A stretch of DNA of 64,000 nucleotides from an uncultured Candidatus Saccharibacteria bacterium. Lineage in GTDB: Bacteria > Patescibacteriota > Minisyncoccia > Phycocordibacterales > JABMNX01. Positions within the stretch are counted from its first letter, which is position 1; every line of letters starts with the position of its first letter. Positions 1 to 64,000 of this stretch are shown piece by piece. Both the position numbers and the translations under genes were made by a program. The stretch is from positions 115,347-179,346 of the forward strand of contig CAZNRH010000001.1 of assembly GCA_964575755.1 (NCBI GenBank), written 5' to 3'. The notes under the pieces were generated by a model. That model saw only the letters and a program-made list of their open reading frames with translations. It made no database searches and was not told the origin of the DNA.

Positions 1-1766
<1,766 letters not shown>

Positions 1767-1780
1767 GTAGCTGAATAACT

Positions 1781-4700
1781 ATGATAAAAAAAGACACACA
1801 TAATGTACATAATTTTGATTCGATAGCTATTAAACTGGCAAGCCCAGAACGTATTTTAGACTGGTCATTTGGAGAAATAACAAAACCAGAAACTATTAAT
1901 TATCGAACACAAAGGGCAGAAAAGAATGGGTTATTTGACGAGAAAATATTCGGCCCAGAAAAAGATTTCGAGTGCTACTGTGGAAAATATAGGGGTATTA
2001 GATTTAAAGGGATTGTTTGTGAAAAATGCGGAGTAGAAGTAACTCGCTCTATTGTAAGGCGTGAGAGAATGGGTCATATTGAGCTTGCCACACCAGTATC
2101 TCATATATGGTTTTTGCGAGGTATTCCGTCACGTATTGCTCTTATTTTAGGCCTTTCAGCAAGTGATGTTGAAAAAGTAGTCTACTTTGCAGGGTACATA
2201 ATTACAAAAGTAAGTGAAGACGAAAAAGCTAGATTCTTTAAAGAACTAGAGACAGAATACAAAACGAAAGTAAAAGCAGCGACAGATGCTAAAACAAAAA
2301 CAAAACTTAAAGAGATGTTCACTAAAATCAAGAAGGAAATCGACTCTGTTAAAGAGGGAAGTGTTCTTGATGAGGTCTCATATCATACATTCTCTGTTAA
2401 ATTCGGTGGACTTTTTGAAGCCGAAATTGGTGCAGAAGCTATTCATAATATATTTAAAAACTTAGACTTAAGTAAGCTTTCAAAAGAGCTCGAAGAAAGG
2501 CGGGAGAAAGCCGGAGCAGTAGAAAGCGTCAAGCTAAACAAGCGTTTGTCACTCATTAACTCAATGGTTAGTGCAAATGTTCGACCAGAGTGGATGTTTT
2601 TGGTGCGCATTCCAGTTACTCCACCAATGCTTCGGCCGATGGTTGCGCTTGAGGGTGGCCGACATGCATCAAGTGACGTGAATGACCTTTATCGACGTGT
2701 GATTAACAGAAACAATCGACTGAAGAAGCTTATTGTTATCAATGCACCTGACGTAATTTTACGTAACGAAAAGCGTATTCTGCAAGAAGCTGTTGACGCC
2801 CTTCTTGATAACTCAATAAGACATGGCAACACAGCATTTTCTGCAATGAGTCAGTCTCAACGACGACCACTTAAATCCTTGTCAGATTACCTTAAAGGAA
2901 AACAGGGCTACTTCCGTGGAAACCTGCTTGGTAAGCGAGTAGACTATTCTGGACGTTCTGTAATTGTTGTAGGATCTAACCTTAAACTTGATGAATGTGG
3001 ACTTCCAAAACACATGGCTCTTGAGTTGTTCCGACCATTTGTTATTTCTAAACTCCTAAGTAAAGAGTTAGCATACAATATTCGTGGTGCAGGGCGATTA
3101 ATTGATGATGGTATCCCTGAGGTATGGGCAATTCTTGAAGAGGTTATTAAAGGTAAGCATGTTCTGCTTAACCGAGCACCAACACTCCACAGGCAAGGTA
3201 TTCAAGCTTTTCGTCCAGTACTTATAGAAGGAAACGCTATACAGATACACCCACTTGTATGTTCAGCATTTAACGCTGACTTTGATGGTGACCAGATGGC
3301 AGTACACGTGCCTCTTTCAGAGGAAGCACAGCTTGAGGCTAAAGAGATTATGTCTGCAAACCGAAACATTCTAAAGCCAGGAAGTGGTGAAGTAGTAACA
3401 AGTCCAAGACAAGATATTATTCTAGGATGTTACTGGATGACTAAAATGGTTGACGGAGAAAAAGGAGAGGGTAAATATTTTCAAACACCAAACAGTGCTA
3501 TCACCACATACGACTTCAACGAAGTAGGGTTCCGTGCACGCGTTAATGTTATGCCAACAGATAGTGTTAAATACGAGAAGTTTAACGGAGAAATATTTGA
3601 AACAACAGTAGGAAGACTACTCTTTAATAGTGTACTCCCAGGTGACTATCCTTTTATTAACGATGAGATGACAAACAGAAAGATGTCAAAACTCGTTGAT
3701 AATTTGATTAAAAAATATGGACTCAATGAACTACCTGAGATTATCGACAAAATCAAAGAGTTTGGATTTAAATACGCAACACACTCTGGAATCACTTGGA
3801 GTCTGTATGACCTTAATGTTCCAAAAGAAAAAGAAGCAATAATTAAAGAAGCAAGAAAAAAGACAGAAGAAATATTAAATCAATTTAATGAAGGTCTTTT
3901 GTCTGCAACAGAGCGGCATAGGATGGTAGTTGAGCTATGGCTTAAAGTTAAAAATGAAATTGAAGAAATCTTAACAAAGTCACTTGATCCAAATGGGTCA
4001 GTGAGCGATATGCTTGTGTCAGGTGCTCGTGGTTCTACAAGCCAGCTGTCACAGATGGCTGGTATGAAAGGCCTTATTCAGAATACAAAAGGAGAGACTA
4101 TCGAGTTTCCAATTGTAGCATCTATGAAAGAGGGACTTTCTCCTATTGAGTATTTTATTACGACTCACGGTTCAAGAAAGGGTATGACTGATACAGCTCT
4201 TCAGACTGCGAAAGCGGGGTACCTTACACGTCGCTTGTTTGATGTTGCACAAGACGCAATTATTACAGAGAAGAACTGTAAAACAAAAGACAATGTGCGT
4301 ATTACAAGAGAAAGTGCTTCAGGAATCCAGATTTCAGTAGCAAAAGATATATCAGGACGATACTTAGCCGAAGATGCAACTGACCCTAAAGGTAAAGTTT
4401 TGTACAAGAAGGGAGATATGATACAACAAAAAGAAGCTCAAGAGATAGAAGAATCAGGAGCAGAAGAAGTATTTGTACGATCTCCTATGACATGTAAATC
4501 AACCCATGGAATCTGCCAGACATGTTACGGAATTGATATGTCAAAAGGCGAGTTAATAGATATTGGAGAAGCGGTTGGAACAATCGCAGCTCAAGCTATT
4601 GGAGAGCCAGGAACACAGCTTACTATGCGTACATTCCATGCTGGAGGTACAGCTTCAGCTGGTGGAGACATTACTCATGGACTTCCTCGTGTTGAAGAAG

Positions 4701-5455
4701 TTTTTGAAAAACGAATACCAAAGAGTGCTGCTATTGTTATGCATATCTCAGGTACCATATCAGAGATTAACGAAGAAGAAAAAGGACGTGTACTTATATT
4801 ACTCCCAGACGAAGAAGGTAAGAAAGTTAAAAAGAAAGACATAGAATATCCCGTACACTTCCTTCGAACATTAAATGTAAAAGTTGGTGACCATGTTGAA
4901 ATGGGACAGATTGTAACAGATGGTTCCGTAGACATAACAAGTCTATTTGCGTATGCAGGTAAAGAAGTTGCCCAGAAATATATTATTACTGAAGCGACTA
5001 AGATATATGAGCTTCAGGGAGTAACAATTTCACGAAAGCATATTGAGATAATCGTAAAACAAATGTTCTCTCGTCGTAAAATTACAGCAGAAGAAGATTC
5101 TAAGTTTGCAGTTGGAGATGTTATCGAAGAGTCCGAGCTTATAGTAGAAAGCAAAAAACTTAAAGAAGAAGGTAAGACAGCGCCAGTAGCTGACTCTCTA
5201 GTTCTTGGCATCACAGAAGTTTCTTTGACTCGAAAGAGTTTCTTGTCAGCATCTTCATTCCAAAACACTACAAGAATCCTTATAAACGCAGCAGTTAGAG
5301 GCAGTACAGACGTGTTGAAGGGCCTTAAAGAGAACGTTATTATTGGACGTTTGATTCCAGCAGGTACAGGATTTAAAGATAGTCCAAAAGCTCTGATGAT
5401 TGAATCTCTACAGAAAGAACTTGATGGCAACAAAGAAGACAATAAAGAAGTGTAG
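1781..5455 (+). CDS. rpoC: DNA-directed RNA polymerase subunit beta'
   Basis: 1224 aa; catalytic [14 protein letters not shown] motif; zinc-binding CxxC...CxxC near N-terminus; directly downstream of rpoB. Confidence 0.97.
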
Positions 5456-5540
5456 TTCATATAAGTTTCGTTTAGTGCACTGTTGTAGTATAGGTATATA
5501 AGTTTCTAGGATTAAGCTAGTAAAACAAATATTTTATCGT

Positions 5541-7280
5541 ATGTCTTCACCAGTAGAGCAAATCAAAGAAAGATTAAGTATTGAAGAAGTAGTTTCTCAG
5601 TATGTAAAACTTACCAAAGCTGGCAAGAATTACAGAGGGCTTTCACCGTTTAGTAATGAGAAAACTCCTTCATTTTATGTTTCTCCAGATAGAAACATGT
5701 TCTATTGTTTTTCTACAAACCAAGGTGGCGATATCTTCACGTTTGTGGAGAAAATGGAGGGGCTTGATTTTGCTGGAGCACTTAAGATACTTGCAGAAAA
5801 AGCTGGAGTGGAACTTGTCCATGAGAGCAAAGAAGTTAGAGATAAAAGGACTAGGTTGTATGATGCACTTGAGAAATCAAAAAATGTGTATCAACTCTTT
5901 ATCAAGCAACATGATGAAGTAATTAAGTATCTTGAAGACAGAGGTATTACACAAGAGTCAATCGACCGTTTTGATGTAGGTTTTGCTAAAGATGAGTGGA
6001 GGAGTTTGTACGAGTATTTAAAGAAAGAAGGTTATACAGAAGGTGACTTACTCGATGCAGGGCTTATAAAGAAAGCACAGAATGATAACGGGAAGGAGAA
6101 TTCGAGGCATTACGATACATTTCGGGGCAGGGTAATGTTTCCAATACACGATAGTGCTGGAAGAGCCATAGCTTTTTCAGGAAGAATACTGCCGTCTCTT
6201 GATGAGGGCAAGACTGGTAAATATATCAACAGTCCAGAAACAGCCCTTTATAATAAATCAAAAATTCTTTACGGATATGATATCGCGAAAGGTGGTATAA
6301 AGAAGTTTGATTTCTCTGTGCTTGTAGAAGGACAGATGGACGTGGTTATGTCTCATCAGGCAGGGTATGTAAATACAGTAGGAGTATCTGGCACAGCACT
6401 AACTCGCAACCAGTTAACACTCCTCAACAGACTTTCGGAGAATATCGTAATGGCTTTTGATCCAGACAGAGCTGGATTAGCGTCTGCTGGTAAGGGCGCA
6501 GCATTGGCACTTTCTATGGGTATGGATGTTAAGGTCGCTCATTTGCCTGACGGAGTAGACCCAGCCGATTTAATAAAAGAAGATAAAGATAAATGGAAAA
6601 AGGCAATTAAAGATTCAGTGCATATTGTAGAGTTTTACATCACACATCTTCGTAGCTTAGGGTATGACGATCGTAAGTTTAAGCTAAAAGTTCAGGAGAT
6701 AGTGTTGCCATTTGTTACACAAATTAAGAACACTATAGACCAGAACCATTTTATACAGCTTGTGGCGAGAGAGACCGGAGTTTCGGAAGACGTAATTCGA
6801 TCAGAGGTTGAACGAATAACAAGCAATATAGAGAAACAAGATACTAAAGTAAGTACAGAAGTCGAAGTCAAGTCAGACGGTGGCATTTTACAAAGAAGTT
6901 CGACAGAGGAGAAATTGGCACAAATAATTTTATGGCAAGATTCACTTGAAAGTCCAGCAATAGACACAGAAGCAGTAAGGAATTCATTTGAAGCAGTAGT
7001 AGGAAAAGACCACATAAAAGAGTTGCTAGATATATCAGAAAGTAAAAAGCAACAGGATATTTTTAAAATCGAATTGCTCTACGAGAAAGATCAACAGTTA
7101 AAGGAAGATGTAGATGAGTTACTTCACCATCTTACCTACCGGTTGACAAAGAGAGAGCTTGAAGAAACGATAGCAGGGTTAAGAAAAGCAGAGAGTGTTG
7201 GAGATACTGCCACATCTTCAAAACTACTTGAGAAAAGCAAAGAGATAGCGGATAAGTTAAAAGCATTCGTTGGCAAGTAA
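5541..7280 (+). CDS. dnaG: DNA primase
   Basis: 579 aa; N-terminal primase zinc-ribbon region homolog (SPFSNEKTPSFYV...FYCFSTNQGGD); TOPRIM region (LVEGQMDVV, MAFDPDRAG). Confidence 0.9.
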   Translation: MSSPVEQIKERLSIEEVVSQYVKLTKAGKNYRGLSPFSNEKTPSFYVSPDRNMFYCFSTNQGGDIFTFVEKMEGLDFAGALKILAEKAGVELVHESKEVRDKRTRLYDALEKSKNVYQLFIKQHDEVIKYLEDRGITQESIDRFDVGFAKDEWRSLYEYLKKEGYTEGDLLDAGLIKKAQNDNGKENSRHYDTFRGRVMFPIHDSAGRAIAFSGRILPSLDEGKTGKYINSPETALYNKSKILYGYDIAKGGIKKFDFSVLVEGQMDVVMSHQAGYVNTVGVSGTALTRNQLTLLNRLSENIVMAFDPDRAGLASAGKGAALALSMGMDVKVAHLPDGVDPADLIKEDKDKWKKAIKDSVHIVEFYITHLRSLGYDDRKFKLKVQEIVLPFVTQIKNTIDQNHFIQLVARETGVSEDVIRSEVERITSNIEKQDTKVSTEVEVKSDGGILQRSSTEEKLAQIILWQDSLESPAIDTEAVRNSFEAVVGKDHIKELLDISESKKQQDIFKIELLYEKDQQLKEDVDELLHHLTYRLTKRELEETIAGLRKAESVGDTATSSKLLEKSKEIADKLKAFVGK

Positions 7281-7308
7281 TTTTAAAAGTAAATATACAT
7301 AACATAGT

Positions 7309-8625
7309 ATGACTACAAAAAATAAAGTAACAAAGAAAAAGGTTGTAAAAAAGACTGTAAAAAAGAAAATAAAGAAGACAGTTAAGAAAGCACCTAAAAA
7401 GGTTGTAAAAAAGGTGAAGAAAAAAGCACCTAAAAAGGTAGCAAAGAAAAAACCTAAGAAGGTTGTCAAAAAGAAGATAGTAAAGAAGAAAGTTGGTAAA
7501 AAGCCCTCAAAAAAAGCTCCCAAGAAAGTAGTAAAGAAAAGAAAAAGCCAGAAGTCTATGGAAGCTAAAGCAGCGAAGTTGCTTGCTAAGGGGCGAGAGC
7601 GTGGATATGTAACATATGACGAAATCCTTAAAGAGTTCCCTAAAATAGAAGAAGATGTGTTTTTCCTTGAAGAGATGTATGAGAGATTCAGCACAGCTAG
7701 TATTGACGTACTTGAGAGTGGAGGGTTTCTTGGTGGTAATGAAACAGAAGAAGATCTCCTTGGGAAGAAGAATTTATATCGACGGTCAGAATCTTCTTAC
7801 GATTCAATTCAAATGTACCTACGTGAGATAGGTCAGTACCAACTTCTTAACGCACAAGGTGAGCGAGACTTAGCTAAACGTATCCTTGATGGAGATGTAG
7901 AAGCTGTTAACTTACTTGCACGAGCCAACTTACGTCTAGTGGTGTCTATTGCTAAAAAATATGTAGGACGAAGTCTCGATCTCACACTACTAGACCTTAT
8001 TCAAGAGGGTAATATAGGCTTATTTAAGGCAGTAGACAAGTTTGACCATACAAAAGGGTATAAGTTCTCAACATACGCAACGTGGTGGATTAGACAGGCT
8101 ATTACACGTGCACTTGCAGACCAATCAAGAACAATACGTATTCCAGTTCACATGGTTGAGACAATCGCAAAATACAAACAAAAAGTACGTCAACTAAGTC
8201 AAGATCTTGGACGAGATCCACTTCCAGAAGAAGTAGCAACTGAGATGGGGCTTGATGTAGAAAAGATTCACAATATAGAAAAAATTAATCAAGATACCGT
8301 TTCACTAGAGACTCCAGTAGGGGACGAGGGGGATGACAAGTCTACACTTGCAGACTTTATTGCAGACGATAAGATTCTTTCACCAGATCAAGAGTCAGCA
8401 CAGCGCATCTTAGCTGATCAAGTCAGAGATATTTTAAACGAACTGTCGCCAAAAGAGCGAAAGATTCTTGAAATGCGTCATGGTCTAGAGGATGGTATAT
8501 ACAACACACTTGAAGAAGTAGGGAAGGAATTTGGAGTTACTCGTGAGCGAATACGTCAGATTGAAGCAAAAGCCCTAGAGAAAATCCGCTCCCACGAGAG
8601 AGCAAGCCAGCTGAAGAATTACTAA
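7309..8625 (+). CDS. rpoD: RNA polymerase sigma-70 factor with lysine-rich N-terminal tail
   Basis: Regions 1.2-4.2 present ([50 protein letters not shown]); about 80 N-terminal residues of KKxxKK repeats encoded by an A-rich repetitive tract. Confidence 0.93.
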
Positions 8626-8658
8626 ACAACCCACATTTAAGTTTCAACTTATAAGAAA

Positions 8659-8694
8659 ACACCCCACACACACGTAGCGTGTGTGTGGGGTGTT
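8659..8694. terminator. bidirectional intrinsic terminator hairpin between rpoD and the GNAT gene
   Basis: Perfect inverted repeat caccccacacacacg-tagc-gtgtgtgtggggtg with A/T flanks. Confidence 0.7.
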
Positions 8695-8698
8695 GAGT

Positions 8699-9277
8699 TT
8701 AGAAGAGATGTTCTTTTTTAAACTTCCTCCAAAGTGGCATAAAGTCTTTCTTAAAGACTGCCAATAGAATTTCGTCAACATATCTACCGTTGGCGAAGTT
8801 GTGTTTTTTTAGAGTTCCTTCCTCTATATATCCACACTTTTTACTATACCCGTAAGAGCGTTTATTGAATGCAAGTACAGAAGAACATACTTTACGTAGA
8901 TTGAGGGTATTAAAAGCATAGTTGAGTAAAAGCATCTTAGCTTCGGTTCCGTAACCCTTACCCCAACAGTCTTTTACTCCAATAAGAGCTCCAGTTGTTG
9001 CAGTTCCATTCATGTGATTAATTCCATGAAGCCCCATTGTGCCTATCGGCTTATTTTCATTAACTAGACATATCATAAGCACAACATCTTTGCCTTTATT
9101 TTTATGTAAGTCATCTATCCATTTCTCCTCATCCTCCTCCATTGCTGGATGGCAGGACATGAGATACTCGTAGATATCAGGATCGTTTATCCATTTTAAA
9201 AGAAGAATAACGTCTCTTTTAAGTAATGGGCGTAAATACACTTTTTTACCCTTTAGGAATTTAATATTCATTTTCAT
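8699..9277 (-). CDS. GNAT family N-acetyltransferase (RimJ/RimL-like)
   Basis: 192 aa; GNAT acetyl-CoA motif region GVKDCWGKGYGTEAKMLLLNYAFNTLNLRKV. Confidence 0.75.
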   Translation of the reverse strand: MKMNIKFLKGKKVYLRPLLKRDVILLLKWINDPDIYEYLMSCHPAMEEDEEKWIDDLHKNKGKDVVLMICLVNENKPIGTMGLHGINHMNGTATTGALIGVKDCWGKGYGTEAKMLLLNYAFNTLNLRKVCSSVLAFNKRSYGYSKKCGYIEEGTLKKHNFANGRYVDEILLAVFKKDFMPLWRKFKKEHLF

Positions 9278-9308
9278 CTCCTATGTTAAAGAACAAATAC
9301 TAAACAAA

Positions 9309-9339
9309 AACCTCGGCTTCTGTTCAGCCGAGGTTTTTC
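9309..9339. terminator. hairpin followed by T-run (cctcggct-tctgttc-agccgagg-ttttt); also reads as a terminator on the minus strand
   Basis: 8-bp GC-rich stem with a poly-T tail on both strands; no annotated gene ends here on the plus strand. Confidence 0.45.
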
Positions 9340-9555
9340 TGTGAAGGAGTTTCTTTATATATTTAAGAAAATACAAACATACCACGGCTGAATACAAGCG
9401 CTTTTGCGTATACAGGAGAAATAAGCCCCGCATCAAAGCGACAGTTATTTTTCATATTCATTTGTGTATGGTTGCTTACCATTACCTTAGTTTATATCGT
9501 ATACCTTAATAGATGTCAAGCATCCAAATGTTGTAGTGCAGGTATAATAACTCTT

Positions 9556-10410
9556 ATGAAGAAGCAGAAAACACCTAAAACTAGCTCCAAACGGTCTAAA
9601 AAACCACCAATTGAGCATTGGAGCTATTCATCTTTAATGTCACTTATGAACAACCCTTTGTCTTGGTACAAGCGTTATGTAGAAAATGTGCGGGATATGC
9701 CATCAGGACCAGCTTCTTTTATAGGCAGAGCATGTCATACTGCACTTGAACATTTCTATAAAGGAGTATCAAAAGAAGAGTCAACAAAACGGGGCCTTGA
9801 AGCTCTTAAAAATGTAGCAGATTTTGAAATTAATTTCGGTACAGCGAAAACCAAAACAGCTCAGAAAAAGAAACGCAAAAGTATGGAACAAGAATATCTA
9901 AAGTCCATCGGCTACTATCTTAAGCGCGCTCCAAAATACAAAGTACTTGGTGTAGAAGCTGTAGGGCTTGCAGAAGTAGACGGTATAGAACTTCCACTAA
10001 AAGCGATTTCTGATTTAGTTGTAGAGTCGAAGATAGATAAAGACGCAGTTGATATCGTTGATCATAAATTTGTAGCTTCTTTTAGTAAAGACGCTGTTAA
10101 TAAAACTATGTACATAATGCAGGCAATATTTAATTACTACACAGTTAGCGCTTTATATAACAAGCCTGTTAAAAGGTTTATTATTCAAGAATGCAAACGA
10201 TCAAAGAATAAAGATGCTTCTTCTCAGATGCGTAAACATATTATAAATTTCGATGAGTGCAAAGATGAGTTTATTATTTTCCATAAACTTATTAATGATG
10301 CAACTAAAGAGATTACACGCAACAGAGTATATTTACCAAACCCTTTAGATATGTTTGAAGGGGAAAACTCTTTCGACATCTATCGCCTCGGTCTCGTAGA
10401 AGAAAACTGA
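9556..10410 (+). CDS. hypothetical protein, possible PD-(D/E)XK nuclease superfamily member
   Basis: ATG at 9556 is in frame within the longer ORF 9472..10410; basic N-terminus; candidate motifs GRACHTALE, ISDLVVES, DIVDHKF, QAIFNYY are arranged like PD-(D/E)XK motifs I-IV. Confidence 0.4.
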   Translation: MKKQKTPKTSSKRSKKPPIEHWSYSSLMSLMNNPLSWYKRYVENVRDMPSGPASFIGRACHTALEHFYKGVSKEESTKRGLEALKNVADFEINFGTAKTKTAQKKKRKSMEQEYLKSIGYYLKRAPKYKVLGVEAVGLAEVDGIELPLKAISDLVVESKIDKDAVDIVDHKFVASFSKDAVNKTMYIMQAIFNYYTVSALYNKPVKRFIIQECKRSKNKDASSQMRKHIINFDECKDEFIIFHKLINDATKEITRNRVYLPNPLDMFEGENSFDIYRLGLVEEN

Positions 10411-10433
10411 CAATAAAACCAAAAATTACAAAT

Positions 10434-10486
10434 AGGTGGACATTGGTCTATGGACATGATTTCTTGAGAAAAATCAGATGTCCACC
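10434..10486 (+). terminator. nested hairpin (ggtggacat...atgtccacc) downstream of the nuclease-like gene
   Basis: 9-bp outer stem with an internal tgattt/aaatca sub-stem. Confidence 0.4.
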
Positions 10487-10509
10487 AATTTGTAAACTAA
10501 CTTAAAATT

Positions 10510-10541
10510 AAATAGCCAGAGTGCTCTGGCTATTTAATTCA
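10510..10541 (-). terminator. intrinsic terminator of the dsbA-like gene
   Basis: aaatagccagag-tg-ctctggctattt perfect stem, then a T-run on the minus strand. Confidence 0.65.
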
Positions 10542-10575
10542 GCTCTAGTAAGCCGTATTTTGATGTTTTGAAAAC

Positions 10576-11343
10576 TTAAAAAGTTGGTACTACTGGCACA
10601 CTCTCGCTGTTAGAATCATTAAGAAGTGTTTCGATAACTCGGCGCATTGCTTCTATTGGCTGAGCTCCCTCAATTGGTGCTTGTTCTCCATTTACAAATA
10701 TAACATTATACGGTGTACCTCGTGCTCCTGATGCAATAACTTCGTCAAATTGAGCTTGAATCTTGTCTGTATACTTACCACTATCAACACAAGCTTGTAG
10801 TGCAACAGGGTCAATGTCAACATCTTCTGCTATCACAGAGAGTAGATTCAAATCAAGTCCATTATTTGACGGTGTGATTTCAAACAACCTATCTATATAA
10901 TCCCAAAACCCTTGATTGCCACCAAGTTCTGCTGCACACTCTGAAGCCTCGGCTTCTTTAGCAGCTTTTGAGTGGAGTTGAGTAATAGGAAAGTGTCTGT
11001 ATACCCATGCAACTTTTCCACTTGCTCCATACTCATCAATAATTTTATGCATGGTGCTGTGGAAGTTCTTACAGAACGGACACTCAAGATCAGAATACTC
11101 AACAATAATAACTTGTGCATTTGGGTTTCCTAGAATATGGTCACTGCCTGAAACCTCTGGAACACCAACCTGAGTTACAGGATCGGATTTAGTGTCTATC
11201 TTAATATCGTCTGGTTTGTTGCTAAAATATAAAGCACCTGCCACAAGGACACCAGCAATAATAATAGCTACAGGAATAGTGTATTTCTTATTATTGTTTA
11301 CCAATTCTACTTGATATTGTTGTTCGTTATTGTTTTCTTCCAT
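10576..11343 (-). CDS. DsbA-family thiol:disulfide oxidoreductase, membrane-anchored
   Basis: 255 aa; N-terminal TM helix; CPFC active site in a thioredoxin-fold context. Confidence 0.85.
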   Translation of the reverse strand: MEENNNEQQYQVELVNNNKKYTIPVAIIIAGVLVAGALYFSNKPDDIKIDTKSDPVTQVGVPEVSGSDHILGNPNAQVIIVEYSDLECPFCKNFHSTMHKIIDEYGASGKVAWVYRHFPITQLHSKAAKEAEASECAAELGGNQGFWDYIDRLFEITPSNNGLDLNLLSVIAEDVDIDPVALQACVDSGKYTDKIQAQFDEVIASGARGTPYNVIFVNGEQAPIEGAQPIEAMRRVIETLLNDSNSESVPVVPTF

Positions 11344-11392
11344 GTTTATAAATTATAGTTAATTAGCGTAAGTCTAGTGTATCATATATAGG

Positions 11393-12190
11393 ATGGATAT
11401 CATTTCAGCATTCATATTAGGCGCAGTACAGGGACTCACAGAATTTATACCGATTTCTTCATCTGGGCACCTTGTTGTAGCAAGAGAGATACTTGGTATT
11501 GCGACAAACCACAGTCTCTCTATTGATGCAATGCTACAGCTTGCCACATCTCTCGCTATATTGCTTTACTTCTGGAGAGACTTTTGGGGTATGGCAGTTA
11601 CATCATTTAATTGGGTTAGGGGACATATAATACCTTCAGAAGAAAAGATTCTTATTGGAGCATTGGTTGTTGGTACAATTCCAGCTGTGATTTTAGGTTT
11701 GTTGCTTGAAGATATTATGGAAACTTCTTTCAGGAACGCAGAGTTAGTAGCGTGGACACTGCTCCTTGGCGCAGCACTGTTTTGGGTAGCAGAAAAGCTT
11801 GCAAAACAAAAGCAAGAACTTAATATTAAACGTGGTTTTTGGATAGGAATGTTTCAAGCACTAGCACTTATTCCAGGCATGTCTCGCTCTGGTATGACCA
11901 TCGCCGGTGGGTTATTGCTTGGGCTTTCTCGAGAGCGTGCAACACGGTTTGGTTTTATGCTTGGTTTCCCAATCATTTTTGGTTCTGGGATGAAGAAATT
12001 TATCGAGCTTTACGGAAGCGGGGGATTGGTAGAGTTAGGTCTACCTTTAATACTTAGCACAGCGACGGCATTTACAGTAGGAATACTCGCTATGCACTTT
12101 ATGGTGAGGTACTTACGCAATCACACGCTTAATATTTTTATAGTCTATAGAATAATATTTGCCCTTCTTATATTTATGTTCATTGTGTAG
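11393..12190 (+). CDS. uppP: undecaprenyl-diphosphate phosphatase
   Basis: 265 aa polytopic membrane protein; N-terminal GLTEFIPISSSGHL and later PGMSRSGMTI motifs typical of BacA/UppP. Confidence 0.93.
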   Translation: MDIISAFILGAVQGLTEFIPISSSGHLVVAREILGIATNHSLSIDAMLQLATSLAILLYFWRDFWGMAVTSFNWVRGHIIPSEEKILIGALVVGTIPAVILGLLLEDIMETSFRNAELVAWTLLLGAALFWVAEKLAKQKQELNIKRGFWIGMFQALALIPGMSRSGMTIAGGLLLGLSRERATRFGFMLGFPIIFGSGMKKFIELYGSGGLVELGLPLILSTATAFTVGILAMHFMVRYLRNHTLNIFIVYRIIFALLIFMFIV

Positions 12191-12199
12191 ACCTTTATA

Positions 12200-12781
12200 T
12201 TAAAACGGAAGGGAATGCGTCATAGAGCTACCGTCTTCTTTTTTTTTCTCCCAGTTGGAGGTGTCGAGTTTTATTTCTTTTTTTTCTGATAAATCCATAT
12301 AGTGAACTTTTCCATTTTTAAGAGCGAAATCATACACCTCTTTCGTGATTCTTACATCGTCAAGACAATACTTTCGTATTTTATCAATCTCGCCAGTATT
12401 CCACCACCTTACTGCATCAAGCCCGTGTCCGCTCTTCTTTTCTCCTAGAGTGCCCTCTGCAACTGAATCAAGACGAAGTCGTCTGCCAAACGACTCTTTT
12501 ATTTCTTTAAGTAAGTCAAGACTTTTAATTTGTGTTAAATCGCCGTGATAGTACTTATTAAGAAGCGGAATATCAAAATGGTCTGAGTTGTATCCAATCA
12601 ACATGTCTGTTTTTTCTAAAATGGGCCAGAGTTGTGGTAGTTCTTCTTGTAGGTATGAATGATATGAATTAGTATCGTAGTCATATATGCAAACTATCGA
12701 GATATCTAAAAGCGCTGGGTCTGCTTTCCCAACATCTTCAAATGTGTTTCTTGTTTCAATATCAAAAACTATTTTCTTCAT
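12200..12781 (-). CDS. DEDDy-type 3'-5' exonuclease domain protein (RNase H-like fold)
   Basis: 193 aa; Exo I FDIET, Exo II GYNSDHFDIPLL, Exo III YCLDDVRITKEVY; a T9 homopolymer lies near the 3' end. Confidence 0.6.
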   Translation of the reverse strand: MKKIVFDIETRNTFEDVGKADPALLDISIVCIYDYDTNSYHSYLQEELPQLWPILEKTDMLIGYNSDHFDIPLLNKYYHGDLTQIKSLDLLKEIKESFGRRLRLDSVAEGTLGEKKSGHGLDAVRWWNTGEIDKIRKYCLDDVRITKEVYDFALKNGKVHYMDLSEKKEIKLDTSNWEKKKEDGSSMTHSLPF

Positions 12782-12900
12782 CCCGAACGAAATAGGACAC
12801 GGACTTAAACAATCCTTGTCTCTAGATTAGATTTTTTGTTAATTATCGACTTATTTTCCATATATTATATTTGTATCCGTGATTTCGTACAGGATTCATT
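12782..12900 (-). repeat. copy A of a ~118-nt duplicated upstream region (promoter/5' leader), abutting the exonuclease start codon
   Basis: About 85% identical to the reverse complement of 15368..15485, including an identical 45-nt block aatctaatctagagacaaggattgtttaagtccgtgtcctattt and the cggg-ATG junction. Confidence 0.8.
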
Positions 12901-12911
12901 TCCTTTAATAT

Positions 12912-14156
12912 TTAGATTTTAGAAAATATATAGTCTGCAATAGCACTTTTCTCAAGTGTTTTTTCTTCGCCACTCTCTAGGTGTTTTATGGTAAAAGGTT
13001 CATTCTTTATTTCGTCTTCACCAATACATATTACAAAAGGTATATTTTTCTTATCAGCACTCTTTATTTGATCACCAACTTTTTTAGTTGAAAGGGATAC
13101 TTCGACATTGATATCTTGTTCTCGAAGTTCTTTTGCTAAAGCTTGGGCATAAGCATTTGCTTCAGAAGATAGTGTACAAAGATAGAGCTCTGTTCGAGGG
13201 GTGTATTCTGGAAGTAGGTTGTGTGTCTTAAGGAAGTCGGTAATAGTGACATCCCCCATACCAAAGCCAACAGCAGGAATTGATTCACCACCAAATAGCT
13301 CAAGTAGATTGTCGTAGCGACCTCCACCAAACAGTGACCGATTGTTTTCAGATGATGTATCGAATACTTCAAATACTACGCCTGTGTAGTAGTCAAAGCC
13401 TCGAATTATTGACGTGTCTACTACTGTATTAGTAATACCAAGGTTCTTTAATTGAGTTGTTATAAGTTCTAGGTTCTTGTTACTGCTTACACTTTCTAGC
13501 TTCTGTGTAAATGCTTGTGTATTTTCTCCTAACAACTCACCAAGTTTCGAGTCAAAGTCATCAATTTTATCTCTCTTGTCTAACAGGCGCATAGTTTGTG
13601 CTTGCAGTTTCTCTGAAATGGCAAGTTCTTCAAATATTGTGTTAAGTATGTTTCTGTCACTTATACGTATTTCAAAATCATCTTCTTCTGCTCCAAATGC
13701 TTTCATAATAGAGTGAGCAAGTGAAATTATCTCAATTTCTGCTTCTATTCCAGAAACTCCAAATAAGTCAGCGTTAAGTTGCCAGTGTTCTCGTACACGG
13801 CCACGTTGTGGTCGTTCGTATCTAAATACATTAGGTATTGAATACCAACGAAGAGGGAAGTTGAGATCATGACGCTTTCCTGCGACCATACGAGCAAGTG
13901 TTGGTGTCATTTCAGGGCGAAGAGTAACTTCTCTGTCCCCGCGGTCTATAAATGTGTACGTTTGCTCATTTACTATTTCGTCACTGGTTTTACTTCGATA
14001 AAGTTCAGATGGCTCAAGTATTGAAGCGCTGTATTCTGCATACCCAAAACTCTCAACAACACGACTCATTGTGTCGAAGATAAAGCGTTCTATATACATA
14101 TCCTTAGGATAGAAGTCACGTACTCCTTTATATGGGTCTGTACTTAATTTATTCAT
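12912..14156 (-). CDS. hisS: histidine--tRNA ligase
   Basis: 414 aa; class II motifs (FRYERPQRGRVREHWQ, GGGRYD); typical HisRS N-terminus DPYKGVRDFYP. Confidence 0.95.
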   Translation of the reverse strand: MNKLSTDPYKGVRDFYPKDMYIERFIFDTMSRVVESFGYAEYSASILEPSELYRSKTSDEIVNEQTYTFIDRGDREVTLRPEMTPTLARMVAGKRHDLNFPLRWYSIPNVFRYERPQRGRVREHWQLNADLFGVSGIEAEIEIISLAHSIMKAFGAEEDDFEIRISDRNILNTIFEELAISEKLQAQTMRLLDKRDKIDDFDSKLGELLGENTQAFTQKLESVSSNKNLELITTQLKNLGITNTVVDTSIIRGFDYYTGVVFEVFDTSSENNRSLFGGGRYDNLLELFGGESIPAVGFGMGDVTITDFLKTHNLLPEYTPRTELYLCTLSSEANAYAQALAKELREQDINVEVSLSTKKVGDQIKSADKKNIPFVICIGEDEIKNEPFTIKHLESGEEKTLEKSAIADYIFSKI

Positions 14157-14184
14157 AGTCGCTCAATTGTAGCCGAAATAATAC

Positions 14185-14712
14185 TTAAAATCTAGAAGTA
14201 TGTGAAGTATTCGTTTTAGCATCAATATGTTGAAGAATCTTTCTTTTTACATGCTCGGGGTTTGCTATACCTTTTATAAGAAACTCCTCACTCTCTCCTG
14301 CAGTTTGCACGAGCACATTTCCAAAATTAAGAACAGTCGCGACAATACCATATACTTCTAGAGTGACGTCTTGTATTCGCTCCATACGAAGAGTCGATAC
14401 CTCTCGATTAAAGAGACCCCTTTGGTCAATGTTAACTATACGTCTATCAGTCACTATCCAAATATCAAGGTAGTAATCAGTCCAGATACTAAAGATTTTT
14501 ACCCACAAAAGTAGCACCCACGTGCTTGAGAGGAATAAAAGTAAGGAAGGGTTTATTGATGGTAACGAAAAGCCCGCTTGATTTGTTAAAAACTTCCAGC
14601 CGATAAATGGAATAAGAAATACAATAAATATCCCGAATGATTCACGAAATAATAAGAACCAGTGTTTTCGAGCTTTTATATCTATACGTTCTCCTTCTTG
14701 TAAATGAAGCAT
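14185..14712 (-). CDS. membrane protein with bacterial PH (YdbT/DUF304-like) domain
   Basis: 175 aa; two TM helices after the N-terminal segment, then a PH-like beta region; co-oriented with hisS. Confidence 0.5.
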   Translation of the reverse strand: MLHLQEGERIDIKARKHWFLLFRESFGIFIVFLIPFIGWKFLTNQAGFSLPSINPSLLLFLSSTWVLLLWVKIFSIWTDYYLDIWIVTDRRIVNIDQRGLFNREVSTLRMERIQDVTLEVYGIVATVLNFGNVLVQTAGESEEFLIKGIANPEHVKRKILQHIDAKTNTSHTSRF

Positions 14713-14740
14713 ATTAATAAATAATATTATTTTAAATAAG

Positions 14741-14974
14741 TTAAGAAATTAAAGATACAAATGACATAATCATAAGTATTAAAATAATTCCACTAACACC
14801 AGAATATATAATTGTTGCGAGTACTGACATAAGGAAGTTCATACCATATCTAAACCAATGGTAGATTAAAAATATACTATAAAAGAAAAAGATTAATATA
14901 GCGCCAATAAATACATACCATAGTGCATCAGAGTTTAAAGGCAGGAAAGTGCTAAGTTCGTTGTTTGGTAACAT
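14741..14974 (-). CDS. small hydrophobic membrane protein (2 TM)
   Basis: 77 aa hydrophobic ORF with no similarity recognised. Confidence 0.35.
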   Translation of the reverse strand: MLPNNELSTFLPLNSDALWYVFIGAILIFFFYSIFLIYHWFRYGMNFLMSVLATIIYSGVSGIILILMIMSFVSLIS

Positions 14975-15043
14975 TACATACTATTTTCTCATAAAACTGC
15001 TATATAATCCAAGGTAAGTAGTGTCGTACTGTGTATTTAGAAA

Positions 15044-15092
15044 TAAAAAGGAACACCCAAGCCCGAAGACTGAGATGTTCCTTTTTATTGCC
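15044..15092. terminator. hairpin with flanking A/T runs (aggaaca...tgttcct + ttttatt)
   Basis: 7-bp stem, ~18-nt loop, T-run; sits in a 400-bp non-coding gap. Confidence 0.4.
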
Positions 15093-15367
15093 CGTTCAGC
15101 TCCTTGGTTGGAGATAGATCCGTTTTATTTAATGTGGGAGTGTGTCCGCACTCTGTGGTGAGGCTCTAAGATTCCCTTATTGTTTAATTAAGTGGAATCT
15201 CCATAACTAGAAGTTAACGTACTATTAAGTATTGTACTTTCAATGCACATGTCAATATGCATTTGGTGATAAAACAGAGGAAAAGCTGTTGAAAGAATGT
15301 ACATAACTTGTGAACAACTCTGAGAGAGCATTAATTAAGTGGAGTATATGATATACTCACGTCTCAT

Positions 15368-15485
15368 ATGAATCCCGTAGGAAATCACGGACACTAACAC
15401 TATATATGGAAAATAAGTCGATAATTAATAGAAAATCTAATCTAGAGACAAGGATTGTTTAAGTCCGTGTCCTATTTTGTACGGG
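15368..15485 (+). repeat. copy B of the duplicated upstream region, abutting the SET-domain gene start codon
   Basis: See copy A; the same cggg-ATG junction. Confidence 0.8.
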
Positions 15486-15887
15486 ATGAAAAATATTTTC
15501 GATAAAAAAGATTTTACAGTGGTCCGAGCGCGCAAGGGTGCTGGTCTTGGTATTGTTACTAATCGTTCTTTTAAAAATGGTGATTTCGTTATTGAGTATA
15601 CTGGGCCAATTCTTTCGAGAGATAAAGCTAATGAAAAAGGAGGGAAGTATCTTTTTGATATTAACTCGAAATGGGCTATAGACGGAACAACTAGAAGTAA
15701 TCTAGCACGGTATATTAATCATTCATGTAAACCAAACTGTGAAGCAGACGTTTCTGGTAAAAAGGTTTTTATCTATGCATTGAAAAGAATTAAAGAAGGG
15801 GAGGAACTGACCTATGATTATGGAGGAGAATATTTTGACGAGTATATAAAACCTTATGGATGCAAGTGTAGTAGTTGTATTTCTTAA
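15486..15887 (+). CDS. SET-domain protein-lysine N-methyltransferase
   Basis: GLGIVTNRSFKNGDFVIEYTGP (SET N region), INHSCKPNC (NHSC motif), ELTYDYG, C-terminal Cys cluster (post-SET CKCSSC). Confidence 0.8.
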   Translation: MKNIFDKKDFTVVRARKGAGLGIVTNRSFKNGDFVIEYTGPILSRDKANEKGGKYLFDINSKWAIDGTTRSNLARYINHSCKPNCEADVSGKKVFIYALKRIKEGEELTYDYGGEYFDEYIKPYGCKCSSCIS

Positions 15888-16019
15888 AATAAATAAATGG
15901 CCGAGTATAAGAACTCGACTGTTTATTTATTTCAATTAATCCAGAAAGGATTTTACTGACTCATCTTTGCGATCATCCACACTGCGGTTGGTCTTAGAAT
16001 TTGGCTTGGGATTTTAAAC

Positions 16020-16056
16020 TCTTCGACGTCGCCTAACAAGCGACGTCGTCTTTTTT
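16020..16056 (+). terminator. intrinsic terminator after the SET gene
   Basis: cgacgtcgc-ctaacaa-gcgacgtcg followed by tctttttt. Confidence 0.7.
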
Positions 16057-16066
16057 GTATACAAAA

Positions 16067-16110
16067 CAAAAACCCCCGCTCTTACGAGCAGGGGTTTTTG
16101 TTACTTCGTC
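16067..16110 (-). terminator. terminator of the cspA-like gene (bidirectional)
   Basis: aaaaacccccgctc...gagcaggggttttt hairpin with an A-run upstream and a T-run downstream. Confidence 0.65.
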
Positions 16111-16123
16111 TAATCAATAAAGA

Positions 16124-16324
16124 TTAAACTCGGCTTACGTTTACTGCTTGAGGGCCTTTTTGTCCTTCAGTAACTTCGAATTCCACTGCATCTCCTTCGT
16201 TTAGAGATTCAAAATCTCCACCTTGGAATTCGTTAGCATGAAAGAAAAGATCCTTGTCGCTGTCTTCTGTCTTGATAAAGCCGTAGCCCTTATCCATAAG
16301 ACGTGCAATAGTTCCTTTTTGCAT
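16124..16324 (-). CDS. cspA: cold-shock protein CspA family
   Basis: 66 aa; RNP1-like KGYGFI and RNP2-like FFHANEF motifs. Confidence 0.93.
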   Translation of the reverse strand: MQKGTIARLMDKGYGFIKTEDSDKDLFFHANEFQGGDFESLNEGDAVEFEVTEGQKGPQAVNVSRV

Positions 16325-16595
16325 TGCTGTAAAAACTAAATCGAATAAATCTCAAAATCACTCTAAAAGATTAAACTCGACATAGTCATCTATCTAGTAG
16401 CTATTTGATGCGGGTATTGTATTACATTATGGATATAATGTCAATACTTTTGTAAACTAATAGTATTATGAGTATTTATGATTTTCTAAATATTTTAATG
16501 CAATTAAAGACATCATTTAAAATATAGTTTTCCAGTAATAGTAGTGGTTGCGCTGTAATTCATTTGATAGAATATAGAGTAACAATGCTCATACT

Positions 16596-17018
16596 ATGGA
16601 AGAAGATAAAGCAACAAATCAATTTGAAGAAAGTACAGATGCGCAAGTGGAAAGTCTTTCTGGGTCACCTCATGGCGCGCTTTATAATAAATATCTAAAA
16701 TTAATAAAAGATAAGTCCACATATCTCAAGATTTCTGCGCTTGCGGTTATATCAATTTTTATCATAGCAGGGACATCATCTTTATATTTTAAATTAATAG
16801 GCCCGAGCTTAGATGGGCAGTCGGACACTCAATATATTAATTTTACCTATCAGCAAAAAGAGGATATTTTAAAATCTTTAAGCAGTGATTCTATTCAAAC
16901 CAACGTGTCTTCAGAAGAAAAACATAAAGAATTGGACCAACTAGCCAAACAATCTGAAAATACGAGTCAATTAAGAGATTTCGAAAAAGTTAATATTTTA
17001 AAAAATTTAAGCCGATAA
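16596..17018 (+). CDS. hypothetical membrane-anchored protein
   Basis: 140 aa; single TM (ISALAVISIFIIAGTSSLYF); acidic/Ser-rich; precedes the secreted-protein cluster. Confidence 0.4.
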   Translation: MEEDKATNQFEESTDAQVESLSGSPHGALYNKYLKLIKDKSTYLKISALAVISIFIIAGTSSLYFKLIGPSLDGQSDTQYINFTYQQKEDILKSLSSDSIQTNVSSEEKHKELDQLAKQSENTSQLRDFEKVNILKNLSR

Positions 17019-17037
17019 CTCTAAAAGCAACAATTAT

Positions 17038-18204
17038 ATGCAAACACACAACATATTAGTTAGTAAAACAAGACAAAATAAAAGCAGAGTAACACTTTTT
17101 CTAATGGCTATAATTGTGTTAGTTGCCTTTTTTGCGATTGACTCTGGCTTACGTAATAAAGAAGTAAGTGCGGAAGTGTCTCATAATGTATCTGGATACG
17201 CGTGGAGCGATACAGTGGGGTGGATTAGTTTCAATTGCACCGATGCAGGCTTTTGCGGGACGTCAAATTACGGAGTCGGAGTTAACGAAGCTGATGGAGA
17301 TTTATTTGGTTATGCGTGGTCATCAAATATCGGTTGGATAAGTTTTAATGAAAGCGACCTCATAGGATGCCCTGGTGGTGGTACGTGTACAGCAAATCTT
17401 TCAGGAAGTACTCTTTCTGGCTGGGCTAAAGCACTTTCTTCGTCAGATTCTGAATCTGGAGGGTGGGATGGATGGATTAGTCTAGACGGGAGTGATTACG
17501 GAGTAACCTATGATTCTAATAGTGGTGAATTCAGTGGCTATGCATGGGGGTCTGCAATTATTGGTTGGGTAGATTTTAATCCTCAGTATGGCGGGGTAGT
17601 AAAAAGTGCTCTTATAGCGTCATTGTCAGTTTCTAGTTCAAATATATCTAATGGAGGTTCAGTAACTCTTACATGGACAAGCACCCTAGCAACAGACTGT
17701 TCTGGTACAAACTTCTCTACTGGAGGTGCGACGTCAGGGAACGTGGTTCTTACTCCGGATTCGACTACAACCTATACACTTACCTGTAGTAATAGTTTTG
17801 ATTCGGTAGATGATGTAAAAGAGGTACAGGTGTGGAATACAGAATGCGCTGATGGAGTAGATAATGATCTCGATGGAGATATAGATTTAGCTGATTTAGG
17901 TTGCTCTGGTCTGGGAGATGACAATGAGTCCAGTGCAGAATTTGTAGTAATGGATATTTCAGTTAGTGCACCATTTGTTCAGTCAGGGAATTCAGTAGTG
18001 ATAACGTGGAGTGCTACTGGTGTTAACAGTTGCTCAGTTACAGGAACTAATGGAGATTCTTGGTCAGGAATTTCTGGGTCACAAAACACAAGTGACATCT
18101 TTGAGCAAGTGATATATACACTTTCATGTTTGGATGTTGAAGATCATGCAACAACACCACAAAGTGTGACGGTATCTCTATCGCCAATATTCCAAGAGTT
18201 TTAA
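17038..18204 (+). CDS. secreted repeat protein (4x GYAWS-x-IGWISFN repeats plus two Ig-like Cys-containing domains)
   Basis: 388 aa; N-terminal signal anchor; tandem repeats SGYAWSDTVGWISFN / FGYAWSSNIGWISFN / GWDGWISLDG / SGYAWGSAIIGWVDFN; C-terminal beta-rich domains with conserved Cys pairs. Confidence 0.55.
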   Translation: MQTHNILVSKTRQNKSRVTLFLMAIIVLVAFFAIDSGLRNKEVSAEVSHNVSGYAWSDTVGWISFNCTDAGFCGTSNYGVGVNEADGDLFGYAWSSNIGWISFNESDLIGCPGGGTCTANLSGSTLSGWAKALSSSDSESGGWDGWISLDGSDYGVTYDSNSGEFSGYAWGSAIIGWVDFNPQYGGVVKSALIASLSVSSSNISNGGSVTLTWTSTLATDCSGTNFSTGGATSGNVVLTPDSTTTYTLTCSNSFDSVDDVKEVQVWNTECADGVDNDLDGDIDLADLGCSGLGDDNESSAEFVVMDISVSAPFVQSGNSVVITWSATGVNSCSVTGTNGDSWSGISGSQNTSDIFEQVIYTLSCLDVEDHATTPQSVTVSLSPIFQEF

Positions 18205-18228
18205 TTTTTTACATATGATAAACCATTC

Positions 18229-18981
18229 ATGAACCAATTACTCAACAACATAAAAACAAGCCTGAAAGAAAGCATTAAAGTAGCAACAATTGCACTCGCT
18301 ATTACTCTCGGCGTAACTTACGCATTTGCATCGTGGACTGGACCAGTAGCAACACCACCAAATAATAATGTAGAAGCACCTATTAATGTTGGTACAGTAG
18401 ATCAAATAAAGAGTGGTGGTCTTGGAGTTGATACACTTGCGGTGTATGGAAACGTTGGAGTATCTGGATATATACAGGTTGGAACTACAACTTCATCATG
18501 TAGCTCGGGTGTAGAGGGTGCTCTAAAATATGTCTCTGGTACTGGAATGCAGTATTGCAACGGCTCTTCATGGTCCACTTTGGGTGGTACAGGAGGTGAT
18601 GGTAGCTATACAGGATCCCTTACAACAGGTTCAAATACAGGAGCAGATTGTACAAACGCAGGAGGAGTTCCAATTGATATTGGTGGTGGAGACTATGTAT
18701 GTAAATTTATAAGTAGTTCTTGTGCGGCAGGTTGGACAAAGTACCTAGATTGGACCACAACGCAGACAACATCATGTACTGGGACGTCAAACCTATCTAG
18801 GTTGTGCTCCCCGACGTCTTGTACAACTTCTTCACATGTATTTTCAGACAATACACGAGAAACGTGTGGATATAGAGACAGTAACTACCAATCATGGGGT
18901 GGTGATGATTCAGGGACTTCTTGTACTCTTACTACTCAAAGAACATGTACCGCTTCAATACAGGAGATTGGTTGTTATTAA
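18229..18981 (+). CDS. secreted paralog 1 (conserved ~75-aa N-terminal cassette, Cys/Thr/Gly-rich C-terminus)
   Basis: 250 aa; N-terminus MNQLLNNIKTSLKESIKVATIALAITLGVTYAFASWTGP...PPNNNVEAPINVGTVDQIKSGGLGV is shared with the next two genes. Confidence 0.6.
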   Translation: MNQLLNNIKTSLKESIKVATIALAITLGVTYAFASWTGPVATPPNNNVEAPINVGTVDQIKSGGLGVDTLAVYGNVGVSGYIQVGTTTSSCSSGVEGALKYVSGTGMQYCNGSSWSTLGGTGGDGSYTGSLTTGSNTGADCTNAGGVPIDIGGGDYVCKFISSSCAAGWTKYLDWTTTQTTSCTGTSNLSRLCSPTSCTTSSHVFSDNTRETCGYRDSNYQSWGGDDSGTSCTLTTQRTCTASIQEIGCY

Positions 18982-18994
18982 AGTAAAAAACTCT

Positions 18995-20029
18995 ATGGAG
19001 CCACTTATCAGTAATATTAAAGAAAGCATTAAAGTAGCAACAATTGCACTCGCTATAACTTTAGGTGTAACCTACGCATTCGCATCATGGACAGGGCCTA
19101 CTTTGACACCACCAAACAATAATGTAGAAGCACCTATTAATGTTGGTACAGTAGATCAAATAAAAAGTGGGGGACTCGGAGTTAATACACTTGCGGTGTT
19201 TGGTAACGGAGCATTTAGTGGGTATCTAAAAGTTGGGAGTACTACATCAACATGCAATACTTCTCTAGAAGGATCATTACAATTCAAAACATCGGGTAAC
19301 AGTTGTTTACAATTGTGTGTTGATTCAGGTTGGCAGGATGTGAGTTGTGGGGATGTTCCGGTAACAGCTGTAAGTTGTAAAGAATTATTTGATTCAGGAG
19401 TTACCGAAAGTGGAATATATCAGATTTATCCAAATGACTTAACTCTTGATGTATATTGCGATATGGTCACTGAGGGAGGCGGGTGGACATTAATAGGCAA
19501 AATGACAGAGGATTCAGCTGTATGGTCTAAGGCAACAGAACCTGATTTATGGAGAACAACAGGGGTTCTTAATGATAGTGACCTAACTTTAGATCATGGA
19601 AATTCAAAGTATGAATCGTATAATAACGTTGAAGTAACTTATGTTATGGGTATATCTTATAACCCTGACGACGTGTTCGTGATACAACTCCCTGCAACAC
19701 ATTTAAATATGTACGACTTAATTATGAATGGACCAAATAATTATGGTACTGCAATAAAACAGCCACAAAGCGGTACTTATTTAAGTGGATATTCAAGTAG
19801 TGGTGGGCATACGGATTGGAAAATTAGACCCTATAGTTATCTTGAAGGGTGGAGAGGTGGAATGGCTTGGATTGGTTCTTCTTGGGAGTATTATGTGGAC
19901 TGTACTATGGCGGACAGAGAATCAACAGGTCTAGGGGTCTACCATTCTACTGCTACAGGTTGTAGCGGTTACTTATATGGTGCATGGGGAGTCAAAGGCC
20001 CTGACTATGCTACGTTATGGGTACGATAG
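18995..20029 (+). CDS. secreted paralog 2 with fibrinogen-related domain (FReD)-like region
   Basis: ATG at 18995 (the ORF-track N-terminal extension overlaps paralog 1 and is rejected); contains CKELFDSGVTESGIYQIYPNDLTLDVYCDMVTEGGGWTLIGKM, which matches the FReD signature ...VYCDM.T.GGGWTV... Confidence 0.6.
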   Translation: MEPLISNIKESIKVATIALAITLGVTYAFASWTGPTLTPPNNNVEAPINVGTVDQIKSGGLGVNTLAVFGNGAFSGYLKVGSTTSTCNTSLEGSLQFKTSGNSCLQLCVDSGWQDVSCGDVPVTAVSCKELFDSGVTESGIYQIYPNDLTLDVYCDMVTEGGGWTLIGKMTEDSAVWSKATEPDLWRTTGVLNDSDLTLDHGNSKYESYNNVEVTYVMGISYNPDDVFVIQLPATHLNMYDLIMNGPNNYGTAIKQPQSGTYLSGYSSSGGHTDWKIRPYSYLEGWRGGMAWIGSSWEYYVDCTMADRESTGLGVYHSTATGCSGYLYGAWGVKGPDYATLWVR

Positions 20030-20094
20030 CATATTGTTAATATATCCATAAATTATCGATACATTTTATTTTTTTATACACTCTATAAATAGTC

Positions 20095-20469
20095 ATGAAC
20101 CAATTACTCAACAACATAAAAACAAACATAAAAGATAGTATAAAAGTAGCTGTCTTAGCACTTGCTATTACACTAGGAGTAACCTATGTATTTGCAGCGT
20201 GGGTTGGACCCATAGCAACACCACCAAACAGCAATGTCTCGGCACCCATCAATGTAGGATCTACTGATCAGATTAAAGATGGAGGACTTGGTGTGGATAC
20301 ACTTTCTGTATTTGGAAATGGTGCATATTCAGGATATATACAAATAGGGCAGACAGCAGTTACATGCGGTGTTTTAACAGATGGGTCCCTACGTTTCAAT
20401 ACATCAAATAAGTGCTTACAATTATGTGTAGATTCAGGTTGGCAGGATGTCACATGCTCAACTCCATAA
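20095..20469 (+). CDS. secreted paralog 3 (short; retains the N-terminal cassette and the LQLCVDSGWQDVTC motif, lacks the FReD region)
   Basis: 124 aa; its first 30 nt are identical to paralog 1; ends just after the motif shared with paralog 2. Confidence 0.55.
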   Translation: MNQLLNNIKTNIKDSIKVAVLALAITLGVTYVFAAWVGPIATPPNSNVSAPINVGSTDQIKDGGLGVDTLSVFGNGAYSGYIQIGQTAVTCGVLTDGSLRFNTSNKCLQLCVDSGWQDVTCSTP

Positions 20470-20602
20470 AAACATTAATTCGGCGACTGTGTCGCCGAAT
20501 TAATCAAAACAGTCAAAAACAGTGTTATACTTTTTATGGTCTTATATATCCTGTTACGCTCTAGGTTTTACTTAGGGCTTTAATTATTAATAAAAACTAG
20601 TT

Positions 20603-21268
20603 ATGAAAAACACATATCTCACCTACGGGATAATTATTATTTTAACGCTAATAACTGCATCATATTTTATGTCATCACAATCAGAAGAAAATAACTTAGA
20701 CAAAACACCAGAAAGTACGACACCAACGCAAATAAATGACTCAAGTGTAGAAGAGACTATAACCACAAACATTTTGCAAAAAGACGAGGTATTTGTAGCA
20801 GTAATGTCTACATCAATGGGAGATATAACAATTAAATTAAACTCCAATGACGCGCCAAACACAGTCGCAAATTTCGTAAAATTAGCTAAAGGTGGATTTT
20901 ATGATGGAACGAAGTTTCATAGAGTAATTCCAGATTTCATGGTTCAAGGTGGAGACCCGTTAACGAAAGATGACTCTCTTATGGGTCAATGGGGTACAGG
21001 TGGTCCAGGGTATGCATTTGAAGATGAAATACATGAAAATAATTATAATAAAGTAGGAACAATATCAATGGCAAACTCTGGTCCAAATACAAACGGAAGC
21101 CAATTCTTTATAAATGTTGCAGATAATAATTTCCTAGATGGAAAACACACCGTATTTGGGATAATCACAGGTGGTATGGACGTAGTTAACAGTATCGCCT
21201 TAGTACCAACAGAGGGGGCGGATCGCCCAGTAGAGGCTGTCATTATTAATTTTGTGACAATTAAGTAA
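20603..21268 (+). CDS. ppiB: peptidyl-prolyl cis-trans isomerase, cyclophilin type, exported or membrane-anchored
   Basis: 221 aa; N-terminal TM/signal; cyclophilin motifs FHRVIPDFMVQGGDP, SMANSGPNTNGSQFFI. Confidence 0.9.
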   Translation: MKNTYLTYGIIIILTLITASYFMSSQSEENNLDKTPESTTPTQINDSSVEETITTNILQKDEVFVAVMSTSMGDITIKLNSNDAPNTVANFVKLAKGGFYDGTKFHRVIPDFMVQGGDPLTKDDSLMGQWGTGGPGYAFEDEIHENNYNKVGTISMANSGPNTNGSQFFINVADNNFLDGKHTVFGIITGGMDVVNSIALVPTEGADRPVEAVIINFVTIK

Positions 21269-21284
21269 ACAATATTCTGTATTT

Positions 21285-22958
21285 ATGAAGCAGGAAACAG
21301 CTCTCGGAATATTAAAGACAGGACGTAATGTGTACTTAACAGGCGCCGCTGGCGCTGGTAAGACACACGTACTTAATGAATATATTAAGTTTCTTAAAAA
21401 ACATAATGTAGGGGTAGGAGTTACTGCTTCAACAGGTATAGCTGCTACACACTTAGATGGCATGACCATACACGCATGGTCAGGTATAGGTATTAAAGAT
21501 TTTTTAACGGATTTTGATATTGATGCACTCACACAAAGACAGTCTCTAGTAAAACGTTTCGAACGCACAAGCGTGTTACTTATAGATGAAGTATCTATGT
21601 TGCGCCCAGAGATATTAGACATGATAGACCAGGTTTCGCGCGCTATGAAGCGGTCTGAAGAACCCTTCGGAGGTATGCAAGCAGTACTTTGTGGTGATTT
21701 CTTTCAACTGCCACCAGTAGTTCGTGGTGGCAACAGTGACTCTTTTGCTGACAGCGCACAAGCGTGGATAGATGGCGATTTCCGCATATGTTATTTAACT
21801 GAACAGTACAGGCAAAAAGGTGGAAAGTTGTTAAATATATTAAATGACATACGTGATGGAGAAATAAGTATTGAGTCACAAGAGTCCCTTGAAAGTAGAA
21901 TGAAAGCTGGTGCAGGACACAGTGAAAAGGTTGGCAAGAATAAGGCTCCACATATACACGACTCACGCGCAATAGTTTTACACACACATAATACTAATGT
22001 AGATACTCGCAATTACGAAGAATTATCTAAGCTAGACACAGAAAGTGTTTCTTTTGGGATGGTGTCAACAGGGCGAGCTAATCTAGTAGAGTCGTTAAAG
22101 AAAAACGTCCTAGCCCCAGTCGATTTAGAGTTAAAGGTAGGGGCACGTGTGATGTTTGTGAAGAACAGCCAAGAAAGAGAATACGTAAACGGTACACTGG
22201 GGGAAGTAATTGACCTTAATGGTTCGTATCCAATAGTAAAAGTAAACAGTGGTAGAGAAATCATGGCACATCCTGTGTCGTGGGAAATGGTTGATGACGG
22301 CAAGGTACTTGCTTCAGTCACACAGGTACCACTTCGTCTAGCTTGGGCAATTACAGTCCATAAAAGCCAAGGGATGAGCTTGGATAGAGTGGAAGTAGAT
22401 CTTTCGCGTGCATTTACCCCAGGGCAGGGTTATGTAGCGCTTTCTCGAGCCCGCACATTAGATGGACTTATTTTACATGGACTTAATGCGACTGCGCTCA
22501 GAGTCCATCCATATGTACAGGAGAGGGACGGCACTATGAAAACAGAATCAAATAAATGGGAGAAAATATTTAATGAATTTACACAAGCAAAAATATCAGA
22601 TTTACAAAAAGATTTTATACAAAAAGTTGGACGGACTAAAAGTGAAGTAGAAAAAGACAAGCCCATCCCGACACATTTAAAGACGCGTACGTATCTCGAG
22701 AGAAGTGAGTCGATAGAATCAATAGCAAAAGGGCGTGAAATGACAAAGGGTACTATTATTGCACACCTAGAAAAGTTAAAAGACGCAGGGGATTCAGATA
22801 TCTTTTCATACCTATCTCCAAGTACTGCACATATTGCCAAGATAAAGAAAGCGTTTAAGAAGTCAAAAGACACAAAACTAGCTCCAGTACACAAAATTTT
22901 AAAAGGGAAGTACAGCTACGATGAATTACGTCTAGCACGTTTATTCATTAATTATTAA
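21285..22958 (+). CDS. ATP-dependent DNA helicase, Pif1/RecD-like family, with a ~150-aa C-terminal extension
   Basis: Walker A GAAGAGKTHV; DEVSML; the GDFFQLPPV motif typical of Pif1; AITVHKSQGMSLD motif. Confidence 0.8.
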   Translation: MKQETALGILKTGRNVYLTGAAGAGKTHVLNEYIKFLKKHNVGVGVTASTGIAATHLDGMTIHAWSGIGIKDFLTDFDIDALTQRQSLVKRFERTSVLLIDEVSMLRPEILDMIDQVSRAMKRSEEPFGGMQAVLCGDFFQLPPVVRGGNSDSFADSAQAWIDGDFRICYLTEQYRQKGGKLLNILNDIRDGEISIESQESLESRMKAGAGHSEKVGKNKAPHIHDSRAIVLHTHNTNVDTRNYEELSKLDTESVSFGMVSTGRANLVESLKKNVLAPVDLELKVGARVMFVKNSQEREYVNGTLGEVIDLNGSYPIVKVNSGREIMAHPVSWEMVDDGKVLASVTQVPLRLAWAITVHKSQGMSLDRVEVDLSRAFTPGQGYVALSRARTLDGLILHGLNATALRVHPYVQERDGTMKTESNKWEKIFNEFTQAKISDLQKDFIQKVGRTKSEVEKDKPIPTHLKTRTYLERSESIESIAKGREMTKGTIIAHLEKLKDAGDSDIFSYLSPSTAHIAKIKKAFKKSKDTKLAPVHKILKGKYSYDELRLARLFINY

Positions 22959-22987
22959 ATATGTGCGAAGCTTAGCTTCGCACATAT
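22959..22987 (+). terminator. perfect 13-bp-stem hairpin immediately after the helicase stop (atatgtgcgaagc-tta-gcttcgcacatat)
   Basis: Palindrome seen directly; a second, shorter copy lies at about 23222..23248. Confidence 0.55.
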
Positions 22988-23119
22988 TTAAACTTGGCGG
23001 TCCAGCAGTCAAGTTTGAATACAGTATTCAGTGGTCGAACCGCTGTAGGAGTTATGCTTTTTAGATTTTAATTAGAAGTACAGTATATAAGTAAGTATTT
23101 AGATATTGAGAAAAAATAA

Positions 23120-23151
23120 AATCCGTCAACAGGTGCACCTGTTGACGGATT
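23120..23151 (-). terminator. perfect 32-nt palindrome (aatccgtcaacaggtgcacctgttgacggatt) with a T-run only on the minus strand
   Basis: 16+16 perfect inverted repeat centred on gtgcac; on the minus strand it is followed by ttatttttt. Confidence 0.5.
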
Positions 23152-23405
23152 ATGAGAATTGCTTAATGAACTATAGATCATTGTATGTAATATCACGTAC
23201 AATATATTTGTCAAATTTACTTACTATGTGCGAAGCTTAGCTTCGCACGCTTGCTTCAAGCAACGGCTAAAATACCTCTTCAAAAGACACAAAACTTACC
23301 CAAGTACAAATAAGATACTAATATCGATAAAAGTGATAGAATTACCATGGAAGCAGGGTATTTGGTAGACATATTGAATTAAATATAAAAAAAGATACTT
23401 ATTTT

Positions 23406-24947
23406 ATGATGAAACACAAGAAGAAAATTATTATAGCTGTTGCAGTAGGCATACTTGTTATTATAGTAAGGATGTTGTTTGGTGGGGCCGAAGAAATTTC
23501 ATACGACACTGTTATTGCAGAGCGTATTAACCTTGTTCAAGAAATCAACGCTGTCGGCAGAGTAGAAGCAGTTGAGAGCGTTGATCTTGCTTTTGAAAAC
23601 AGTGGTCGTGTTGCTAGGGTATATGTAGATGTGGGAGATAAGGTTTATAGAGGCGAGACTCTCGTCGTCCTTGGAAATTTAGAAGAAGTAGCGAAAATAG
23701 CGCAAGCTGAGGCTATCTTAGCTAAAAACGAGGCAAAGCTCTTAGAATTAAAAAATGGAGTGCGTCCAGAAGAAATACTTGTACAGAAAATAAAAGTCAA
23801 CAATACTGAGACTTCTTTGAGAGATGCAGTAAGGGGTATTGTGGACGAATTACGTGACTCATATACAAAAGCTGACGACTCTGTAAGAAGTAAGATAGAT
23901 CAATTCTTTAGTAATCCACGTACACCTAGTCCTCAGTTAGATTTTTACGCAGATTCTCAATTAAAAAGTGATATAGAACAAGAGAGGTTTTTTGTAGAAC
24001 TAATGTTAGGGGAGTGGGGTAATTCCTTACTCACCTTAACAAACTCAAGTGATATTGAAGCATATACAAGAGAAGCAAGCCAGAATCTTTCAATGATAAA
24101 ATCTTTGTTAGACAAATCCGGACTTGCTGTTAACAGCTTAACCGTTACAAGCAGTATCTCACAAACAACTATAGACGCATGGAAACTAGACGTATATACA
24201 GCGAGGATAAATATAAACACCGCAATAGCAAGTATCACGTCAGCAAATGAAAAAGTAGAAATAGCAAAGTCTAGCTTGTCGTTAGCTAAGCAAGAGCTTG
24301 CACTTAAAGAGTCTGGAACCATAGGGGAGTTGATAGTTGCACAAGAAGCACAAGTAAAAGAGTCTGAAGCTAATGTAAAATATTACAAAGCACAATTTAG
24401 GAAATCTATTATAAGCTCACCAATAAATGGGGTAGTCACTACACAAAACGCAAAGGTTGGGGAAATAGTAGCAGTTAATGCTGTGGTGGTTTCTATTATT
24501 TCAGATGGAGAATATGAAATAGAAGCGTTTGTAGTGGAGGCTGATATTGCCAATCTTAGAGTTGGTAATGTGGCAACTTTTTCACTCGATGCATATACAG
24601 AAGAAGAGATATTCACTGCGGTAGTTGAAAGTATTGACCCGGCAGCACAGTTATTTGAAGGAGTTGCAAATTATAGAACCATATTAAGACTACAAGATGT
24701 AGACGATAGGGTACGTGCAGGTATGACAGCAGACTTAGATATAGTTACAGATGAGCGAGAAAATGTAGTGTCTATTTTACAGAGAGCTGTTATTTTTAAA
24801 GACAATAAGAAAATAGTCAGGAAGCTTATTGATGGTGTTATTCAAGAAGTTGAAGTTAAAACAGGGACAACAGGAAACAGGGGGCAAATAGAAATACTTA
24901 GTGGAGTGGAAGAAGGTGACGTTATTGTGACATCAATCAAAAAATAA
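23406..24947 (+). CDS. HlyD-family periplasmic adaptor / membrane fusion protein
   Basis: 513 aa; N-terminal TM; long coiled-coil; biotinyl/lipoyl-like and beta-barrel regions; immediately upstream of an ABC ATPase and permeases. Confidence 0.8.
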   Translation: MMKHKKKIIIAVAVGILVIIVRMLFGGAEEISYDTVIAERINLVQEINAVGRVEAVESVDLAFENSGRVARVYVDVGDKVYRGETLVVLGNLEEVAKIAQAEAILAKNEAKLLELKNGVRPEEILVQKIKVNNTETSLRDAVRGIVDELRDSYTKADDSVRSKIDQFFSNPRTPSPQLDFYADSQLKSDIEQERFFVELMLGEWGNSLLTLTNSSDIEAYTREASQNLSMIKSLLDKSGLAVNSLTVTSSISQTTIDAWKLDVYTARININTAIASITSANEKVEIAKSSLSLAKQELALKESGTIGELIVAQEAQVKESEANVKYYKAQFRKSIISSPINGVVTTQNAKVGEIVAVNAVVVSIISDGEYEIEAFVVEADIANLRVGNVATFSLDAYTEEEIFTAVVESIDPAAQLFEGVANYRTILRLQDVDDRVRAGMTADLDIVTDERENVVSILQRAVIFKDNKKIVRKLIDGVIQEVEVKTGTTGNRGQIEILSGVEEGDVIVTSIKK

Positions 24948-24960
24948 ACTCAATATTATT

Positions 24961-25671
24961 ATGAATATAATTGAGGTAAAGAACATAGTACGAACATATG
25001 GAGATGTTGTAAAAACATATGCATTAAAAGATACATCCTTTTCAATTAAACAAGGTGAGTTTGTTTCTATTATGGGTCAGTCTGGTTCTGGTAAATCTAC
25101 CCTTATGCATGTTCTTGGTTTATTGGATAGAGCTACATCAGGTGAGTATTTGTTTGAAGGACGGGATGTATCTACACTAGACGATAATGAGTTAGCATTA
25201 ATACGTAATGAAAAGATAGGGTTTGTATTTCAGGCATTTAATTTACTTCCACGCACAACAGTATTAAAGAATACAATGTTGCCACTTAACTACTCAAGAG
25301 ATAAAACAGGTCATGAGGTAAAAGCAAAGGCTATTTTAGAGAAAGTCGGACTTGGTCATCGGTTAGACTATTTTACAAATCAAATCTCTGGAGGAGAAAA
25401 ACAACGCGTTGCGATAGCTAGAGCCCTTGTAAATAATCCATCAGTAATATTTGCAGATGAACCAACAGGAAATCTTGATTCAAAATCGGGAGATAGGGTT
25501 ATGCAAATCTTTCAAGAATTAAACAAAGAAGGACATACAGTTATCTTAGTAACTCACGAGAGAGAGACAGCGGGGTTTGCAGACCGTATTATCACCATAA
25601 AAGATGGAAGTATAATAAATGACAGCCCTGTGCAGAAAAAGAGCACAACAGATACAGTCAGTAGTAATTAA
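24961..25671 (+). CDS. ABC transporter ATP-binding protein (MacB/LolD-like)
   Basis: Walker [10 protein letters not shown], signature [15 protein letters not shown], Walker [12 protein letters not shown]. Confidence 0.95.
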
Positions 25672-25678
25672 ACCACGT

Positions 25679-26929
25679 ATGCTCGACAGAATTACAAAGT
25701 CAGTAGCTATATCTCTAGACTCGTTGTGGGCAAACAAAATACGAAGCCTTATTACCATGCTTGGTATCATTATTGGGGTTGCTTCCGTAGTATTAATTAT
25801 ATCAATAGGTGCTGGAGCTCAAGGTCTCATATTGTCTCAATTTGATAAACTCGGTACAAATCTAATAGTGGTATCTCCAGGGTACACAGAAGAAGGAGGG
25901 ACATTAGCTGTGCTTTCAAACTTTTCTATTACTACACTGAAATACGAAGACATATTGTATTTAAAAGATAACAGTGAAGCACCTAACATAACGTCAGTCT
26001 CTGGATTTAGTAAGGGTTTTGGATTAGTAACATGGCGTTCAGAAAGCTATGATACTTCATTAAATGGAACTACGGCAAGTTATCTAGATGTAGAAAAAAG
26101 TGAGATAGAAATAGGTCGTTTTTTTACAGAAGAAGAGGAGAGGAATTTTTCACGAGTAGCAGTTTTAGGTAGTGCTGTAAAAGAGGGTTTATTTGGAGAA
26201 AGTGATGCAGTTGGACAGCGTATTAGGATAAATGATTCAAGTTATAACGTTATAGGTGTAATAAAAGAGCGTGGAAGTATAGGGATAGAAGATTTTGATG
26301 ATCAGATTCTACTTCCTGTAAAGACTTTTCAACGCTCTGTCGGTGTTAACCATATGGGGCTTATTCGAATACGTGTAGATGTAGAGGAAAATGTAAATAA
26401 AACAATCGAAGATATCAAAATATTATTAAGAGAACAGCATGACATTAGAGATCAAAGTGGCAAGAGTGACGATTTTACAGTAGCTAGTTCCGTACAAGCT
26501 GCTGGCATCATAACAACAATCACAGACAGTATTCGTTATTTTTTAACAGCGATGGCAACGCTTTCTTTGGTGGTTGGCGGAATAGGCATTATGAATATCA
26601 TGTTAATTTCAGTTACTGAACGCACTAGAGAGATAGGTTTAAGAAAGTCTATAGGTGCAAACAATACAGTTGTATTGGAGCAGTTTTTGTTTGAGGCGGT
26701 TATTGTGACAGGAATAGGTGGCTTGATTGGCGTGATTCTCGGTGTAGCATCTTCTTTTATTATTTCAACAGTAATCCAATTACTTGGGTTTAGTTGGGTG
26801 TTTGTCGTTTCAATAGAATCAATATCACTTGCTTTATTTGTGTCAGTATTTATAGGATTGTTTTTTGGATTTTATCCTGCTTATAAAGCCAGTAAACTAG
26901 ACCCTATAGAAGCCTTACGTTATGAATAA
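25679..26929 (+). CDS. ABC transporter permease, FtsX/MacB family
   Basis: ATG at 25679 in frame with ORF 25619..; N-terminal TM, a large periplasmic domain, C-terminal FtsX-like 3-TM bundle (LSLVVGGIGIMNIMLISVTERTREIGLRKSIGA). Confidence 0.85.
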   Translation: MLDRITKSVAISLDSLWANKIRSLITMLGIIIGVASVVLIISIGAGAQGLILSQFDKLGTNLIVVSPGYTEEGGTLAVLSNFSITTLKYEDILYLKDNSEAPNITSVSGFSKGFGLVTWRSESYDTSLNGTTASYLDVEKSEIEIGRFFTEEEERNFSRVAVLGSAVKEGLFGESDAVGQRIRINDSSYNVIGVIKERGSIGIEDFDDQILLPVKTFQRSVGVNHMGLIRIRVDVEENVNKTIEDIKILLREQHDIRDQSGKSDDFTVASSVQAAGIITTITDSIRYFLTAMATLSLVVGGIGIMNIMLISVTERTREIGLRKSIGANNTVVLEQFLFEAVIVTGIGGLIGVILGVASSFIISTVIQLLGFSWVFVVSIESISLALFVSVFIGLFFGFYPAYKASKLDPIEALRYE

Positions 26930-26949
26930 ATTTGCATACAAATAGAAAA

Positions 26950-28242
26950 ATGGACATAATTATTACATCAATAGAATCAGCGCTTACAGCCTTTAAAGCA
27001 AATAAAATACGCACAGCTCTTGCTGTGCTTGGGATTACAATTGGTATTATAAGTATCATTATAGTCTTTGTTGCTGGAGAAGGGATGAGAGGTTTACTTA
27101 ATGAGCAAGTAGAATCCTTTGGGGCAGATGTAGTGCAGACTGAAGTTAAAGTCCCGTCTAGTAAAAAAGGTTTTGCTGGTGAAAAACAAAGTGCAGCAAG
27201 TTTACTTCTAGGGGCTCAGGTTACAACAATGAAGATTGATGACCTAGAAGACGTTCTCGAACTACCAAATATTTTGGCAGGATACGGGCTTTTTATGACA
27301 CAAGAATCCGTGTCTTATCGTTCTGAAATAGAGAGTGTAACTATGTGGGCTACAAGCGCTGCATTTATTGATATAGATCAGACCGGTGTAGGAAGTGGGC
27401 GGTTTTTCTCAGAAGCAGAGAATCGTTCTTTGTCCCAAGTTGCAGTCTTAGGGTCTGAAATAAAAGAAAAATTATTTGGAGAGAGTGACCCAGTAGGTAA
27501 GACAATCAAGGTACGTAATACACGATTCCGTGTGATTGGTGTTATGGAAGAGCGTGGGAGTGTTATGTCCATGAATTTCGACACAATGGTATATGTCCCA
27601 ATTAAGACACTGCAAAAAAGGGTAATGGGAATTGACCACATACTTAGCTTCATGGTGAAAATAGAAGATATGAGCAAAGTAGATTCAACAATGGAAGATA
27701 TACGAGTTATCTTGAGGGATAATCACGACATAGATCCACCAGAAGAAATAAGGAAAAGTATTTTCGATACAGGTAAGGACGATTTCCGCGTAGTTTCTAT
27801 GATAGAGGCACTTGAGATATTTGACAGTGTATATTTTTACCTTACGTTATTATTGCTCTCAATAGTTGCGATATCGCTAGTAGTTGGAGGAGTAGGGGTT
27901 ATGAATGTTATGTACGTAATAGTAAATGAGCGCACCCCAGAGATAGGTTTAAGGAAAGCGGTTGGAGCAACATACAGAGACATAATGGCACAGCTTCTTA
28001 TAGAGTCGGTACTTATAACTCTAGTGGGAGGAGTTGTAGGAGTGATAATTGGAATAATGATAGCTTTTGGAATATCGATTGGTGCAGAGTCTATGGGATT
28101 CACATGGAAGTTCGTAGTACCAATAGAGGCATTTATAACAGCATTTCTATTCTCAGTAGTATTCGGTGTTGTGTTTGGACTTTATCCAGCGCGCAAAGCA
28201 GCACGTATGAATCCAATAGAAGCACTACAGCACAATAAATAA
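26950..28242 (+). CDS. ABC transporter permease, FtsX/MacB family (second paralog)
   Basis: Same architecture (VVGGVGVMNVMYVIVNERTPEIGLRKAVGA); start chosen at ATG 26950 (TTG at 26932 is also possible). Confidence 0.85.
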   Translation: MDIIITSIESALTAFKANKIRTALAVLGITIGIISIIIVFVAGEGMRGLLNEQVESFGADVVQTEVKVPSSKKGFAGEKQSAASLLLGAQVTTMKIDDLEDVLELPNILAGYGLFMTQESVSYRSEIESVTMWATSAAFIDIDQTGVGSGRFFSEAENRSLSQVAVLGSEIKEKLFGESDPVGKTIKVRNTRFRVIGVMEERGSVMSMNFDTMVYVPIKTLQKRVMGIDHILSFMVKIEDMSKVDSTMEDIRVILRDNHDIDPPEEIRKSIFDTGKDDFRVVSMIEALEIFDSVYFYLTLLLLSIVAISLVVGGVGVMNVMYVIVNERTPEIGLRKAVGATYRDIMAQLLIESVLITLVGGVVGVIIGIMIAFGISIGAESMGFTWKFVVPIEAFITAFLFSVVFGVVFGLYPARKAARMNPIEALQHNK

Positions 28243-28255
28243 TGCTTCTAACAGT

Positions 28256-28918
28256 CTAATCTAAGCGAGGTTTCTTAATCACTTGAGTAACAAGACCAGT
28301 GATATTAAAATCATCGTCTTCATGGATAAATATAGGAGGGAAGTCTTTAGTTGACTCAGAGAGAAGTACAACGCGGTTATTTTCTTGGTCCCAGTGGAAT
28401 TTCTTTACGTTAGCTACTCCGTCAAATACAGACACAACAACGTCACCATTTTCTGGTTTCTTGTTTATGCTTCCAACAATAATATAATCACCGTCTTCAA
28501 TATTTTTACCGCCAATGTTTGCTCGGTTCATAGAGAGACCATTTGCCTTGATTGCGTAAATGTCTTTTTTCCTTTTAAGTAGAGCAGAAGAAATCTTTAA
28601 ATATCCCTCGAAGTTAGTATCTGCATAAAAAGTTGCTGGGCCACAGTCCGCGGTACCAAGTATAGGTATAGACAGCAGGGAAGTACTCGCTATTTTACCT
28701 GGTTCTGTGCGTTTAATAGTGCCAGTTAGTTTTGCAATTTTAAGAAAACCTTTTTTCTCAAGCTGTCCGAGGTGATGCTTAATCTTTTGAGGAAATTTTT
28801 CCCCTATAAGCTCACCAATTTCACGCAGGGTCATCTGACCGAGGTTATGGTTTTTTGAAAGTTCTAGGATGTTTTGTTGTATTTTATGCATACTGATTAG
28901 GAAATGAAATAATGCCAA
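28256..28918 (-). CDS. lexA: LexA repressor
   Basis: N-terminal winged HTH; C-terminal S24 peptidase with the Ala-Gly cleavage site, Ser (GLSMN) and Lys (VKKF) catalytic dyad; TTG at 28918 has an AAGGAT SD, with an alternative ATG at 28891. Confidence 0.9.
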   Translation of the reverse strand: MALFHFLISMHKIQQNILELSKNHNLGQMTLREIGELIGEKFPQKIKHHLGQLEKKGFLKIAKLTGTIKRTEPGKIASTSLLSIPILGTADCGPATFYADTNFEGYLKISSALLKRKKDIYAIKANGLSMNRANIGGKNIEDGDYIIVGSINKKPENGDVVVSVFDGVANVKKFHWDQENNRVVLLSESTKDFPPIFIHEDDDFNITGLVTQVIKKPRLD

Positions 28919-28992
28919 TGTCTAATATCCTTATATTACGTGATGTAAAGACATAAGTCAACAAGTTATCCACAGTTCTAGAAAGCTGGAAA

Positions 28993-29030
28993 AGTTGACA
29001 AAGTTGACAAAGAAAATATACTAAACACAA
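28993..29030 (+). promoter_or_regulatory. near-consensus sigma-70 promoter (TTGACA-16-TATACT) facing the small ORF; overlaps a TTGACAAAGTTGACAA direct repeat in the lexA divergent region
   Basis: agttgacaaagttgacaaagaaaatatactaaac seen directly. Confidence 0.5.
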
Positions 29031-29189
29031 GTTAGGCAATTAGTAATATTAATCAACAAAATATGTTCAACGATTTACAAACAAAGACAGCTCGTATGAA
29101 AGGGTTGCGTCATAGAAACTCAATAGTCGTGAAGTTTATGAAGATACTTTTATCAGATATAAAATTACAATATTAAACACATACGAATC

Positions 29190-29384
29190 ATGTCACGAAT
29201 TACACTAAAGACAATTATGGAGAAAGAGATAAACCGCTTAAACAAGCGTATAGATAGAAAGATTATAAGAGGGAGGTCATACTACAAAGATGCACAAAAA
29301 CACCAAGCATTAGTAGTAAAGTATCGCCGTATAGAGTTAAGTAGAAATAGAAATATATCTATTGGCACTCTTTTAACTACATAA
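29190..29384 (+). CDS. small basic protein (64 aa), divergent from lexA
   Basis: K/R-rich ORF with its own promoter and a downstream terminator. Confidence 0.4.
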   Translation: MSRITLKTIMEKEINRLNKRIDRKIIRGRSYYKDAQKHQALVVKYRRIELSRNRNISIGTLLTT

Positions 29385-29401
29385 AACATATAGTTATTTA
29401 G

Positions 29402-29432
29402 AATAGACGCAGATAAAAACAGCCCACATGTG
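29402..29432 (+). terminator. intrinsic terminator (aacagcccacatgtgggttgttttttt)
   Basis: Perfect stem cagcccaca/tgtgggttg with a T-run. Confidence 0.7.
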
Positions 29433-29459
29433 GGTTGTTTTTTTATTAACGACGTAGAG

Positions 29460-29680
29460 CGAGCGCAATGAGAAAATGAAGAGAAGCGCTCCAGTTTTGT
29501 CCAAGAGCGAAGCGATTGGTTAACAAAACGCAGTACCCTTGTGGTGAAATTTTCTCATTGCTGAGCCGAGGAGTTAACAAAGGTCTAACACCTCGGCCTT
29601 CAAGCCGAGATGCACGAGCGGAGCGAGTCCGACAATACTTCGTGCCTTCAGGACGGAGAGCCTTTATTTTTATGTATAAT
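29460..29680 (+). promoter_or_regulatory. structured leader region upstream of truB (long-range stem gcgcaatgagaaaat/attttctcattgc enclosing several GC-rich hairpins)
   Basis: Multiple complementary segments seen by eye; no known family assigned. Confidence 0.3.
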
Positions 29681-29691
29681 AGAGAGGTTTT

Positions 29692-30537
29692 ATGAAGAAA
29701 TACATAATATTAGATAAAAAAGTAGGAGAAACACCACTTGTGGTATTGGAGAAATTTAAAGCTAGTAATCCACGTATTGCAGATAAAAAACTAGCATATG
29801 CAGGGCGTCTAGATCCAATGGCTAGTGGCAAACTTCTAGTGTTAATAGGTGATGAGTGTAAGAAACAAGACAAATACCTTAAGCTTGATAAAGAGTACAT
29901 GTTTGAAGTACTTATAGGGTTTAAAAGTGATACAGGTGACGTCCTTGGACTTGCTAGTGCAGACGATTCTTCGCAAAGAATCGTGCCAACAGACCATAAA
30001 TCCAAAGAATTTACCGATAAAGAATTAAAAGAGGTGGCGAGAAAATTAGAAGGAGAACAAAACTTTCCTTTCCCAAGATATTCATCAAAGACTGTACAGG
30101 GTAAACCACTTCATGTATGGAGTGTTGAGGGGCGTATTGATGAAATAGAGATACCACACAAAGCGTCAACAATTCACAGCCTCCACTTCAACAGTTCATA
30201 TATCCTAAGTAAAGAAAAAGTAAGTGAGAAAATCTTTGAAAAGATTAATTCAATTCCCGAAGTTACAGAAGAGTCAAAGGCACTCGGTAGAGATTTTAGA
30301 CGTGAAGAAATACGAGACAGATGGAGTAAGCTTTTTATAGATACAGAAAGAAAAGAGTTCCAAATAGCACGTTTTACATGCGTAGCATCATCAGGTACGT
30401 ACATGCGTACACTAGCTGGTGAGATAGGGAAGTTGCTTGGTGCAAAAGGGTTAGCATATTCGATACACAGGACTAGGATAGGTCTCTATAAAAAAGTATT
30501 CAGTAACTGGAGCTTTTGGATAAAGATCTTTAGATAA
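29692..30537 (+). CDS. truB: tRNA pseudouridine synthase, TruB family
   Basis: 281 aa; catalytic-Asp motif region AYAGRLDPMASGKLLVLIGDECKK. Confidence 0.75.
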   Translation: MKKYIILDKKVGETPLVVLEKFKASNPRIADKKLAYAGRLDPMASGKLLVLIGDECKKQDKYLKLDKEYMFEVLIGFKSDTGDVLGLASADDSSQRIVPTDHKSKEFTDKELKEVARKLEGEQNFPFPRYSSKTVQGKPLHVWSVEGRIDEIEIPHKASTIHSLHFNSSYILSKEKVSEKIFEKINSIPEVTEESKALGRDFRREEIRDRWSKLFIDTERKEFQIARFTCVASSGTYMRTLAGEIGKLLGAKGLAYSIHRTRIGLYKKVFSNWSFWIKIFR

Positions 30538-30696
30538 TTTTATTTGTAAACCTTTTTATGTTAGTAGTTTGTCCATATACCAAGAAGTACTCCAGTATAA
30601 TGCACAATAACGTATGGAATTAGAATCTTATCCATTTTTATATAAAATATGCCGCCTAACATAAAAGTTAGGCGACACTTTTAGCAACTGATGCAA

Positions 30697-30969
30697 CTAA
30701 GCGGCTTCTTTTGACCACCTGTTGTTATTCATCCTAAAGAAACTATCTTGTCGACTGATCTTCACATTGGAGATAATGAGTAGACTTTGGCGGTCCGTTT
30801 CATCGCCTCCTGAAGTGACTACGAGACGTTTGATTTTGCCTCTGATAGACTTCAGTCTTTTATACTCTTCAGCGGTTGGATGTTGTGACGAAGTGTCAAC
30901 AATTGACATAAGCTGATTGCCGAGTTCCTCGATACGTGCGTGTGCATTCATCTCACTACTCCTCTCCAC
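30697..30969 (-). CDS. hypothetical protein (island ORF)
   Basis: 90 aa basic ORF in a GC-elevated segment; no recognisable domain. Confidence 0.35.
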   Translation of the reverse strand: MERSSEMNAHARIEELGNQLMSIVDTSSQHPTAEEYKRLKSIRGKIKRLVVTSGGDETDRQSLLIISNVKISRQDSFFRMNNNRWSKEAA

Positions 30970-31093
30970 TGTGTTTCATCTGCTTTTATTGTACTTGTCA
31001 ATGTTGACTAAAGTAAAGAAGAGTTATCCACCCCTCTTTTTGGTCGTTTAATTTGCCTGGTAGACGAAGTTTAAACTTGTTTATTTGTCATAG

Positions 31094-31288
31094 CTAACTA
31101 ACATCTTTTTCTAAAAATCGATACGTTATAATTGAAGACCAAATGAGAAAGTTAGCTAAGCCAATAACGAAAAAAGTTGGAGCTATTTGTACTGGAACCA
31201 ATTCTTCAAACCAAATTAATGTCAACACTGAACCTGCACACAAAAGCATTGCTATCCAAAATACTCTGAGTGTAATCTTTTCAATCAT
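31094..31288 (-). CDS. small 2-TM membrane protein (island ORF)
   Basis: 64 aa hydrophobic. Confidence 0.35.
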   Translation of the reverse strand: MIEKITLRVFWIAMLLCAGSVLTLIWFEELVPVQIAPTFFVIGLANFLIWSSIITYRFLEKDVS

Positions 31289-31384
31289 TACCTTATATTA
31301 CTCAGTGTGAATAATATTAGTTACACCACACCTTTCGTTTGGAGGACGACGTTCGAACCTCAGTGGTGTTGGAGTTGATTGTAT

Positions 31385-31430
31385 AAAAACAAAAACCGCC
31401 CACTAGAGCGGGCGGCTCTAGTGGGCATAT
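31385..31430 (-). terminator. terminator with two mutually exclusive overlapping hairpins (ccgccc/gggcgg and cactagagc/gctctagtg)
   Basis: Seen directly; T-run on the minus strand downstream of ORF 31442..31921. Confidence 0.55.
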
Positions 31431-31441
31431 TATGTAGAAAT

Positions 31442-31921
31442 TCACAAAGAGGAGGAAGAACTAATACCGAATAGTGGGAAGAACCCAACTTCGCCTACGT
31501 TCATTTTATCCTCCTCATCAAGAATCGTTACCGTCTCTTCAAAATGATTCAAGTAACGGTTCAGTTCTTCACGAAGTGCGTCCTTTGAGAAAGAAGAGTG
31601 CTGTACATGAACCCCTTCAATTTCACAACCAAGAAGTTTGAGTTCATTGAACACCTCTGAGAAATCACCATCTTCTACGTCTATAAACGCAGGTAATGAA
31701 TTCCAAGCAACCACGTCCTCTGTTACGTCACGACAGCAATGTAAAAGATACGCATAGTTATTTAAAGAAGACTTTCGATACTTCAACGCAAGTTGGGTTG
31801 GGAGTTCTTTGATGAGTTTCCGCATCAAACAACGCAACACTACCTGTTGGAGTATAGAGAGTTTAATGTCATTCATTGGAACCTCCACCAAAATAATATC
31901 TAATTTAACAATACCACACAA
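31442..31921 (-). CDS. hypothetical protein (island ORF; alternative start at 31876, MNDIKL)
   Basis: 159 aa ORF with no recognisable motif. Confidence 0.4.
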   Translation of the reverse strand: MCGIVKLDIILVEVPMNDIKLSILQQVVLRCLMRKLIKELPTQLALKYRKSSLNNYAYLLHCCRDVTEDVVAWNSLPAFIDVEDGDFSEVFNELKLLGCEIEGVHVQHSSFSKDALREELNRYLNHFEETVTILDEEDKMNVGEVGFFPLFGISSSSSL

Positions 31922-32159
31922 ATCAAAACTTGTCAGCTCCGTCTATTGAGTTTAATAAGAACCTCTATACTAGAGTTAGACCAGTTTGAAATTGCATGCA
32001 TTCAAAATTATTGTAATGCATTTGGCGGGGAAGGTACTCAAGATAAATCTACTACGTGAAATGTTATGCTATTTTGAAGCTTGATTGACAAACGTGTTTA
32101 AATTAGTTTTAATGAAGCTGTAAGAGTACATTTACATCAACTTTAACCAGAATCGGAGT

Positions 32160-32822
32160 ATGAAAATGGGAGCCATGAATAAGCACCCTTCTTGTCAGTC
32201 CACATGGCTTGTGACTACCAATGCAACTCGTTGCGTCTCGAGTTCATTTGCTGACCTTATGTTGGCTAACACCTTTTTAGAGCAAGCATTGATTGCTGAA
32301 ATGGAAGGTGGTTGCGACAAAGACGCTGTCACGAACATGATCCAGTCGGCAGTGAAATCCCGGGACACTATTCGCGAGGCCAGCGACTTACTTGTTGAGG
32401 CGATACAGTTGGGAGAGCAGACGGGTACACCGTACGCCGAACAGTTCTCTTCGCTTGTCCCTCACAAGCTCGGATTGCTCTGGAACACTTCCATTGTTCC
32501 TGGGCAAATGGAAACGGTCGTTGAAGTTTCAGCGGAAATCAAGGGCGACCACCTTGCTCCGTCCAGACGATTTGTTTCCGATCTCAGGCGTCTTGAAGAA
32601 CTCACCGACAGTGTCGTTGTGGCGTTCGAGTCTCTTGTGACATTCGCGCACGACGGAAATCTTCGACTGGCTTTGGAAGAGAATCGGGTGCCAATTCAGG
32701 CCGACTTTGCTCTTCTTTTGACAAAGTGGATGAAGTTCCTTGGGGAGTACGTTATTGACTCTCTTGTGGCGACCCATGTTGCGTTCGAAGCAAAAGGTCA
32801 TCAAGCCCTGGAAGCTTCTTGA
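32160..32822 (+). CDS. hypothetical protein (island ORF, about 50% GC)
   Basis: 220 aa; strongly GC-elevated codon usage compared with neighbours; no recognisable motif. Confidence 0.45.
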   Translation: MKMGAMNKHPSCQSTWLVTTNATRCVSSSFADLMLANTFLEQALIAEMEGGCDKDAVTNMIQSAVKSRDTIREASDLLVEAIQLGEQTGTPYAEQFSSLVPHKLGLLWNTSIVPGQMETVVEVSAEIKGDHLAPSRRFVSDLRRLEELTDSVVVAFESLVTFAHDGNLRLALEENRVPIQADFALLLTKWMKFLGEYVIDSLVATHVAFEAKGHQALEAS

Positions 32823-32904
32823 TTCGGCACGGAAGTCAAAAAATACATGAGTGCGGGTAGTAAAGTCTACTCGTACTCATTTTTTTTATTACCTTTTTTA
32901 TATA

Positions 32905-33720
32905 TTAAGTGCAAAAGTTTTCAATAAATTCGCACCATTCTGTTTTTTGGATTGTTAATAAGTCCGACAGAGGAATATTTTTTATATTAAATGTTTCTAC
33001 TAGACTCAGTCCTAGATAATACCCAGCACGAAATGTCCGGACATCCTGGTCATTATTAGCGAGAAATAATTCTTTACTTGAGGTTCGTCTATCTAAAGAT
33101 AATTCTTCTTGAACTTCTTTCCATAAGATTTCTTTTTCTTCTTCGCAATCAGAGAACCATTTTTGTGCAACTTCTTTATCTAAGAAGTCTGCCCATAAAG
33201 CTTCATTCTTTGTAATACCCATAACCTTCATAGATAAGTACGTAGATAACCCTTCTGTTACAAGCTGTCGTCTTAATGACTCTTTTTCTTCTTTATTTGA
33301 AAAATAAAATTCTGGATTTTTTGAATAATGAAGAGAGTGTAGTATTTCGTGCGTAAGAAAAGCGTCAATTTTGTCAGTCGTGTCGTAAGACTCAATCGCA
33401 ATCCAAGTAATAAAAGAGTTTTTATATTTAAACGAATGCCCATTGGAGCTATTAGATCCTACAAAAAGGATAATTTCTATTGAGTCTGTATTAAAACTAT
33501 TTTCCTTTAATTTCTTTTCTATATAATCTAGTCGAGAAAGAATAAGATCTCGTTGTGTTACTGCACCTGTTTCATCTAGAGTCGGTTTGAAATATTTTTC
33601 TTCTGCCCAATATGTAAAATAATGTTTAAAAAGCTCAGGATGCACCTTTTTATACGAAGATATGTTGTCTTCGTGTAGTACTTTTTCTATATATTCTCCT
33701 GTTAAGTCCGTAATTCTCAT
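32905..33720 (-). CDS. putative zinc-dependent peptidase (HExxH motif, DUF2268-like)
   Basis: LTHEILHSLHY HExxH motif; start set at ATG 33720 (MRITDL) because the longer ORF-track start would overlap the tRNA 3' exon. Confidence 0.5.
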   Translation of the reverse strand: MRITDLTGEYIEKVLHEDNISSYKKVHPELFKHYFTYWAEEKYFKPTLDETGAVTQRDLILSRLDYIEKKLKENSFNTDSIEIILFVGSNSSNGHSFKYKNSFITWIAIESYDTTDKIDAFLTHEILHSLHYSKNPEFYFSNKEEKESLRRQLVTEGLSTYLSMKVMGITKNEALWADFLDKEVAQKWFSDCEEEKEILWKEVQEELSLDRRTSSKELFLANNDQDVRTFRAGYYLGLSLVETFNIKNIPLSDLLTIQKTEWCEFIENFCT

Positions 33721-33836
33721 AAGTAAAGTATAGCAAATGGTTCGAATCCTGTCGGGGGTCAACCAAAAGAGCCTTATTTGAAAGGCTCTTAAATCGGGCT
33801 CCGGCGACAGGACTCGAACCTGTGACATCCTCGTTA

Positions 33837-34408
33837 CACTTATCCTATTGTTTCCATTAGGGGTGGACTATATCATCATCCTTTTACACATGAAGTGTGA
33901 AGTGGGATGCAAGGCGCTTCGACCCTGTAAACTACAGGGGCTACTCCCGTAAGGGATAGTCTCTGAACCTTCAATGCACATAAGTGCAAAGCTTGGCTGC
34001 TGATTGCCCACAACATTACTTGCTAGGGTTTCCAGACAGTTCACCTTGTTTTCAATCCATGATTACTCATGAATGCTGCGTTTTCCGCCATGTACTTCTC
34101 TGTAACAATTTGCGCATAGGAGTATGCATCTATCTGCTTCAGCCTTTATTTTCTCCCAAGATCTGGTAAGTCCGCGGACAGACAGAATTCTTTTTGAGAT
34201 GGATCAAGGTGGTGCAAATCAAATGCTTCTGCATAACAACTATATCCACAAAGTTTACATTTACCGCCTTTATACTCAATGACCATTTGCTTCAACTTTC
34301 GTCGACGTTTTGCAACGGCTTTTATTAAGTACTCTCTGCGATCAGCGTACGTTCTTTTATCTGACATAGTATAAGTATACTATGTAAATTAGACGGGAAT
34401 TGTGTTCC
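33837..34408 (-). mobile_element. group I-like self-splicing intron carrying an HNH homing-endonuclease ORF
   Basis: 5' exon ends in U; the intron ends in G; candidate IGS GCAGC (complement of 34074..34078) pairs with exon end GCUGU including a U-G wobble; P2 hairpin CAUGA-GUAA-UCAUG; P7 strands GACUA...UAGUC; P9 hairpin CCUAAUGGAAACAAUAGG before omega-G. Confidence 0.65.
34146..34367 (-). CDS. HNH endonuclease (intron-encoded)
   Basis: 73 aa; CKLCGY ... FDLHHLDP (CxxC plus HH of the HNH motif); lies entirely inside the tRNA intervening sequence. Confidence 0.7.
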   Translation of the reverse strand: MSDKRTYADRREYLIKAVAKRRRKLKQMVIEYKGGKCKLCGYSCYAEAFDLHHLDPSQKEFCLSADLPDLGRK

Positions 34409-34455
34409 ACAGCGAGGCGCTCTACCAACTGAGCTACACCGGAATATATTTTACT

Positions 34456-34502
34456 TCTGGCAAGCAGGTCATCAACTGAGTCGGCAACCTACTTGCCAGA
34501 AT
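34456..34502. other. 10-bp-stem hairpin immediately upstream of the tRNA-Asn 5' end (ttctggcaag...cttgccagaa)
   Basis: Seen directly; T-run on the plus strand after it. Confidence 0.35.
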
Positions 34503-34614
34503 ATGTTCTTTTTTAAAGAACTCACATATTTTACAACAGTATGGCGTTATTGCAATCATTTTTAGGCTTTTACTCGTGTTATACTTTAAGCATTAAAAAT
34601 CACCGAAAATTTAT

Positions 34615-34911
34615 ATGTTGACACTATATGTGAGGAATGGATGTCCGTTTTGTGAGATAGTGCTTGCAAAAATAAAGTATCTCGATTTAAAAATAGAATT
34701 AAAAGATATTGCAGATGAAGAAGTCACTCAAGAACTTATAGCAAGAGGCGGCAAAAAACAGGTGCCGTATTTTACCGACTCTGACCGCAATGTTGAAATG
34801 TATGAGTCGCACGATATAAATATGTACTTGAGTGATAATTACGGAGCGACTTCAAGTGAAGGAGGTATAAAAGAAGAAAGTAATTCACCGAAAGTATGTA
34901 CGTTAGAGTGA
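34615..34911 (+). CDS. glutaredoxin-like protein
   Basis: 98 aa; N-terminal CPFC active site in a thioredoxin-fold context. Confidence 0.8.
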   Translation: MLTLYVRNGCPFCEIVLAKIKYLDLKIELKDIADEEVTQELIARGGKKQVPYFTDSDRNVEMYESHDINMYLSDNYGATSSEGGIKEESNSPKVCTLE

Positions 34912-35114
34912 TAGCACATCCAGGTGCAAAGAAGGAGCGTATATTAAAGGAATCCGATTCAGAATATACTATATCTGTACGCGAGAAAGCTGAGCGTAAC
35001 CTAGCGAACAAGAGGATTGTTACAATAATTGCACAAGAGCTTAATGTTGAAGAGAGTAGGGTTCGTATATTAAGCGGACATCGCTCCCAAAGAAAACTTA
35101 TTAGTATAGAATAA
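34896..35114 (+). CDS. DUF167 (YggU) family protein
   Basis: 72 aa; VRVIAHPGAKKERI...RVRILSG pattern typical of UPF0235/YggU. Confidence 0.65.
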   Translation: MYVRVIAHPGAKKERILKESDSEYTISVREKAERNLANKRIVTIIAQELNVEESRVRILSGHRSQRKLISIE

Positions 35115-35119
35115 TTAAT

Positions 35120-35482
35120 ATGCACTACAATATTAAAAGCACAGACTTTGACATGACTCCAGAGATATCTAAGTATCTCGATGATAAGTTAACAACAATA
35201 GAAAAATATCTAGACAAAGATGATGAAAGTATTAAATGTGATGTAGAAATAGGGAAGACAACAGACCATCACAAGACAGGAAATGTTTATAGAGCTGAGA
35301 TAAACGTATCAGTAGGGAAGAAGATGTTCCGAGCAGTGGCAGAAGAAGAATCGATATACGCAGCAATTGATATTGTTAAAGATGAAATTACAAAACGACT
35401 AAAACGTCAAAAAGGCAAAAACTTCGCGCTACTTAAGCGAGGCGGAGAAAAGATGAAAAACCTACTTAGATTTGGAAGATAA
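35120..35482 (+). CDS. hpf: ribosome hibernation promoting factor / RaiA family
   Basis: 120 aa; beta-alpha-beta-beta-beta-alpha pattern; MHYNIKSTDFDMTPEISKYLDDKL...YAAIDIVKDEITKRLKRQKGK. Confidence 0.8.
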   Translation: MHYNIKSTDFDMTPEISKYLDDKLTTIEKYLDKDDESIKCDVEIGKTTDHHKTGNVYRAEINVSVGKKMFRAVAEEESIYAAIDIVKDEITKRLKRQKGKNFALLKRGGEKMKNLLRFGR

Positions 35483-35555
35483 AATTCGATATTGTATGAA
35501 AAGTTCAGATTTTTACGAATAGTTTAAAATAAAAGAGTATAAGTATTTCAATCTT

Positions 35556-35939
35556 TTGGTGCATGGAAATCAGTCAAACCTTGGACGCGCAGTAGTGTGG
35601 CTTTTAAAAGAAGGAAGAATGCAACGTCTTTCGCATATATCTAGAGATGAGCGAGAGGAGTTATTTTCTGTGATAATGCCAGAGTACGAAAAAGCACTTG
35701 AAAGACTGTGGAAACCTGACTACATGAACTATTCTTGGCTCGGAAATAACTTTGGAAGTCACGAAGGACACGGACATATGCATCTTATTCCACGCTACGA
35801 ATCCTCACGAGGATTTGAAGATCATATATTCACTGATGAGCGATGGAGTAAAAACTATTCTCCCAGTCCACATAGCGATGCTTCAAAAGAAATTGTCCTC
35901 AATATAAAAAAAGCTATTCAGAACGAAATAAACAGCTGA
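35556..35939 (+). CDS. HIT-family hydrolase (start uncertain: TTG 35556, GTG 35559 or ATG 35616)
   Basis: Histidine triad HGHMHLIPR. Confidence 0.6.
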   Translation: MVHGNQSNLGRAVVWLLKEGRMQRLSHISRDEREELFSVIMPEYEKALERLWKPDYMNYSWLGNNFGSHEGHGHMHLIPRYESSRGFEDHIFTDERWSKNYSPSPHSDASKEIVLNIKKAIQNEINS

Positions 35940-35953
35940 GGTACCTCAGCTGT

Positions 35954-36808
35954 TTATTTTATAAAGTCAGAGTAGTTTATCTCGTTTTTACCCTCTGGTA
36001 TTATGCGGATTATTTTAAGTTTATTATTTTCTATTTCTGCATCAATAATTTTTATACGCTTCTCATCAACAAAAAAATATGTTCCAGGCCATCCTTCATA
36101 CGCTCGTATTTTAAGTAGGTTTTGATACGGGTCGTCATCTAGATTTATTAGCCCGTCTTTCTTTGTAATTTTTTTCGTTAAGGTTGCTTTGCTGTGATCT
36201 TGCTCTGTTGGTGTTATTTCTCCTTTAATCCACTTTGGGAGTAAACCTGCAAGCATCTTACCTCCGTGTCGAGCAAGTTTTTCTTCTAACTCGCTAGCAT
36301 GTGGAGGCCACTGTGATACTTCAATTTTATCTTGTGCAAGCATTGGTCCATGGTCCATCTCATTATCAACAAGCATTATTGTTACACCAATTTCTTTTTC
36401 ATCTGCTAAGATCGCTCCGCGGATTGGGTTTGCTCCACGTAGCTGTGGTAGTAGAGAAGGGTGTACATTAAGAACTTCATGCTTTGGTATCTTAAGTAGG
36501 CTCTTTGGTAAAAACTTTCCATATGCAGCCACAACAAATACATCCCATTCACCCTGTGGAGCTTTATCTTTAAGTTCTATCAAGAACTCGTCATCAATTT
36601 TATCTGGTTGTAGTACTGGAATACTATGCACTTGCGCCCATACTTTGGTTTCAGATGGTGTGATTACCATTTTTCTCCCTTGTGGCTTGTCTGGTGTTGT
36701 AACAACGAGTGATGGTACGATGCCTCCTTTTTCTAGTTCTTCAAGTACAAACACAGAAATCTGTGGAGTCCCAAAGAAAACTATTTTGTAATCATATTCA
36801 TTACTCAT
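35954..36808 (-). CDS. fmt: methionyl-tRNA formyltransferase
   Basis: 284 aa; KIVFFGTPQ N-terminus, NVHPSLLPQLRGANPI catalytic region; overlaps def (def-fmt operon). Confidence 0.93.
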   Translation of the reverse strand: MSNEYDYKIVFFGTPQISVFVLEELEKGGIVPSLVVTTPDKPQGRKMVITPSETKVWAQVHSIPVLQPDKIDDEFLIELKDKAPQGEWDVFVVAAYGKFLPKSLLKIPKHEVLNVHPSLLPQLRGANPIRGAILADEKEIGVTIMLVDNEMDHGPMLAQDKIEVSQWPPHASELEEKLARHGGKMLAGLLPKWIKGEITPTEQDHSKATLTKKITKKDGLINLDDDPYQNLLKIRAYEGWPGTYFFVDEKRIKIIDAEIENNKLKIIRIIPEGKNEINYSDFIK

Positions 36809-37358
36809 CAGCTGTTTTGTCCTCTGTTTTTATCTCTTTAATATCGCTTGCGTGGTCTATATAGAGAATACCGTTAAGGTGATCGATTTCGTGTTGGAAG
36901 ATTTGAGACAAAAGACCACTTGTGCCTTTTGTAAACTTAACGCCGTGTTCATCGTACGCTTCAATAGTTACCTTATCTATACGTTTTACAGTACCGTAAT
37001 ACCCGTCAACAGAAAGACATGCTTCTTCAAGTTTATTAGTTTTCTTTGATGTCTTTATAATTTTTGGGTTTATATATACTAGTTTAAACTTTTTTCTATC
37101 CTCGTTTTTTACTCCTTCGGGTTGTATTCCAACTTTGTCTTTACTTCTATTCTCTAAAACTTTACTAGCTACAATAAATATTTGCTTAGACACCCCTATC
37201 TGAGGTGCAGCAAGAGCAACGCCATGCTCTTTTCCATCAAGAACATCAAACATATCTTTAATAAGCGATTGTATATCATCGCTTTTAATATCTTTCACAG
37301 GCACTTCCTCAGTTTTTTTATGAAGTATCTCTGTTTCTTTTTGAACAATTTCTTTCAT
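36801..37358 (-). CDS. def: peptide deformylase
   Basis: Motifs GVALAAPQIG, EACLSV, HEIDHLNG. Confidence 0.95.
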   Translation of the reverse strand: MKEIVQKETEILHKKTEEVPVKDIKSDDIQSLIKDMFDVLDGKEHGVALAAPQIGVSKQIFIVASKVLENRSKDKVGIQPEGVKNEDRKKFKLVYINPKIIKTSKKTNKLEEACLSVDGYYGTVKRIDKVTIEAYDEHGVKFTKGTSGLLSQIFQHEIDHLNGILYIDHASDIKEIKTEDKTADE

Positions 37359-37430
37359 ATATGGTTTTACTATACTCTCACACTAATTTTATTTCCACCG
37401 TATGTGATTTATTTAAGAATAAATAAAGAT

Positions 37431-39335
37431 TTACAACAAGCTCTCGGGGTCTACTTTTATAAGGATTTGTGGTGGTAGAGAGCGAAGTTTTTTCAGTAGG
37501 TCTTTGGCTTGCTCAGGGTTAGACCACATCTCTGGTTTAATTTTAATAAGAGCATGACTGGTCTGCTTTCCGTGCCCTGAGGGTATAAACGCAGAGAATA
37601 CTCGCAAATCATAATCTTTAAATAACTCTTCGAGCATGTCGAGCCCCTTAGAGACAGCTATTTTAGTGCCTGAAATAGTGAGCTTAATAAATAAAGAAAA
37701 GGGCGGATATTCAAGATCTTTTCTTAACTTAATTTCTCTACGGTAAAACTCTAACAGGTTTCCATGCACAGCATCTTTGAGTACTTGTTGTTCCGGATTA
37801 CGTGTTTGTAGTAGAAACGATTGTTGAGCCAAAGAGCGCAGCGTGAGTAGTATGGAAAATATTTTTGTTTCAATTTTAAAGTCTGGAATAGACAGCAGAG
37901 AGTCCATTGATGCAATAGCAATATGCTCTATTGGATCCTCTATGTGAGAAAGCGCCATCTCTGTACCAATTAATACACTTCCTGGTGTATTTTTCCATTG
38001 CTCAATAACTACTCTGGCTTTTTTATACGTACTTGTTACATCGCTATCAATACGGAAAAAGATATGTTTTGGAAAACGTTCTTTTAGTTGCTCTTCTATT
38101 AGCTGAATCCCTGCGCCAAGTGCTACTAATTTCCAACCACCACAAACACGACATGTTTCGTTTGCCGAGCGCACCTCGCCATTTTGATGACAATAAAATA
38201 TATTACCCTTACTTGTTTTATGAAGAACCATTGGAGTGTCAGAATACTTACTTATAACCGTTGCGCCACAGTCTGAACACACTGTTGTCGGTGAAAGACC
38301 TCTCCGTGCACTGAAGATAAAGAGATGCGCCGCGCTTTGTTTCGTCTGGTCGACTATATCAGCCAACTCGTCGCTGATTATATCGTACCTACCTTTTAGA
38401 GTCGGTTTGTACTCTCTCATGTCTACTATTGAGTGCTTCGCTGGAGATAGTGGTCTAAAACGAAGGGGTGCAAGCTCAGTAAAAGACCCTTCGTAGTAGT
38501 AGTGAAGTGTTTCAATACGCAGAAATGAATCGGCAAAGATAATGCGTGCCTCTATTTTCTTGGCTAGCATATCTGCAAATACCCTTATATCGACATATGG
38601 ACGTACAAGAGACTTGTATGCACCAGAGCTTTCACGTTCAATTATTATCGTCTTAATATCAGACCGTGGAATTGACAGAAAGATGCCAGTTCCGATTATT
38701 GCTACTGGGTGGTCTGTTTTAAGTGCCTTGTTCCAACGCTCCTGCATTCGTTTTTTAGTGAGACTACTGTGAAGTCCAAACATATATGAATCTATACCTT
38801 TTTCTGACTTTGAAACAAATTGTTCTACATCGTGAAATGTTGGCATGCAGATAAACACAGACTGCTTACGAGCAAAAGCTTCACGAACGAGACTTCTATA
38901 TGTAGAAAAGCGCTCATCTTTATCTGTTTGAAGTACAAGTTTCTCGTAGCTTATTGTTGAAACAGTATTTTTCTTTGAAATAATACTGTGTGCTTCTTGA
39001 GGATTCTCAAGGATAGCTTTAGGTACAAGTAAATTAATAACAGCACCGGCGGTTCCTGTTGTGTAATCTGCCATATCAAGGACTGCCGACATAAATTCAG
39101 GAGAAAAAATTTCATCTTTTTTAACCTCGTCAATCTTTTTAATAGGGTAGGGGGAGAGCTTTAGTCTCGTTTTAACATCTTTCACTTCTTCAGTATATTC
39201 AACAATTGCTGACATCTGCCTGCTTCGAATTGGTACAGTAACAACCGCACCTTTCGGTATGTCTTTTTTTGAAAAATATGAAAGACGGTCTTTGGTGATA
39301 CCGCGCGATATTGGGATTACGTGGACTAGATACAT
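37431..39335 (-). CDS. priA: primosomal protein N' (PriA) homolog with degenerate helicase ATPase motifs
   Basis: 634 aa; N-terminal 3'-DNA-binding domain; Cys-rich zinc-finger insert (CSDCG...CHQNG...CRVCGG); the positions of Walker A (QTDKDERFS) and Walker B (IIIERESS) are non-canonical. Confidence 0.75.
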   Translation of the reverse strand: MYLVHVIPISRGITKDRLSYFSKKDIPKGAVVTVPIRSRQMSAIVEYTEEVKDVKTRLKLSPYPIKKIDEVKKDEIFSPEFMSAVLDMADYTTGTAGAVINLLVPKAILENPQEAHSIISKKNTVSTISYEKLVLQTDKDERFSTYRSLVREAFARKQSVFICMPTFHDVEQFVSKSEKGIDSYMFGLHSSLTKKRMQERWNKALKTDHPVAIIGTGIFLSIPRSDIKTIIIERESSGAYKSLVRPYVDIRVFADMLAKKIEARIIFADSFLRIETLHYYYEGSFTELAPLRFRPLSPAKHSIVDMREYKPTLKGRYDIISDELADIVDQTKQSAAHLFIFSARRGLSPTTVCSDCGATVISKYSDTPMVLHKTSKGNIFYCHQNGEVRSANETCRVCGGWKLVALGAGIQLIEEQLKERFPKHIFFRIDSDVTSTYKKARVVIEQWKNTPGSVLIGTEMALSHIEDPIEHIAIASMDSLLSIPDFKIETKIFSILLTLRSLAQQSFLLQTRNPEQQVLKDAVHGNLLEFYRREIKLRKDLEYPPFSLFIKLTISGTKIAVSKGLDMLEELFKDYDLRVFSAFIPSGHGKQTSHALIKIKPEMWSNPEQAKDLLKKLRSLPPQILIKVDPESLL

Positions 39336-39345
39336 ATCTACAGCA

Positions 39346-39480
39346 TACCAAAATTAGAACATGTGTACTTGGCGCACTTCTTTGTTACTTCACAGAACAC
39401 ATCAGTCACCATACGTCCGTATGCCTTCTTCTGTGTTCCGCTCGTGCCTCGAATTGCATCCAAGTACACACGTTCTAATT
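39346..39480 (-). promoter_or_regulatory. large stem-loop (21-bp terminal stem, ~90-nt interior) between the ClpX-ZBD ORF and the priA start
   Basis: aattagaacatgtgtacttgg / ccaagtacacacgttctaatt; the single mismatch becomes a G-U pair only in the minus-strand transcript; the stem ends ~10 nt before the priA ATG. Confidence 0.5.
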
Positions 39481-39589
39481 AATATTGTTAGATCGTTTAG
39501 ATTTAGAGAACTCAATAATTGAAATTAAAAAAAGAAAACCGCCCTTTCGAGCGATTTTGTTACGAGTGAGTAGGTTAGTTTCAAACTCA

Positions 39590-39904
39590 TTATCCTTCAT
39601 TGTCTAGTTGTTTGATAGTCACTGCGAATTCAGCTCGTGCTAACATATCAACCAATGGTTTTTTAAGAACGTCTTCAGGAATTTTTTCTTCGGTATTTAT
39701 ATCCAGTTTTTTTAGAATATATTCTAAATTAAAATCATCCGTGCCAGAATTCCCGTTAGGGTCAAGAATGATATCAAGACACAGTACAACGCACTCGTTG
39801 CATATAAATACTGTTGGTCCAGCAACCAGTTTACGCACTTCATTTTGTGATTTTCCACAAAACGAACAGTAGAGAGTGCTTTTAGATTCGTTACCTTCAC
39901 ACAT
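39590..39904 (-). CDS. stand-alone ClpX-type C4 zinc-binding domain protein
   Basis: 104 aa; [36 protein letters not shown] is near-identical to the ClpX N-terminal ZBD; no AAA+ module follows. Confidence 0.7.
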
Positions 39905-40014
39905 TTTTAGACTCCCATTATTTAAATGTTGGCTTCTTGTCTGATTCTTAAACTAACACTGATAGTGTCCCATGTCAACTTTTGCTTAGCTCATCATTAT
40001 TTGTAAAACATTCC

Positions 40015-41349
40015 ATGAGCGCATACAATACACTCATGCAAGAAAGTCTATTTATAAAAGGTCTCGATGGAGAGAAAACACTTAAAGGTGAGATAACTGT
40101 AAATGCTGCAAAAAATGCAGTGCTTAAAGCAATGATATCGAGTGTTCTTTTTGAAGACGAAATGACCCTTGTAGATGTGCCAAATATAGAAGACGTGCAC
40201 ACTACTGCAGACATACTAGAAGACTTAGGAATCACAGTGAAGATGCATAAAGAAGGAAGTAGGATTAGCTACACTTTCAAGGTTAACGGAGATGCGTCAA
40301 CAAGTCTTAATAAAGAGATTTCAAAAAAGATAAGAGCGTCGATAGTTTTTACAGGTCCAATTCTTTCTCGTTTTGGGAAAGTCACTTTCCCGCATCCTGG
40401 AGGAGATGTAATTGGTGCTCGACCTATCGATATCTTTTTAAATGGGTTTGAAAAATTTGGCGCAGAGGTAACTCATAAAGATGGAAATTATGAACTAAAA
40501 GCAAAAGGAAACAAGTTAAAGGGCGCAGATATATTTTTTGAAAAAATGACGCACACAGGTACAGAAACAATGATGATGACCGCGGTTCTTGCAGAAGGAA
40601 AGACTATACTTAAAAACTGTGCGATGGAGCCAGAAGTTAAAGACTTAGCTGATTTCCTTAACAACTGTGGTGCACATATCTCAGGGGCAGGTACGTCAAC
40701 AATTGAGATAGAGGGAGGAGACCCCCTTAGAGCAAACGGCAGAGAACACAGAGTCATACCAGACAGGCTAGAGGCAGGAAGTTTTTTAATCTTTGGAGCA
40801 CTGTGTGCAGACGAACTTGTTATAAACAATTGTAACCCGTCTCATTTAGAGTCTTTGATAGAGTTACTGCGTAAGTCAGGGGTTTCTATTGATACTGAAG
40901 TGGATAGAATTATTTTAAAGAACGGAAGTAAGAAACCAAATAAAGATTTAAAAGCAGTTGATATTAAGACTCATGAATATCCTGGGTTTGCCACAGACCT
41001 TCAGGCGCCAATGGTTGTGTATGCAACACAGGTGTCAGGTGAGAGCCTTGTGCACGAGACGATATTTGAGGGTCGTCTCAATTACACAGATGATCTAGTG
41101 AGGATGGGTGCAGATATCATAATGTGGGATTCTCATAGGGCTCAAGTGAAAGGACCAGCGCAACTTACTGGAAGATCTCTAGGGAGTCCAGATATACGAG
41201 CAGGGCTTGCTTATGTGATAGCTGCGTCAGTTGCAAAGGGTAATTCACTAATTAATAATGTGTATCATATTGACCGAGGATATGAGAGGATAGAAGAAAG
41301 ACTCAAGAACCTAGGGCTTGATATCACGCGTACAAAAAGAACAGAATAA
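40015..41349 (+). CDS. murA: UDP-N-acetylglucosamine 1-carboxyvinyltransferase
   Basis: EPT-family fold throughout; the active-site loop reads GGDVIGARPID (Asp at the usual Cys position). Confidence 0.9.
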   Translation: MSAYNTLMQESLFIKGLDGEKTLKGEITVNAAKNAVLKAMISSVLFEDEMTLVDVPNIEDVHTTADILEDLGITVKMHKEGSRISYTFKVNGDASTSLNKEISKKIRASIVFTGPILSRFGKVTFPHPGGDVIGARPIDIFLNGFEKFGAEVTHKDGNYELKAKGNKLKGADIFFEKMTHTGTETMMMTAVLAEGKTILKNCAMEPEVKDLADFLNNCGAHISGAGTSTIEIEGGDPLRANGREHRVIPDRLEAGSFLIFGALCADELVINNCNPSHLESLIELLRKSGVSIDTEVDRIILKNGSKKPNKDLKAVDIKTHEYPGFATDLQAPMVVYATQVSGESLVHETIFEGRLNYTDDLVRMGADIIMWDSHRAQVKGPAQLTGRSLGSPDIRAGLAYVIAASVAKGNSLINNVYHIDRGYERIEERLKNLGLDITRTKRTE

Positions 41350-41361
41350 TTCATAACAATA

Positions 41362-42375
41362 ATGTCATTTTTTACACCAAAACTAGGAATAGATTTAGGC
41401 ACCACATACACATTGGTGTATGTTCCTGGTAAAGGAGTTGTGTTAAATGAGCCGTCAGTAGTTGCAGTGTCAGAAATAGATAACAAAATACTTGCAGTAG
41501 GCAACGGTGCAAAGGACATGATAGGCCGAACGCCAGAGAGCATCATCGCATATCGCCCAATGAAAGATGGCGTTATTGCAGATTATAAAGTGACCGAGGC
41601 AATGCTTCGCTACTATATGAAGAAAGCACTTCCGTCGTGGAACGTATTTCGACCTGAAGTAATGATTTCAGTGCCAGCAGGAGTAACATCAACAGAAAGG
41701 CGAGCTGTGATTGAAGCTGCAACCAAAGCGGGTGCAAAAAGTGCATATGTGGTGAAAGAGCCAATACTCGCTGCAATAGGGGCTGGTATCCCAATACAAG
41801 AAGCGTGTGGACATATGATAGTGGACATAGGAGGGGGAACTATTGACGTAGCAGTGATTTCGCTTGGCGGTATTGTAGCTTCAACATCAGTAAAGTGTGC
41901 AGGGAACCGTATTGACCAAGCGATAGTAGATTACATAAAAAAGACATTTAACCTCGCTGTGGGGGACAAGACAGCAGAGGATATTAAAATTAAAGTAGGT
42001 TCAGCAGTACCTCTTGAAGAAGAGTTGGTGATGGTAATAAAAGGGCGAGACTTTTTAACTGGGTTGCCACGCTCTACTGACATACGAACAAATGAAATAG
42101 TGAAAGCAATCTCAAGAGAGCTGAGGGAAATGATTAAAGCGATTCGTGATGTACTACAAGATACACCACCTGAGCTCTCGGCTGACATTATTGATCAGGG
42201 GATAATCATGACAGGAGGTTCGTCATTACTACGAAACCTCCCAGAGTTAGTATTTCGTCGAACAGGGGTAAAAGCACATCTTGCTGATGACGCAAAATAT
42301 TGCGTAGCAAACGGTACAGGTATAGCACTCAATCATTTAGATACATATAAAAAGAGCATATTAGCGAAAAGGTAA
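41362..42375 (+). CDS. mreB: rod-shape-determining protein MreB (paralog 1, stand-alone)
   Basis: 337 aa; actin-fold phosphate motifs (DLGTTYTLVYV, DIGGGT). Confidence 0.9.
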   Translation: MSFFTPKLGIDLGTTYTLVYVPGKGVVLNEPSVVAVSEIDNKILAVGNGAKDMIGRTPESIIAYRPMKDGVIADYKVTEAMLRYYMKKALPSWNVFRPEVMISVPAGVTSTERRAVIEAATKAGAKSAYVVKEPILAAIGAGIPIQEACGHMIVDIGGGTIDVAVISLGGIVASTSVKCAGNRIDQAIVDYIKKTFNLAVGDKTAEDIKIKVGSAVPLEEELVMVIKGRDFLTGLPRSTDIRTNEIVKAISRELREMIKAIRDVLQDTPPELSADIIDQGIIMTGGSSLLRNLPELVFRRTGVKAHLADDAKYCVANGTGIALNHLDTYKKSILAKR

Positions 42376-42556
42376 GGGGTCGCTCGTTTTCTCTCTTTAT
42401 AAGACGAATGTTTCAGTAGTTGAAAATTAAAGTCGTATTAATAATAAAAAGTCCAAGACTCACTGCAAAAAGGTAGTTCAGACAATTGGACTTTTTTTAT
42501 TGCAACTCCTTAATTTTCTAACCACCTTTCGCAAGTCTTATAAAGAGAGAAAGCTC
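42376..42556 (+). repeat. TIR-bounded structured element 1 (starts at the mreB stop with TAAGGGGTCGCTCG; ~20-bp terminal inverted repeats ttctctctttataagac / gtcttataaagagagaa; internal terminator-like hairpin)
   Basis: Seen directly; shares its 5' box and architecture with the element at 53827..53985. Confidence 0.55.
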
Positions 42557-42620
42557 ACTGTGACTGACTCCGCCTTTTCTTTTTATGATTTTTTGTATGG
42601 TTTTGTTACTATAAGGGGTA

Positions 42621-43316
42621 ATGAAAGATATAGCATCACTATTACCAAAAAATCTTCACCATGCGTATGTTATTGAGGGTGGTGAAAGCATTAAGGAACA
42701 ACTACTTCAGTATGTTGAGGACTCTCTTGGAATGAAGACGAGAGGTAATCCAGATATATATATTCGTGAACATGACGTGTTTGGTATAGCTGATGGCAGA
42801 GAAATACAACGATTCGAATCTAATCGCCCAATACACGGCGACAAAAAGATTTTTATACTCTTATTTAAATCAGTCACACTAGAAGCACAAAACTCACTCT
42901 TAAAAACATTTGAAGAGCCGACAGTTGGTACTCACTTTTTTATCATCACACCATCGTCAGAGAATCTTCTTAAGACACTACTTTCACGTGTGCATGTTAT
43001 ACAAGGAACGGAAAAGAATAAAGCACCTTCTATTTTTGCTAAAAAATTTCTAGCTTCACATCCTGCAGATAGACTCGCACTTATTGCGGACATAATCGAA
43101 TCAAAAGACAAACACGAAGCCATCGAGCTTGTTAATGGGCTTGAGGTTGGACTGTATAAGCATAATCATACAAAAAGGCCTGCGGGCACGATTTCATCTC
43201 AGGATGAAATCGCGTTTGAATCACTCCGAGATGTTCGCTCGTATTTAAACGATAGATCTTCTTCTGTGAAAATTCTTCTTGAACACTTATCAGTAACCTT
43301 ACCTCGTATTACATAA
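42621..43316 (+). CDS. holB: DNA polymerase III subunit delta'
   Basis: 231 aa; HAYVIEG at the usual Walker A position, which is typical of delta'; AQNSLLKTFEEP and LLSRVHVI sensor motifs. Confidence 0.7.
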   Translation: MKDIASLLPKNLHHAYVIEGGESIKEQLLQYVEDSLGMKTRGNPDIYIREHDVFGIADGREIQRFESNRPIHGDKKIFILLFKSVTLEAQNSLLKTFEEPTVGTHFFIITPSSENLLKTLLSRVHVIQGTEKNKAPSIFAKKFLASHPADRLALIADIIESKDKHEAIELVNGLEVGLYKHNHTKRPAGTISSQDEIAFESLRDVRSYLNDRSSSVKILLEHLSVTLPRIT

Positions 43317-43317
43317 T

Positions 43318-44274
43318 ATGTTGTCTCAAAAAACATCAGTAGTACTCACAGCAACATTTATATTCTCACTATTGGTGTTGCCAGCGTTTGGTGCGCTTGA
43401 TACTAAATACGTTGGTTTCGTAGACTCATCACTTTGGTTTGACAGAGAACCATTTTTCTCTGGCGAAGAAGTACGAATATATACGACACTTGCAAACAGC
43501 TCGAGTGCTGACTTCAAAGGGTCTGTTGAGTTTTACGATGGTGATGCTGTTATAGATAGCGCCGATGTTACGCTTGAGCGAAACGGAGGTTTCCAAGTGG
43601 TGTGGGTTGATTGGACTCCTACTGAAGGAGACCACTCTGTAGGTGTAAAAATTGTTGATGCAACATTAACTCCTCCAGGAGGAGAACCAGAATCAGTTGT
43701 ATATGAAAACAATAATACATATTCACAAGACAGGTTTATAGACACAGACACAGACGGAGATGGGGTAGGGAATATAGAAGATTTAGATGACGATAATGAT
43801 AATATTCTTGACTCAGAAGACGAAGAGCCTCTTATCGCTACTATTTATGACGACAAAGAAGAATCTCTTAAAAAAGATCTAGAGGAAAAAAGCACTGAGA
43901 TAGTTTCAAAATTAGGAGAGTTTGCTTCAAGCACATCTCCTAAAATAGCCACAGCGGTAGAAAAGACAATTGACGCAATTGAAGAATTTCGTGTTACACA
44001 AAGTAAAAATATTAAAGAAAAGATACAGGAAACAAAGAAGAAAATAGACAAGGAAAAAGCAAGTTTAGAAGACGGGTATTTAGATGAAACAGGAGAAAAA
44101 AAGAAAAACGCACCATTTAACCAACTCCAACTTCTTGCACTTACTACGGCAGGATATACACTAAGTAACAAGATAGTATTTTATATAACGGGTGTATTTA
44201 TCTTATATTTCATTCTTAAGAAAATTATTCCATGGATATATAGGTTGATGAGAGGAAGAAGTGAAGAATATTAA
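43318..44274 (+). CDS. surface protein with signal peptide, Ig-like domain, Asp-rich Ca-binding-like repeats, coiled coil and C-terminal TM anchor
   Basis: 318 aa; DTDTDGDGVGNIEDLDDDNDNILDSEDEE thrombospondin-type-3-like stretch; C-terminal hydrophobic helix followed by RLMRGR. Confidence 0.5.
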   Translation: MLSQKTSVVLTATFIFSLLVLPAFGALDTKYVGFVDSSLWFDREPFFSGEEVRIYTTLANSSSADFKGSVEFYDGDAVIDSADVTLERNGGFQVVWVDWTPTEGDHSVGVKIVDATLTPPGGEPESVVYENNNTYSQDRFIDTDTDGDGVGNIEDLDDDNDNILDSEDEEPLIATIYDDKEESLKKDLEEKSTEIVSKLGEFASSTSPKIATAVEKTIDAIEEFRVTQSKNIKEKIQETKKKIDKEKASLEDGYLDETGEKKKNAPFNQLQLLALTTAGYTLSNKIVFYITGVFILYFILKKIIPWIYRLMRGRSEEY

Positions 44275-44320
44275 GAATTAGTTTTTAGTTGATGGTGAGT
44301 AGTTTATAGTCAAAAACAAC

Positions 44321-44629
44321 ATGCAAACATTTACTTTAATTATAATTGGGGTTCTCGGGATAGCGCTCGGGCTTATTTTGGGGCGTGCTGGATCCAATAA
44401 ACACTTAAGTAATTTTGTAAACAAAGAAAGATACCCACTTAAAGAGCGTAGGAAAACAATGCTTTTAAAACATCTTAAAGATCGAGAGAGACTTACTAAC
44501 AGCAAAGCTCAAGAATTGCTTGGAGTGTCAGATACTACAGCCGTTAGGTATTTTGATGAGCTAGAGGAAGAAGGCTTAGTGGTGCAGAAAGGTGAACATG
44601 GACGCGGAGTGTATTACGAGCTTGTCTAA
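44321..44629 (+). CDS. small membrane-anchored winged-helix DNA-binding protein
   Basis: 102 aa; N-terminal TM; C-terminal HTH (AQELLGVSDTTAVRYFDELEEEGLVVQKG). Confidence 0.55.
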   Translation: MQTFTLIIIGVLGIALGLILGRAGSNKHLSNFVNKERYPLKERRKTMLLKHLKDRERLTNSKAQELLGVSDTTAVRYFDELEEEGLVVQKGEHGRGVYYELV

Positions 44630-44644
44630 CTAATATATAAGCCA

Positions 44645-44695
44645 CAAAAGAATGCCCCAACCACTTGGGGCATTCTTTTTATGGCTTAAACAGAA
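44645..44695. terminator. strong bidirectional terminator (21-bp stem aagccacaaaagaatgcccca / tggggcattctttttatggctt)
   Basis: Seen directly. Confidence 0.7.
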
Positions 44696-44787
44696 CTCTT
44701 TACAGGCAGGCATTAATGTTATTTATTTTACACACAGACATGAACATATTATACATAAAATAGATAATCTGGAAAGGGAACATTATC

Positions 44788-45276
44788 ATGCAAGGCATTT
44801 TAACAGATAGTCTGGTGACCAGAGCGTTTGATTTGGTTCGCCCATGTATTGAGCTCACTATGAGGTCAGGAATTACTAGCGGTGAAGATCTTGCTGTTGT
44901 AGTAACAGCAACTAACGATATAAATCCATGGACGCCGGAAGCTGACGGGAAGTCTTTCGAGGACTCTTGTTATCTGGTTGCCTCGATCGGAAAACTGGAA
45001 CGCCACACATACCCGATTGCTAAAATAGCACTCAGGAAAGCAGAGCAATCAGTAAGGACGGGGTTACCAACTTCGAAATTAGCACCACAGTATTTACTTG
45101 GTGATGACACTCTTTATTGGGGCAGTGTGGTTGTCGATGGTATCGTCGTCGCCTGTTCTGGTCTTAAACCGTACCACGATGAAATGTTTGCCTATTGGAT
45201 TGCCACAGCAATTCAAGCAGAGGCAAAGAGCAGGTATGAAGAATTGCTCGCTGGCGGAGGAAGCTTCGTCGAGTAG
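44788..45276 (+). CDS. GlcG/DUF336-like (putative heme-binding) protein, GC-elevated
   Basis: 162 aa; GSVVVDGIVVACSGLKPYHDEMFAYWIATAI resembles the DUF336 C-terminal G-rich motif; composition about 47% GC. Confidence 0.4.
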   Translation: MQGILTDSLVTRAFDLVRPCIELTMRSGITSGEDLAVVVTATNDINPWTPEADGKSFEDSCYLVASIGKLERHTYPIAKIALRKAEQSVRTGLPTSKLAPQYLLGDDTLYWGSVVVDGIVVACSGLKPYHDEMFAYWIATAIQAEAKSRYEELLAGGGSFVE

Positions 45277-45283
45277 GGTTTTA

Positions 45284-45340
45284 CAACCCGTTAAAAACAG
45301 TCCGTTGGACTCGTTTTTAACGGGCTGTTTTTTTGTTTAA
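45284..45340 (+). terminator. compound terminator (outer 12-bp stem cccgttaaaaac/gtttttaacggg, inner agtcc/ggact) with a T7 run
   Basis: Seen directly. Confidence 0.75.
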
Positions 45341-45377
45341 AAATTATTTTGAAACTTCGTGCCATTTTTCTACTTTT

Positions 45378-45400
45378 AACTTTATACTTTATACTTTATA
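45378..45400 (+). repeat. 7-bp tandem repeat (tttatac) x3 upstream of frr
   Basis: actttatactttatactttatact. Confidence 0.6.
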
Positions 45401-45410
45401 CTAGTTCTAT

Positions 45411-45962
45411 ATGACATACGATTTTTCACAATTAAAACAAAAGATAGAGGATACGGAAGTGTGGCTTAAGAAAGAATTTCAAGGAATTCGCACGGGGCAG
45501 GCAACACCAACTCTTCTTGATAATATTCAAGTTGAATCATATGGTACTCGTGTACCGCTTAATCAGGTAGGGAATGTAGGTGTAGAAGACGCACGAACAC
45601 TACGTGTGAGTATATGGAATGTAGAGCAAATAAAAGATGTTGAGAAGGCAATAACAGACGCTAATCTTGGCGTAGGTGTTTCACCTGACGAAAGTGGCGT
45701 GCGTGTTACATTTCCAGAACTTACTTCAGAGAGACGAGTCACATTGATTAAGCTTTCAAAGGACAAGCTTGAAGAGGCGAGAATATCACTACGGAACGAA
45801 CGTGACACTGTGTGGAATGATATACAAAAGCAAGAAAAGGCAGGCGATATAAGCGAAGACGAAAAGTTTGGCAGTAAAGAGGAGATGCAAAGACTTATCG
45901 ATGAAGGAAACAAATCTCTTGATACGCTAGGAGATAAAAAAGAAGCTGAAATTAAATCATAA
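45411..45962 (+). CDS. frr: ribosome recycling factor
   Basis: 183 aa; full-length RRF similarity. Confidence 0.95.
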   Translation: MTYDFSQLKQKIEDTEVWLKKEFQGIRTGQATPTLLDNIQVESYGTRVPLNQVGNVGVEDARTLRVSIWNVEQIKDVEKAITDANLGVGVSPDESGVRVTFPELTSERRVTLIKLSKDKLEEARISLRNERDTVWNDIQKQEKAGDISEDEKFGSKEEMQRLIDEGNKSLDTLGDKKEAEIKS

Positions 45963-45972
45963 CCTTTAACTA

Positions 45973-47097
45973 ATGTCTATATTAATATTCTTAGGAGTTC
46001 TTATAGTTCTTATTATCGTCCATGAATTTGGGCATTTTATTGTTGCAAAACGCTCTGGTATCCGTGTGGACGAGTTTGGAGTAGGTTTTCCGCCAAAACT
46101 TTTTGGCAAGAAATATGGTGAGACGGAGTACACTGTAAATGCTTTACCGTTTGGTGGATTTGTAAAAATATTTGGTGAGAATCCTGATGACGAATCAATG
46201 AATGGTCCAGATAGCTCTCGCGCACTTATCCATAAGCCAAAATTAATTCAAGCGGCGGTACTTTTTGCGGGGGTGTTTTTTAATATTTTGTTTGCTTGGC
46301 TTTTGTTCTCTATAACATTAATGGTTGGTATGCCAACACTTGTAAACACGCAAGATGAAAGTGTCTCTAAATATATTTCAAATGAACGACTTGTGATAAC
46401 GCAGGTTTTACCTAACTCTCCCGCAGAAGAAGTATCGCTTACTCCTGGAGATGAAATAATTTCTCTTTTCCCTCCTATTTATTCATCTATCCCGTCTATA
46501 CATCCAGAGAATATGGAAGCAGTCAGCACTTTTATCAGTGCACACAAAGGGGAAGCTATAACCATAGAGCTTATACGTAGTGGTAAAGAGGAGAAAGTTA
46601 CAGTTACTCCAGAAAGTGGGTTGATAGATGGATCGCTAGACACTCCAGCTATTGGTATTGGTATGGGGATTGTTGGAGACTTAAAGCTCCCAATTCATCT
46701 TGCAATACTTGAAGGAGGCAAGAAAACCATAGACATGTTTTACCGCATTACTGTGGGTATAGGAATGTTCTTGTATGATGTTATCTTGTTTAAAGCAGAT
46801 TTATCATCAGTTGCTGGTCCTATTGGCATAGTTGGACTTGTTGGCGACGCGTCTGCACTTGGATTTTTGATACTTCTTAACTTCACCGCTTTAATATCAC
46901 TAAACCTTGCTGTGATTAATCTTATCCCGTTTCCTGCACTCGACGGTGGGCGGTTACTATTCCTTGCGATTGAGGCAGTTAAAGGTACCCCTATAAAACC
47001 ACACGTTGCTAATGCATTTAATTTTATTGGGTTTGCACTTCTAATACTCCTTATGCTTGTTGTTACATACGGCGATATTCTCCGTATTGTTAAATAA
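45973..47097 (+). CDS. rseP: RIP metalloprotease RseP (site-2 protease)
   Basis: HEFGHF zinc motif in TM1, a PDZ domain, C-terminal LDGG motif. Confidence 0.9.
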   Translation: MSILIFLGVLIVLIIVHEFGHFIVAKRSGIRVDEFGVGFPPKLFGKKYGETEYTVNALPFGGFVKIFGENPDDESMNGPDSSRALIHKPKLIQAAVLFAGVFFNILFAWLLFSITLMVGMPTLVNTQDESVSKYISNERLVITQVLPNSPAEEVSLTPGDEIISLFPPIYSSIPSIHPENMEAVSTFISAHKGEAITIELIRSGKEEKVTVTPESGLIDGSLDTPAIGIGMGIVGDLKLPIHLAILEGGKKTIDMFYRITVGIGMFLYDVILFKADLSSVAGPIGIVGLVGDASALGFLILLNFTALISLNLAVINLIPFPALDGGRLLFLAIEAVKGTPIKPHVANAFNFIGFALLILLMLVVTYGDILRIVK

Positions 47098-47176
47098 GAT
47101 AGTTAAGCAAAGCAAATCACCACATCGCTTAGTTGTCCGACCATTAAGTGACGTTATTAGTGATATTATTAATGTA

Positions 47177-47848
47177 ATGAGAAAAACTCCTTTTATAACT
47201 GGTGAGTATTATCATATCTATAATCGCGGAGTAGAGAAAATAGATACATTCAAGGACTTACATGACGCTCAGCGTTTTTTGCAGAGCATGGAAGAGTTTA
47301 ATACTATTGAACCCATAGGAAGTATTTATGAAAATAATTTTCGTAAAAATAACCAACTTAGTGGTCGGACCACTAAGTCAGAAAGATTAGTGGAATTTTT
47401 GTGTTATTGCGTCAATCCTAATCATTATCATTTTGTATTATTACAGGTGGTTGATGGAGGTATAAGCGAATTCATTAGAAGGTTATCTGGTGGATATACA
47501 CGGTACTTTAATCACAGACATAAACGTTCTGGCGTGCTGTTTCAGGGGAAATTTAAATCTGTACACATAGATTCTAATGAATATTTATTACATTTAAGCG
47601 CATATGTAAATCTAAATAATAAAGTCCATAAACTTAGTGGTCCGACTGCTAAGTTAGTGAGATCAAGTTGGGATGAATATATCGATGGAAGTAGAAGAAA
47701 TAACAAAGAATGTTTTTGCAAGAAAGACATTATTTTAGGACAATTCAAAAACAAATCTGAATATAAAAAATATGCGGAATCTTCATTAAAAGACATGGTA
47801 AAAATAAAAGAAGTTACTAAAGGATTGGAAGATTTGCTATTAGAATAA
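47177..47848 (+). mobile_element. IS200/IS605-family Y1 (HUH) transposase, RAYT-like
   Basis: HUH motif NHYHFVL; C-terminal YTRYFNHRHKRSGVLFQGKFKS matches the RAYT/TnpA-IS200 consensus (RHGRSGHLWQGRFK) with the catalytic Tyr. Confidence 0.7.
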
Positions 47849-47859
47849 GTTACTCAGTT

Positions 47860-47894
47860 CTCTTCACTTAGTGGTCGGACCACTAAGTGAAGAG
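47860..47894. repeat. REP-like perfect palindrome downstream of the transposase (ctcttcacttagtggtc-cg-gaccactaagtgaagag); related copies at 47357..47377 (in-frame inside the gene), 47632..47656 (degenerate, inside the gene) and 47125..47152 (degenerate, upstream)
   Basis: The 22-nt core cttagtggtcggaccactaagt is identical between the internal and downstream copies. Confidence 0.7.
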
Positions 47895-47953
47895 AATGGT
47901 AAGAATGTATGCAAAAAACACTGTTTTGACCGTAGCGATTAGATACGATACTA

Positions 47954-49225
47954 TTGCTTGTAATGAGACAAAGTAAATTATTCACAAAAACCAGAAAAGA
48001 GGCTCCAAAAGATGAGGTGTCAAAAAACGCTCAGCTTTTAATCCGTGCAGGGTATATTCATAAAGAGATGGCAGGTGTGTATTCATTCCTACCTCTAGGT
48101 GTGCGAGTAATGGATAATATTAAAAATATTATTCGTGATGAGATGAATGTTATAGGAGGGCAGGAAGTATTTATGTCATCACTACAAGATCCTGAACTTT
48201 GGAAGAAGACAGACAGATGGAATGATGAAGTTGTTGATGTTTGGTTTAAATCTAAACTCAAAGCAGGTGGCGACATAGGTTTTGCGTGGACGCATGAGGA
48301 AATGATTACACGAATTATGTCAGAGTATATTCGTTCGTACAAAGACCTACCACTCTATACGTATCACATACAAAATAAATTTAGAAATGAAGTTCGTGCT
48401 AAAAGCGGTATTATGCGTACGAGAGAGTTCTTTATGAAGGACCTGTACTCTTTCTCTCGAACACAGGAGGAGCACGACAAGTTCTATGCTGAATCAGCAG
48501 AGACTTACATGCGTGTATTCAATAGGCTTGGTATAGGAGATAAAACATACAAGACATTTGCGTCAGGGGGCGCATTTACAAAGTTTAGCCACGAGTTTCA
48601 AACACTATCAGAAGCCGGTGAAGATATTATTTATATTAATGAAGAAAAGGGCATAGCAGTAAATGAGGAAGTTCTTGCTGACGCCGACTTATCTGAGCTT
48701 GGAGTAACCCGTGAAGAATTGGAAAAAAGAAAAAGTATCGAAGTTGGCAATATATTTTCTTTAGGTACTAAGTTCTCAGAAGCTTTGGGATTAAAGTATG
48801 TAGACGAAGCAGGGGAGGAGAAGCCAATTATTATGGGATCATATGGTATTGGGCCAGCTCGTGCAATGGGTACTGTCGTCGAGCTTCTTTCAGATGACAA
48901 AGGTATTGTGTGGCCAGAAGAAGTTGCACCATTTAAGATTCACCTTGTTGAAATTGGAGGAGGGGACGAGAAAGTGCAGGTATATGCTGATGAATTGTAT
49001 AAGAAATTTGCCGACACTGGTATAGACGTGTTGTATGACGACAGAGACGCTCGAGCAGGAGAGAAATTTGCCGACAGTGACTTACTGGGCATTCCTACTC
49101 GTGTCGTTATAAGTAAAAAGACACTTGAAGGTGGGGCTGATAATAATTCTGGTAACAATATAGAGCGTGTTGATAGAAAGACAGGAAAGGTCGAGATGGT
49201 TAGTGAGGCTGAACTTTTCTCTTAG
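47954..49225 (+). CDS. proS: proline--tRNA ligase (short form without INS editing domain)
   Basis: 423 aa; class II motifs; ProRS catalytic core and C-terminal anticodon-binding domain; too short to hold the bacterial INS domain. Confidence 0.85.
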   Translation: MLVMRQSKLFTKTRKEAPKDEVSKNAQLLIRAGYIHKEMAGVYSFLPLGVRVMDNIKNIIRDEMNVIGGQEVFMSSLQDPELWKKTDRWNDEVVDVWFKSKLKAGGDIGFAWTHEEMITRIMSEYIRSYKDLPLYTYHIQNKFRNEVRAKSGIMRTREFFMKDLYSFSRTQEEHDKFYAESAETYMRVFNRLGIGDKTYKTFASGGAFTKFSHEFQTLSEAGEDIIYINEEKGIAVNEEVLADADLSELGVTREELEKRKSIEVGNIFSLGTKFSEALGLKYVDEAGEEKPIIMGSYGIGPARAMGTVVELLSDDKGIVWPEEVAPFKIHLVEIGGGDEKVQVYADELYKKFADTGIDVLYDDRDARAGEKFADSDLLGIPTRVVISKKTLEGGADNNSGNNIERVDRKTGKVEMVSEAELFS

Positions 49226-49367
49226 AGGATTATGAATCCCGTTAAAGATAAGTCGTACGTAAATGACTGTCGGACACTGAAACAGAATATGAAACAAGGT
49301 CAACAATTACAAATATATTTAATTTTAGGACAAAGGTTGTTTACGCCGGTGTCCTATCTCTAACGGG

Positions 49368-50447
49368 ATGGATATTAAAAAGACTTTCAAAGACTATTTC
49401 GACAAGTTTTATAGATTATTTTCAAATGATATCGGCATAGATCTTGGTACAGCAAATACATTGGTTTACCTGCGTGGGCGTGGAGTGGTTATTAACGAAC
49501 CTTCTGTGGTTGCAGTTAATCAGAAGACAGGGCAAGTAGTCGCTGTTGGTAAACAAGCGAAAGAGATGTCTGGGCGTACACCAGGGCATATTGTAGCAAT
49601 ACAGCCGCTTGTTGAAGGCGTGGTTTCTGACTTTGAGGTAACAGAAGAAATGCTTGCGTATTTAATTAATAAAGCCCAAGAACACAGGCGAACTTTTCTG
49701 GGACCACGTGTGGTTATTGGCGTGCCATCTGGTATTACAAGTGTTGAAATAAGAGCAGTAAGAGACGCTGCAAGAAATGCAGGAGCGCGAGAAGTTCATA
49801 TTATAGAAGAGCCGATGGCTGCCGCAATAGGTATTAAGCTACCTGTACATGACCCCATTGGAAGTATGATAGTGGATATAGGTGGAGGTACTTGCGACGT
49901 GGCTATTATCTCACTTGGAGGCATAGTCCGATCTAAGAACATTCGAATAGCAGGAGATAAACTCAATCAGGATATTTCGAGCTACATTAGAAGTGAGTTT
50001 AAAATACTTATAGGAGACAAGACAGCAGAGGCACTTAAAATAAAAGCAGGTTCATTGGTTGAAGGTGATGAGCCGATTGAAGCTACTGTGCGAGGGCGTG
50101 ACCTTGTTACTGGACTACCAAGAGAAGTAATAATAACTGACGCAGACATACGTGAGGCAATCTCGGGCTCTATTAACCATCTCGTTGATGCTATTAAAGA
50201 AGTTCTTGAAACAACTCCACCTGAAATACTTTCTGATGTTATGCAAAGAGGTATGTATATTGCAGGCGGTGGGGCGTTAATTCAAGGCCTTTCAGAGGTT
50301 ATTGCAGAGTCAATTAACATACCAATATACGTGACCAGTGATCCGCTTACATCAGTTGTTCGTGGTACAGGTATTGTTCTTGAGGACATAGATAAATTTA
50401 AAGACATGCTAATAGAGAACGACAATGAGCTTACTCCAACAGAATAA
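49368..50447 (+). CDS. mreB: rod-shape-determining protein MreB (paralog 2, in the mreBCD-mrdA cluster)
   Basis: 359 aa; IGIDLGTANTLVY, DIGGGT. Confidence 0.9.
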   Translation: MDIKKTFKDYFDKFYRLFSNDIGIDLGTANTLVYLRGRGVVINEPSVVAVNQKTGQVVAVGKQAKEMSGRTPGHIVAIQPLVEGVVSDFEVTEEMLAYLINKAQEHRRTFLGPRVVIGVPSGITSVEIRAVRDAARNAGAREVHIIEEPMAAAIGIKLPVHDPIGSMIVDIGGGTCDVAIISLGGIVRSKNIRIAGDKLNQDISSYIRSEFKILIGDKTAEALKIKAGSLVEGDEPIEATVRGRDLVTGLPREVIITDADIREAISGSINHLVDAIKEVLETTPPEILSDVMQRGMYIAGGGALIQGLSEVIAESINIPIYVTSDPLTSVVRGTGIVLEDIDKFKDMLIENDNELTPTE

Positions 50448-51225
50448 TTTAAGTTTTAATAAAAGATCACGTTTTCCTAAACCATTACTTGTGGCTGTTG
50501 TTTTGATTATTATTATTTTAGTAAATGATTCTGCACTTGGATTTGTATCTAAAGTCACTTATTCAATAGGTGGTTCTATATGGAAGACTCAGTCGGTTGT
50601 GGTAAATACGTTTAATAATATTGCGACCGCATTCAAAGACAAACAAGGACTAGAAAGAAAGAATCAAACATTACATGAAGAGATTGATCGACTAGAACTT
50701 TCCTCTATATGGACGGAAGTTCTTCGGCAAGAAAATGATAGTCTGCGAGAATTACTTAATCGAGAAAGTGAGAAGAATTTCATAGCAGCCTCTATATTAA
50801 CAAGACCAAATCAGACACTCTATGACACATTTGTTGTTGATGTTGGCAGAAGAGACGGGGTTAATGTTGGGGCTCGTGTGTTTGGTGTTGAGAAAATAGC
50901 CATTGGCTCTGTCACAGAAGTATATTTAAGGACGTCTCTTATTAGTCTGTATTCATCACCTGGACGTTCAATTGATGTGCTTTTAGGTGATGAGTCTGTT
51001 TCTGTTAAAGCGGTTGGTCGCGGAGGTGGAGATTTTGAGGTGCGAGTTCCTCGTGGTGTGGATGTGTCAAAAGGTCAAGTGGTGCTCTCGCCAGGATTAG
51101 ATAATGGAGTTTTTGGCGTCGTGGAAGAAGTAGTTGCTCTACCAGCAGACTCTTTTCAAACAATTCTCTTCAGTAGTCCTATTAATATACAGTCACTTCG
51201 TATGGTTGCGATTATGTTACGATGA
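50425..51225 (+). CDS. mreC: rod-shape-determining protein MreC
   Basis: 266 aa; N-terminal TM, coiled coil, then two beta-rich domains; position between mreB and mreD. Confidence 0.75.
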   Translation: MSLLQQNNLSFNKRSRFPKPLLVAVVLIIIILVNDSALGFVSKVTYSIGGSIWKTQSVVVNTFNNIATAFKDKQGLERKNQTLHEEIDRLELSSIWTEVLRQENDSLRELLNRESEKNFIAASILTRPNQTLYDTFVVDVGRRDGVNVGARVFGVEKIAIGSVTEVYLRTSLISLYSSPGRSIDVLLGDESVSVKAVGRGGGDFEVRVPRGVDVSKGQVVLSPGLDNGVFGVVEEVVALPADSFQTILFSSPINIQSLRMVAIMLR

Positions 51226-51494
51226 TTCGTCACACTCTCATAACAATTTTATTTTTCTTAAGCATATTCATGTTTCCGTGGTATGTGACCGTATTTCTAG
51301 CTTTTGCTTTAATCGCAGTAGCGCCAGGGTACGAGATAATCATTGGTGGAATTGTTATTGATTTCTTATATGGGGTTGTGACGCCAAGCTTATTCTTTAG
51401 TCCATTTTCATTTACAGTGTTTTTTGTAATAGTATATATCTTAAGTCATTTTATAAAAAAGCGTTTAGTTTTTTATCAAAACAGTAGAGAGTAG
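51222..51494 (+). CDS. mreD: rod-shape-determining protein MreD-like small membrane protein
   Basis: 90 aa polytopic; overlaps the mreC stop; position. Confidence 0.5.
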   Translation: MIRHTLITILFFLSIFMFPWYVTVFLAFALIAVAPGYEIIIGGIVIDFLYGVVTPSLFFSPFSFTVFFVIVYILSHFIKKRLVFYQNSRE

Positions 51495-51525
51495 GAGTAT
51501 CCAAAAATGATACAATGGATTTATA

Positions 51526-53241
51526 ATGCACAGATATAGAATTAAAAAATTACTACGACGCTTGTTTAAAGGGTCTCAGAAGAGGGAAATTGAGCCAGAT
51601 GAAATATTTCTTGATTCGAGTAATTTACCACAGTTTGATAGAAATCAATTCGAAGGACGAATAGAAAAACCAATTGGTAAAAAAACACAACTTTTTGTTG
51701 CTGTTGTATTTTTCCTTGTTATGATTTTGTATATTGGACGTGTCTTTTCTCTGCAAATATACGATGGGGAGTCTTTTGCATATCTTAGTGAGAACAATCG
51801 TTTACGACATTCTATAATCTTTTCAGAGCGTGGTGTTTTATACGATAGAAATGATGTAGAGCTTGTGTGGAATGAGTCCGAGTCCAGCAATATAGAAGAA
51901 GAGTTTGCACTGCGTACGTATATTAAACTAAATGGACTTTCTCACGTTCTTGGATATATTGGATATCCTCTTAAGGATGTGTTAGGTAATTATTATCAAG
52001 ATGAGTTTATTGCTAAGGACGGAGCGGAATTATTTTTTGATGACAGACTTAAAGGTGTAAATGGTTTAGAGATAGTTGAAGTAGACGCACTTCAAGAAGT
52101 AAAATCAAAAAATACGATTCGTCCACCTAAAGACGGGGAGAGTATAACTCTATCAATAGACTCACGTTTAAATGAGGCCCTGTATAGGTTCTTAGGAGAA
52201 AGGGCAGAGAGGTCTGGCTTTGTTGGAGGTGCTGGAATACTTATGGATATAACAAACGGTGAGATTATTACGCTCGCAAGTTTTCCTGAGTTTAGTTCAC
52301 AGGTTCTAACTGATGGGAAACCAAGTGACACGATTGCGTCGTATGTAGAGGACGAGAGGAAGCCGTTTCTTAATCGTGTGATTTCAGGCTTGTATACACC
52401 TGGTTCTATTGTAAAGCCGATAGTGGCTATTGGGGCTCTATCAGAGGGTGTTATAACCCCAGAGAAAGAAATATTAAGTACAGGCTCCATTCGTCTTCCA
52501 CACCCATATATAGATGGTGTATATTCAGTATTCGTTGACTGGAAGGCTCACGGATATGTAAATATTCGTGAAGCAATAGCAAATTCTTCCAATATATATT
52601 TTTATGAAGTTGGTGGTGGCTTTGAAGACCAAGAAGGTATCGGGATTGATGGTATAAATAAATACGCGGAGCTGTTTGGACTAGGGAGAAGTACAGGGTC
52701 TATGTTTGACGACAGCAGTGGGATAATTCCAAATCCAGAATGGAAAGCAGAGATGTTTGATGGAGATGAGTGGCGTATAGGTGATACATATAACACAGCA
52801 ATAGGTCAGTATGGCTTTCAGGTAACACTAATTCAAATGGTCAGAGCGATAGGTGCCATAGCAAATGGCGGCATGTTGATGTCTCCAATTCTCGAAAAAG
52901 GAGAAGCTGTTACGTATGAATCAGTTAAGATTGATGACGAAATATTACAAATAATTAGAGAGGGAATGCGCATGGGTGTTGATAGCGGGATAGTAAAGGC
53001 TCTTAATACTCCTTATGTAAAAGTCGCAGCGAAGACGGGCACAGCTCAACTTGGTGTTTCTAAGAAGTTTGTGAATTCGTGGGTGGTTGGATTTTTCCCA
53101 TATGAAAAGCCTAAATATGCTTTTGCAATTATTATGGAAAAGGGTCCTGAGCATAATCTTATTGGAGCATCTTCTGTAATGCGTGAGTACATTGAGTGGA
53201 TTAACACACACGCGCCAGAGTATTTTAATACTGTCAATTGA
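51526..53241 (+). CDS. mrdA: penicillin-binding protein 2 (peptidoglycan D,D-transpeptidase MrdA)
   Basis: 571 aa; N-terminal TM; transpeptidase motifs SIVKP (SxxK), SSN, KTGTA. Confidence 0.85.
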   Translation: MHRYRIKKLLRRLFKGSQKREIEPDEIFLDSSNLPQFDRNQFEGRIEKPIGKKTQLFVAVVFFLVMILYIGRVFSLQIYDGESFAYLSENNRLRHSIIFSERGVLYDRNDVELVWNESESSNIEEEFALRTYIKLNGLSHVLGYIGYPLKDVLGNYYQDEFIAKDGAELFFDDRLKGVNGLEIVEVDALQEVKSKNTIRPPKDGESITLSIDSRLNEALYRFLGERAERSGFVGGAGILMDITNGEIITLASFPEFSSQVLTDGKPSDTIASYVEDERKPFLNRVISGLYTPGSIVKPIVAIGALSEGVITPEKEILSTGSIRLPHPYIDGVYSVFVDWKAHGYVNIREAIANSSNIYFYEVGGGFEDQEGIGIDGINKYAELFGLGRSTGSMFDDSSGIIPNPEWKAEMFDGDEWRIGDTYNTAIGQYGFQVTLIQMVRAIGAIANGGMLMSPILEKGEAVTYESVKIDDEILQIIREGMRMGVDSGIVKALNTPYVKVAAKTGTAQLGVSKKFVNSWVVGFFPYEKPKYAFAIIMEKGPEHNLIGASSVMREYIEWINTHAPEYFNTVN

Positions 53242-53358
53242 CTCTTTTTTTATAGCTAGTACAATTCTTTTAAATTATTAGTGACATGTTTGCTTACAAA
53301 GTAATAAGATAATATAAATTAACACTTCGTAGTATTATTGCGAAAATTCTTTATACTC

Positions 53359-53826
53359 ATGACTGACAATAACAACTATCTAACACAAGAAAAATTCGAG
53401 GAGCTAACAAAAGAGCTTGAATATTTAAAGACAGAAAAACGAAAAGAAATCGCAGATAGTTTAGAGTATGCACGTTCGCTTGGGGATCTTTCTGAGAATG
53501 CTGAATATCAAGAAGCACGTGAAATGCAGGCTTCAACAGAAGATCGCATAAAACAATTCGAAGAAATCTTAAAAGATCCACAAATTGTTTCTCATAAAAA
53601 AAGTGACATAGTGGGGCTCGGCTCAACAGTCGTAATCAAAAAGGACGGAGGTAAGGATACCCACGAGTACCATATCGTTGGTTCAGAGGAAGCAGATATG
53701 CAAGAGCGAAAGATTTCGTACAACTCTCCACTAGGAGACGCAATGATGGGTAAGAAGAAGGGAGAAGAATTTACATTTGAGACTCCAAACGGAAAGCAGG
53801 ATTATAAGATTAAGTCTGTTGTCTAA
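53359..53826 (+). CDS. greA: transcription elongation factor GreA
   Basis: N-terminal coiled-coil with acidic tip (LGDLSENAEYQEA), C-terminal FKBP-like domain; ATG at 53359. Confidence 0.9.
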   Translation: MTDNNNYLTQEKFEELTKELEYLKTEKRKEIADSLEYARSLGDLSENAEYQEAREMQASTEDRIKQFEEILKDPQIVSHKKSDIVGLGSTVVIKKDGGKDTHEYHIVGSEEADMQERKISYNSPLGDAMMGKKKGEEFTFETPNGKQDYKIKSVV

Positions 53827-53985
53827 GGGTCGCTCGCTATTACATTTTAGAAACACACATAAGCCCCCAACGGGGGCTTTGCTATGCTCGGCACACGATT
53901 CCGTCGCTGTTGCTGAGGCAACATATGAGCGACGGACACCGTGCTGCGTGTGCCTGCGCAATGTTTCTAAAATGTAACAGCTCGC
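53827..53985 (+). repeat. TIR-bounded structured element 2 (starts at the greA stop with TAAGGGTCGCTCG; terminal inverted repeats ttacattttagaaaca / tgtttctaaaatgtaa; internal GC hairpins gcccccaacgggggc and gtcgc...gcgac)
   Basis: Seen directly. Confidence 0.55.
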
Positions 53986-54029
53986 TTAAATGGAAAATGT
54001 GCTGTGAATTTTTGTAAATGAAAAAATTG

Positions 54030-54062
54030 CCGCTCCTGAAGGGCGGCAATGAAGGTGGTCAA
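54030..54062 (-). terminator. terminator of the membrane-protein gene (attgccgc-tcctgaag-ggcggcaat plus T-run on the minus strand)
   Basis: Seen directly. Confidence 0.65.
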
Positions 54063-54068
54063 ATCTGG

Positions 54069-54518
54069 CTAGTTTATTTGGAGAATTGGTTTCTTGCGAA
54101 ATCCTTGGATGAATGAAAGGACTGCGAGAGCAATTCCCGTGATACCCGTGACCCACATAACGTTTCTTGTTTCGATATGTGGATAATCGTACCAGAAGAT
54201 CGATGGTGCACCAATCAGAAGACTTATTCCAATGGTGTACCAGAGCCAGTGTGGTTTGGCATTTCTCCACAGAGAGTCATTTTTGATGATGTACTGCCAC
54301 ATAAATCGCGTGACGCACTTCATCATCAATAGCATAATCCACAAAATGTGCCCGACGGCCCACATAAAGAACACTATTCCCGTACTGAAGGAAATGCCGA
54401 AACCAAGCGCATCTCGCACCTCGCGGTCATGCTCAGGTGTTTGTAGCGCCACCAAAAAGAAACCAAAAACAAGTACAATACCCACGACAAAGCAAGACCA
54501 GTTCCAAATTCGATACAT
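54069..54518 (-). CDS. hypothetical polytopic membrane protein
   Basis: 149 aa; four predicted TM helices; Trp-rich. Confidence 0.45.
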   Translation of the reverse strand: MYRIWNWSCFVVGIVLVFGFFLVALQTPEHDREVRDALGFGISFSTGIVFFMWAVGHILWIMLLMMKCVTRFMWQYIIKNDSLWRNAKPHWLWYTIGISLLIGAPSIFWYDYPHIETRNVMWVTGITGIALAVLSFIQGFRKKPILQIN

Positions 54519-54629
54519 GACATACCCCCAATTGAAAATTTCGACAATGAAGCTAAATTTAATGTATCACGACCAAGCTCTTGTGTCAAGTGTATAGGTT
54601 TTCTTTGTTAATACGGTACAATAGTCATT

Positions 54630-56210
54630 ATGTTTTGGGCAGATACAATAACTGAAAAGTTTGTTACAAGTAGAAAGAAAATAATTGATTCCAAGGAGTC
54701 AGTTGTAATTCGTGATGAAAAAACTGCATCTGGGAGGATGCTTATTAGTGCTATGCGTGGAGCTGTAATTCACGGAATTCTTTCAGAAATTTTCTCTGAA
54801 AGTAAACTGTCTCACCAATTTCTTTGGGAGATAAATGATACAGATGCGTTTAGAAAAGTCCCAAAGAATCTTGATGAAAAGAAATATCAAAAATATCTTG
54901 GTATGCCGTTGTATGCTCTACCGTCACCAAAAGAAAGTTCAGAGAACTACCCAGAATTCTTTGCACAAGAATTTACTGATGTTATGGAGCATCTTGGTTT
55001 TGCGCCGACATATTATAGGTCAAGTACGGCGTATAAAGAAGGGAAGTTTAACGACACTATTAAAACAGCGCTTGAGAACGCAGAATTGATAAGGAAGATT
55101 TATAGAGAAGTGTCGGGATCTGAAAAACCTTCGGACTGGCTTCCTCTTTTTGTCGTGTGTGAAAAGTGTGGCAAAATTGGGACAACTAAGACTGTAGCTT
55201 TTGACGGGGAGAAAGTAACGTACGTATGTGAGAAAGATATCGTTGAATGGGCACAAGGATGTGGATACAAAGGCTCAGTATCTCCATTTAATGGTAATGC
55301 AACTTTACCGTGGAAGGTTGAGTGGGCAGCAAAGTTTAAAGTATTTGAAGTTGATATGGAGGGTGGAGGTAAAGATCTTTCGACCAAAGGGGGTGCTCGT
55401 GATGTTTCTAATCACATTGCACGAGAAGTATTTGATTATCAGCCACCGTTTGATATACCGTATGAGTTCTTTCTTACAGATGGTAAGAAGATGTCTACTT
55501 CAAAAGGTAATGCACCAGCTGCATATGATGTCATATCTATTCTACCATCACACATTTATCGTCTTGTTTTTTTGGGTAAGAATTATAAGCAAGCAATAGA
55601 ATTCAATCTAAAAGGTGAGACGGTACCAACTCTATTTGATACATATGACAGGCTTGCTGAAAAGTATACAGCTGGAATAAAGGATGACGACACTAGGTTG
55701 TTCTCTCTTATTCACAAAAAAAGAAAAATAACATCTAGATTTCTTCCACGTTTTTCTCAGATTGTATTTTTAGTACAGATGCCTCACATGAATGTTGAAG
55801 AAGAAGTATCTAGTATTAAAGGTTCAAAATTAACTGATGAAGACAAGAAAGAGCTTGAAGAGCGTGTTGTGTACGCTCGTCAGTGGATTGAGAAATATGC
55901 GCCAGAGAGATATGTATTTGAGCTTCAGTTAGAAAAAGCACCAGAAGAAACAAAAAACTTTTCAAGTATGCAGAAAGATGCACTAAAAAGAGTACTAGAA
56001 GAAATTAAGAAGATGAAAAAATTAGACGGGCAAGATCTACATACAGCTCTCCATGATATAAGGAAAGAAACAGACATAGAACCGAAGGAGTTTTTCAGTG
56101 CGATTTACATAACATTTCTTGGTAAAGAGAGTGGCCCAAAAGTAGGTTGGTTTTTAAGCGTGCTAGATAGGGGATTTCTAGAAAGTCGTTTAGAGGAAGT
56201 AAGTAAATAA
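54630..56210 (+). CDS. lysK: lysine--tRNA ligase, class I
   Basis: 526 aa; class I Rossmann-fold aaRS with KMSTSKG (KMSKS) motif and a zinc-binding Cys cluster CEKCGK...C; no class II motifs. Confidence 0.75.
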   Translation: MFWADTITEKFVTSRKKIIDSKESVVIRDEKTASGRMLISAMRGAVIHGILSEIFSESKLSHQFLWEINDTDAFRKVPKNLDEKKYQKYLGMPLYALPSPKESSENYPEFFAQEFTDVMEHLGFAPTYYRSSTAYKEGKFNDTIKTALENAELIRKIYREVSGSEKPSDWLPLFVVCEKCGKIGTTKTVAFDGEKVTYVCEKDIVEWAQGCGYKGSVSPFNGNATLPWKVEWAAKFKVFEVDMEGGGKDLSTKGGARDVSNHIAREVFDYQPPFDIPYEFFLTDGKKMSTSKGNAPAAYDVISILPSHIYRLVFLGKNYKQAIEFNLKGETVPTLFDTYDRLAEKYTAGIKDDDTRLFSLIHKKRKITSRFLPRFSQIVFLVQMPHMNVEEEVSSIKGSKLTDEDKKELEERVVYARQWIEKYAPERYVFELQLEKAPEETKNFSSMQKDALKRVLEEIKKMKKLDGQDLHTALHDIRKETDIEPKEFFSAIYITFLGKESGPKVGWFLSVLDRGFLESRLEEVSK

Positions 56211-56232
56211 ACAGCCAGAGTACTCAAGCCGT

Positions 56233-56757
56233 TTAATTATCCCAAAGGGAATCATCATATTCGATTCGATCAAATGTTTCTTCATCTTCTCCTGGAGTTC
56301 CTTTAATTTTAAAATGTATATGAGCGGAGACTTTTTCTCCATTAAATACTTTTTCCATCCATATTGAGTCAGCCTTCCACATTTCATCATATGGAATTTT
56401 TTTAAGTGTATGCCACTGCGGTATCATTTCATCTGTCTCAGTGACTTCTCCAACCCAATCTCGCACTAAGTATGAATGCATCAGAAACTTAGGTTCATCA
56501 TTAAAATAAAATTTAAGCACTGCGACTTTTTCTAAATCTTCTTCGTGTGCGCATAACCCACACTCTTCTTCGAGTTCACGTACAGTAGCTTCTTCAGGGG
56601 TTTCTCCTTCTTTAATTTTGCCACCAAAACCATTCCATTTTCCGGCACCGAAACGCACCTTTTTCCTTCCTAGAAGTATTTTTGAGTTTGTAATAGGTAT
56701 ACATAGAGTTGCGTGTTTCATTGTCTTTATAATGACGCTTTTTCTAATGTATTTCAA
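56233..56757 (-). CDS. NUDIX hydrolase
   Basis: Nudix box GFGGKIKEGETPEEATVRELEEECGL. Confidence 0.85.
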   Translation of the reverse strand: MKYIRKSVIIKTMKHATLCIPITNSKILLGRKKVRFGAGKWNGFGGKIKEGETPEEATVRELEEECGLCAHEEDLEKVAVLKFYFNDEPKFLMHSYLVRDWVGEVTETDEMIPQWHTLKKIPYDEMWKADSIWMEKVFNGEKVSAHIHFKIKGTPGEDEETFDRIEYDDSLWDN

Positions 56758-56862
56758 CCTACATGTCTCAAAAAAGCGGTGTGGATAAATGGTTTCATAG
56801 AGTGGGGCAAAGTGTAGTATAATGTGCTCATGGTGGGAAGAAGTGGGAAAGTAGAAAATAGC

Positions 56863-57297
56863 ATGCTAATAGGAGAATACACTCATTCATTAGATACAAA
56901 AAAGCGGTTGTCTCTACCAAAAAAGTTCCGTACAGAACTTGGAAAGAAGGTAGTTGTAACGCGTGGATTAGATAACTGCCTTTTTATGTATCCGATGTTA
57001 CAGTGGAAAGAAACAGCAAAGAAATTACAAAATCTTTCATTTACTCAAGCAGATACCCGCGGATTTAACCGCTTTATGCTATCAGGTGCAGTCGAAGTAG
57101 AGATCGATTCAGTTGGACGTATTTTAGTTCCAGAATATCTAAAGGATTTTGCAGGACTCAAGACGAAAGTGGTTCTAGCAGGAGTTCAAGACAGGGTAGA
57201 GATTTGGAATGAAAAATCATGGACACAGTATAAGGCAATGATAGAAAAGCAGGCAGATGCTATGGCAGAGAAGTTGGGGGAAATAGGAGCTCTCTAA
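56863..57297 (+). CDS. mraZ: transcriptional regulator MraZ
   Basis: MLIGEYTHSLDTKKRLSLPKKFR aligns to the MraZ N-terminus; duplicated MraZ domain; heads the dcw cluster. Confidence 0.85.
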   Translation: MLIGEYTHSLDTKKRLSLPKKFRTELGKKVVVTRGLDNCLFMYPMLQWKETAKKLQNLSFTQADTRGFNRFMLSGAVEVEIDSVGRILVPEYLKDFAGLKTKVVLAGVQDRVEIWNEKSWTQYKAMIEKQADAMAEKLGEIGAL

Positions 57298-57306
57298 TCT
57301 AGTCAT

Positions 57307-58197
57307 ATGCATACAACAGTTCTTTTACAAGAAGTTATAGATACGTTAGACATCAAAGAATATGATGTTGTTTTAGATGCCACTTTCGGCGGCGGCGGAC
57401 ACAGTAGGGCAGTTATAGACAAGTTAGGCAAGGAGGGTGTGCTTATTGGAATAGATACTGACGCAGGTGCATTAGAATCTCAGAAAGAACTACTATCCAG
57501 TAGTAAAGGCACTGTATATTTAAAGCAGTCAAACTTTCGCAATCTAGACGTTGTCCTAAATAATCTTGGCATTAGCAAAGTAGACAAGTTTATCTTTGAT
57601 TTAGGCTTTAGCTCAACTCAACTTGAAGAGGGCGGACGAGGGATAAGTTTCCAGAAAGATGAACCGCTTCTAATGACATTATCCGACAAGGTAACAGAAG
57701 AAACTCTTACAGCTAAACGTATCGTAAATGAGTGGGACGAAGAGAGTATAGAGGTCGTACTTCGTGGATATGGAGAAGAGAGTTTTTCAAAGCAAATTGC
57801 AGAAGCAATTATAGAAGCTCGAAAGGAGGAAGAGATTGAAACAACTTTCGACCTAATAGAGATAATTGAAAAAGCTACACCGCAGTGGTATCAAAAGAAA
57901 CGAATCAATCCTGCCACAAAAACATTTCAAGCACTTCGTATTGCAGTAAACGATGAAATCGAAACCGTAAAGGAAGGACTTGAAAAAGCTTGTTCATTTC
58001 TTAGTCCAAGTGGACGTATAGCAGTTATATCTTTTCATAGTATTGAAGACAGGGTTGTTAAGAGAACATTTCAAACATGGAAGAGAGATGGATTAGGAAA
58101 ACAAGATCCTAAAAAACTAATAACAGCAACAAGAGAGGAAATAAAAGAAAACCCACGTTCACGAAGCGCAAAACTACGTGTATTCAAAAAAACATGA
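57307..58197 (+). CDS. rsmH: 16S rRNA (cytosine1402-N4)-methyltransferase
   Basis: LDATFGGGGHS SAM-binding motif; FDLGFSSTQLE. Confidence 0.92.
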   Translation: MHTTVLLQEVIDTLDIKEYDVVLDATFGGGGHSRAVIDKLGKEGVLIGIDTDAGALESQKELLSSSKGTVYLKQSNFRNLDVVLNNLGISKVDKFIFDLGFSSTQLEEGGRGISFQKDEPLLMTLSDKVTEETLTAKRIVNEWDEESIEVVLRGYGEESFSKQIAEAIIEARKEEEIETTFDLIEIIEKATPQWYQKKRINPATKTFQALRIAVNDEIETVKEGLEKACSFLSPSGRIAVISFHSIEDRVVKRTFQTWKRDGLGKQDPKKLITATREEIKENPRSRSAKLRVFKKT

Positions 58198-58526
58198 AAT
58201 TAACAAAAAACATCTCATATAAACTACATGGAATAGAGCGAAAGCTCTGCATCAGTTTTATGATGTTAATTGTTGCTCTTTTTGGGCTTTATATATACTT
58301 TGTGGGTAAGTCCATTGTAAACGTTGTTGTTCGAGAAGAAGTAGAAATGAATATAGCCGAAGTAAACTCTGAAATCGCTGATCTTGAGCTCAAATATATA
58401 ACAAAGAAAGGTACTATCAACATGGTTCTTGCAAAGGAGATGGGCTTTAATCTTATTTCAAAGAAGATATTTATAAACAAAGGTACGCTTATGGGTGGAA
58501 GCCTGACACAGCGAAATGCGATCTAG
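58194..58526 (+). CDS. ftsL: cell division protein FtsL-like
   Basis: 110 aa; single TM then a short coiled coil; position between rsmH and ftsI. Confidence 0.6.
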   Translation: MKLTKNISYKLHGIERKLCISFMMLIVALFGLYIYFVGKSIVNVVVREEVEMNIAEVNSEIADLELKYITKKGTINMVLAKEMGFNLISKKIFINKGTLMGGSLTQRNAI

Positions 58527-60237
58527 CTTCGTACTACGTATAAGATTTATCCTCGGAGTCGTTATTTTTATAGCACTTATTCTATTAGTGCGTCTTTATT
58601 TTGTCCAGATAGTAGACGGCGACAAGTTTAGTGAGCGTGCAGATAGGCAATATGTACGCCCAAGTCAAAACTTATTTGACCGTGGCAGGATAGTCTTTGA
58701 ATCTTTAGAATCAGATAAAACAATACCGTGGTCTGCCGCTACCCTTAAAACAGGCTTTACTGTCTCGTTAAATCCAAGCATATTGGAGGACGCAGAGTAT
58801 GCTTATCAAGAAATATCAAAGATTATAGAAATAGACAAAGATATATTCTTTGCGCGTGCAAATAAAACTAATGATCCATATGAAGAGATAGCAAGACGAG
58901 TATCTACAAAAGACGGTATTGCAATAGACAACCTTGATATTACGGGCGTGCAGATACACAAAGAAAGATGGAGACTCTATCAGGGTGGAGACTTAGCTTC
59001 TCAAACAATAGGATTTGTTGGATATGACAAAGATGAGCTTTCTGGGCGTTACGGTCTAGAGAGATACTATAACGACACGTTGTCTAGAGATACAGATGGT
59101 CTGGATATTAATTTTTTTGCAGAGATATTTTCTAATGTACGCAAAACCTTGTCTAAGCAAAAGGTGAATAGGGAAGGAGACATAGTGACAACAATAGAGC
59201 TAAACACACAAAGATTTCTAGAAGGCCAATTGAAAGAGGTTCAAGAAAAGTGGGATTCAAAGCAGACAGCTGGAATTATTATAAACCCACAAAATGGAGA
59301 GATCTACGCAATGGGCGTGTACCCAGGTTTTGATATAAATAATTTTAAAGACGTTGAAGATCCTTCTGTGTTTTCTAACTTATTAGTCGAAGGGGTTTAT
59401 GAGATGGGTTCAATAATCAAACCACTTACAATGGCTGCTGGGCTTGATTCAGGCGCAATCACTGCAGACACTTCATATTATGACAGTGGTTTTGTCACAT
59501 CCGACGGAGCAACAATTTCAAACTACGATGGAAGGGGGCGAGGTAAAGTTAAGATGCAGGAGATATTAAGCCAATCACTTAACACAGGAGCTGCATTTAT
59601 TGTTGAAGAGATGGGTACTGATGTATTTCGTGAGTATTTTTTAAATTATGGAATAGGAGAAGAAACAGGGATTGATCTACCAAACGAAGGGGTCGGACTA
59701 GTCTCAAACTTAGAAAGCCCAAGAACTTTGGAATATTTAACAGCTTCTTTTGGCCAAGGTATCGCAATGACACCTATTGCTACTGTGCGTGCATTGTCTA
59801 CATTAGCTAATGGAGGTAAGTTAGTGACACCTCACCTAGGTAAGAAAATAGAATACGTAACAGGATTATCTAAGACTATATCTTATGTCGATGGACAAGA
59901 GGTTTTAAAAAAATCAACATCAGAAGAAATAACAAGAATGCTTGTTAAGGTAGTCGACGAAGCTCTTATGGGTGGCACGGTTGCTTTTGATAATTATAGT
60001 GTCGCTGCAAAGACAGGGACTGCACAAATTGCCAATAGAGAAGAACGAGGGTATTATGACGATAGGTTCTTACATTCCTTTTTTGGGTATTTCCCTGCGT
60101 ATGACGCTAAGTTCCTTATATTCTTAATTACACTTGAACCAAAAGGGGTCAAGTATGCATCACAAACACTCACTCGTCCTTTTATTAACACGGTAAGTTT
60201 TTTAATTAACCATTACGAAGTTCCGCCAGATAGATAA
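58516..60237 (+). CDS. ftsI: peptidoglycan D,D-transpeptidase FtsI (PBP3)
   Basis: 573 aa; N-terminal TM; SxxK (SIIKP), SLN (SxN), KTGTA motifs. Confidence 0.85.
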   Translation: MRSSFVLRIRFILGVVIFIALILLVRLYFVQIVDGDKFSERADRQYVRPSQNLFDRGRIVFESLESDKTIPWSAATLKTGFTVSLNPSILEDAEYAYQEISKIIEIDKDIFFARANKTNDPYEEIARRVSTKDGIAIDNLDITGVQIHKERWRLYQGGDLASQTIGFVGYDKDELSGRYGLERYYNDTLSRDTDGLDINFFAEIFSNVRKTLSKQKVNREGDIVTTIELNTQRFLEGQLKEVQEKWDSKQTAGIIINPQNGEIYAMGVYPGFDINNFKDVEDPSVFSNLLVEGVYEMGSIIKPLTMAAGLDSGAITADTSYYDSGFVTSDGATISNYDGRGRGKVKMQEILSQSLNTGAAFIVEEMGTDVFREYFLNYGIGEETGIDLPNEGVGLVSNLESPRTLEYLTASFGQGIAMTPIATVRALSTLANGGKLVTPHLGKKIEYVTGLSKTISYVDGQEVLKKSTSEEITRMLVKVVDEALMGGTVAFDNYSVAAKTGTAQIANREERGYYDDRFLHSFFGYFPAYDAKFLIFLITLEPKGVKYASQTLTRPFINTVSFLINHYEVPPDR

Positions 60238-60252
60238 AGTAACTCACAGCCT

Positions 60253-60300
60253 TTAGGCTCCCTGTTTGTATAAGAGCCACAGCGATTATATACAAACAGC
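60253..60300 (+). other. imperfect long hairpin in the ftsI-murF intergenic region (ctccctgtttgtata...tatacaaacag(cagtg)cagggag)
   Basis: Seen directly. Confidence 0.35.
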
Positions 60301-60402
60301 AGTGCAGGGAGGTCTCCAGACCGAGTCGTGAAAAAATTGATTAAAAAATGACGTACTAAATACAGCCTGAGATCTATAACCTGTGATCTAATACCTGAAA
60401 AA

Positions 60403-61683
60403 ATGAAATCAATATTTAAAAAGATAATAGTCGCAATATTGCAGCGGGAAGCTTCTTTGATATTGAAAAAATATAAACCGAAGATTATTGCTATAACTGG
60501 TAGTGTCGGGAAGACCTCAACAAAAGATGCAATTTTTACAGTAATGAAAGAGAGTTTCTTTGTTCGTAAAAGTGAAAAAAGTTTTAACAGTGAAATAGGA
60601 GTACCTTTGACTATTTTAGGTTGTAGTAATGCATGGAATAATCCTATTTTGTGGTTGAAAAATATTGCAGAAGGATTGATGCTTATACTCCTAAAGAACC
60701 ATTATCCTAAGTGGCTGATCTTAGAGGTTGGTGCTGACCGCCCTTTGGATATAAAAGACCTAACAAAGTGGCTCAAGCCAGACATAGTCGTTATTACTAC
60801 ACTTCCAGATGTACCTGTACACATTGAGTACTTTGATTCACCAGAAGATGTTATTAAAGAAAAAGAGTACTTAGTTAAGGCGCTTAAGTCAGATGGAGTT
60901 TTGGTACTTAACTATGATGATAAAAAAGTCTTAGAATTAGAAAAGAAATATCAATATAAAGCCGTAACATTTGGTTTTGACAGAGGTGCTACTTTCTTAG
61001 CTTCACACTACAGAGGTGATATATATAAAAAACAGATATCTTTTAGGGTAGATGTAGATGGTAGTAGTGTGCCTGTATTAGTAAAAAATTCTTTAGGTCG
61101 TCAGCATATTTATCCTGCACTAGCTTCATTTGCTGTTGGGCGTTCTCAGGGGCTAGACGTTGCATCAATGGTATTAGCATACGAACATCACGAAATTCCG
61201 CAAGGTCGCATGAAACTTATTGATGGTATAAGGAAGTCAATTATTATAGATGACAGTTATAACTCTTCACCGATTGCAGTAGAAGAAGCCTTAAAGGTTC
61301 TAGAAGACGTATCTGTTTCTGGAAGAAAGTTTGCTATTCTTGGAGACATGATGGAATTAGGAACCTATTCTATGGAAGAACATAAAAAAGTTGGGGTACG
61401 TGTAGCACACAGCGCTGACAGGCTTATTACCGTTGGAATACGTGCACGTGACATAGCAGAAAGCGCAATAAAAAATGGCATGAAAAAAGAGTATATATTT
61501 CATTTTGAAGACTCAATGAAAGCAGGGAAAGAACTTAAAAACATGTTAGAAAAAGGTGATGTAGCTTTAATAAAAGGTTCTCAATCAATACGCATGGAGA
61601 AAATAGTTAAAGAAGTGATGGCTCACCCAGAAAAAGCAGGGGAGTTATTGGTACGGCAAGATAAAGAGTGGGAGGTGAGGTAG
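60403..61683 (+). CDS. murF: UDP-N-acetylmuramoyl-tripeptide--D-alanyl-D-alanine ligase
   Basis: Mur ligase P-loop ITGSVGKTSTKD; IDDSYNSSP motif typical of MurF; position after ftsI. Confidence 0.75.
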   Translation: MKSIFKKIIVAILQREASLILKKYKPKIIAITGSVGKTSTKDAIFTVMKESFFVRKSEKSFNSEIGVPLTILGCSNAWNNPILWLKNIAEGLMLILLKNHYPKWLILEVGADRPLDIKDLTKWLKPDIVVITTLPDVPVHIEYFDSPEDVIKEKEYLVKALKSDGVLVLNYDDKKVLELEKKYQYKAVTFGFDRGATFLASHYRGDIYKKQISFRVDVDGSSVPVLVKNSLGRQHIYPALASFAVGRSQGLDVASMVLAYEHHEIPQGRMKLIDGIRKSIIIDDSYNSSPIAVEEALKVLEDVSVSGRKFAILGDMMELGTYSMEEHKKVGVRVAHSADRLITVGIRARDIAESAIKNGMKKEYIFHFEDSMKAGKELKNMLEKGDVALIKGSQSIRMEKIVKEVMAHPEKAGELLVRQDKEWEVR

Positions 61684-61840
61684 GCTACACAGTAGATTTT
61701 CATAGGCTTTAGGTTGCTAGGGGTTTCTAAACTTGCAAAAGTATCAAAACTATTGTATTATTTCAAACAGCTTTAGAGGTCTAGAACCTCATTGTTCCAA
61801 TTTATTTAAACCTTTGCATCTTTATATGGAGGACTAATCA

Positions 61841-62206
61841 ATGCCTATGATTGACTTTGGCTATGATCTCGCCACATACACCGAAGATCAAATGAAGCGT
61901 CTCGGTAGAAAAATCGAATGCGCGTTGCGGCACGCAATCAAGACAGCTCGGCCCAGTGTGAACCAGAAATATGGTATTACCGTCCATGGGCGTGAATACG
62001 GACCCATTGTCAGTAATATGCCTGACCTGAATATCCACATCGACTACCATCAAGAGTGGGACTTCACCGATGCAGAGCTCGGCAGTATTGCAGAAGTGAT
62101 GAAAGATGCTGTGAAGCTGATACTTGAAGAAGCGGACGCTTGCATTAACAATGTAAAGATTCGTTTATATTCTCGCACCGGTCACAAAAGTGCATCGCTT
62201 CCTTAA
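61841..62206 (+). CDS. hypothetical protein, GC-elevated; N-terminal Met-Pro (possible tautomerase-superfamily fold)
   Basis: 121 aa; about 47% GC; MPMIDF start; followed by a hairpin and T-run terminator at about 62212..62268. Confidence 0.35.
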   Translation: MPMIDFGYDLATYTEDQMKRLGRKIECALRHAIKTARPSVNQKYGITVHGREYGPIVSNMPDLNIHIDYHQEWDFTDAELGSIAEVMKDAVKLILEEADACINNVKIRLYSRTGHKSASLP

Positions 62207-62293
62207 CTCAAGCACACCTCTCGCCAACAAGAAAAACATTCTCGTTTTGGCGTGAGGGTGTTTTTTATTAATCTAGATAGATTTGCTGTAATT

Positions 62294-62566
62294 CTACACA
62301 CTAACGATTTCTTTTTCGAATTCTTTGAAGTAGTCGTTTATTTGTTGTAAGTTAAAGTTTTTTAAGATAGATTCCTTTGGTTCGCGAGCCAGTAGAAATA
62401 CAAAAGATTTTTCAATTAACTCAGTAGGTTCTAGTATTCCTCTGGTTAGCTTGTCACAATATTCTTTATCTAAATCTACTGAATATTCCAAACCTTTAAT
62501 TTCCACTAGAAAGTTCCACCCTTTCTCAGTTTCTTTTTGTTTTGTTATTTTTATAGTGGGGGTCAT
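62294..62566 (-). CDS. hypothetical protein
   Basis: 90 aa; in an operon with the upstream ORF. Confidence 0.35.
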   Translation of the reverse strand: MTPTIKITKQKETEKGWNFLVEIKGLEYSVDLDKEYCDKLTRGILEPTELIEKSFVFLLAREPKESILKNFNLQQINDYFKEFEKEIVSV

Positions 62567-62573
62567 GTGATGT

Positions 62574-62918
62574 TTAGGAGATTAAAAAATCCAACTGTTC
62601 TTTTGGCACACCAACTGAGAGACCGTATGCGACAGCGTCTTTCCATGTTTCTTTATTATCGGAGTTGATATGAAATATCTTATCTCTAAATACAACAGTC
62701 ACTTCTTCGCCTTGCCAGAAGTGCATATACCAACCATCTTCACGTTTTAGATAGTCTTGAAGCTTTTTAATTTCCTCTTGAGAGACTTCCACGTCATATA
62801 GATGCCATGTATCATCTGAATTATCTTGATTTACTTCTGAGTATTCTGAAACAACCTTAATTGTTTTGAGTATTACTGGATCAGTTAGACTCTCTTTAAT
62901 TATTGTTCCTTTGTACAT
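62574..62918 (-). CDS. hypothetical protein
   Basis: 114 aa; no recognisable motif. Confidence 0.35.
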   Translation of the reverse strand: MYKGTIIKESLTDPVILKTIKVVSEYSEVNQDNSDDTWHLYDVEVSQEEIKKLQDYLKREDGWYMHFWQGEEVTVVFRDKIFHINSDNKETWKDAVAYGLSVGVPKEQLDFLIS

Positions 62919-63139
62919 ATTATGTGTTTTTATTATACATGGAATCGGCGTAGGTTTCTAAACCTCTTTGTGTCACCCGTCACTAAGTATAATTTTCGTC
63001 CTTCAAACTCAATTCTACTAAGTGCGCTTGAAGCTTTGCACTTGATTTTCTAATTCGTTCCTCATAATAAAATCTACGCACGCCTCAGTGTCACTCGCTT
63101 CACTCGTGACATCTTCCGGCTTCACAAATCGCACGAGAG

Positions 63140-63176
63140 ACAAGCAGTTGCCTCTCTAGAAAAACGCGCACTATTT
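63140..63176 (-). terminator. terminator downstream of tRNA-Glu (acgcgcact-attt-agtgcgtgt plus T-run on the minus strand)
   Basis: Seen directly. Confidence 0.6.
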
Positions 63177-63190
63177 AGTGCGTGTTTTTT

Positions 63191-63262
63191 CTGCGATTTG
63201 TGACCCTACAGAGAATCGAACTCTGATTACCAGATTGAGAACCTGATGTCCTAACCGTTAGA
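63191..63262 (-). tRNA. tRNA-Glu(CUC)
   Basis: Minus-strand cloverleaf GGCCCTA-TC-GTCT-AACGGTTA-GGAC-A-TCAGG-TTCTCAA-TCTGG-TAAT-CAGAG-TTCGATT-CTCTG-TAGGGTC-A; Glu-type D-arm and 4-nt variable loop. Confidence 0.75.
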
Positions 63263-63492
63263 CGATAGGGCCAATAAACAAGCTGTTAGGTTTTAGTTTA
63301 CAGGTTTTAGCTAAAAATTAAAGCCTTATTAAATACCCCAGATGGTTGGGGCATTTAATATAATACAGTATTTATACATCTGGGTAAATAAATAGATAAA
63401 TTGTAAAAGAAAATGCCCGCCCTGGTTTCCCAGGGCGGGCACGTCGCTAAAATCCTTATTTAAGGAACTAACAAGCTAGGGGGAGGCTTTGA

Positions 63493-64000
63493 TCAGGCCG
63501 AGTTCGGGGCCTGATTATCTTGATTGCCAGTGATACTTGTGTTGTCGCCGGCCGTTTTACCAGGCGCCGTTGCATCATCGAGGCGTTGCTCGAGAGACAA
63601 GATGACAGTTTTGACTGCGTCGATATCCTGCAGGCTCAGGCGCTGTGCGTTGTTGGCCAAGTTCGTGAGAACACCGGTAAGGTTATCTTTCGGAATATCG
63701 CTTCGAGTGACGAGGTCACACAAGAACGAGAATGCCGAGGCCGGCGGATGGTTAAAATGAATAATCATGTCACCGACGGTGCCGATATTCTCCATAACAG
63801 CGACGATGGAATCGTGGAATGACATTAGGTTGTCATCGTCCGTGATGTCGCCGTCCATACGAGCTTTCAAGACATACAAAGCATTCTTGACCCAGGACTT
63901 GGAAGAGACGCTGAGATGCTTGGCTTGGTTTTCGATACCGGTAATGATCAGTGTGAGATCATTGGTCGGAATCTTGGTGCAGGTAGCGATAGCGATGGCG
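63493..64000 (-). CDS. hypothetical protein, 5' partial (frame stays open to the window end), strongly GC-elevated (about 52%)
   Basis: The minus-strand frame has no stop between 63880 and 64000; no recognisable motif; composition unlike the rest of the window. Confidence 0.4.
   Translation of the reverse strand, partial: AIAIATCTKIPTNDLTLIITGIENQAKHLSVSSKSWVKNALYVLKARMDGDITDDDNLMSFHDSIVAVMENIGTVGDMIIHFNHPPASAFSFLCDLVTRSDIPKDNLTGVLTNLANNAQRLSLQDIDAVKTVILSLEQRLDDATAPGKTAGDNTSITGNQDNQAPNSA

What the first reader, a model, noticed from the sequence alone, without database searches (positions are those of the whole stretch)
18229..20469. Tandem family of secreted paralogs with a recombining 5' cassette; one carries a fibrinogen-related (FReD) domain
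Three adjacent genes share an N-terminal module of about 75 aa (long n-region signal peptide plus SWTGP...PPNNNVEAPINVGTVDQIKSGGLGV). Paralogs 1 and 2 share identical nucleotide runs of 35 and 47 nt, and paralogs 1 and 3 share an identical first 30 nt, which points to recent gene conversion. Their C-termini are unrelated. Paralog 2 carries an unmistakable FReD signature (CKELFDSG...SGIYQIYPN...VYCDMVTEGGGWTL), a eukaryote-typical carbohydrate-binding domain that is rare in bacteria. Paralog 3 looks like a truncated copy of paralog 2 that ends before the FReD. This is a candidate host-attachment or antigenic-variation locus for an episymbiotic lifestyle.
Basis: partly seen in the sequence, partly recalled or inferred. 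Interest (0 to 1): 0.55.

Follow-up and report, generated by a model that had tools for sequence, protein, structure and literature searches.

The report
Swappable-head secreted protein array, Patescibacteria
Three neighbouring genes in a candidate-phyla-radiation bacterium encode secreted proteins with one shared front end and different (or no) binding heads, one of them fibrinogen-like; they belong to a large undescribed family that probably lets these tiny episymbionts recognise host surfaces.

Summary
P1 (18229-18981), P2 (18995-20029) and P3 (20095-20469) share a Sec signal peptide and a conserved module of about 85 residues that starts at an invariant WTGP. Exact nucleotide runs of 47, 38 and 31 nt occur, and synonymous sites show a mosaic pattern best explained by short-tract gene conversion.

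P2's head is a true fibrinogen-related domain, but of the curated bacterial type (NCBIfam GGGWT_bact). Only its A and B subdomains are recognisable; the ligand-binding P subdomain is not. This domain type is common in metagenomes, so it is not a rare eukaryotic import.

P3 is not simply a truncated copy of P2. It is a mosaic, and "headless" forms ending at the same junction recur in other arrays.

The N-module defines a family without a Pfam or NCBIfam model. It has at least 430 members, almost all in Patescibacteria, and none in two phage collections. At least seven unrelated heads are fused at one fixed junction. Members often lie in same-strand tandem arrays whose content differs between close relatives.

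In 41 of 78 loci a membrane protein with GYAWS..GWISFN repeats lies directly beside the array, as at 17038-18204.

The best reading is a modular surface adhesin system analogous to Bdellovibrio MAT fibres. Secretion, display and host binding are inferred, not shown.

The parts
17038..18204 (+). Partner gene (388 aa): N-terminal transmembrane segment, four GYAWS..GWISFN-type repeats, an acidic double-disulfide repeat and a C-terminal beta-rich region. It lies directly upstream of the array.
   Evidence: Translation. No Pfam hit; weak NCBIfam acid_disulf_rpt hit; weak PHROG virion-structural hit. Homologues lie adjacent on the same strand to N-module genes in 41 of 78 genome loci, median gap 37 nt. 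Syntenic in L002, L084 and L085.
18229..18981 (+). Paralog 1 (250 aa). Signal peptide is residues 1-34 (18229-18330, AFA|SW). The constant N-module runs to about residue 118. The head is a disulfide-rich domain of about 132 aa (18583-18978) ending GCY.
   Evidence: The head is shared with P0006, P0009, P0010, P0011 and P0012, with invariant Cys and a terminal GCY. No Pfam, NCBIfam or PHROG hit. A full-length ortholog lies at the same array position in L085.
18995..20029 (+). Paralog 2 (344 aa). Signal peptide is residues 1-30 (18995-19084). The N-module runs to ...CLQLCVDSGWQDVSCG. The head is a bacterial-type fibrinogen-related domain (19346-20026).
   Evidence: PF00147 35 bits. NF040941 GGGWT_bact 48.6 bits. 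AlphaFold2 model confident for head residues 1-140 and 221-227. Foldseek top PDB hits are intelectin-1, ficolins, FGL1 and angiopoietins, probability 1.0.
20095..20469 (+). Paralog 3 (124 aa): signal peptide plus N-module only (headless), ending 5 residues after the junction Trp-x-Asp-Val-Thr-Cys.
   Evidence: Recurrent headless homologues P0215 (120 aa), P0239 (124 aa) and P0270 lie inside other arrays. No head remnant downstream.
18265..18302 (+). 38-nt tract identical to 19019-19056 in P2 (signal-peptide region).
   Evidence: In codons 12-25, 12 of 13 codons for conserved residues are identical.
18364..18410 (+). 47-nt tract identical to 19118-19164 in P2 (NNNVEAPINVGTVDQIK).
   Evidence: In codons 41-61, 18 of 20 codons are identical, whereas P3 and the L002 ortholog use other codons there.
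18229..18259 (+). 31-nt tract identical to 20095-20125 (start of P3).
   Evidence: 9 of 9 codons are identical in the first 11 codons against 28 of 58 elsewhere, p=0.003.
19304..19341 (+). 38-nt box at the 3' edge of the N-module (CLQLCVDSGWQDV), 92% identical to 20413-20450 in P3. It lies immediately before the point where heads differ.
   Evidence: repeat family D2. The same peptide box precedes at least seven different heads in homologues.
20474..20504 (.). Perfect 14-bp inverted repeat with a 3-nt loop, 5 nt after the P3 stop. It is a likely end of the transcription unit, although the T-run rule is met only on the minus strand.
   Evidence: I5.

Best explanation
The locus is a chromosomal array of modular, Sec-secreted surface proteins from a family specific to Patescibacteria.

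Each protein has a signal peptide that is probably cleaved at or one residue before an invariant Trp. The mature protein then starts with a constant module of about 85 residues (WTGP..PP..NV.APINVG..DQ.K.GGLGV..LAVFGN ... G.L.[FY]...C...W). After a fixed junction comes an interchangeable C-terminal head.

In this window the heads are:
- P1: an uncharacterised disulfide-rich domain.
- P2: a bacterial-type fibrinogen-related domain.
- P3: none.

Inferred function: the constant module docks or assembles the protein on the cell surface, probably as a trimeric fibre. It probably works together with the co-conserved GYAWS-repeat membrane protein encoded next door. The heads bind ligands, probably glycans, on the surface of the host bacterium.

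The repertoire diversifies in three ways: tandem duplication, replacement of whole heads at the junction, and short-tract gene conversion that homogenises patches of the constant module.

Shown: family membership, the processing-site pattern, the fixed junction with many heads, arrays and their turnover between relatives, the mosaic synonymous-site pattern, the FReD A/B fold, and linkage to the GYAWS gene.

Inferred: actual secretion and cleavage, oligomeric state, surface anchoring, the role of the partner protein, and ligand and host binding.
For: Family and taxonomy:
- A profile of the N-module finds at least 430 proteins.
- It finds 166 stretches in GTDB species representatives, overwhelmingly Paceibacterota, Kaiserbacteria, Nomurabacteria and other Patescibacteria.
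- It finds none in IMG/VR or INPHARED.

Processing site: position -1 is Ala in 127 of 138 members and W is invariant. A median of 27 residues precedes W, with an uncharged stretch of about 19 residues.

Heads on the same module:
- PF05268 Gp38-like, PF13884 Peptidase_S74, PF00147 FReD, PF21722 glycine-rich and PF06594.
- PF01391 collagen repeats.
- The Cys-rich GCY head.
- For the CLQLC subtype the sequences diverge right after W.DV[ST]C.

Oligomeric state: the collagen and S74 modules are specific to trimers, based on established knowledge and PMC10769870.

Arrays: 28 of 80 sequences searched with the N-module profile (78 genome loci, the duplicate contig L001 and the window) carry 2-5 copies, all on the same strand.

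Turnover between relatives:
- The syntenic relative L002 (73-83% nucleotide identity) has one gene with a different head between the same flanking genes.
- L085 has the P1 ortholog, then a different second head, then a headless copy, then a further copy.

Gene conversion.

FReD. FReD-like folds also occur in cyanophage tail-fibre-like proteins, and Fibrinogen_C has been noted in giant surface proteins of another patescibacterium as an adhesion candidate (PMC13059738).

Partner gene adjacency: 41 of 78 loci.

Chromosomal context: rpoB, rpoC, dnaG, rpoD, hisS, uppP, lexA, truB and priA.
Against: - There is no experimental or expression evidence.
- The AlphaFold2 monomer model of P1 is poor (pLDDT 58). 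The constant module (residues 36-95) is predicted as low-confidence coil, so its fold, oligomeric state and any docking role are unknown.
- No recognisable anchor is present: no LPXTG, lipobox or C-terminal TM. If the signal peptide is cleaved, the proteins could simply be released.
- P2's putative ligand-binding region (head residues 143-217) is unmodelled (pLDDT<50). It lacks an identifiable Ca2+ site or acetyl pocket.
- The MSA used for the P2 head model contained two animal-type FReDs, which may bias the model slightly. A bacterial-only profile aligns animal FReDs only over positions 5-160 of 229.
- The organism's lifestyle is not known from the window.
Confidence: 0.6

Rival explanations
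1. This is a programmed antigenic or phase-variation system. One expressed gene would be rewritten from neighbouring donor cassettes by gene conversion, as in pilE/pilS, or by site-specific recombination, as in a shufflon. P3 would be a silent or partial cassette.
For: The 5' cassette is conserved, with conversion tracts. A conserved box sits at the head junction. A headless copy is present. An 18-mer at the P3 stop resembles the P1/P3 start sequence (D3).
Against: - Every copy has its own ATG, full signal peptide and intact ORF.
- All copies are in direct orientation.
- No invertase, recombinase or reverse transcriptase was found among the 26 window ORFs scanned.
- The conversion tracts lie in the constant part, not the variable part.
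- Headless forms are conserved as such in other genomes.
- No population data exist.
Confidence: 0.12
2. The proteins are released soluble factors, either secreted lectins or bacteriocin-like binding proteins, rather than cell-anchored adhesins.
For: A cleavable Sec-type signal is present and no known anchor motif. Most members are small, with a median of 207 aa.
Against: - The segment right after the signal peptide is extremely conserved across the family. This fits a docking or assembly function better than a linker.
- There is tight linkage to a membrane protein.
- No immunity-like small genes are evident.
- The heads are of binding type: S74-terminated tail-fibre, collagen, Gp38-like and FReD.
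Confidence: 0.13
3. The N-module is a polymerising subunit of a new non-type-IV surface filament. Headless and short forms would be the major subunits, and head-bearing forms would be tip or decorating subunits.
For: Headless and roughly 200-aa forms are abundant and recurrent. The module does not fold as a monomer in AlphaFold2. Arrays mix short and long forms.
Against: No sortase, usher or pilus-assembly ATPase is adjacent. There is no class III signal peptide or conserved Glu5. Collagen and S74 modules argue for trimers rather than polymers.
Confidence: 0.1
4. The genes are remnant phage tail-fibre (receptor-binding protein) genes of a cryptic prophage.
For: Distant family members carry the Peptidase_S74 tail-fibre C-terminus and hit many PHROG tail-fibre families. 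A few of those alignments reach into the N-module region. P2 weakly hits phrog_1959, and the partner gene weakly hits a virion structural PHROG.
Against: - The flanks are housekeeping genes, and no phage genes were found.
- The proteins carry Sec signal peptides.
- There are no relatives in 2.9 million IMG/VR contigs or in INPHARED.
- Chromosomal synteny is conserved in relatives.
Confidence: 0.04
5. The shared tracts are an assembly artefact, either collapse or chimera.
For: The source is a metagenome-type assembly, and repeats of 31-47 nt could confuse short k-mers.
Against: A second public contig is identical over 11 kb. The copies differ at 12-24% of positions, so reads resolve them. The same architecture is seen in many independent assemblies.
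Confidence: 0.01

Closest known systems
Bdellovibrio bacteriovorus MAT (mosaic adhesive trimer) fibre superfamily (Caulton et al. 2024, PMC10769870)
   Same: - A multi-gene family in a bacterium that lives on other bacteria.
- A signal peptide is followed immediately by a conserved N-terminal domain.
- The C-terminal tips are variable and mosaic.
- The family has S74 and non-S74 subfamilies.
- The tips are related to phage tail fibres.
- The proposed role is prey or host recognition, with the constant N-domain proposed to bind a cell-surface element.
   Different: - The proteins here are much shorter (124-344 aa against about 600-1,100 aa) and have little or no beta-helical shaft.
- The N-module is about 85 aa, has a WTGP start, and has no demonstrated homology to the MAT N-domain (not tested).
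- The host lineage is Patescibacteria.
- The genes are arranged in tandem arrays beside a GYAWS-repeat gene.
- Trimerisation and surface location are not shown.
NCBIfam NF040941 GGGWT_bact / Pfam PF00147 fibrinogen-related domain (ficolins, intelectins, tachylectin 5A)
   Same: - The P2 head passes both curated thresholds.
- It has the SC...YCDM..GGGWT disulfide motif and the terminal ...WVR strand.
- Its model superposes on intelectin and ficolin structures.
- The overall layout, a secreted stalk plus a FReD head, resembles a ficolin.
   Different: - Only the A and B subdomains are conserved.
- The P subdomain, with the Ca2+ site and the acetyl or diol pocket of the animal lectins, is not identifiable.
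- P2 has no collagen stalk, although some family members do carry collagen repeats.
- The ligand is unknown.
Phage tail fibres / receptor-binding proteins with modular tip exchange (T4 Gp37/Gp38, K1F endosialidase-type S74 fibres)
   Same: The N-terminal attachment part is constant and the C-terminal binding modules are exchangeable. The same tip families occur: Gp38-like, S74 and FReD-like.
   Different: The proteins here are cellular, carry a Sec signal and are chromosomal. They are absent from two phage collections.
Shufflon PilV / pilE-pilS type variable adhesins
   Same: The N-terminus is constant and the C-terminus is variable. Recombination acts among linked copies.
   Different: There is no prepilin signal, no invertase and no inverted sfx-type repeats. 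All copies are complete genes.

Membership tests
Fibrinogen-related domain (Pfam PF00147) | Significant HMM match above the gathering threshold | tested here: met
   35 bits against a cut-off of 22, E=1.8e-8. Only profile positions 4-53 of 221 are covered.
Fibrinogen-related domain (Pfam PF00147) | A-subdomain disulfide and YCDM..GGGWT core, B-subdomain sheet, C-terminal strand returning to the sheet | tested here: met
   SCKELF...VYCDMVTEGGGWT and terminal TLWVR align with family columns. AlphaFold2 pLDDT is above 80 for head residues 11-130 and 221-227. Foldseek probability is 1.0 to intelectin, ficolin, FGL1 and angiopoietin, TM 0.4-0.5.
Fibrinogen-related domain (Pfam PF00147) | P subdomain with a Ca2+ site and a ligand pocket as in ficolins or intelectins | tested here: inconclusive
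   Head residues 143-217 have pLDDT<50. A bacterial-only profile aligns animal FReDs only to positions 5-160 of 229. No DxDxD-type Ca2+ motif is seen in the sequence.
NCBIfam NF040941 GGGWT_bact | Domain model score above the curated cut-off | tested here: met
   48.6 bits against a cut-off of 30, P2 residues 127-167 covering model positions 1-46 of 46.
Bdellovibrio MAT fibre superfamily | Signal peptide followed directly by a family-wide conserved N-terminal domain; variable C-terminal tips; S74 and non-S74 members | tested here: met
   These architectural features are present across the family. The three window genes are all non-S74.
Bdellovibrio MAT fibre superfamily | Sequence or structural homology of the N-terminal domain to the MAT N-domain | not tested
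No Bdellovibrio locus was among the 78 loci kept, but that search was restricted by a pattern.
Bdellovibrio MAT fibre superfamily | Intertwined trimeric beta-prism/beta-helix fibre on the cell surface | not testable with these tools
   Only monomer AlphaFold2 was available, and the module came out as low-confidence coil. Trimer-specific modules (collagen, S74) in relatives are indirect support.
Phage tail fibre / prophage | Location in a phage genome or prophage next to other virion genes | tested here: not met
   The neighbours are housekeeping genes. There are no relatives in IMG/VR or INPHARED.
Type IV pilin / shufflon PilV | Class III signal peptide (G|F/M...E5), invertase and inverted recombination sites | tested here: not met
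   The leader is Sec type I-like (A-x-A|[AS]W). Only short, chance-level inverted repeats occur, and no recombinase was found.
Diversity-generating retroelement target | Nearby reverse transcriptase and a template repeat matching a C-terminal variable region | tested here: not met
   No RT domain was found among the neighbours and no TR/VR-type repeat.

The most novel reading that the evidence does not exclude
Patescibacteria carry a phylum-wide, undescribed two-component surface-display apparatus. One component is a membrane-anchored GYAWS-repeat protein. The other is a set of secreted proteins whose mature N-terminus (WTGP...APINVG...LAVFGN) is a new docking or assembly signal. Plug-in heads, including a ficolin-like FReD, are exchanged at a fixed junction. 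On this reading the apparatus is the episymbiont's host-range determinant, alongside or instead of type IV pili, and its repertoire is reshuffled by duplication, head swapping and gene conversion.
Probability: 0.3. Interest if true: 0.75.

Novelty: new variant of a known kind. Interest (0 to 1): 0.55.

Why it matters
How ultrasmall episymbiotic Patescibacteria choose and bind their hosts is largely unknown beyond type IV pili.

This locus points to a large, unannotated family with several features that make it a concrete candidate for host recognition:
- It has no Pfam or NCBIfam model.
- Its heads are interchangeable.
- Its array content differs between close relatives.
- It has a tightly linked membrane partner.

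The family can be tested with recombinant heads, glycan arrays, multimer modelling and the few cultivable co-cultures.

The analysis also corrects the view that the FReD found here is a rare eukaryote-like acquisition. It belongs to a widespread bacterial and phage branch of the fold.

Tried and rejected
- The AlphaFold2 monomer model of full-length P1 (MSA of 36 sequences) gave pLDDT 58. The N-module was coil and the head was unreliable, so I did not use it for fold search.
- The word-indexed homologue search with the P2 head alone found almost nothing (4 hits). The exhaustive HMMER search was needed.
- I first counted P0226 (129 aa) as a headless form. Its "stop" lies in the last roughly 20 nt of a contig, which diverge completely from the sister-sample contig that encodes a 398-aa protein. 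I discarded it.
- The profile of the head alignment against PDB matched FReDs over nearly the full length. That profile contained two animal-type sequences. I repeated it with bacterial-only sequences and coverage shrank to positions 5-160 of 229.
- I looked for recombinases, reverse transcriptases, prophage genes and meaningful inverted repeats around the array. None were found.
- I looked for a tRNA split by the group I intron at 33844-34117. None was found with ARAGORN, with or without splicing.
- The PDB sequence search with the GYAWS-repeat protein was uninformative.
- Literature searches found no description of the N-module family.
Full report
**What is there**

The region holds three same-strand genes:
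- P1: 18229-18981, 250 aa.
- P2: 18995-20029, 344 aa. Its real start is MEPLISNIK, 13 nt after the P1 stop. The 397-aa mechanical ORF from 18836 is not the gene.
- P3: 20095-20469, 124 aa.

A perfect 14-bp hairpin follows at 20474-20504. Gene calls on an identical public contig agree, and that 11,086-bp contig is 100% identical to window 16367-27452.

The window is an ordinary bacterial chromosome. It carries rpoB, rpoC, dnaG, rpoD, hisS, uppP, a DsbA-like thioredoxin, lexA, truB, priA, a cyclophilin, a Pif1 helicase and MacB-type transporters. No phage genes, recombinases or reverse transcriptases were found among the 26 ORFs scanned. Relatives of the locus are overwhelmingly Patescibacteria.

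**Check of the observation**

The three proteins align without gaps over the first 100 columns, apart from four missing codons in P2, and share a further motif to about residue 115.

Exact nucleotide runs:
- P1/P2: 47 nt and 38 nt.
- P1/P3: 31 nt.

Shuffling codon columns gives p<=1e-4 for P1/P2 and p=0.002 for P1/P3. P2/P3 shows no excess.

The pattern holds at synonymous sites. The table counts identical codons among codons that encode the same residue in both proteins.

| Pair | Region | Identical codons |
|---|---|---|
| P1/P2 | codons 12-25 | 12/13 |
| P1/P2 | codons 41-61 | 18/20 |
| P1/P2 | codons 26-40 | 5/13 |
| P1/P2 | codons 62-80 | 8/14 |
| P1/P2 | codons 81-100 | 3/10 |
| P1/P3 | first 11 codons | 9/9 |
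| P1/P3 | all later codons | 28/58 |

For P1/P2, the two patches together against the rest give Fisher p=3e-5. For P1/P3, p=0.003.

P3 and the ortholog in a related genome use other codons in those patches. Codon preference or peptide constraint therefore does not explain them.

P2 and P3 are only 64% identical over the module, yet they share a 38-nt box at 92% identity at its 3' edge (19304-19341 and 20413-20450).

The modules are therefore mosaics. Short-tract gene conversion between tandem copies is the simplest explanation.

**The P2 head**

- Pfam Fibrinogen_C matches P2 residues 127-174 only, at 35 bits.
- NCBIfam's bacterial model NF040941 (GGGWT_bact, "fibrinogen-like YCDxxxxGGGW domain") matches at 48.6 bits against a cut-off of 30.
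- PDB sequence hits are tachylectin-5A, angiopoietins, ficolins, fibrinogen chains and intelectins. All match over the first 50-100 head residues.
- An exhaustive HMMER search of 1.84 billion cluster representatives found 1,479 relatives. Of these, 124 had E<=1e-10. Many are giant proteins with up to 15 matched stretches.
- Local iteration shows that the whole 227-residue head, from SCKELF to TLWVR, aligns end to end with these domains.
- An AlphaFold2 model (25-sequence MSA) has pLDDT 70. It is confident for head residues 1-140 and for the last strand, and below 50 for residues 143-217.
- Foldseek returns only FReD proteins at probability 1.0, with TM 0.4-0.5.
- In the viral structure library the best matches are cyanophage proteins, including "tail fiber-like" and Fibrinogen_C proteins.

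A profile built without the two animal-type sequences aligns animal FReDs only over positions 5-160 of 229.

Conclusion: P2 carries a genuine FReD-superfamily domain of the bacterial and phage branch. Its A and B subdomains are conserved. Its P subdomain is unrecognisable, so the ligand cannot be inferred.

Fibrinogen_C domains have already been noted in giant surface proteins of another patescibacterium as adhesion candidates (PMC13059738).

**The constant module defines an undescribed family**

No Pfam, NCBIfam or PHROG model covers it.

Search results:
- The first search recovered 39 proteins sharing it.
- A profile search found at least 430.
- A scan of one genome per GTDB species found 166 stretches, mostly Paceibacterota, Kaiserbacteria, Nomurabacteria, Taylorbacteria, Nealsonbacteria and unclassified Patescibacteria.
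- There are no relatives in IMG/VR or INPHARED.

In 138 members with a complete N-terminus the invariant Trp is preceded by Ala in 127. Position -3 is V, A or L. A median of 27 residues precedes the Trp, with an uncharged stretch of about 19 residues. This is a type I signal-peptidase pattern. In P1-P3 the likely site is AFA|S or VFA|A, one residue earlier.

Conservation this strong at the very start of the mature protein, across a family with unrelated C-termini, suggests a docking or assembly function. That is an inference.

**Heads are exchanged at a fixed junction**

In the CLQLC subtype the sequences are colinear up to W.DV[ST]C and then diverge at once.

| Protein | What follows the junction |
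|---|---|
| P2 | FReD |
| P0002, P0005 | Gp38-like glycine-rich head |
| 398-aa protein of L083 | a different glycine-rich head |
| P0003 | beta-rich unknown head |
| P0004 | another unknown head |
| P0217 | Trp/Cys-rich head |
| P3, P0215, P0239, P0270 | stop codon |

The P1 subtype carries one of the following:
- The disulfide-rich GCY head, which is shared by six proteins and has seven invariant Cys.
- A glycine-rich head.
- Another head, P0008.

More distant members carry Peptidase_S74 tail-fibre ends or collagen triple-helix repeats. Both module types are specific to trimers, which is indirect support for a trimeric fibre.

**Arrays and turnover**

Of the 80 sequences searched with the N-module profile (78 genome loci, the duplicate contig L001 and the window), 28 hold two to five N-module genes, always on the same strand.

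L002 is a syntenic relative at 73-83% nucleotide identity. It has a single N-module gene with a different head between the same 388-aa gene and the cyclophilin.

L085 has, after the same 388-aa gene:
1. A full-length P1 ortholog.
2. A second gene with a non-FReD head.
3. A headless copy.
4. A further copy.

Another population has the order long, long, headless, long.

P3 is therefore a member of a recurrent headless class rather than a decayed copy of P2. No head remnant follows it. One apparent headless form, P0226, proved to be a contig-end artefact and was dropped.

**A linked partner**

The 388-aa protein upstream (17038-18204) has an N-terminal transmembrane segment and GYAWS..GWISFN repeats.

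Its homologues occur in 47 of 78 loci. In 41 of them they lie directly adjacent on the same strand, with a median gap of 37 nt. Many of the loci without one are truncated by contig ends.

This is the strongest contextual clue. It suggests a two-component system. The partner's role is not known.

**Interpretation**

The architecture has four features:
- A signal peptide.
- A constant N-domain.
- Mosaic tips drawn from the phage-fibre repertoire.
- S74 and non-S74 members.

Together with the lifestyle context, this most closely parallels the Bdellovibrio MAT fibres, which sit on the predator surface and recognise prey glycans (PMC10769870). Homology of the N-domains was not tested.

I rate the adhesin/display model at 0.6. 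The rivals are:
- Programmed antigenic variation: 0.12.
- Released soluble lectins: 0.13.
- Filament subunits: 0.10.
- Prophage remnant: 0.04.
- Assembly artefact: 0.01.

**Verdict**

It is not categorically new in concept. I classify it as a new variant of a known kind, with interest 0.55.

Noticed in passing
window 33844-34117 (-): A complete group I intron (Rfam RF00028, 72.7 bits against a gathering score of 50). It lies in a stretch with no rRNA hit and no tRNA detectable by ARAGORN, with or without trial splicing. Its host gene is unidentified.
   Followed up: partly
window 17038-18204 and loci L003-L078: A family of membrane proteins with GYAWS..GWISFN repeats and no Pfam model. It lies directly next to N-module genes in 41 of 78 genome loci. 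It is itself an undescribed, widely conserved patescibacterial family.
   Followed up: partly
L011, L016, L019, L029, L030 (also L047, L050, L074): N-module genes, mostly with the GYAWS partner, occur in MAGs labelled Hyphomicrobium/Hyphomicrobiales/Alphaproteobacteria. One is on a 964-kb contig. Others occur in Ignavibacteriaceae, Gammaproteobacteria and Nanoarchaeia bins. The Hyphomicrobiales/Alphaproteobacteria-labelled loci have GC of 54-61%, similar to Kaiserbacteria loci. This could be mis-binned epibionts or real transfer.
   Followed up: partly
window 20457-20474: The 18-mer CTCAACTCCATAAAAACA spans the P3 stop codon and matches 16 of 18 bases of the sequence at the start of P1 and P3 (CTCAACAACATAAAAACA). 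It could be a scar of a deletion that joined a module end to the 5' end of a lost downstream copy, or it could be chance.
   Followed up: no
proteins P0045, P0047, P0051: Metagenomic giant proteins (3,100-4,500 aa) carry 14-15 tandem stretches matching the bacterial FReD-like domain. P0166 and P0015 independently combine the WTGP N-module with a FReD-like head.
   Followed up: partly
window 15477-15887 (+): A 136-aa protein with a strong SET-domain match (PF00856, E=8e-26). This is a eukaryote-typical lysine-methyltransferase fold in a reduced bacterial genome.
   Followed up: no
window 10576-11343 (-): A DsbA-like thioredoxin (PF13462/PF01323) about 7 kb upstream. It fits a need for extracytoplasmic disulfide formation in the Cys-rich secreted proteins of the array.
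   Followed up: no
L084 1840-1859 versus L083: The last roughly 20 nt of contig L084 diverge completely from the sister-sample contig. This creates an apparent 129-aa headless protein (P0226) out of a 398-aa gene. It is a reminder that contig ends can fake truncated paralogs.
   Followed up: yes

Follow-up and report, generated by a model that had tools for sequence, protein, structure and literature searches.

A probable mosaic of small gene units in a variable slot beside an intron-containing tRNA-Asn gene of a Saccharibacteria-like genome

The five open reading frames next to the tRNA-Asn gene of this Saccharibacteria-like (CPR) genome probably form a mosaic of small, separately transcribed units in a variable slot directly downstream of the tRNA. 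The block is a patchwork of two old residents (ORF2 and ORF3), one orphan (ORF1) and one two-gene module of 1.9 kb (ORF4 and ORF5). All coordinates refer to the window, the whole 64-kb stretch of DNA that was analyzed. An earlier note had described the block as a GC-elevated islet of five ORFs without a recognizable family, either an old decayed island or an uncharacterized module. All five ORFs are present at the coordinates it gave; the module reading stands for ORF4 and ORF5, but a single island does not hold for the block as a whole. Likewise, ORF4 indeed falls in no Pfam family, but ORF5 is a member of Pfam DUF2268. Independent assemblies agree exactly over 29164-33827, and as they reproduce the junctions exactly, these are not an assembly artifact.

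Organization of the block and its tRNA anchor

The slot is anchored by a tRNA-Asn(GUU) gene with a group I intron (33799..34443, minus strand; Rfam, and ARAGORN on the spliced sequence), as had been noted before. The exons (34443-34409 and 33836-33799) flank an intron of 572 nt (33837-34408) that scores 72.7 bits with Rfam RF00028, against a gathering score of 50, and holds a 73-aa HNH-like ORF (34146-34367). At the splice sites (...CUGU/G...G/UAA) the exon ends in U and the intron in G. The spliced 73-mer folds into a cloverleaf and is called tRNA-Asn GTT by ARAGORN, which in its default mode misses the split gene; the orthologue in the relative L005 is intron-less. The ORF5 start (33720) lies 78 nt from the tRNA 3' end (33799), near enough to the 79 bp given earlier, and the module edge at 33792 adjoins that 3' end, as in tRNA-adjacent islands.

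Homologue alignments refined three of the starts, to ATG codons at 31876 (ORF3, 144 aa), 32166 (ORF4, 218 aa) and 33720 (ORF5, 271 aa). Searches of ORF1-ORF5 against PADLOC, PHROGs and NCBIfam gave nothing useful, the HNH matches concerning the intron ORF only, and PADLOC models gave zero matches at E up to 1. Terminator-like hairpins lie 3' of ORF1, ORF3 and ORF4, and promoter-like sites in both directions within 31908-32113 agree with the divergent promoters placed earlier at 31922-32160.

With regard to composition, the reported contrast of about 50% GC for 32160..32822 against about 38% for the window is reproduced (ORF4 50.2%, window 38.2%). Among 46 non-overlapping ORFs with 150 aa or more, ORF4 ranks first in GC (z = 3.9), and in the same set its GC3 of 52.5% has a z of 4.5, where host codon usage predicts 0.30. 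The GC elevation applies to ORF4 and not block-wide: ORF1 (GC 44%, GC3 46%) and ORF3 (40%) show a mild rise, ORF2 and ORF5 (32%) are under the average, and ORF4 alone is strongly deviant.

On the truB side, the closest relative, L002, carries an intact 131-aa membrane-protein gene directly after truB. In the window we find its last 17 codons and stop (30561..30614, minus strand), identified by tblastn with the L002 ORF (residues 115-132, 78% identity, E 1e-4). Blastn homology to L002 ends at 30619, and this remnant places a breakpoint, from deletion or replacement, at about 30615-30640. A TruB search of genome contigs returned one relative, on a short contig. ORF1 (30697..30969, minus strand; 90 aa, or 84 aa if Met7 is the start), a small candidate ORF followed by a terminator-like hairpin (30649..30678, minus strand; 12 pairs, then a T-run), is an orphan at the deletion breakpoint that truncated the membrane-protein gene. 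It has no match in Pfam, PHROG, PADLOC or NCBIfam and no relatives in viral contigs, and a collection of 15 billion proteins contained self-identical copies only.

ORF2 and ORF3 are lineage-conserved residents. ORF2 (31094..31288, minus strand), a conserved 64-aa protein with two hydrophobic segments, is 66% identical to a syntenic 67-aa gene product of L005. ORF3 (31442..31876, minus strand; terminator hairpin at 31397..31427, minus strand, with 13 pairs, 8 of them GC, and a T-run) has a sole non-self homologue in 5.8 billion proteins, P0005 (50% identity, E 1e-31), which occupies the matching position in L005 (tRNA-Asn ... ORF3 - ORF2 ... LexA). Both identities fall in the range of housekeeping genes. 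The order in L005 is fmt, HPF, PF1765, Grx, tRNA-Asn, a 102-aa gene and the ORF3 and ORF2 homologues, with a 64-aa gene and LexA (86%) further along; the window has the same order, except that ORF4 and ORF5 stand where L005 has the 102-aa gene. The synteny is drawn from two relatives, of which L002 ends before its tRNA-Asn side.

These comparisons bear on the view that 30650-33720 is one old island at tRNA-Asn that has decayed and lost its integrase, which we consider improbable. Such an island would account for the position at the tRNA 3' end, the unassigned genes, the mildly to strongly raised GC3 of ORF1, ORF3 and ORF4, and the different DNA after truB in L002. However, ORF2 and ORF3 keep their order beside tRNA-Asn in L005 at core-genome-like identities; the earlier note had itself taken conservation at this locus in relatives to speak against an island, and for these two genes the island is largely refuted. 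ORF4 and ORF5 are absent from that locus in L005. Furthermore, transfer-grade identity to another genome is limited to 31931-33792, and ORF2 and ORF5 are GC-poor. As stated before, no integrase is visible: the ORFs of 26.9-36.8 kb have no integrase or transposase match, and a search of the block for a pseudogenized integrase ORF found none. Near 30.6 kb, the tRNA-Asn 3' end has no convincing direct repeat either; weak candidates are at 31.34 and 31.94 kb.

The convergent ORF4-ORF5 pair

ORF5 (32905..33720, minus strand) is a predicted DUF2268/YjaZ-like, gluzincin-type zinc metallopeptidase. It matches Pfam PF10026 with 31.0 bits (gathering cut-off 23.6; E 2.2e-7), as its homologues do. The HExxH motif already noticed in this ORF is H124-E125-x-x-H128, with E156 downstream as the third zinc ligand and an NGH motif at 93-95; in 17 sequences of the family H124, E125 and E156 are invariant and H128 nearly so, and the protein has a thermolysin-like catalytic fold. 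Its kin are DUF2268 (B. subtilis YjaZ-like) and the clan MA(E) gluzincins (M1 aminopeptidases, thermolysin, LTA4H), from which it differs as a minimal stand-alone domain. A PDB sequence search with the family profile gave no meaningful match and no solved relative, no relatives were found in viral contigs, and an exact-protein look-up returned no record. Judged by title and abstract, the papers found on DUF2268 do not appear to concern its function and do not describe a pairing with a four-helix-bundle partner. A promoter-like site found by promoter scan (CCGACA-17-TATACT with TG; 33727..33755, minus strand) lies 6 nt upstream of the ORF5 ATG. The hairpin between the convergent genes (32847..32880; hairpin scan and L003 alignment) is probably a bidirectional terminator, and the intergenic region that contains it (32823-32904) shows zero mismatches to the related genome L003.

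ORF4 (32166..32822, plus strand) is predicted by structure modeling to be a four-helix bundle (pLDDT 96.6) of an undescribed family, with about 77 cluster representatives, all of about 220 aa. This family differs from generic four-helix bundles, such as chemoreceptor 4HB ligand-binding domains and de novo designs, by an MGxxNxxP motif that is invariant at the N-terminus and by a set of polar residues (N35, E39, E171, N173, T203). A Pfam search with 50 members returned no family, Pfam, NCBIfam and PDB sequences gave no meaningful match, and Foldseek gave none below E 0.1; relatives were found neither in viral contigs nor, by tblastn of ORF4, in phage genomes. PhoU, HEPN, ferritin-like and colicin-like folds were considered and dropped as no match supported them, as was a role as encapsulin cargo, raised by a GxGSL-like C-terminus in a distant branch. 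A putative promoter (TTGACA-17-TTTAAT; 32085..32113, plus strand) was read from the sequence and the L003 alignment and is absent from the promoter scan output; it is mostly kept in L003 (five substitutions).

By sequence comparison, ORF4 and ORF5 appear to be a conserved functional pair that co-diverges across five lineages. Homologues of ORF4/ORF5 share 41/43% identity in L011, 39/36% in L017, 42/39% in L019 and 39/37% in L020/L023; without exception the pairs run tail-to-tail (convergent), the five lineages are independent, and a metagenome scan added two further pair loci. The peptidase and the helical protein would then act on each other, most likely with ORF4 as the cognate substrate, regulator or inhibitor of ORF5 through its invariant N-terminal peptide.

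That the two are functionally unrelated neighbors, and that the GC excess of ORF4 merely stems from a GC-richer donor, seems to us very unlikely. Each gene has its own promoter and terminator, and each family also occurs without the other: ORF4-family genes lack a DUF2268 neighbor in L004, L018 and Thermus plasmids, and DUF2268 occurs without ORF4. Against this stand the same convergent arrangement and the parallel divergence in five independent lineages. As to the donor, the GC values of ORF4 homologue and partner are 50/32, 50/32, 52/34, 60/47, 53/32 and 42/34, so that ORF4 homologues exceed their partners by 8-21 GC points in every case, and this excess persists at 39-53% amino acid divergence in low-GC contigs, where amelioration would have erased a donor signature. 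The ORF4 gene is thus intrinsically GC-rich in every lineage examined, and the excess is a family trait and not, as the islet description implied, a foreign mark. It could result from frequent recombination (GC-biased gene conversion) or from selection at synonymous sites.

Convergent genes with separate promoters are unusual for tightly coupled partners, which counts against the pair reading. In the Thermus plasmids, an ABC-2 exporter comes after the ORF4-family gene. A gene convergent with DUF2268 in L024 was tested as a cryptic relative of ORF4 and rejected (hhalign probability 0.1%); its CxxCH motif suggests a cytochrome c.

A more specific proposal is that the pair is a conflict module (toxin/immunity or anti-phage) in which the metallopeptidase is the effector and the helical protein an immunity factor or sensor. 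We regard this as unlikely. The pair is rare, patchy and horizontally exchanged, its neighbors vary and include restriction-modification genes and, adjoining the L011 pair, an IS481 transposase, and it is plasmid-borne in a distant branch. However, neither protein has a PADLOC or useful PHROG match, searches of viral contigs and phage genomes were negative, the convergent genes are not co-transcribed, which is atypical of toxin-immunity pairs, and ORF5 lacks both a secretion signal and a toxin-delivery domain.

Exchange of the module and sequences at its edges

The module (31931..33792, 1.86 kb), which comprises ORF4, ORF5, their promoters and terminators, a hairpin and a tRNA-Arg-like fragment, has 91% nucleotide identity to L003 9723-11630, against 65-73% for flanking housekeeping DNA and 52-77% amino acid identity for housekeeping proteins. 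At 31931 and 33792 the homology breaks off sharply, and the neighbors in L003 differ (VanY and M14 peptidases; UDG and NYN). These identities indicate that the module was recently exchanged between distantly related Saccharibacteria-like genomes. Within it, ORF4 is 98.3% and ORF5 91.3% identical at the nucleotide level, and the intergenic part is identical at 78/78 positions. By substitution rates against L003, both genes are under purifying selection (dN/dS 0.17 for ORF4 and 0.15 for ORF5), and ORF4 (dS 0.05) was exchanged later than ORF5 (dS 0.31). Two other assemblies break exactly at 32173, 8 nt into ORF4, which fits population heterogeneity at this gene. No recombinase was found in the window region or in 18 kb of L003; a 346-aa L003 gene beside a repeat array was tested as an integrase and ruled out.

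Several short sequences mark the edges of the units. At the left end of the module lies a unit of repeat family D2, M0 (GCTCCGTCTA...GAACCTCTATACTA; 31936..31975), recognized by comparison with L003, and its first 10 nt (GCTCCGTCTA) are identical to the sequence directly beside the right edge of the L003 module. A copy of a unit of about 35 nt, M (GGACGACGTTCGAACCT...; 31334..31368), is borderline with a score of 33 against a shuffle maximum of 31; it is the one copy in the window and has no counterpart in the corresponding intergenic region of L005, and M-type units bound gene modules in L003. On the tRNA side, a 21-nt fragment (33739..33759, plus strand) is identical to the 3' end (T-arm and acceptor) of tRNA-Arg(UCU), has zero mismatches in L003 and is inverted relative to tRNA-Asn; the ORF5 promoter-like site overlaps it. 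The 21-mer is present in 61 viral contigs, and nine of ten checked copies lie inside tRNA-Arg TCT. The M motif had two matches in viral contigs, below a rough estimate of chance expectation. The terminator hairpin of tRNA-Asn on the minus strand (33767..33789) forms, together with the two tRNA-like arms, a 91-nt nested palindrome (33736-33826; -24.4 kcal/mol, z -6.5).

The GCTCCG... sequence at 31936 and the TCGAACCT-containing M unit have the same orientation as the tRNA end, with scores within the shuffle range; compared with the true tRNA-Asn 3' end, the boundary repeats score 12-22 by Smith-Waterman (shuffle maximum 31), not significant alone. None of the other four pair lineages has the repeats or the tRNA-Arg fragment. 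With these weak statistics, the fragment and the short edge repeats suggest site-specific insertion at tRNA-Asn. Insertion at the 3' end of tRNA-Asn, either site-specific or assisted by homology, may have brought in the module, with the recombinase encoded elsewhere; such insertion would leave later arrivals nearest the tRNA, and both the 3' fragment of tRNA-Arg(UCU) and the repeats GCTCCG.../...TCGAACCT would be attachment-site relics.

Serial insertion that leaves partial tRNAs has been documented for tycheposons (Hackl et al., bioRxiv 10.1101/2020.12.28.424599). Like these and tRNA-linked islands, the locus has a variable slot directly 3' to a tRNA, with accessory or unassigned cargo and partial tRNA-like pieces at unit edges; the newest unit would lie nearest the tRNA, with older ones pushed outward. 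In contrast to tycheposons, in which a tyrosine recombinase goes together with complete and partial copies of the target tRNA at the flanks, we find here neither tyrosine recombinase nor replication module, the units are merely 0.6-1.9 kb, and the partial-tRNA repeats are very degenerate, one being tRNA-Arg-like and inverted. An integrase at one end, typical of islands, is seen neither in the window region nor beside the module in L003, and mobility is read here from one cross-genome comparison, unlike in either known class.

A further alternative is that the units are integron-like or tycheposon-like cassettes, with palindromes whose T-arm-like GTTCGAAC arms surround a terminator hairpin, and that a recombinase encoded elsewhere recognizes these palindromes and inserts and excises the promoter-bearing cassettes at tRNA-Asn. 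To us this is unlikely. In its favor, the unit occurs three times in L003 in one orientation, with 34/37 identity between two of the copies, and parts [ORF4-ORF5], [UDG] and [NYN], each time after a hairpin; window 33736-33826 and L003 12328-12424 form long nested hairpins (z -6.5 and -6.0); the 10-mer at the left module edge of the window recurs in the right-edge flank of L003; and tycheposons offer the precedent for serial insertion with partial tRNAs (10.1101/2020.12.28.424599). As in integron cassettes and CALINs, short units are parted by imperfect palindromes some 90 nt long, whose outer arms contain GTT...AAC; two of the palindromes have a z of about -6, and, as in CALINs, the L003 array has same-orientation sites with no integrase nearby. 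On the other hand, no integrase is seen, and the annotated regions yielded no IntI-type tyrosine recombinase with attI. By eye, the arms (TTCGAAC / GTTCGAA) agree with the integron R'' (RYYYAAC) and R' (GTTRRRY) consensus at no more than 5/7 positions, the cassettes would have their own promoters and terminators, and one would hold two convergent genes, unlike in integrons. Moreover, the 64 kb contain one M copy with borderline statistics, folding is weak for the third L003 copy (z -2.3) and for the unit at L003 11573-11666 (z -1.75), and the other pair lineages lack the units. Titles and abstracts on integrons in Patescibacteria held nothing relevant.

Implications for gene exchange in Saccharibacteria

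CPR bacteria such as Saccharibacteria have tiny genomes with few recognized mobile elements, and their gene exchange is therefore poorly understood. Read as a mosaic slot, the locus offers a clean, dated exchange: the core proteins of the genomes concerned are 52-77% identical, the 1.9-kb module 91-98%, and this module lies at a tRNA, is integrase-free and has recognizable edge sequences. Tentatively, and with little confidence, one could go further and propose that Saccharibacteria possess a cassette system with an integrase in trans, with palindromes of about 90 nt as sites and the tRNA-Asn 3' end as primary dock; the palindrome arms may be tRNA T-arm/acceptor-like and surround a terminator hairpin. 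If so, small promoter-bearing units (ORF4-ORF5, UDG, NYN, ORF3) would be shuffled between genomes, and recombination would be concentrated at the GC-rich gene for the four-helix bundle, a hotspot swapped alone; this would explain its near-identity across genomes, why assemblies break within its first codons and, through biased gene conversion, its persistent GC excess.

As ORF4 shows, a striking local GC excess can be a heritable trait of a gene family and need not identify a donor, which matters for composition-based island callers. The tie of one branch of the previously undescribed ORF4 family to a DUF2268 peptidase would provide a first functional handle on both.

Composition and ancestry of the block beside tRNA-Asn

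All five ORFs that the earlier note had placed in the block are present: ORF1 (30697-30969), ORF2 (31094-31288), ORF3 (31442-31921), ORF4 (32160-32822) and ORF5 (32905-33720). Assembly artifacts at the junctions are excluded by an independent assembly with exactly the same sequence over 29164-33827. Several observations behind the reading as an old decayed island or uncharacterized module at tRNA-Asn are borne out: no ORF across 26.9-36.8 kb matches an integrase or transposase, the start of ORF5 and the 3' end of the tRNA are 78 nt apart, and promoter-like sites face both ways in the gap between ORF3 and ORF4. Promoter-like and terminator-like sites are separate for each gene of the block. The description as a GC-elevated islet holds strongly for ORF4 (50.2% GC vs 38.2% for the window) and mildly for ORF1 (44%) and ORF3 (40%), but not for ORF2 and ORF5 (both 32%, under the mean). 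ORF4 ranks first in GC3 (52.5%, z = 4.5) among the 46 non-overlapping ORFs with 150 aa or more, whereas host codon usage would give its protein a GC3 of only 0.30. The second most GC-rich ORF of the window, at 44788-45276 on the plus strand (162 aa, 46.8% GC, GC3 0.42), is without a match in Pfam (E up to 0.01).

Comparison with other genomes indicates that the block is probably a mosaic and not one unit. The closest genome via TruB is L002, a MAG of Candidatus Saccharibacteria (TruB 78% identical at the amino acid level), and a second comparator is an NCBI MAG contig labeled Paceibacterota (L005), whose MreB and LexA are 93% and 86% identical to the window proteins. In L005 the order fmt, HPF, PF1765, Grx, tRNA-Asn, a 102-aa gene, the ORF3 homolog (50% identity), the ORF2 homolog (66%), a 66-aa gene, a 64-aa gene (59%) and LexA equals that of the window, save truB and ORF1. 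ORF2 and ORF3, conserved there in order, are thus resident genes, against the view of a single decayed island; the slot of ORF4 and ORF5 (31931-33792) is filled in L005 by the unrelated 102-aa gene. The L005 homolog of ORF3 is the sole non-self one among 5.8 billion proteins. Apart from an HExxH motif in ORF5, the earlier note recognized no family for the five ORFs; this stands for ORF1 but not for ORF5, which does carry the motif and matches DUF2268 above the Pfam threshold.

On the truB side, homology with L002 ends at 30619. Of a 131-aa membrane protein whose gene is intact behind truB in L002, 30561-30614 (minus strand) encodes just the final 17 codons (78% identity, E 1e-4). This marks a deletion or replacement breakpoint, which ORF1 adjoins. 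ORF1 itself has no family match, viral contigs included, and among collected proteins its sole counterparts are copies identical to it; we regard it as an orphan, putative coding ORF.

At 28256-29384, a LexA-like repressor gene (S24 peptidase plus LexA DNA-binding domain) forms a divergent pair with a gene for a 64-67-aa basic protein without family match. The same divergent pair is conserved in L005 (9043-10193), and L002 has homology to both genes at the DNA level; the two may form a conserved unit of regulation.

A 572-nt intron, preceded by U and with G as its last nucleotide, interrupts the anticodon of the adjacent tRNA-Asn(GUU) gene (33799-34443, minus strand) between positions 35 and 36. 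A group I intron is found at 33844-34117 (Rfam, 72.7 bits), and the intron contains a 73-aa HNH-like ORF (PHROG HNH endonuclease, E 1.5e-11). Once the exons (34443-34409 and 33836-33799) are joined, the 73-nt product folds as a cloverleaf and is called by ARAGORN as tRNA-Asn(GTT). Default ARAGORN makes no call at this gene, and its intron option labels it wrongly as tRNA-Thr(tgt). Because the orthologous tRNA-Asn of L005 (7385-7457) has no intron, the intron is a recent gain or loss. The NCBI record of the window genome apparently has ORF5 as a 307-aa protein (P0104; 32905-33828) starting within tRNA-Asn exon 2; the homologs show that the Met at 33720 is the true start, giving 271 aa.

Exchange of the ORF4-ORF5 module

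A 29-kb Logan contig (L003), which shares 52-77% identity in housekeeping proteins with the 9.7-16.3 kb part of the window, carries the 31931-33792 segment at 91% nucleotide identity with sharp edges, whereas housekeeping DNA flanking it is just 65-73% identical. Within the segment, identity is 86% in the 5' intergenic region (with a 49-nt indel), 98.3% in ORF4, 78/78 nt in the ORF4-ORF5 spacer, 91.3% in ORF5 and 91.8% in the right intergenic region. The module's neighbors in L003 differ: VanY and a pair of M14 peptidases border it at one end, UDG and NYN at the opposite end. These comparisons show that the ORF4-ORF5 module has been horizontally exchanged. Between the window and L003 both genes are under purifying selection (dN/dS 0.17 for ORF4, 0.15 for ORF5); their dS values, 0.047 and 0.31, are 6.6-fold apart, so the exchange of ORF4 is the more recent of the two.

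Logan SRR6439372 and GCA_006243245.1, two further independent assemblies from the population of the window, stop exactly at 32173, 8 nt inside ORF4, and one of them, an 801-bp NCBI contig, begins at 31373, 5 nt from a repeat that we call M (31334-31368). These coincident ends suggest strain-level alternative sequences at the module edges.

The M14 carboxypeptidase and VanY genes immediately upstream of the L003 copy (6835-9599) have 45-49% GC vs 27-37% for the genes downstream of the module (locus mean 41%) and no homolog in the window. These genes for cell-wall peptidases may have been acquired as a further block.

The ORF4 family, its DUF2268 partner and GC richness

A word-indexed search of 5.8 billion proteins returned just three relatives of ORF4, and a profile search 77 cluster representatives, nearly all of about 205-255 aa with a few shorter fragments. 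Common to the full-length members are the motif MGG(M/I)N(K/H)(H/Q)P at the N-terminus and residues N35, E39, E171, N173 and T203. The best relatives of ORF5 beyond L003 are at most 46% identical and come from other phyla (Zixibacteria, Anaerolineales, proteins named 'YjaZ').

Each close ORF4 relative with visible downstream DNA, L004 excepted, has a DUF2268 gene tail-to-tail with it, and across paired loci the two homologs diverge in parallel: amino acid identities to ORF4/ORF5 are 98%/90% in L003, 41%/43% in L011, 39%/36% in L017, 42%/39% in L019 and 39%/37% in L020, which equals L023. The surrounding genes are otherwise unrelated between loci. That the two are unrelated neighbors would agree with the absence of DUF2268 beside the ORF4-family genes of L004, L018 and Thermus plasmids, and of an ORF4 relative beside DUF2268 in Zixibacteria and one other lineage; the tail-to-tail pairing and parallel divergence speak for ORF4 and ORF5 forming one functional unit, in which the peptidase (ORF5) would act on the helical protein (ORF4, a four-helix bundle) or be controlled by it. 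The most plausible route, which we propose only tentatively from the conserved pairing and motifs, would be through the invariant N-terminus of the helical protein, where the Pro at position 8 would halt aminopeptidase-like trimming. A conflict module is a further, less likely reading of the pair.

The distant full-length member on the small Thermus thermophilus plasmid pTF62 (4640-6763; also on pAA2-2d; 24% identity) overlaps the start of an ABC-2 exporter operon (ABC_tran and ABC2_membrane). RefSeq places its start 26 codons too late, so that the conserved N-terminus, GGINHKP, is lost; translation appears to begin at a codon other than ATG. At L011 (704-1944), the DUF2268 gene is closely preceded by an IS481-family transposase (rve) gene and a GC-rich gene for DUF397. 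DUF397 typically occurs in actinobacteria, which host Saccharibacteria; the arrangement hints at host-to-epibiont gene flow.

At all six loci with the pair, the ORF4 homolog exceeds its DUF2268 partner in GC by 8-21 points (50/32 in the window and L003, 52/34 in L011, 60/47 in L017, 53/32 in L019, 42/34 in L020). Unpaired ORF4-family genes are likewise GC-rich, with 54% vs flanks of 31-36% at L004, 60% (GC3 71%) vs 35-38% at L015 and 47% vs 41% at L018. As a donor signature would not persist at the 39-53% amino acid divergence over which the excess is kept, the GC richness of ORF4 is a family trait. In the window ORF4, amino acid composition accounts for about 4-5 of the 12 excess points and synonymous sites for the remainder; candidate causes are GC-biased conversion accompanying frequent recombination, or selection at synonymous sites.

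Module edges and the tRNA-Asn slot

At the right end of the module, the 21-mer at 33739-33759 (plus strand), single-copy in the window and without mismatch in L003, matches the 3' end of tRNA-Arg(TCT) genes exactly and is inverted with respect to tRNA-Asn. It occurs in 61 viral contigs (at the tRNA-Arg(TCT) end in 9 of 10 checked) and is part of a 91-nt nested palindrome (z -6.5) that includes the terminator hairpin of tRNA-Asn. At the position of the tRNA-Asn 3' end in the window, L003 has GCTCCGTCTAGTGGACGACGTTTGAACCT behind the module, the first of three ~37-nt repeats in the same orientation (GCTCCGTCTAGTGGACGACGTTYGAACCT; 11573-13310). The second copy lies 759 nt on (34/37 identical) and the third, more degenerate, 884 nt beyond. 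A hairpin precedes each copy, the copies part ORF4-ORF5, UDG and NYN, and copy 2 forms a 97-nt nested palindrome (z -6.0) with an inverted partner at 12329-12353.

Relatives of this unit in the same orientation occur in the window as repeat M, which scores 33 against the L003 flank (shuffle maximum 31) and is absent from the homologous L005 spacer, and as M0 at the left edge of the module (31936-31975), which has its first 10 nt in common with the flank at the right edge in L003. The tRNA-Asn 3' end (GCTCCGGCGACAGGACTCGAACCTGTG), also in the same orientation, is related to the L003 unit, a similarity of the repeats to the true tRNA end that is not significant taken alone. The repeat units and the tRNA-Arg fragment are missing in the other lineages with the pair.

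The resulting layout, tRNA / ORF5-ORF4 / M0 / ORF3 / M / ORF2, is the order expected from serial insertion at a single tRNA, as described for tycheposons (10.1101/2020.12.28.424599). An integron- or tycheposon-like cassette system is a less likely reading; no recombinase is present in the window region or in 18 kb of L003. With the statistics of the repeats as weak as they are, the way in which the module would have integrated at tRNA-Asn is something we infer.

A variable slot at a tRNA is an already known kind of feature. New are a precisely bounded module without integrase that divergent CPR genomes have exchanged; a four-helix-bundle family, not described before, with ties to DUF2268; and a heritable GC excess that imitates an island signal. 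The finding is a solid lead on gene exchange in the CPR.

Follow-up and report, generated by a model that had tools for sequence, protein, structure and literature searches.

A group I intron at position 35/36 of a Patescibacteria tRNA-Asn(GUU) gene, with a putatively inactivated HNH cassette and a probable origin by homing

Two tRNA halves separated by 572 nt on the minus strand of the window (the whole stretch of 64,000 nucleotides analysed here) raise the question of which tRNA they specify, what kind of element lies between them and how it came to be there. Our answer, in which we place high confidence, is a tRNA-Asn(GUU) gene into whose anticodon, at 35/36, a predicted self-splicing, IA-like group I intron is inserted; the HNH cassette of this intron would have been inactivated recently, and the intron was probably gained by homing. 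The host genome is assigned to Patescibacteria and appears to be Paceibacteria/Kaiserbacteria-like, the closest named relatives of its PriA protein being from Kaiserbacteria, Paceibacterota and Parcubacteria. The related loci also come nearly all from Patescibacteria genomes.

Introns of this kind are not new. The first-pass annotation of the window knew of no Asn(GUU) host split at this position, and this impression of novelty did not survive: Nakagawa et al. (bioRxiv 2025, mSystems 2026; PMC13011429) have described IA introns at 35/36 of Patescibacteria tRNA-Asn genes, some with an HNH gene, and have shown in vitro that the tRNA-Asn intron of GCA_016700035.1, a homologue of the window intron, undergoes guanosine-dependent self-splicing precisely at 35/36. 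According to the same paper, Williams 2020 had flagged such introns as 'Asn.4Ug', 81% of tRNA introns belong to IC, a subgroup without any member from Patescibacteria, and nearly all Patescibacteria tRNA introns are placed in IA by subgroup-specific covariance models (PMC13011429). The window copy shares with that set the Patescibacteria host, the tRNA-Asn gene, the 35/36 site, the IA-type structure and an HNH gene, which only some of the published copies carry. It differs in that its HNH gene is frameshifted and in that it stems from a draft genome (a 224-kb contig), apparently outside the 95 complete genomes analysed there. Absent from the description in that paper are free-standing copies, the P1 loop as the place of the reading frame, and the fact that this frame overlaps the guide.

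Host tRNA and splice sites

All features given below lie on the minus strand. The 5' exon (34409..34443, 35 nt) covers tRNA positions 1-35 and ends in ...GCUGU, and the 3' exon (33799..33836, 38 nt, first bases UAACGAGG) begins with UAA and covers positions 36-73. Joined, they yield a 73-nt cloverleaf with the loop CUGUUAA, the anticodon GUU, the pair U1:A72 and G73, and a predicted folding energy of -27.9 kcal/mol. Both the two halves and the Asn identity features named by the first-pass annotation were thus reproduced, in coordinates as well as in sequence. The CCA end is not encoded, the next bases being CCC. The intron-less tRNA-Asn(GUU) of two relatives (L174 and L175) has the same acceptor, D and T arms and agrees with the joined exons in 60 of the 73 bases overall. 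A promoter-like site, TTGATG-16-TAAAAT, recognised by a consensus scan only, lies at 34448..34475 and ends 5 nt before tRNA position 1. On the other side, a terminator-like hairpin of 9 bp with a short U tract (33765..33790, -12.3 kcal/mol), identified from its sequence and fold, starts 8 nt past the tRNA 3' end; the terminator scan lists no site in this region.

The intervening sequence extends over 33837..34408 and has the previously stated length of 572 nt, its ends being set by P1, by omega-G and by the homologues. The Rfam model Intron_gpI (RF00028) matches 33844..34117 along its full length (model positions 1-253) with 72.7 bits (E = 1.6e-16), compared with a gathering score of 50 bits, which bears out the earlier proposal of a group I intron; homologous loci score 55-93 bits against this model.

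The 5' splice site is located between 34409 and 34408. Here, the exon nucleotides G31 C32 U33 G34 U35 and the first intron nucleotide, G+1 (34408..34413), pair with the internal guide sequence CGCAGC (34075..34080), itself part of the frameshifted HNH tail, and the sole wobble is U35·G at the splice site. The exon sequence CUGU is invariant, as is the guide GCAGC in 49/49 homologues, and in 47 of these 49 the +1 nucleotide can pair with the nucleotide that precedes GCAG, by means of four Watson-Crick types (G-C in 26, A-U in 11, C-G in 5, U-A in 1) and a wobble in 4. The first-pass annotation had drawn the pairing of GCUGU with GCAGC through a U·G wobble, and the covariation of the +1 pair confirms it. 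Homologues lacking a reading frame have a simple hairpin as their P1, such as GCUGU/C-AAA-GGCAGC (the slash marks the splice site). At the other end, omega-G (33837..33837) is the final intron nucleotide and the invariant last column of the 49-sequence alignment; it precedes UAA in 49/49 homologues, and the 3' splice site falls between 33837 and 33836. The 5' exon therefore ends in U and the intron in G, as noted before, and the intron also begins with G. A P10 pairing of the 3' exon sequence UAACG with sequence 5' of the guide was sought by eye and gave only GUUA about 27 nt upstream. We do not claim P10, because the P1 loops of relatives without a reading frame comprise 3-8 nt and leave no room for it.

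The gene is not detected at this locus by ARAGORN with default settings, and with the intron search it is labelled tRNA-Thr(UGU), a known mis-call; ARAGORN and tFind both produce it on such genes (PMC13011429). For the loci fetched for comparison, the default circular topology of ARAGORN overlooked most split tRNAs, which the linear setting recovered. A tRNA-Thr(UGU) with the intron placed two bases more 5', at 33/34, nevertheless deserves to be weighed, since in the window both solutions have a U before the 5' site and a G before the 3' site and fold equally at -27.9 kcal/mol, and by eye UCGCU/GUG can alternatively be paired with CAUGGCGG. Against a Thr host, U33 pairs with A in P1, whose single wobble is U35·G, and many homologues terminate in ...AUG/UAA, ...GAG/UAA or ...UUG/UAA, ends that are unable to give UGU and thereby rule the Thr solution out. 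Moreover, U1:A72, G73 and the outer arms match the intron-less tRNA-Asn(GUU) found at the syntenic site, and the published splicing assays with sequencing place the junction at 35/36, the Thr call being described there as a tool artefact (PMC13011429). We therefore consider a tRNA-Thr host extremely improbable, in line with its earlier rejection, and regard the insertion of the intron between anticodon positions 35 and 36 of tRNA-Asn(GUU) as secure, given the P1 covariation, the constant omega-G/UAA junction and the intron-less syntenic alleles.

Ribozyme core and intron subgroup

Three elements of the core had been pointed out before, namely a P2 hairpin, a P7 helix GACUA/UAGUC and a P9 hairpin, and each of them was located in the window. 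P2 (34058..34071) is formed by CAUGA-GUAA-UCAUG, with all five pairs covarying and 95.9% of cells paired over the homologues. P3 consists of a 5' strand at 34042..34048, in which 5 of 7 pairs are changed on both sides, and a 3' strand at 33910..33916, assigned, like P6 (33968..33996), by a hand-written structure and pair counts. In the P4-P5 domain (33998..34038), 88% of P4 cells are paired and 4 of 6 pairs are changed on both sides. The guanosine-binding helix P7 (5' strand GACUA at 33957..33961, 3' strand UAGUC at 33866..33870) is invariant in 49/49 homologues and, since it never varies, is uninformative for or against the structure. P8 (33877..33909) has an outer stem with 90.9% of cells paired and 5/5 pairs covarying, and in P9 (33844..33861), which is closed by a GAAA loop, 6 of 7 pairs covary.

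Taken over P2-P9 and 49 homologues, 85.9% of cells are paired, compared with 32-44% in controls with slid partners. Changes on both sides were counted for 48 of the 61 core pairs, and the observed values were reached by none of 500 shuffles. Every core helix pairs in the window sequence itself, and GCAGC, AGAGACUA, AUAGUCC and omega-G, which are invariant over the 49 homologues, are present there. RNAalifold, applied to the sequence alignment, recovered P1, P2, P4-P6, P8 and P9 and missed the P3/P7 pseudoknot, so that the structure was written by hand and the pairs were counted. The guide was located by means of the CANCHRE codon anchor, a fixed P4/P6 motif being unsuccessful for divergent relatives.

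Two further hairpins sit between the 5' strand of P7 and the 3' strand of P3, although some relatives are without both. P7.1 (33945..33956, UCCC-UUAC-GGGA) occurs in about 25 of the 49 homologues, with 100% pairing there, and P7.2 (33923..33939) reads CCCUGUA-GUU-UACAGGG, in a region where the homologues are too variable for a good alignment. Owing to these hairpins the intron is classed as IA-like and not as IC3, a judgement made from P7.1 and P7.2 rather than from subgroup covariance models. The Azoarcus tRNA-Ile intron, a member of IC3, is inserted at 36/37. Other IC3 introns occupy cyanobacterial and plastid tRNA-Leu(UAA) at 34/35, tRNA-fMet at 33/34 and tRNA-Arg(CCU) at 36/37 (PMC13011429). 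Like these, the window intron interrupts a bacterial tRNA in its anticodon loop and has U·G at the 5' and omega-G at the 3' end, but it differs in P7.1 and P7.2 and in the 35/36 site, which is none of the IC3 positions, and its lineage often carries an HNH gene. The nearest relatives in phage DNA are introns of two split genes, the one for DNA polymerase in Flavobacterium phage FpV21 and thyX in Alteromonas phage AD45; the P3-P7 core of the window is 74-80% identical to phage introns in protein genes over about 100-140 nt. HNH genes occur in both groups and the style is IA in both, as exemplified by I-PfoP3I in an IA2 intron of phage Pf-WMP3 (PMC3428280), whereas the phage introns reside in protein-coding genes of phage genomes.

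From these elements a splicing pathway can be proposed. The gene would be transcribed as a single precursor, in which G31-U35 and the first intron nucleotide would pair with CGCAGC about 330 nt downstream to form P1, in which the U35·G wobble would mark the point of cleavage. The P3-P9 core would fold, P7.1 and P7.2 lying at its periphery, and a free guanosine held in P7 would cut after U35. Omega-G (33837) would then replace the guanosine, the exons would be ligated to the 73-nt tRNA-Asn, and its CCA end would be added after transcription. The P1 loop houses the HNH cassette with a -10-like element of its own, the end of its reading frame overlapping the guide and P2.

The HNH gene and the present state of the intron

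A 73-aa HNH reading frame had been reported to follow the 5' splice site and to precede the guide, in an extension of P1. This location stood up, and the frame exists (34146..34367, 73 aa and a stop codon, with the first CxxC and the HH motif). It is, however, not a complete gene: an HNH gene about 102 aa long is represented by its N-terminal two thirds in this frame, and its remainder is found out of frame at 34063..34173. Read in that other frame from 34173 to 34063, the remainder gives GLTRSWEKIKAEADRCILLCANCYREVHGGKRSIHE (GLTRSWEK...CANCYREVHGGKRSIHE), overlaps the guide and P2, and has its stop codon within the P2 loop. A nucleotide alignment with the homologous loci L001 and L002 places a net loss of 4 nt, which is the frameshift, in the region 34170..34190. 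The homologues, of which there are more than 670, measure 100-130 aa, and the repaired protein is 89% identical to homologue P0001 along its full length. Among the residues conserved in the family (C37, C40, H52, H53, C86, N88, C89 and H94), the motifs CxxC...HH...N...CxxC-H are spread across two frames in the window, with no single intact frame, and H90 of CANCH, which is H in at least 90% of 28 aligned sequences, is replaced by Y. A Pfam search with the repaired 102-aa sequence returned no family at E <= 0.01, and the putative HNH membership is based on the motifs and on the precomputed PF01844 annotation of homologue P0092. Upstream, 6 nt before the ATG of the HNH gene, TAGTATACT (34374..34382) is a degenerate copy of the extended -10-like motif TGGTATACT, which is present in 50 of 66 distinct loci; it lies within a hairpin (34365-34384), and the TG of the family motif is AG in the window.

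We infer from the net 4-nt loss and the H to Y change in CANCH that the endonuclease function was lost, and recently so. It seems unlikely that the HNH gene is intact and the intron still mobile, with the 4-nt gap being an assembly or sequencing error or being bypassed in translation. Outside the gap the gene does look selected, since of the codons that differ from L001 21 are synonymous and 10 non-synonymous, and the deletion is without confirmation from independent assemblies: a look-up of the exact 73-aa product found no record in these, and one with the neighbouring glutaredoxin gene led to short contigs of two other assemblies, both of which end inside the 5' exon. On the other hand, the loss affects a stretch that is not a homopolymer, which is atypical of read errors, and it is accompanied by the exchange of a nearly invariant histidine and by AG in place of TG in the TGGTATACT motif. 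Three other family members (L038, L041 and L049) are also shortened, each at a different place, which indicates that decay recurs; as these truncations share neither their position nor a slippery site, programmed frameshifting was rejected. The opposite reading, a dead relic whose intron has ceased to splice, with a tRNA-Asn gene beyond the window taking over, could appeal to the broken HNH gene and to the fact that the genome is visible only as 64 kb, so that a second, intact tRNA-Asn could lie elsewhere. We judge this very improbable, because the conserved core elements are all intact, all helices pair, the Rfam score is well over the cut-off and the exons give a perfect cloverleaf. A broken HNH gene next to an intact ribozyme instead points to an intron that would be splicing-competent in this organism but no longer self-mobile.

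Origin of the intron and the HNH lineage at tRNA-Asn genes

As had been proposed as a check, intron-less tRNA-Asn genes were searched for in other genomes. Four relatives with the same priA-def-fmt-hpf-grx gene order, whose PriA proteins are 68-79% identical to that of the window, have an intron-less tRNA-Asn(GUU) and lack the HNH gene at this site, so that the gain of the intron appears to be recent; it is solely on grounds of parsimony that a gain here is preferred to a loss in those genomes. The exons themselves read as a mosaic. The outer arms resemble those of the relatives (the 5' exon has outer arms identical to the intron-less tRNA-Asn of the syntenic relatives, and the acceptor, D and T arms are those of L174/L175), while the stretch GCCUCG...CGAGGAUGUC, which comprises the anticodon arm and the variable loop, is as beside related introns elsewhere, being identical to that of L025, whose outer arms differ. 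Such a pattern is expected from co-conversion, and the intron was probably gained by homing.

The surroundings of related HNH genes were surveyed in the best 80 of at least 560 genome matches and the best 80 of at least 560 viral matches. Among the Patescibacteria genome loci in this sample, 58 have the HNH gene within a 35/36 intron, in its P1 loop; the gene is placed just upstream or downstream of a tRNA-Asn with an intron lacking a reading frame in 12-14, and beside an intron-less tRNA-Asn in 4. The phage relatives are free-standing inside tRNA arrays, and in 56 of the best 80 of at least 560 viral matches the nearest tRNA is tRNA-Asn, which makes up 11% of the tRNAs there. In a rough tree the free-standing forms are interspersed among the intronic ones, and in the syntenic pair L009/L013 the sole difference is the side of the 37-nt 5' exon on which the cassette is held. 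What goes beyond the published description is an HNH lineage that adjoins tRNA-Asn in phage tRNA arrays as well as in Patescibacteria. That a large lineage of small HNH genes is physically tied to tRNA-Asn(GUU) genes, whether these carry an intron or not, is a reading that we put forward tentatively, at somewhat less than even confidence.

Parts of this arrangement have known counterparts. T4 SegB is a homing endonuclease in a phage tRNA cluster (PMC2330249), and phage tRNA arrays also harbour the HNH relatives described here, in most cases directly adjacent to tRNA-Asn; SegB, however, belongs to the GIY-YIG family. A specific link between an endonuclease and tRNA-Asn was not found in the literature searched. 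Collaborative or trans homing is known from F-CphI with psbA in cyanophage S-PM2 and from T4 mobE with the nrdB intron (PMC3984707, PMC2790892), and an intact HNH gene just outside a tRNA-Asn with an intron lacking a reading frame, as in the 12-14 Patescibacteria loci, resembles these systems. In contrast to them, the host is here a tRNA gene in a cellular genome, and within this one family the gene is encountered in the intron, on the upstream or the downstream side, and next to alleles devoid of an intron.

For the annotation of Patescibacteria genomes, it follows, as already published, that completeness and tRNA sets are misjudged when standard tools miss this tRNA-Asn or call it tRNA-Thr. 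The window copy may serve as a worked example of the homing cycle, with a recent gain, mosaic exons, a newly broken endonuclease and an intact ribozyme. The wider pattern suggests the tRNA-Asn gene as a candidate target of an abundant HNH lineage common to phages and Patescibacteria, which offers many natural intermediates from free-standing endonuclease to mobile intron. If this is true, the family would form a natural series containing every stage of collaborative homing, in which the fusion of an endonuclease with an intron of the same target yields a mobile intron, and Patescibacteria tRNA-Asn introns lacking a reading frame, considered largely immobile so far (PMC13011429), could be moved in trans.

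The split tRNA gene and its group I ribozyme

On the minus strand, a 35-nt 5′ exon (34443..34409, UCCGGUGUAGCUCAGUUGGUAGAGCGCCUCGCUGU) and a 38-nt 3′ exon (33836..33799, UAACGAGGAUGUCACAGGUUCGAGUCCUGUCGCCGGAG) are separated by an intervening sequence of 572 nt, the first and last bases of which are both G. Joined, UCCGGUGUAGCUCAGUUGGUAGAGCGCCUCGCUGU and UAACGAGGAUGUCACAGGUUCGAGUCCUGUCGCCGGAG fold into the canonical 73-nt cloverleaf of a tRNA-Asn, with anticodon GUU, U1:A72 and G73, as the first-pass annotation had assembled it from the two halves. Default ARAGORN did not find the split tRNA-Asn in the 64-kb window, its sole call being tRNA-Glu(CUC); with intron search and linear topology the split gene was found and labelled tRNA-Thr(UGU). 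The tRNA-Glu(CUC) gene (63200-63272, minus strand) is the only other tRNA gene within the window. The split gene has cellular neighbours, namely truB, fmt, def and priA together with genes for a ribosome hibernation factor and a glutaredoxin, and the closest named relatives of PriA belong to Kaiserbacteria, Paceibacterota and Parcubacteria; the window is therefore part of a Patescibacteria genome. Two Logan contigs from independent assemblies of the same strain (L088 and L089, runs SRR6439372 and SRR6439370) both stop within the tRNA 5′ exon, their first base corresponding to about window position 34420 and their ends lying about 11 nt short of the intron. These shared ends may reflect an assembly-graph branch caused by population variation at the tRNA-Asn site.

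The Rfam comparison proposed in the first-pass annotation gave a match to the group I model at 33844..34117 (minus strand) over the full model length, with 72.7 bits (cut-off 50) and E = 1.6e-16, and this is the sole intron match within the 64-kb window. The fold of the minus strand comprises P2 (CAUGA-GUAA-UCAUG), P3 (CAAGGUG/CGCCUUG), P7 (GACUA/UAGUC) and a P9 hairpin with a GAAA loop, with P4, P5, P6 and P8 between the guide sequence and omega-G (33837). Two further hairpins, P7.1 (UCCC-UUAC-GGGA) and P7.2 (CCCUGUA-GUU-UACAGGG), lie between P7 and the 3′ strand of P3. Thus P2, P7, P9 and the guide GCAGC, all named before from the sequence alone, are present. A credible P10 pairing was sought in the window intron and not found.

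For covariation analysis, 49 homologous cores were aligned with MAFFT, the window structure was projected onto them and the pairs were counted. Standard pairs occupied 85.9% of the cells; in shuffles the value was 67%, and displacing the 3′ partners by 1-3 columns lowered it to 32-44%. Changes on both sides were detected at 48 of the 61 pairs, and none of 500 shuffles reached the observed values. P2, P3, P4, P6, P8 and P9 covary; P7 is invariant and therefore uninformative in this respect. P7.1 is fully paired where present, which is in about half of the relatives, and the P7.2 region is too variable for alignment. Invariant in all cores are the guide GCAGC, AGAGACUA, AUAGUCC and omega-G. P7.1 and P7.2 mark the intron as IA-type, not as IC3 like the classical tRNA introns. 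[quoted passage not shown]

Among the relatives, the tRNA-Asn introns of L016, L028, L030, L040, L046 and L050 form a divergent subtype in which ...GGGAUAUCGGUGAA... replaces the usual P3/P4 sequence. This subtype stays below the Rfam gathering score, with P1, guide and omega-G unchanged, and recalls the "divergent group I introns" named by Nakagawa et al. Additional insertions of 50-100 nt in the P5 or P7.2 region are found in L015 (about 2830-2900), L031 and L068. In the Paceibacterota locus L040, an Rfam LOOT RNA (3336-3459; 71.9 bits, cut-off 46.4) is located about 240 nt 3′ of the split tRNA-Asn.

Host identity and splice sites

From the window alone two formal solutions are obtained, tRNA-Asn(GUU) cut after U35 or tRNA-Thr(UGU) cut after U33, and in both a U precedes the 5′ site and a G the 3′ site. 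We chose Asn because the comparative data decide between them. Via the HNH protein, 83 non-redundant related loci including the window were gathered, with exon boundaries defined in most, and the guide sequence could be placed in 49 distinct introns. All 49 have a 5′ exon ending in CUGU, an intron ending in G and a 3′ exon starting with UAA. Many homologous introns end in ...AUG, ...GAG, ...UUG or ...ACG, so that a UGU anticodon is impossible there. Exon positions C32 to U35 form P1 with the invariant guide GCAG (C32-G, U33-A, G34-C, U35·G), and the only wobble in this helix, the mark of the 5′ splice site, is at U35, U33 being Watson-Crick paired. Intron position +1 pairs with the base directly 5′ of GCAG (G-C in 26, A-U in 11, C-G in 5, U-A in 1, a wobble in 4 and a mismatch in 2 of the 49 introns), and in 34 of 49 the helix is extended by pairing of G31. 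In ORF-less relatives P1 is a small ordinary hairpin with a loop of 3-8 nt, e.g. GCUGU|C-AAA-GGCAGC; in ORF-bearing introns its strands are 303-352 nt apart. Together with the intron-less tRNA-Asn(GUU) of syntenic relatives, the homologue intron ends, the U33-A pair and the lone U35·G wobble rule out the Thr solution. The first-pass annotation had rejected Thr(UGU) and placed the split between positions 35 and 36 with a U-G wobble at the guide, and both points hold.

Its suggestion that such a host was novel does not. The tFind-based list of new tRNA intron classes by Williams (bioRxiv 2020) includes, as related by Nakagawa et al. (PMC13011429), 'Asn.4Ug' and its confusion with 'Thr.2Ug'. In their survey of 95 complete Patescibacteria genomes, Nakagawa et al. 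(bioRxiv July 2025; mSystems January 2026; PMC13011429) reported group I introns at 35/36 in 15 tRNA-Asn(GUU) and 3 tRNA-Asp(GUC) genes, assigned nearly all Patescibacteria tRNA introns to IA, found HNH endonucleases encoded by 4 of the tRNA-Asn introns, accounted for the Thr mis-call and showed that self-splicing is precise. The window intron is one more member of this published kind.

We infer splicing of the window intron by homology. A TTGATG-16-TAAAAT promoter-like site lies just 5′ of the tRNA and a hairpin 3′ of the 3′ exon, both recognized at consensus level only. The precursor would probably begin at this site and terminate at the hairpin, and once the RNA is folded, the exon end would be paired with the guide sequence far downstream. 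Splicing would follow the usual guanosine-dependent two-step route and release tRNA-Asn(GUU); as CCA is not encoded, it must be added after transcription. A homologous Patescibacteria tRNA-Asn intron was spliced precisely in vitro, with the product sequenced and an omega-G to C control (PMC13011429), and by homology to this tested intron the proposed mechanism is well founded.

Probable gain of the intron and decay of its HNH gene

The search for intron-less copies that had been recommended was productive: in four genomes that share the gene order priA-def-fmt-hpf-grx and have a PriA 68-79% identical, the same site is occupied by a tRNA-Asn(GUU) free of any interruption, and an HNH gene is absent. 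The acceptor, D and T arms of these tRNAs match the window exons exactly or nearly so, and in two of the genomes, L174 and L175, these arms equal those of the window. The window tRNA is wholly unlike L174 and L175 at position 26, in the anticodon stem and in the variable loop (G-CCUCG...CGAGG-AUGUC); these parts, including the unusual loop AUGUC, equal the exon flanks of a related intron in L025, an unrelated host in which the outer arms differ. Such mosaic exons are what homing with co-conversion of the flanking exon sequence would be expected to leave. Because the four syntenic relatives are intron-less and the window tRNA is a mosaic, homing is the probable origin of the intron at this locus; its loss in the relatives would be the less parsimonious explanation.

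The HNH gene is located in the P1 loop. The 73-aa ORF (34367..34146, minus strand) bears the first CxxC and HH before its stop codon, and the part still missing from a typical HNH domain (…SWEKIKAEADRCILLCANCYREVHGG…) follows on the same strand in a different frame, with its stop at 34065..34063. The ORF and its position in P1 were thus recognized correctly before; taken as a complete gene it falls short, as the protein obtained from the two joined frames is 102 aa long. Databases contain more than 670 relatives of this protein, about 100-130 aa in length, and the best shows 89% identity from end to end. Compared to the related loci L001 and L002 at the DNA level, the window shows a net loss of 4 nt near 34170-34190, which could be an assembly error. 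It also has Y in place of the near-invariant H of CANCH (H in at least 90% of 28 aligned sequences). Codon differences to L001 comprise 21 synonymous and 10 non-synonymous ones; selection therefore acted on the gene until a short time ago, and its disruption is recent. Truncations lie at other places in other members of the family, so decay is recurrent and programmed frameshifting is judged unlikely. With its HNH gene broken, the element would now be fixed in place, and retained because the tRNA needs it.

The last HNH codons (family consensus ...G-I-T-Q-L-P) overlap the guide ACGCAGC and the P2 5′ strand, and the stop codon lies within or directly after P2. An extended -10-like motif, TGGTATACT or TGGTATAAT, is found in 50 of 66 distinct loci, in most of them 3-10 nt ahead of the HNH start codon, whether the copy is intronic or free-standing. 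The arrangement is suggestive of a self-contained cassette and a near-leaderless mRNA. The window version, TAGTATACT (34374-34382, minus strand), lies upstream of the HNH start and in a perfect 8-bp hairpin that includes the HNH AUG.

The HNH lineage beside tRNA-Asn

Across the 83 loci, the HNH gene adjoins tRNA-Asn and is not always inside it. It is intronic at 58 loci, and 9 could not be placed in any arrangement. An intact HNH gene directly upstream of a tRNA-Asn with a short (about 190-245 nt) ORF-less intron was counted at 9-11 loci (L005, L009, L016, L019, L021, L028, L030, L034, L040, L073, L074), one directly downstream of such a split gene at 3 (L010, L012, L046), and one upstream or downstream of an intron-less tRNA-Asn at 4 (L033, L049, L014, L056). 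In a rough and weak neighbour-joining tree the free-standing forms are interspersed among the intronic ones. The syntenic loci L009 (2483-3155) and L013 (2429-3049) have identical tRNA exons and HNH genes 77% identical; the cassette precedes the 37-nt 5′ exon in L009 and follows it, in the P1 loop, in L013. The ORF tail of L009 contains a degenerate guide/P2 copy (ATTGCACAAGTTCC versus ATTACGCAGCTTCC). Other mobile genes cluster near tRNA-Asn in relatives: L002 has a GIY-YIG ORF (1566-1826) just upstream and an IS200-type (Y1) transposase (2620-3294) just downstream of the split tRNA, and in L174 a serine recombinase and a DpnII-like gene (12159-14131) adjoin the intron-less tRNA-Asn.

The family is equally abundant in viral contigs, with at least 561 matches and relatives 45-61% identical. 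In the best 80 of these (IMG/VR contigs L092-L171), the HNH gene lies within phage tRNA arrays, and its stop codon usually abuts tRNA position 1. Within 250 nt, the tRNA closest to the HNH gene is tRNA-Asn(GUU) in 56 of these 80 best loci, where Asn accounts for 75 of 655 tRNAs (11%). The isolated KVP40-like Vibrio phage VH1_2019 (L172, 701-1060) has the same arrangement, the ORF being unannotated.

The survey by Nakagawa et al. counts only endonuclease genes within introns and does not mention the ORF position in P1, the guide overlap, frameshifted copies or free-standing endonuclease genes. The intronic, free-standing and phage forms fit the "collaborative homing" known from phages (PMC3984707, PMC2790892), and our literature search for a link of this kind between the HNH lineage and tRNA-Asn found no description, though one may exist. 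That the lineage is tied to tRNA-Asn, intron or not, as a collaborative homing series is a tentative reading which we place slightly short of an even chance, because the best-scoring 80 per collection were sampled, the tree is weak and the enzyme target is only putative. The value of the window locus lies mainly in its evidence for recent gain and decay and in this wider link, and if the link is true, ORF-less tRNA-Asn introns would not necessarily be immobile.

Follow-up and report, generated by a model that had tools for sequence, protein, structure and literature searches.

A candidate family of hairpin-forming repeats behind mreB and greA in Patescibacteria

What kind of element begins where a gene ends? 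In the DNA analysed here, a 64,000-nucleotide stretch with a GC content of about 38% that we call the window, two structured segments follow the stop codons of mreB and greA. An earlier note on this DNA suggested that they were either MITE-like repeats or a family of large 3′-UTR structures. We refer to them as El1 (behind mreB) and El2 (behind greA), and we use relatives of the source genome to ask whether they belong together, whether they behave as RNA or as DNA, and how they compare with known repeats. The mreB loci closest to that of the window all come from MAGs of the Paceibacteria (Parcubacteria) group, and a public metagenome assembly holds an identical 4-kb contig. Loci from the related Paceibacteria genomes carry L-numbers (L002, L082, L220 and so on); L082 and L002 lie on one contig, CAZVBS010000005.1.

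Both segments do lie directly behind their genes: Pfam confirms mreB and greA, and at each of them a TAA runs straight into the box (Table 1). The 13-nt box that the two were said to share needs a correction, because the mreB copy has one extra G. The 13-mer TAAGGGTCGCTCG is inexact in El1, which has four G, and the exact shared string is the 10-mer GGGTCGCTCG. Within the window this 10-mer is found at El1 and El2 and nowhere else, even when one mismatch is allowed; further copies of the box are found in related genomes. Terminal inverted repeats of about 20 bp are present as described. The internal GC hairpins hold for El2 but not for El1, where the interior is AT-rich. The elements are 170-190 nt long, and both extend about 10 nt beyond the ends first assigned to them, into a second, right-hand box of which the form common to El1 and El2 is GCTCRCT-NN-RAYKGA. 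The same type of right box follows every copy in the relatives, three times in L220, and the same left box is found 3′ of mreB in L002 and 3′ of greA in L082, L085, L218 and L220.

Table 1. Positions of El1, El2, their host genes and associated features (window coordinates, except where a locus is named).
Feature	Position	Strand	Description
mreB	41362..42375	+	Pfam MreB_Mbl 3.9e-131; ends in TAA
mreB stop TAA	42373..42375	+	El1 starts at the next base
El1 left box GGGGTCGCTCG	42376..42386	+	TCGCTC at 42380-42385
El1 body	42387..42552	+	Single long imperfect hairpin (rod)
El1 outer arms	42388-42405 and 42535-42552		18 nt, 100% complementary, 129 nt apart
El1 apical hairpin	42446-42456 and 42486-42496		AAAAAGTCCAA (first segment) pairs with TTGGACTTTTT (second segment), then a T-run
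El1 right box GCTCACTGTGACTGA	42553..42567	+	Degenerate copy of the consensus GCTCGCT-NN-GACGGA
greA	53338..53826	+	Pfam GreA_GreB_N and GreA_GreB; ends in TAA
greA stop TAA	53824..53826	+	El2 starts at the next base
El2 left box GGGTCGCTCG	53827..53836	+	TCGCTC at 53830-53835
El2 body	53836..53981	+	20-bp outer stem enclosing hairpins
El2 outer stem	53836-53855 and 53962-53981		20 nt, 95% complementary (19/20), 106 nt apart
El2 GC hairpin	53861-53868 with 53872-53879		Inside the outer stem
El2 second nested hairpin	53890-53897 with 53947-53954; 53900-53908 with 53928-53936		
El2 right box GCTCGCTTAAATGGA	53980..53994	+	
L220 tandem stack behind greA	L220:1113-1560		Whole El2-type and two El1-type right halves, each with a right box
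RAYT-like Y1 transposase gene	47177-47848 (site 47128-47888)		Pfam Y1_Tnp

Every body is flanked by a 6-nt direct repeat, TCGCTC on the left and TCGCTY on the right, which is accompanied by further conserved bases, GG before it and WRAYGGA after it. The conserved ends, (G)GGTCGCTCG and GCTCGCT-NN-GACGGA, are short, are not palindromic in themselves and form a direct repeat with one another. Because one sequence recurs in this flanking repeat from copy to copy, an ordinary target-site duplication seems unlikely. Since GCTCGC is quasi-palindromic, the left box can pair with the right box at the base of the hairpin, its foot; read in the other register, TCGCTC forms a true direct repeat. In the predicted foot the left box, GUC-GC-UC-G, pairs with C-UC-GC-UNN-GAC of the right box around a 2x2 UC/UC internal loop. 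The sequences of the inverted-repeat arms are unrelated between El1 and El2, and they vary among the El1-type copies.

Shared targeting of stop codons would be unusual, as the earlier note remarked. Within the scope of our reading (64 kb from the source genome and no more than 20 kb from any relative) there are two copies per genome, and in all element-bearing genomes examined the occupied slots are those of mreB and greA only. One copy follows a TAG, and the spacing between stop codon and TCGCTC ranges from about 0 to 4 nt across copies. What stays constant is the box with TCGCTC rather than the stop codon, and targeting of the stop codon as such is not supported.

Other structures also meet the end of mreB in this group. 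Unrelated elements of 110-170 nt that are bounded by inverted repeats start at or include the mreB stop in L013, L056, L047, L063, L039, L018 and L048; in several of these the downstream arm complements the last sense codon and the stop, and they have no Rfam match. Inverted repeats with a 12-nt arm lie at the mreB stop in 5 of 79 loci, against 0 of 79 at each of four control coding positions. In genomes as compact as these, it may simply be usual for such structures to abut a stop codon. Furthermore, the mreB 3′ flanks of L008, L017, L024, L067 and L078 carry a motif pair, TTCTCCCTTTGTAAAGGGAG and its complement, around a GGAGGGATTT...AAATCCCTCC hairpin. The carriers include several Taylorbacteria-like MAGs, there is no Rfam match, and the flanked hairpin may be another structured repeat or RNA.

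Do the bodies behave as a single structure? El1 folds at -69.9 kcal/mol (z = -8.2) and El2 has a z of -5.7, and in both cases 0 of 200 shuffles were as good. The four El1-type copies have one rod of about 95 bp in common. Standard pairs fill 94.4% of its cells, versus 43-53% when the 3′ partners are slid. Thirty of 62 pairs are changed on both sides; shuffles give 10.3 ± 2.5 (0 of 500 reach 30) and slid partners 0-6. The orthologous mreB elements of the window and L002, which are about 65% identical, show the same pattern: both partners differ in 15 of 54 pairs, yet no pair is broken. Between El2 of the window and its counterpart in L220, four substitutions in paired columns make up two compensatory pairs, and the remaining seven changes fall within 45 unpaired columns. 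These comparisons show that pairing inside the body is preserved through changes on both sides of the pairs.

A covariance model, R1, was built from the four El1-type (mreB-type) copies with El2 left out. With it the whole of El2 is detected, at 29.9 bits (E about 3e-5), and in the window only El1 and the reverse strand of El1 score higher. El2 is the only other real match there, and R1 matches at 9243-9400, 47843-47911 and 33728-33830 were rejected as ordinary hairpins that are not family members. Outside the window R1 also finds the El2-type copy in L220 and, at 47 bits, an El1-core homologue in L066 that sits inside a differently footed 175-nt rod; weaker matches are found in L024 (21 bits) and in L048, directly 3′ of the mreB stop. 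The homologues in L066 and L024, which are more distant genomes, occupy other intergenic sites. The covariance-model search first proposed for these two copies thus recovers one from a model of the other type, with strong covariation in relatives.

The same results dispose of the proposal that El1 and El2 are terminator hairpins with no relation to each other, in which the common 10-mer is a coincidence. Terminator-like hairpins do lie inside both elements, but the two have boxes in common on both sides, the covariance model detects one element from the other, and homologous copies covary in relatives; the proposal is already refuted.

Covariation is compatible with selection on an RNA, and the main rival to a mobile repeat takes the elements as a vertically inherited, cis-acting rod RNA of the 3′-UTR. 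A protein, for example RNase III or a stabilising factor, would bind or cleave its foot, the rod would serve to tune how strongly mreB and greA are expressed, and the bodies would differ through fast evolution of stems under selection for pairing. The covariation is very strong, as this reading predicts, all copies have the same sense orientation behind a stop codon, the apical loop motifs CAAGACUC and UCAGACAAUU are kept while the stems change, and the predicted foot can enclose the stop codon. However, the plus strand is not singled out: the minus strand folds as well or better in four of the five long copies, by 7-13 kcal/mol, and the four-copy alignment has about as many A.C cells (9) as G.U cells (8). 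Nor do either element or the 14 related loci match Rfam 15 at the gathering threshold; below that threshold there are matches to generic (miRNA-like) hairpins only.

The distribution of copies among relatives bears on the same question. At the mreB slot, the box is found in one of 80 Paceibacteria loci, the closest one (L002; MreB 94% identical), where it is followed by a 20-nt inverted repeat whose sequence is unlike that of the window; 78 other mreB loci have no element. At the greA slot, L082 holds a body of the type found behind mreB in the window, 83% identical to it over 191 nt and 90% over 114 nt, which is a closer likeness than that of the orthologous mreB elements among themselves. 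El1-type bodies also lie behind greA in L092 and L091, where the box is shortened to TAA-CGCTCG. These two loci are 100% identical in greA and the 800 nt upstream, but their elements share only 73% identity and begin to diverge immediately behind CGCTCG. L085 has the box and a short remnant behind greA, and L218 retains just the left half of El2, which there follows a TAG.

El2 itself is about 93% identical across the body between the window and L220. The greA genes of the two are 77% identical, with 49% identity at third codon positions, and their synonymous sites are therefore saturated. El2 is missing from L082, a closer relative than L220, and the greA loci of L089, L093, L095 and L096 (GreA 81-85% identical to that of the window) have no element, so that presence is patchy among equally close relatives. 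The stack behind greA in L220 begins with the box, El2 and a right box, continues with two El1 right halves, each followed by its own right box, and ends in a terminator. Both half copies start at AACGAC-AATTGGAC, where the GAC of a right box is joined to the apical-loop motif CAGAC-AATTGGAC; these joins hint at a recurrent site of cutting or joining at (A/U)GAC.

These comparisons show that one docking site hosts different bodies, of at least two types (the AT-rich El1 and the GC-rich El2), that bodies pass between the mreB and greA slots and among related genomes, and that they can be stacked in tandem, truncated or lost. A vertically inherited cis-acting RNA does not sit well with a nearly unchanged El2 that is absent from a closer relative, with body types that swap slots, with different bodies between the identical flanks of L091 and L092, with the stacked halves of L220 or with the many close relatives that carry no element. 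We consider such an RNA an unlikely, if still the most serious, alternative. Support for exchange at the level of DNA is stronger than support for a plus-strand RNA.

Could the palindromes have arisen in place? Template switching during replication can correct quasipalindromes, a mechanism known from the mutation literature. With it, the arms would co-vary since one is copied from the other, the likeness across slots would come from occasional ectopic gene conversion, and neither mobility nor function would be involved. The outer stems, perfect or nearly so (18/18 and 19/20), are what such copying would leave, and the mismatch types have no strand bias. The right arms of the unrelated Paceibacteria inverted repeats mentioned above complement the end of mreB, and an arm of a window repeat at 49231-49374 covers the start codon of mreB-2, so that arms look templated from local gene sequence. 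This mechanism, which comes next after the cis-acting RNA, leaves unexplained why two unlinked loci have both boxes in common, why a distant genome holds an almost identical El2, why El1-core homologues occupy other sites elsewhere among the lineages, and why each unit of the ordered L220 stack is followed by a right box. We hold it to be improbable.

The window repeat at 49231-49374 is an inverted-repeat-bounded insertion of 136 nt between a class II aminoacyl-tRNA synthetase gene (tRNA-synt_2b) and mreB-2. L082 lacks it and has 6 nt between the stop codon and the start codon. As the right arm of the insertion covers the ATG, a long-range stem would sequester the mreB-2 start codon. In the leader of a PriA-like gene (37431..39335, minus strand), just downstream of the terminator of the preceding gene, there is another inverted repeat of the window, at 39352-39480 (21 nt, 95% complementary, with 87 nt between the arms).

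The stability of the minus strand raises the possibility that the elements are small RNA genes on that strand, convergent with mreB and greA and with their 3′ ends abutting the stop codons. Besides the more stable minus-strand folds, the terminator scan agrees with this for El2, where the GC hairpin scores on the minus strand only and a weak hairpin scores on the plus strand. The scan calls no terminator in El1, whose apex (an A-tract, a stem of 6-11 bp, a 29-nt insert and a T7 run) is atypical for a simple intrinsic terminator. But a conserved minus-strand promoter beside the right box is absent, and in L092 there is no room for one, as a bidirectional terminator directly adjoins the right box. 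Small RNA genes would also face the same problems of mobility and distribution as the cis-acting RNA, and the lack of an Rfam match; we regard them as very improbable.

Some further ideas were rejected outright. A readthrough or recoding signal was dropped, the frames after the stop being short and different between copies. The elements are not a retron, a T-box, a 6S-like RNA or an IS110 bridge RNA: genes for a reverse transcriptase or a recombinase are absent from the neighbourhood, the fold has no central bubble, Rfam gives no match, and close relatives lack the elements.

If the bodies move, what might move them? On sequence grounds, a possible mobilising enzyme is the product of the RAYT-like gene of the window (Table 1), which matches the NCBIfam model REP_Tyr_transpos (REP-associated tyrosine transposase) at 27.7 bits, against a cutoff of 80. 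The gene is flanked by a 23-nt palindrome, ACTTAGTGGTCGGACCACTAAGT, that is unrelated to the boxes. Two further copies of the palindrome lie in frame within the coding sequence, encoding QLSGRTTKS and KLSGPTAKL, and the syntenic site in L082 has a single palindrome and no gene. Elsewhere, a perfect palindrome of 34-36 nt (AATTAAATAGCCAGAG / CTCTGGCTATTTAATT) is found at window 10506-10539 and at L082:2799-2835, 97% identical at non-syntenic intergenic sites, which points to mobility of short, terminator-like palindromes in this lineage as well.

Two other insertions in the window deserve mention. A group I intron (Rfam RF00028, 72.7 bits) lies at 33844-34117 on the minus strand, and immediately after it comes an apparent tRNA 3′ half, GGTTCGAGTCCTGTCGCCGGAGCC; the region 33790-34160 is probably an intron-split tRNA gene, one that ARAGORN does not call. 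At 54069-54518, also on the minus strand, a gene for a tryptophan-rich predicted membrane protein of 149 aa with no family match has been inserted, together with its own terminator, between El2 and lysS relative to L082.

Which known repeats do El1 and El2 resemble? In REPINs the ends are conserved, the spacer varies but forms a hairpin and shows compensatory changes, and the elements occur in clusters (PMC3116915). El1 and El2 are likewise non-coding and extragenic, with conserved ends and a less conserved spacer that still makes one long hairpin, and this spacer has the compensatory changes of a REPIN. Ordered clustering (L220) and a single RAYT-type gene in the genome are further likenesses. 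Unlike the two inverted REP palindromes of 20-40 nt in a REPIN, the ends here are of about 9 and 15 nt and share a direct TCGCTC. The elements are also longer (170-190 nt) and have been seen in two slots, while abundant dispersed copies are the hallmark of REPINs and MITEs, and the RAYT-like gene of the window is flanked by its own palindrome and not, as in a REP-RAYT arrangement, by the boxes.

REP clusters and dimers fold into larger structures (PMC3733652), and the L220 stack resembles such BIMEs in that complete and half hairpin units follow one another in tandem as a mosaic, with a short motif repeated between them. Its units are far longer than REPs, however, and the GTAG/CGTC tag is inconsistent, with CGTC on the minus strand of some right boxes only.

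MITEs of DDE transposons have inverted repeats shared by all members and a parent insertion sequence, and these we did not find in the loci examined; nor did any of these loci hold a coding (autonomous) element with the same ends. Correia, ERIC/IRU, RUP and EFAR repeats are 100-200 nt long, with terminal inverted repeats and a short direct repeat at both ends. They sit just 3′ of genes and are co-transcribed with them, their hairpin can affect termination or mRNA stability, and it is the inverted-repeat sequence that defines each family. Size class, terminal inverted repeats, end direct repeat and location behind genes are all shared by El1 and El2; in contrast, the constant part of the present family lies outside the arms, and no parent insertion sequence is known for it.

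Like the attC sites of integrons, the elements are imperfect palindromes right after a stop codon in which structure is conserved far more than sequence, and only short end motifs are constant. attC sites are recombined as folded single strands. The end motifs here are not RYYYAAC / GTTRRRY, though, what lies upstream is not a cassette but a core housekeeping gene in conserved synteny, and we have seen no integrase or attI. Palindrome-associated elements derived from IS200/IS605 have distinct left and right subterminal hairpins, lack direct repeats and insert 3′ of a 4-5-nt target, whereas El1 and El2 each fold as a single hairpin and do have direct repeats.

The reading that we prefer, with somewhat more confidence than doubt, is that El1 and El2 belong to a lineage-restricted, non-autonomous family of hairpin-forming repeats that resembles REPINs or MITEs. 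REPINs and MITE-type repeats are the closest known class because of the conserved short ends, the self-complementary body with compensatory change, the clusters, the patchy distribution across loci and the RAYT-like gene. We call the family a variant of that class because its ends are not REP palindromes, its arm sequences are not shared among members and the palindrome of the RAYT-like gene is a different one. It is a local variant of the miniature hairpin repeats of other bacteria and not a new kind of system. As for the original pair of readings, a structured, MITE-like family stands, on the strength of the boxes, the covariance model, the covariation and the patchy distribution. It may be a MITE-like repeat, a 3′-UTR structure or both, as the two are mutually compatible.

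How would such a family work? Each copy follows one plan: a left box, (G)GG-TCGCTC-N, a self-folding body of 130-170 nt and a right box, N-TCGCTY-WRAYGGA, with the boxes pairing imperfectly as the hairpin foot. The bodies would move, or be converted, as DNA. Their most plausible substrate would be a single-stranded DNA hairpin recognised by a trans-acting enzyme, for example a Y1/HUH transposase; alternatively, ectopic gene conversion between copies might stop at the boxes. Because each element starts at the stop codon, in sense orientation and with no promoter in between, it would be expected to be transcribed with mreB or greA as a 3′-UTR hairpin that probably serves to end transcription or to hold off 3′ exonucleases. 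Part of the pattern could be explained without transposition, by an ancient vertical presence followed by differential loss from a tandem array such as that of L220. An empty docking site, in which GGTCGCTC would be joined directly to WRAYGGA, was found at none of the loci examined.

A bolder version of the preferred repeat family is that the boxes GG-TCGCTC ... TCGCTY-WRAYGGA form a docking site at gene 3′ ends, at which unrelated hairpin cassettes are integrated, replaced and stacked by site-specific recombination of single-stranded DNA. The RAYT-like Y1 protein could be the enzyme, cutting (A/U)GAC in the apical loops and in the right box. We think this doubtful, about as improbable as template switching. 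If it were true, Patescibacteria would have an integron-like system whose cargo is RNA or DNA structure instead of genes.

Searches in larger collections did not extend the family. A tolerant pattern for the right half of El1 gave no matches in metagenome contigs and none in viral contigs. A two-box pattern gave at least 119 matches in metagenome contigs, of which all those listed are high-GC chance matches without the rod fold, and two in viral contigs, both due to chance. BLAST against phage and plasmid collections gave no match to the elements. Our literature search did not find such elements described in Patescibacteria.

The genomes of Patescibacteria are very small and tightly packed, and to our knowledge few mobile or repeated elements have been described in them. 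Repeats that are kept, swapped and stacked behind essential genes such as mreB and greA would indicate that even these small genomes tolerate, or make use of, structured selfish DNA. The family is a concrete candidate for the formation of transcript 3′ ends in these bacteria, and a tractable test case for hairpin-based mobility of DNA, in which different bodies occupy one docking motif. Furthermore, the elements could serve as strain-level markers in metagenomes. In summary, the finding opens no new category; it extends the known class of REPIN- and MITE-type palindromic repeats.
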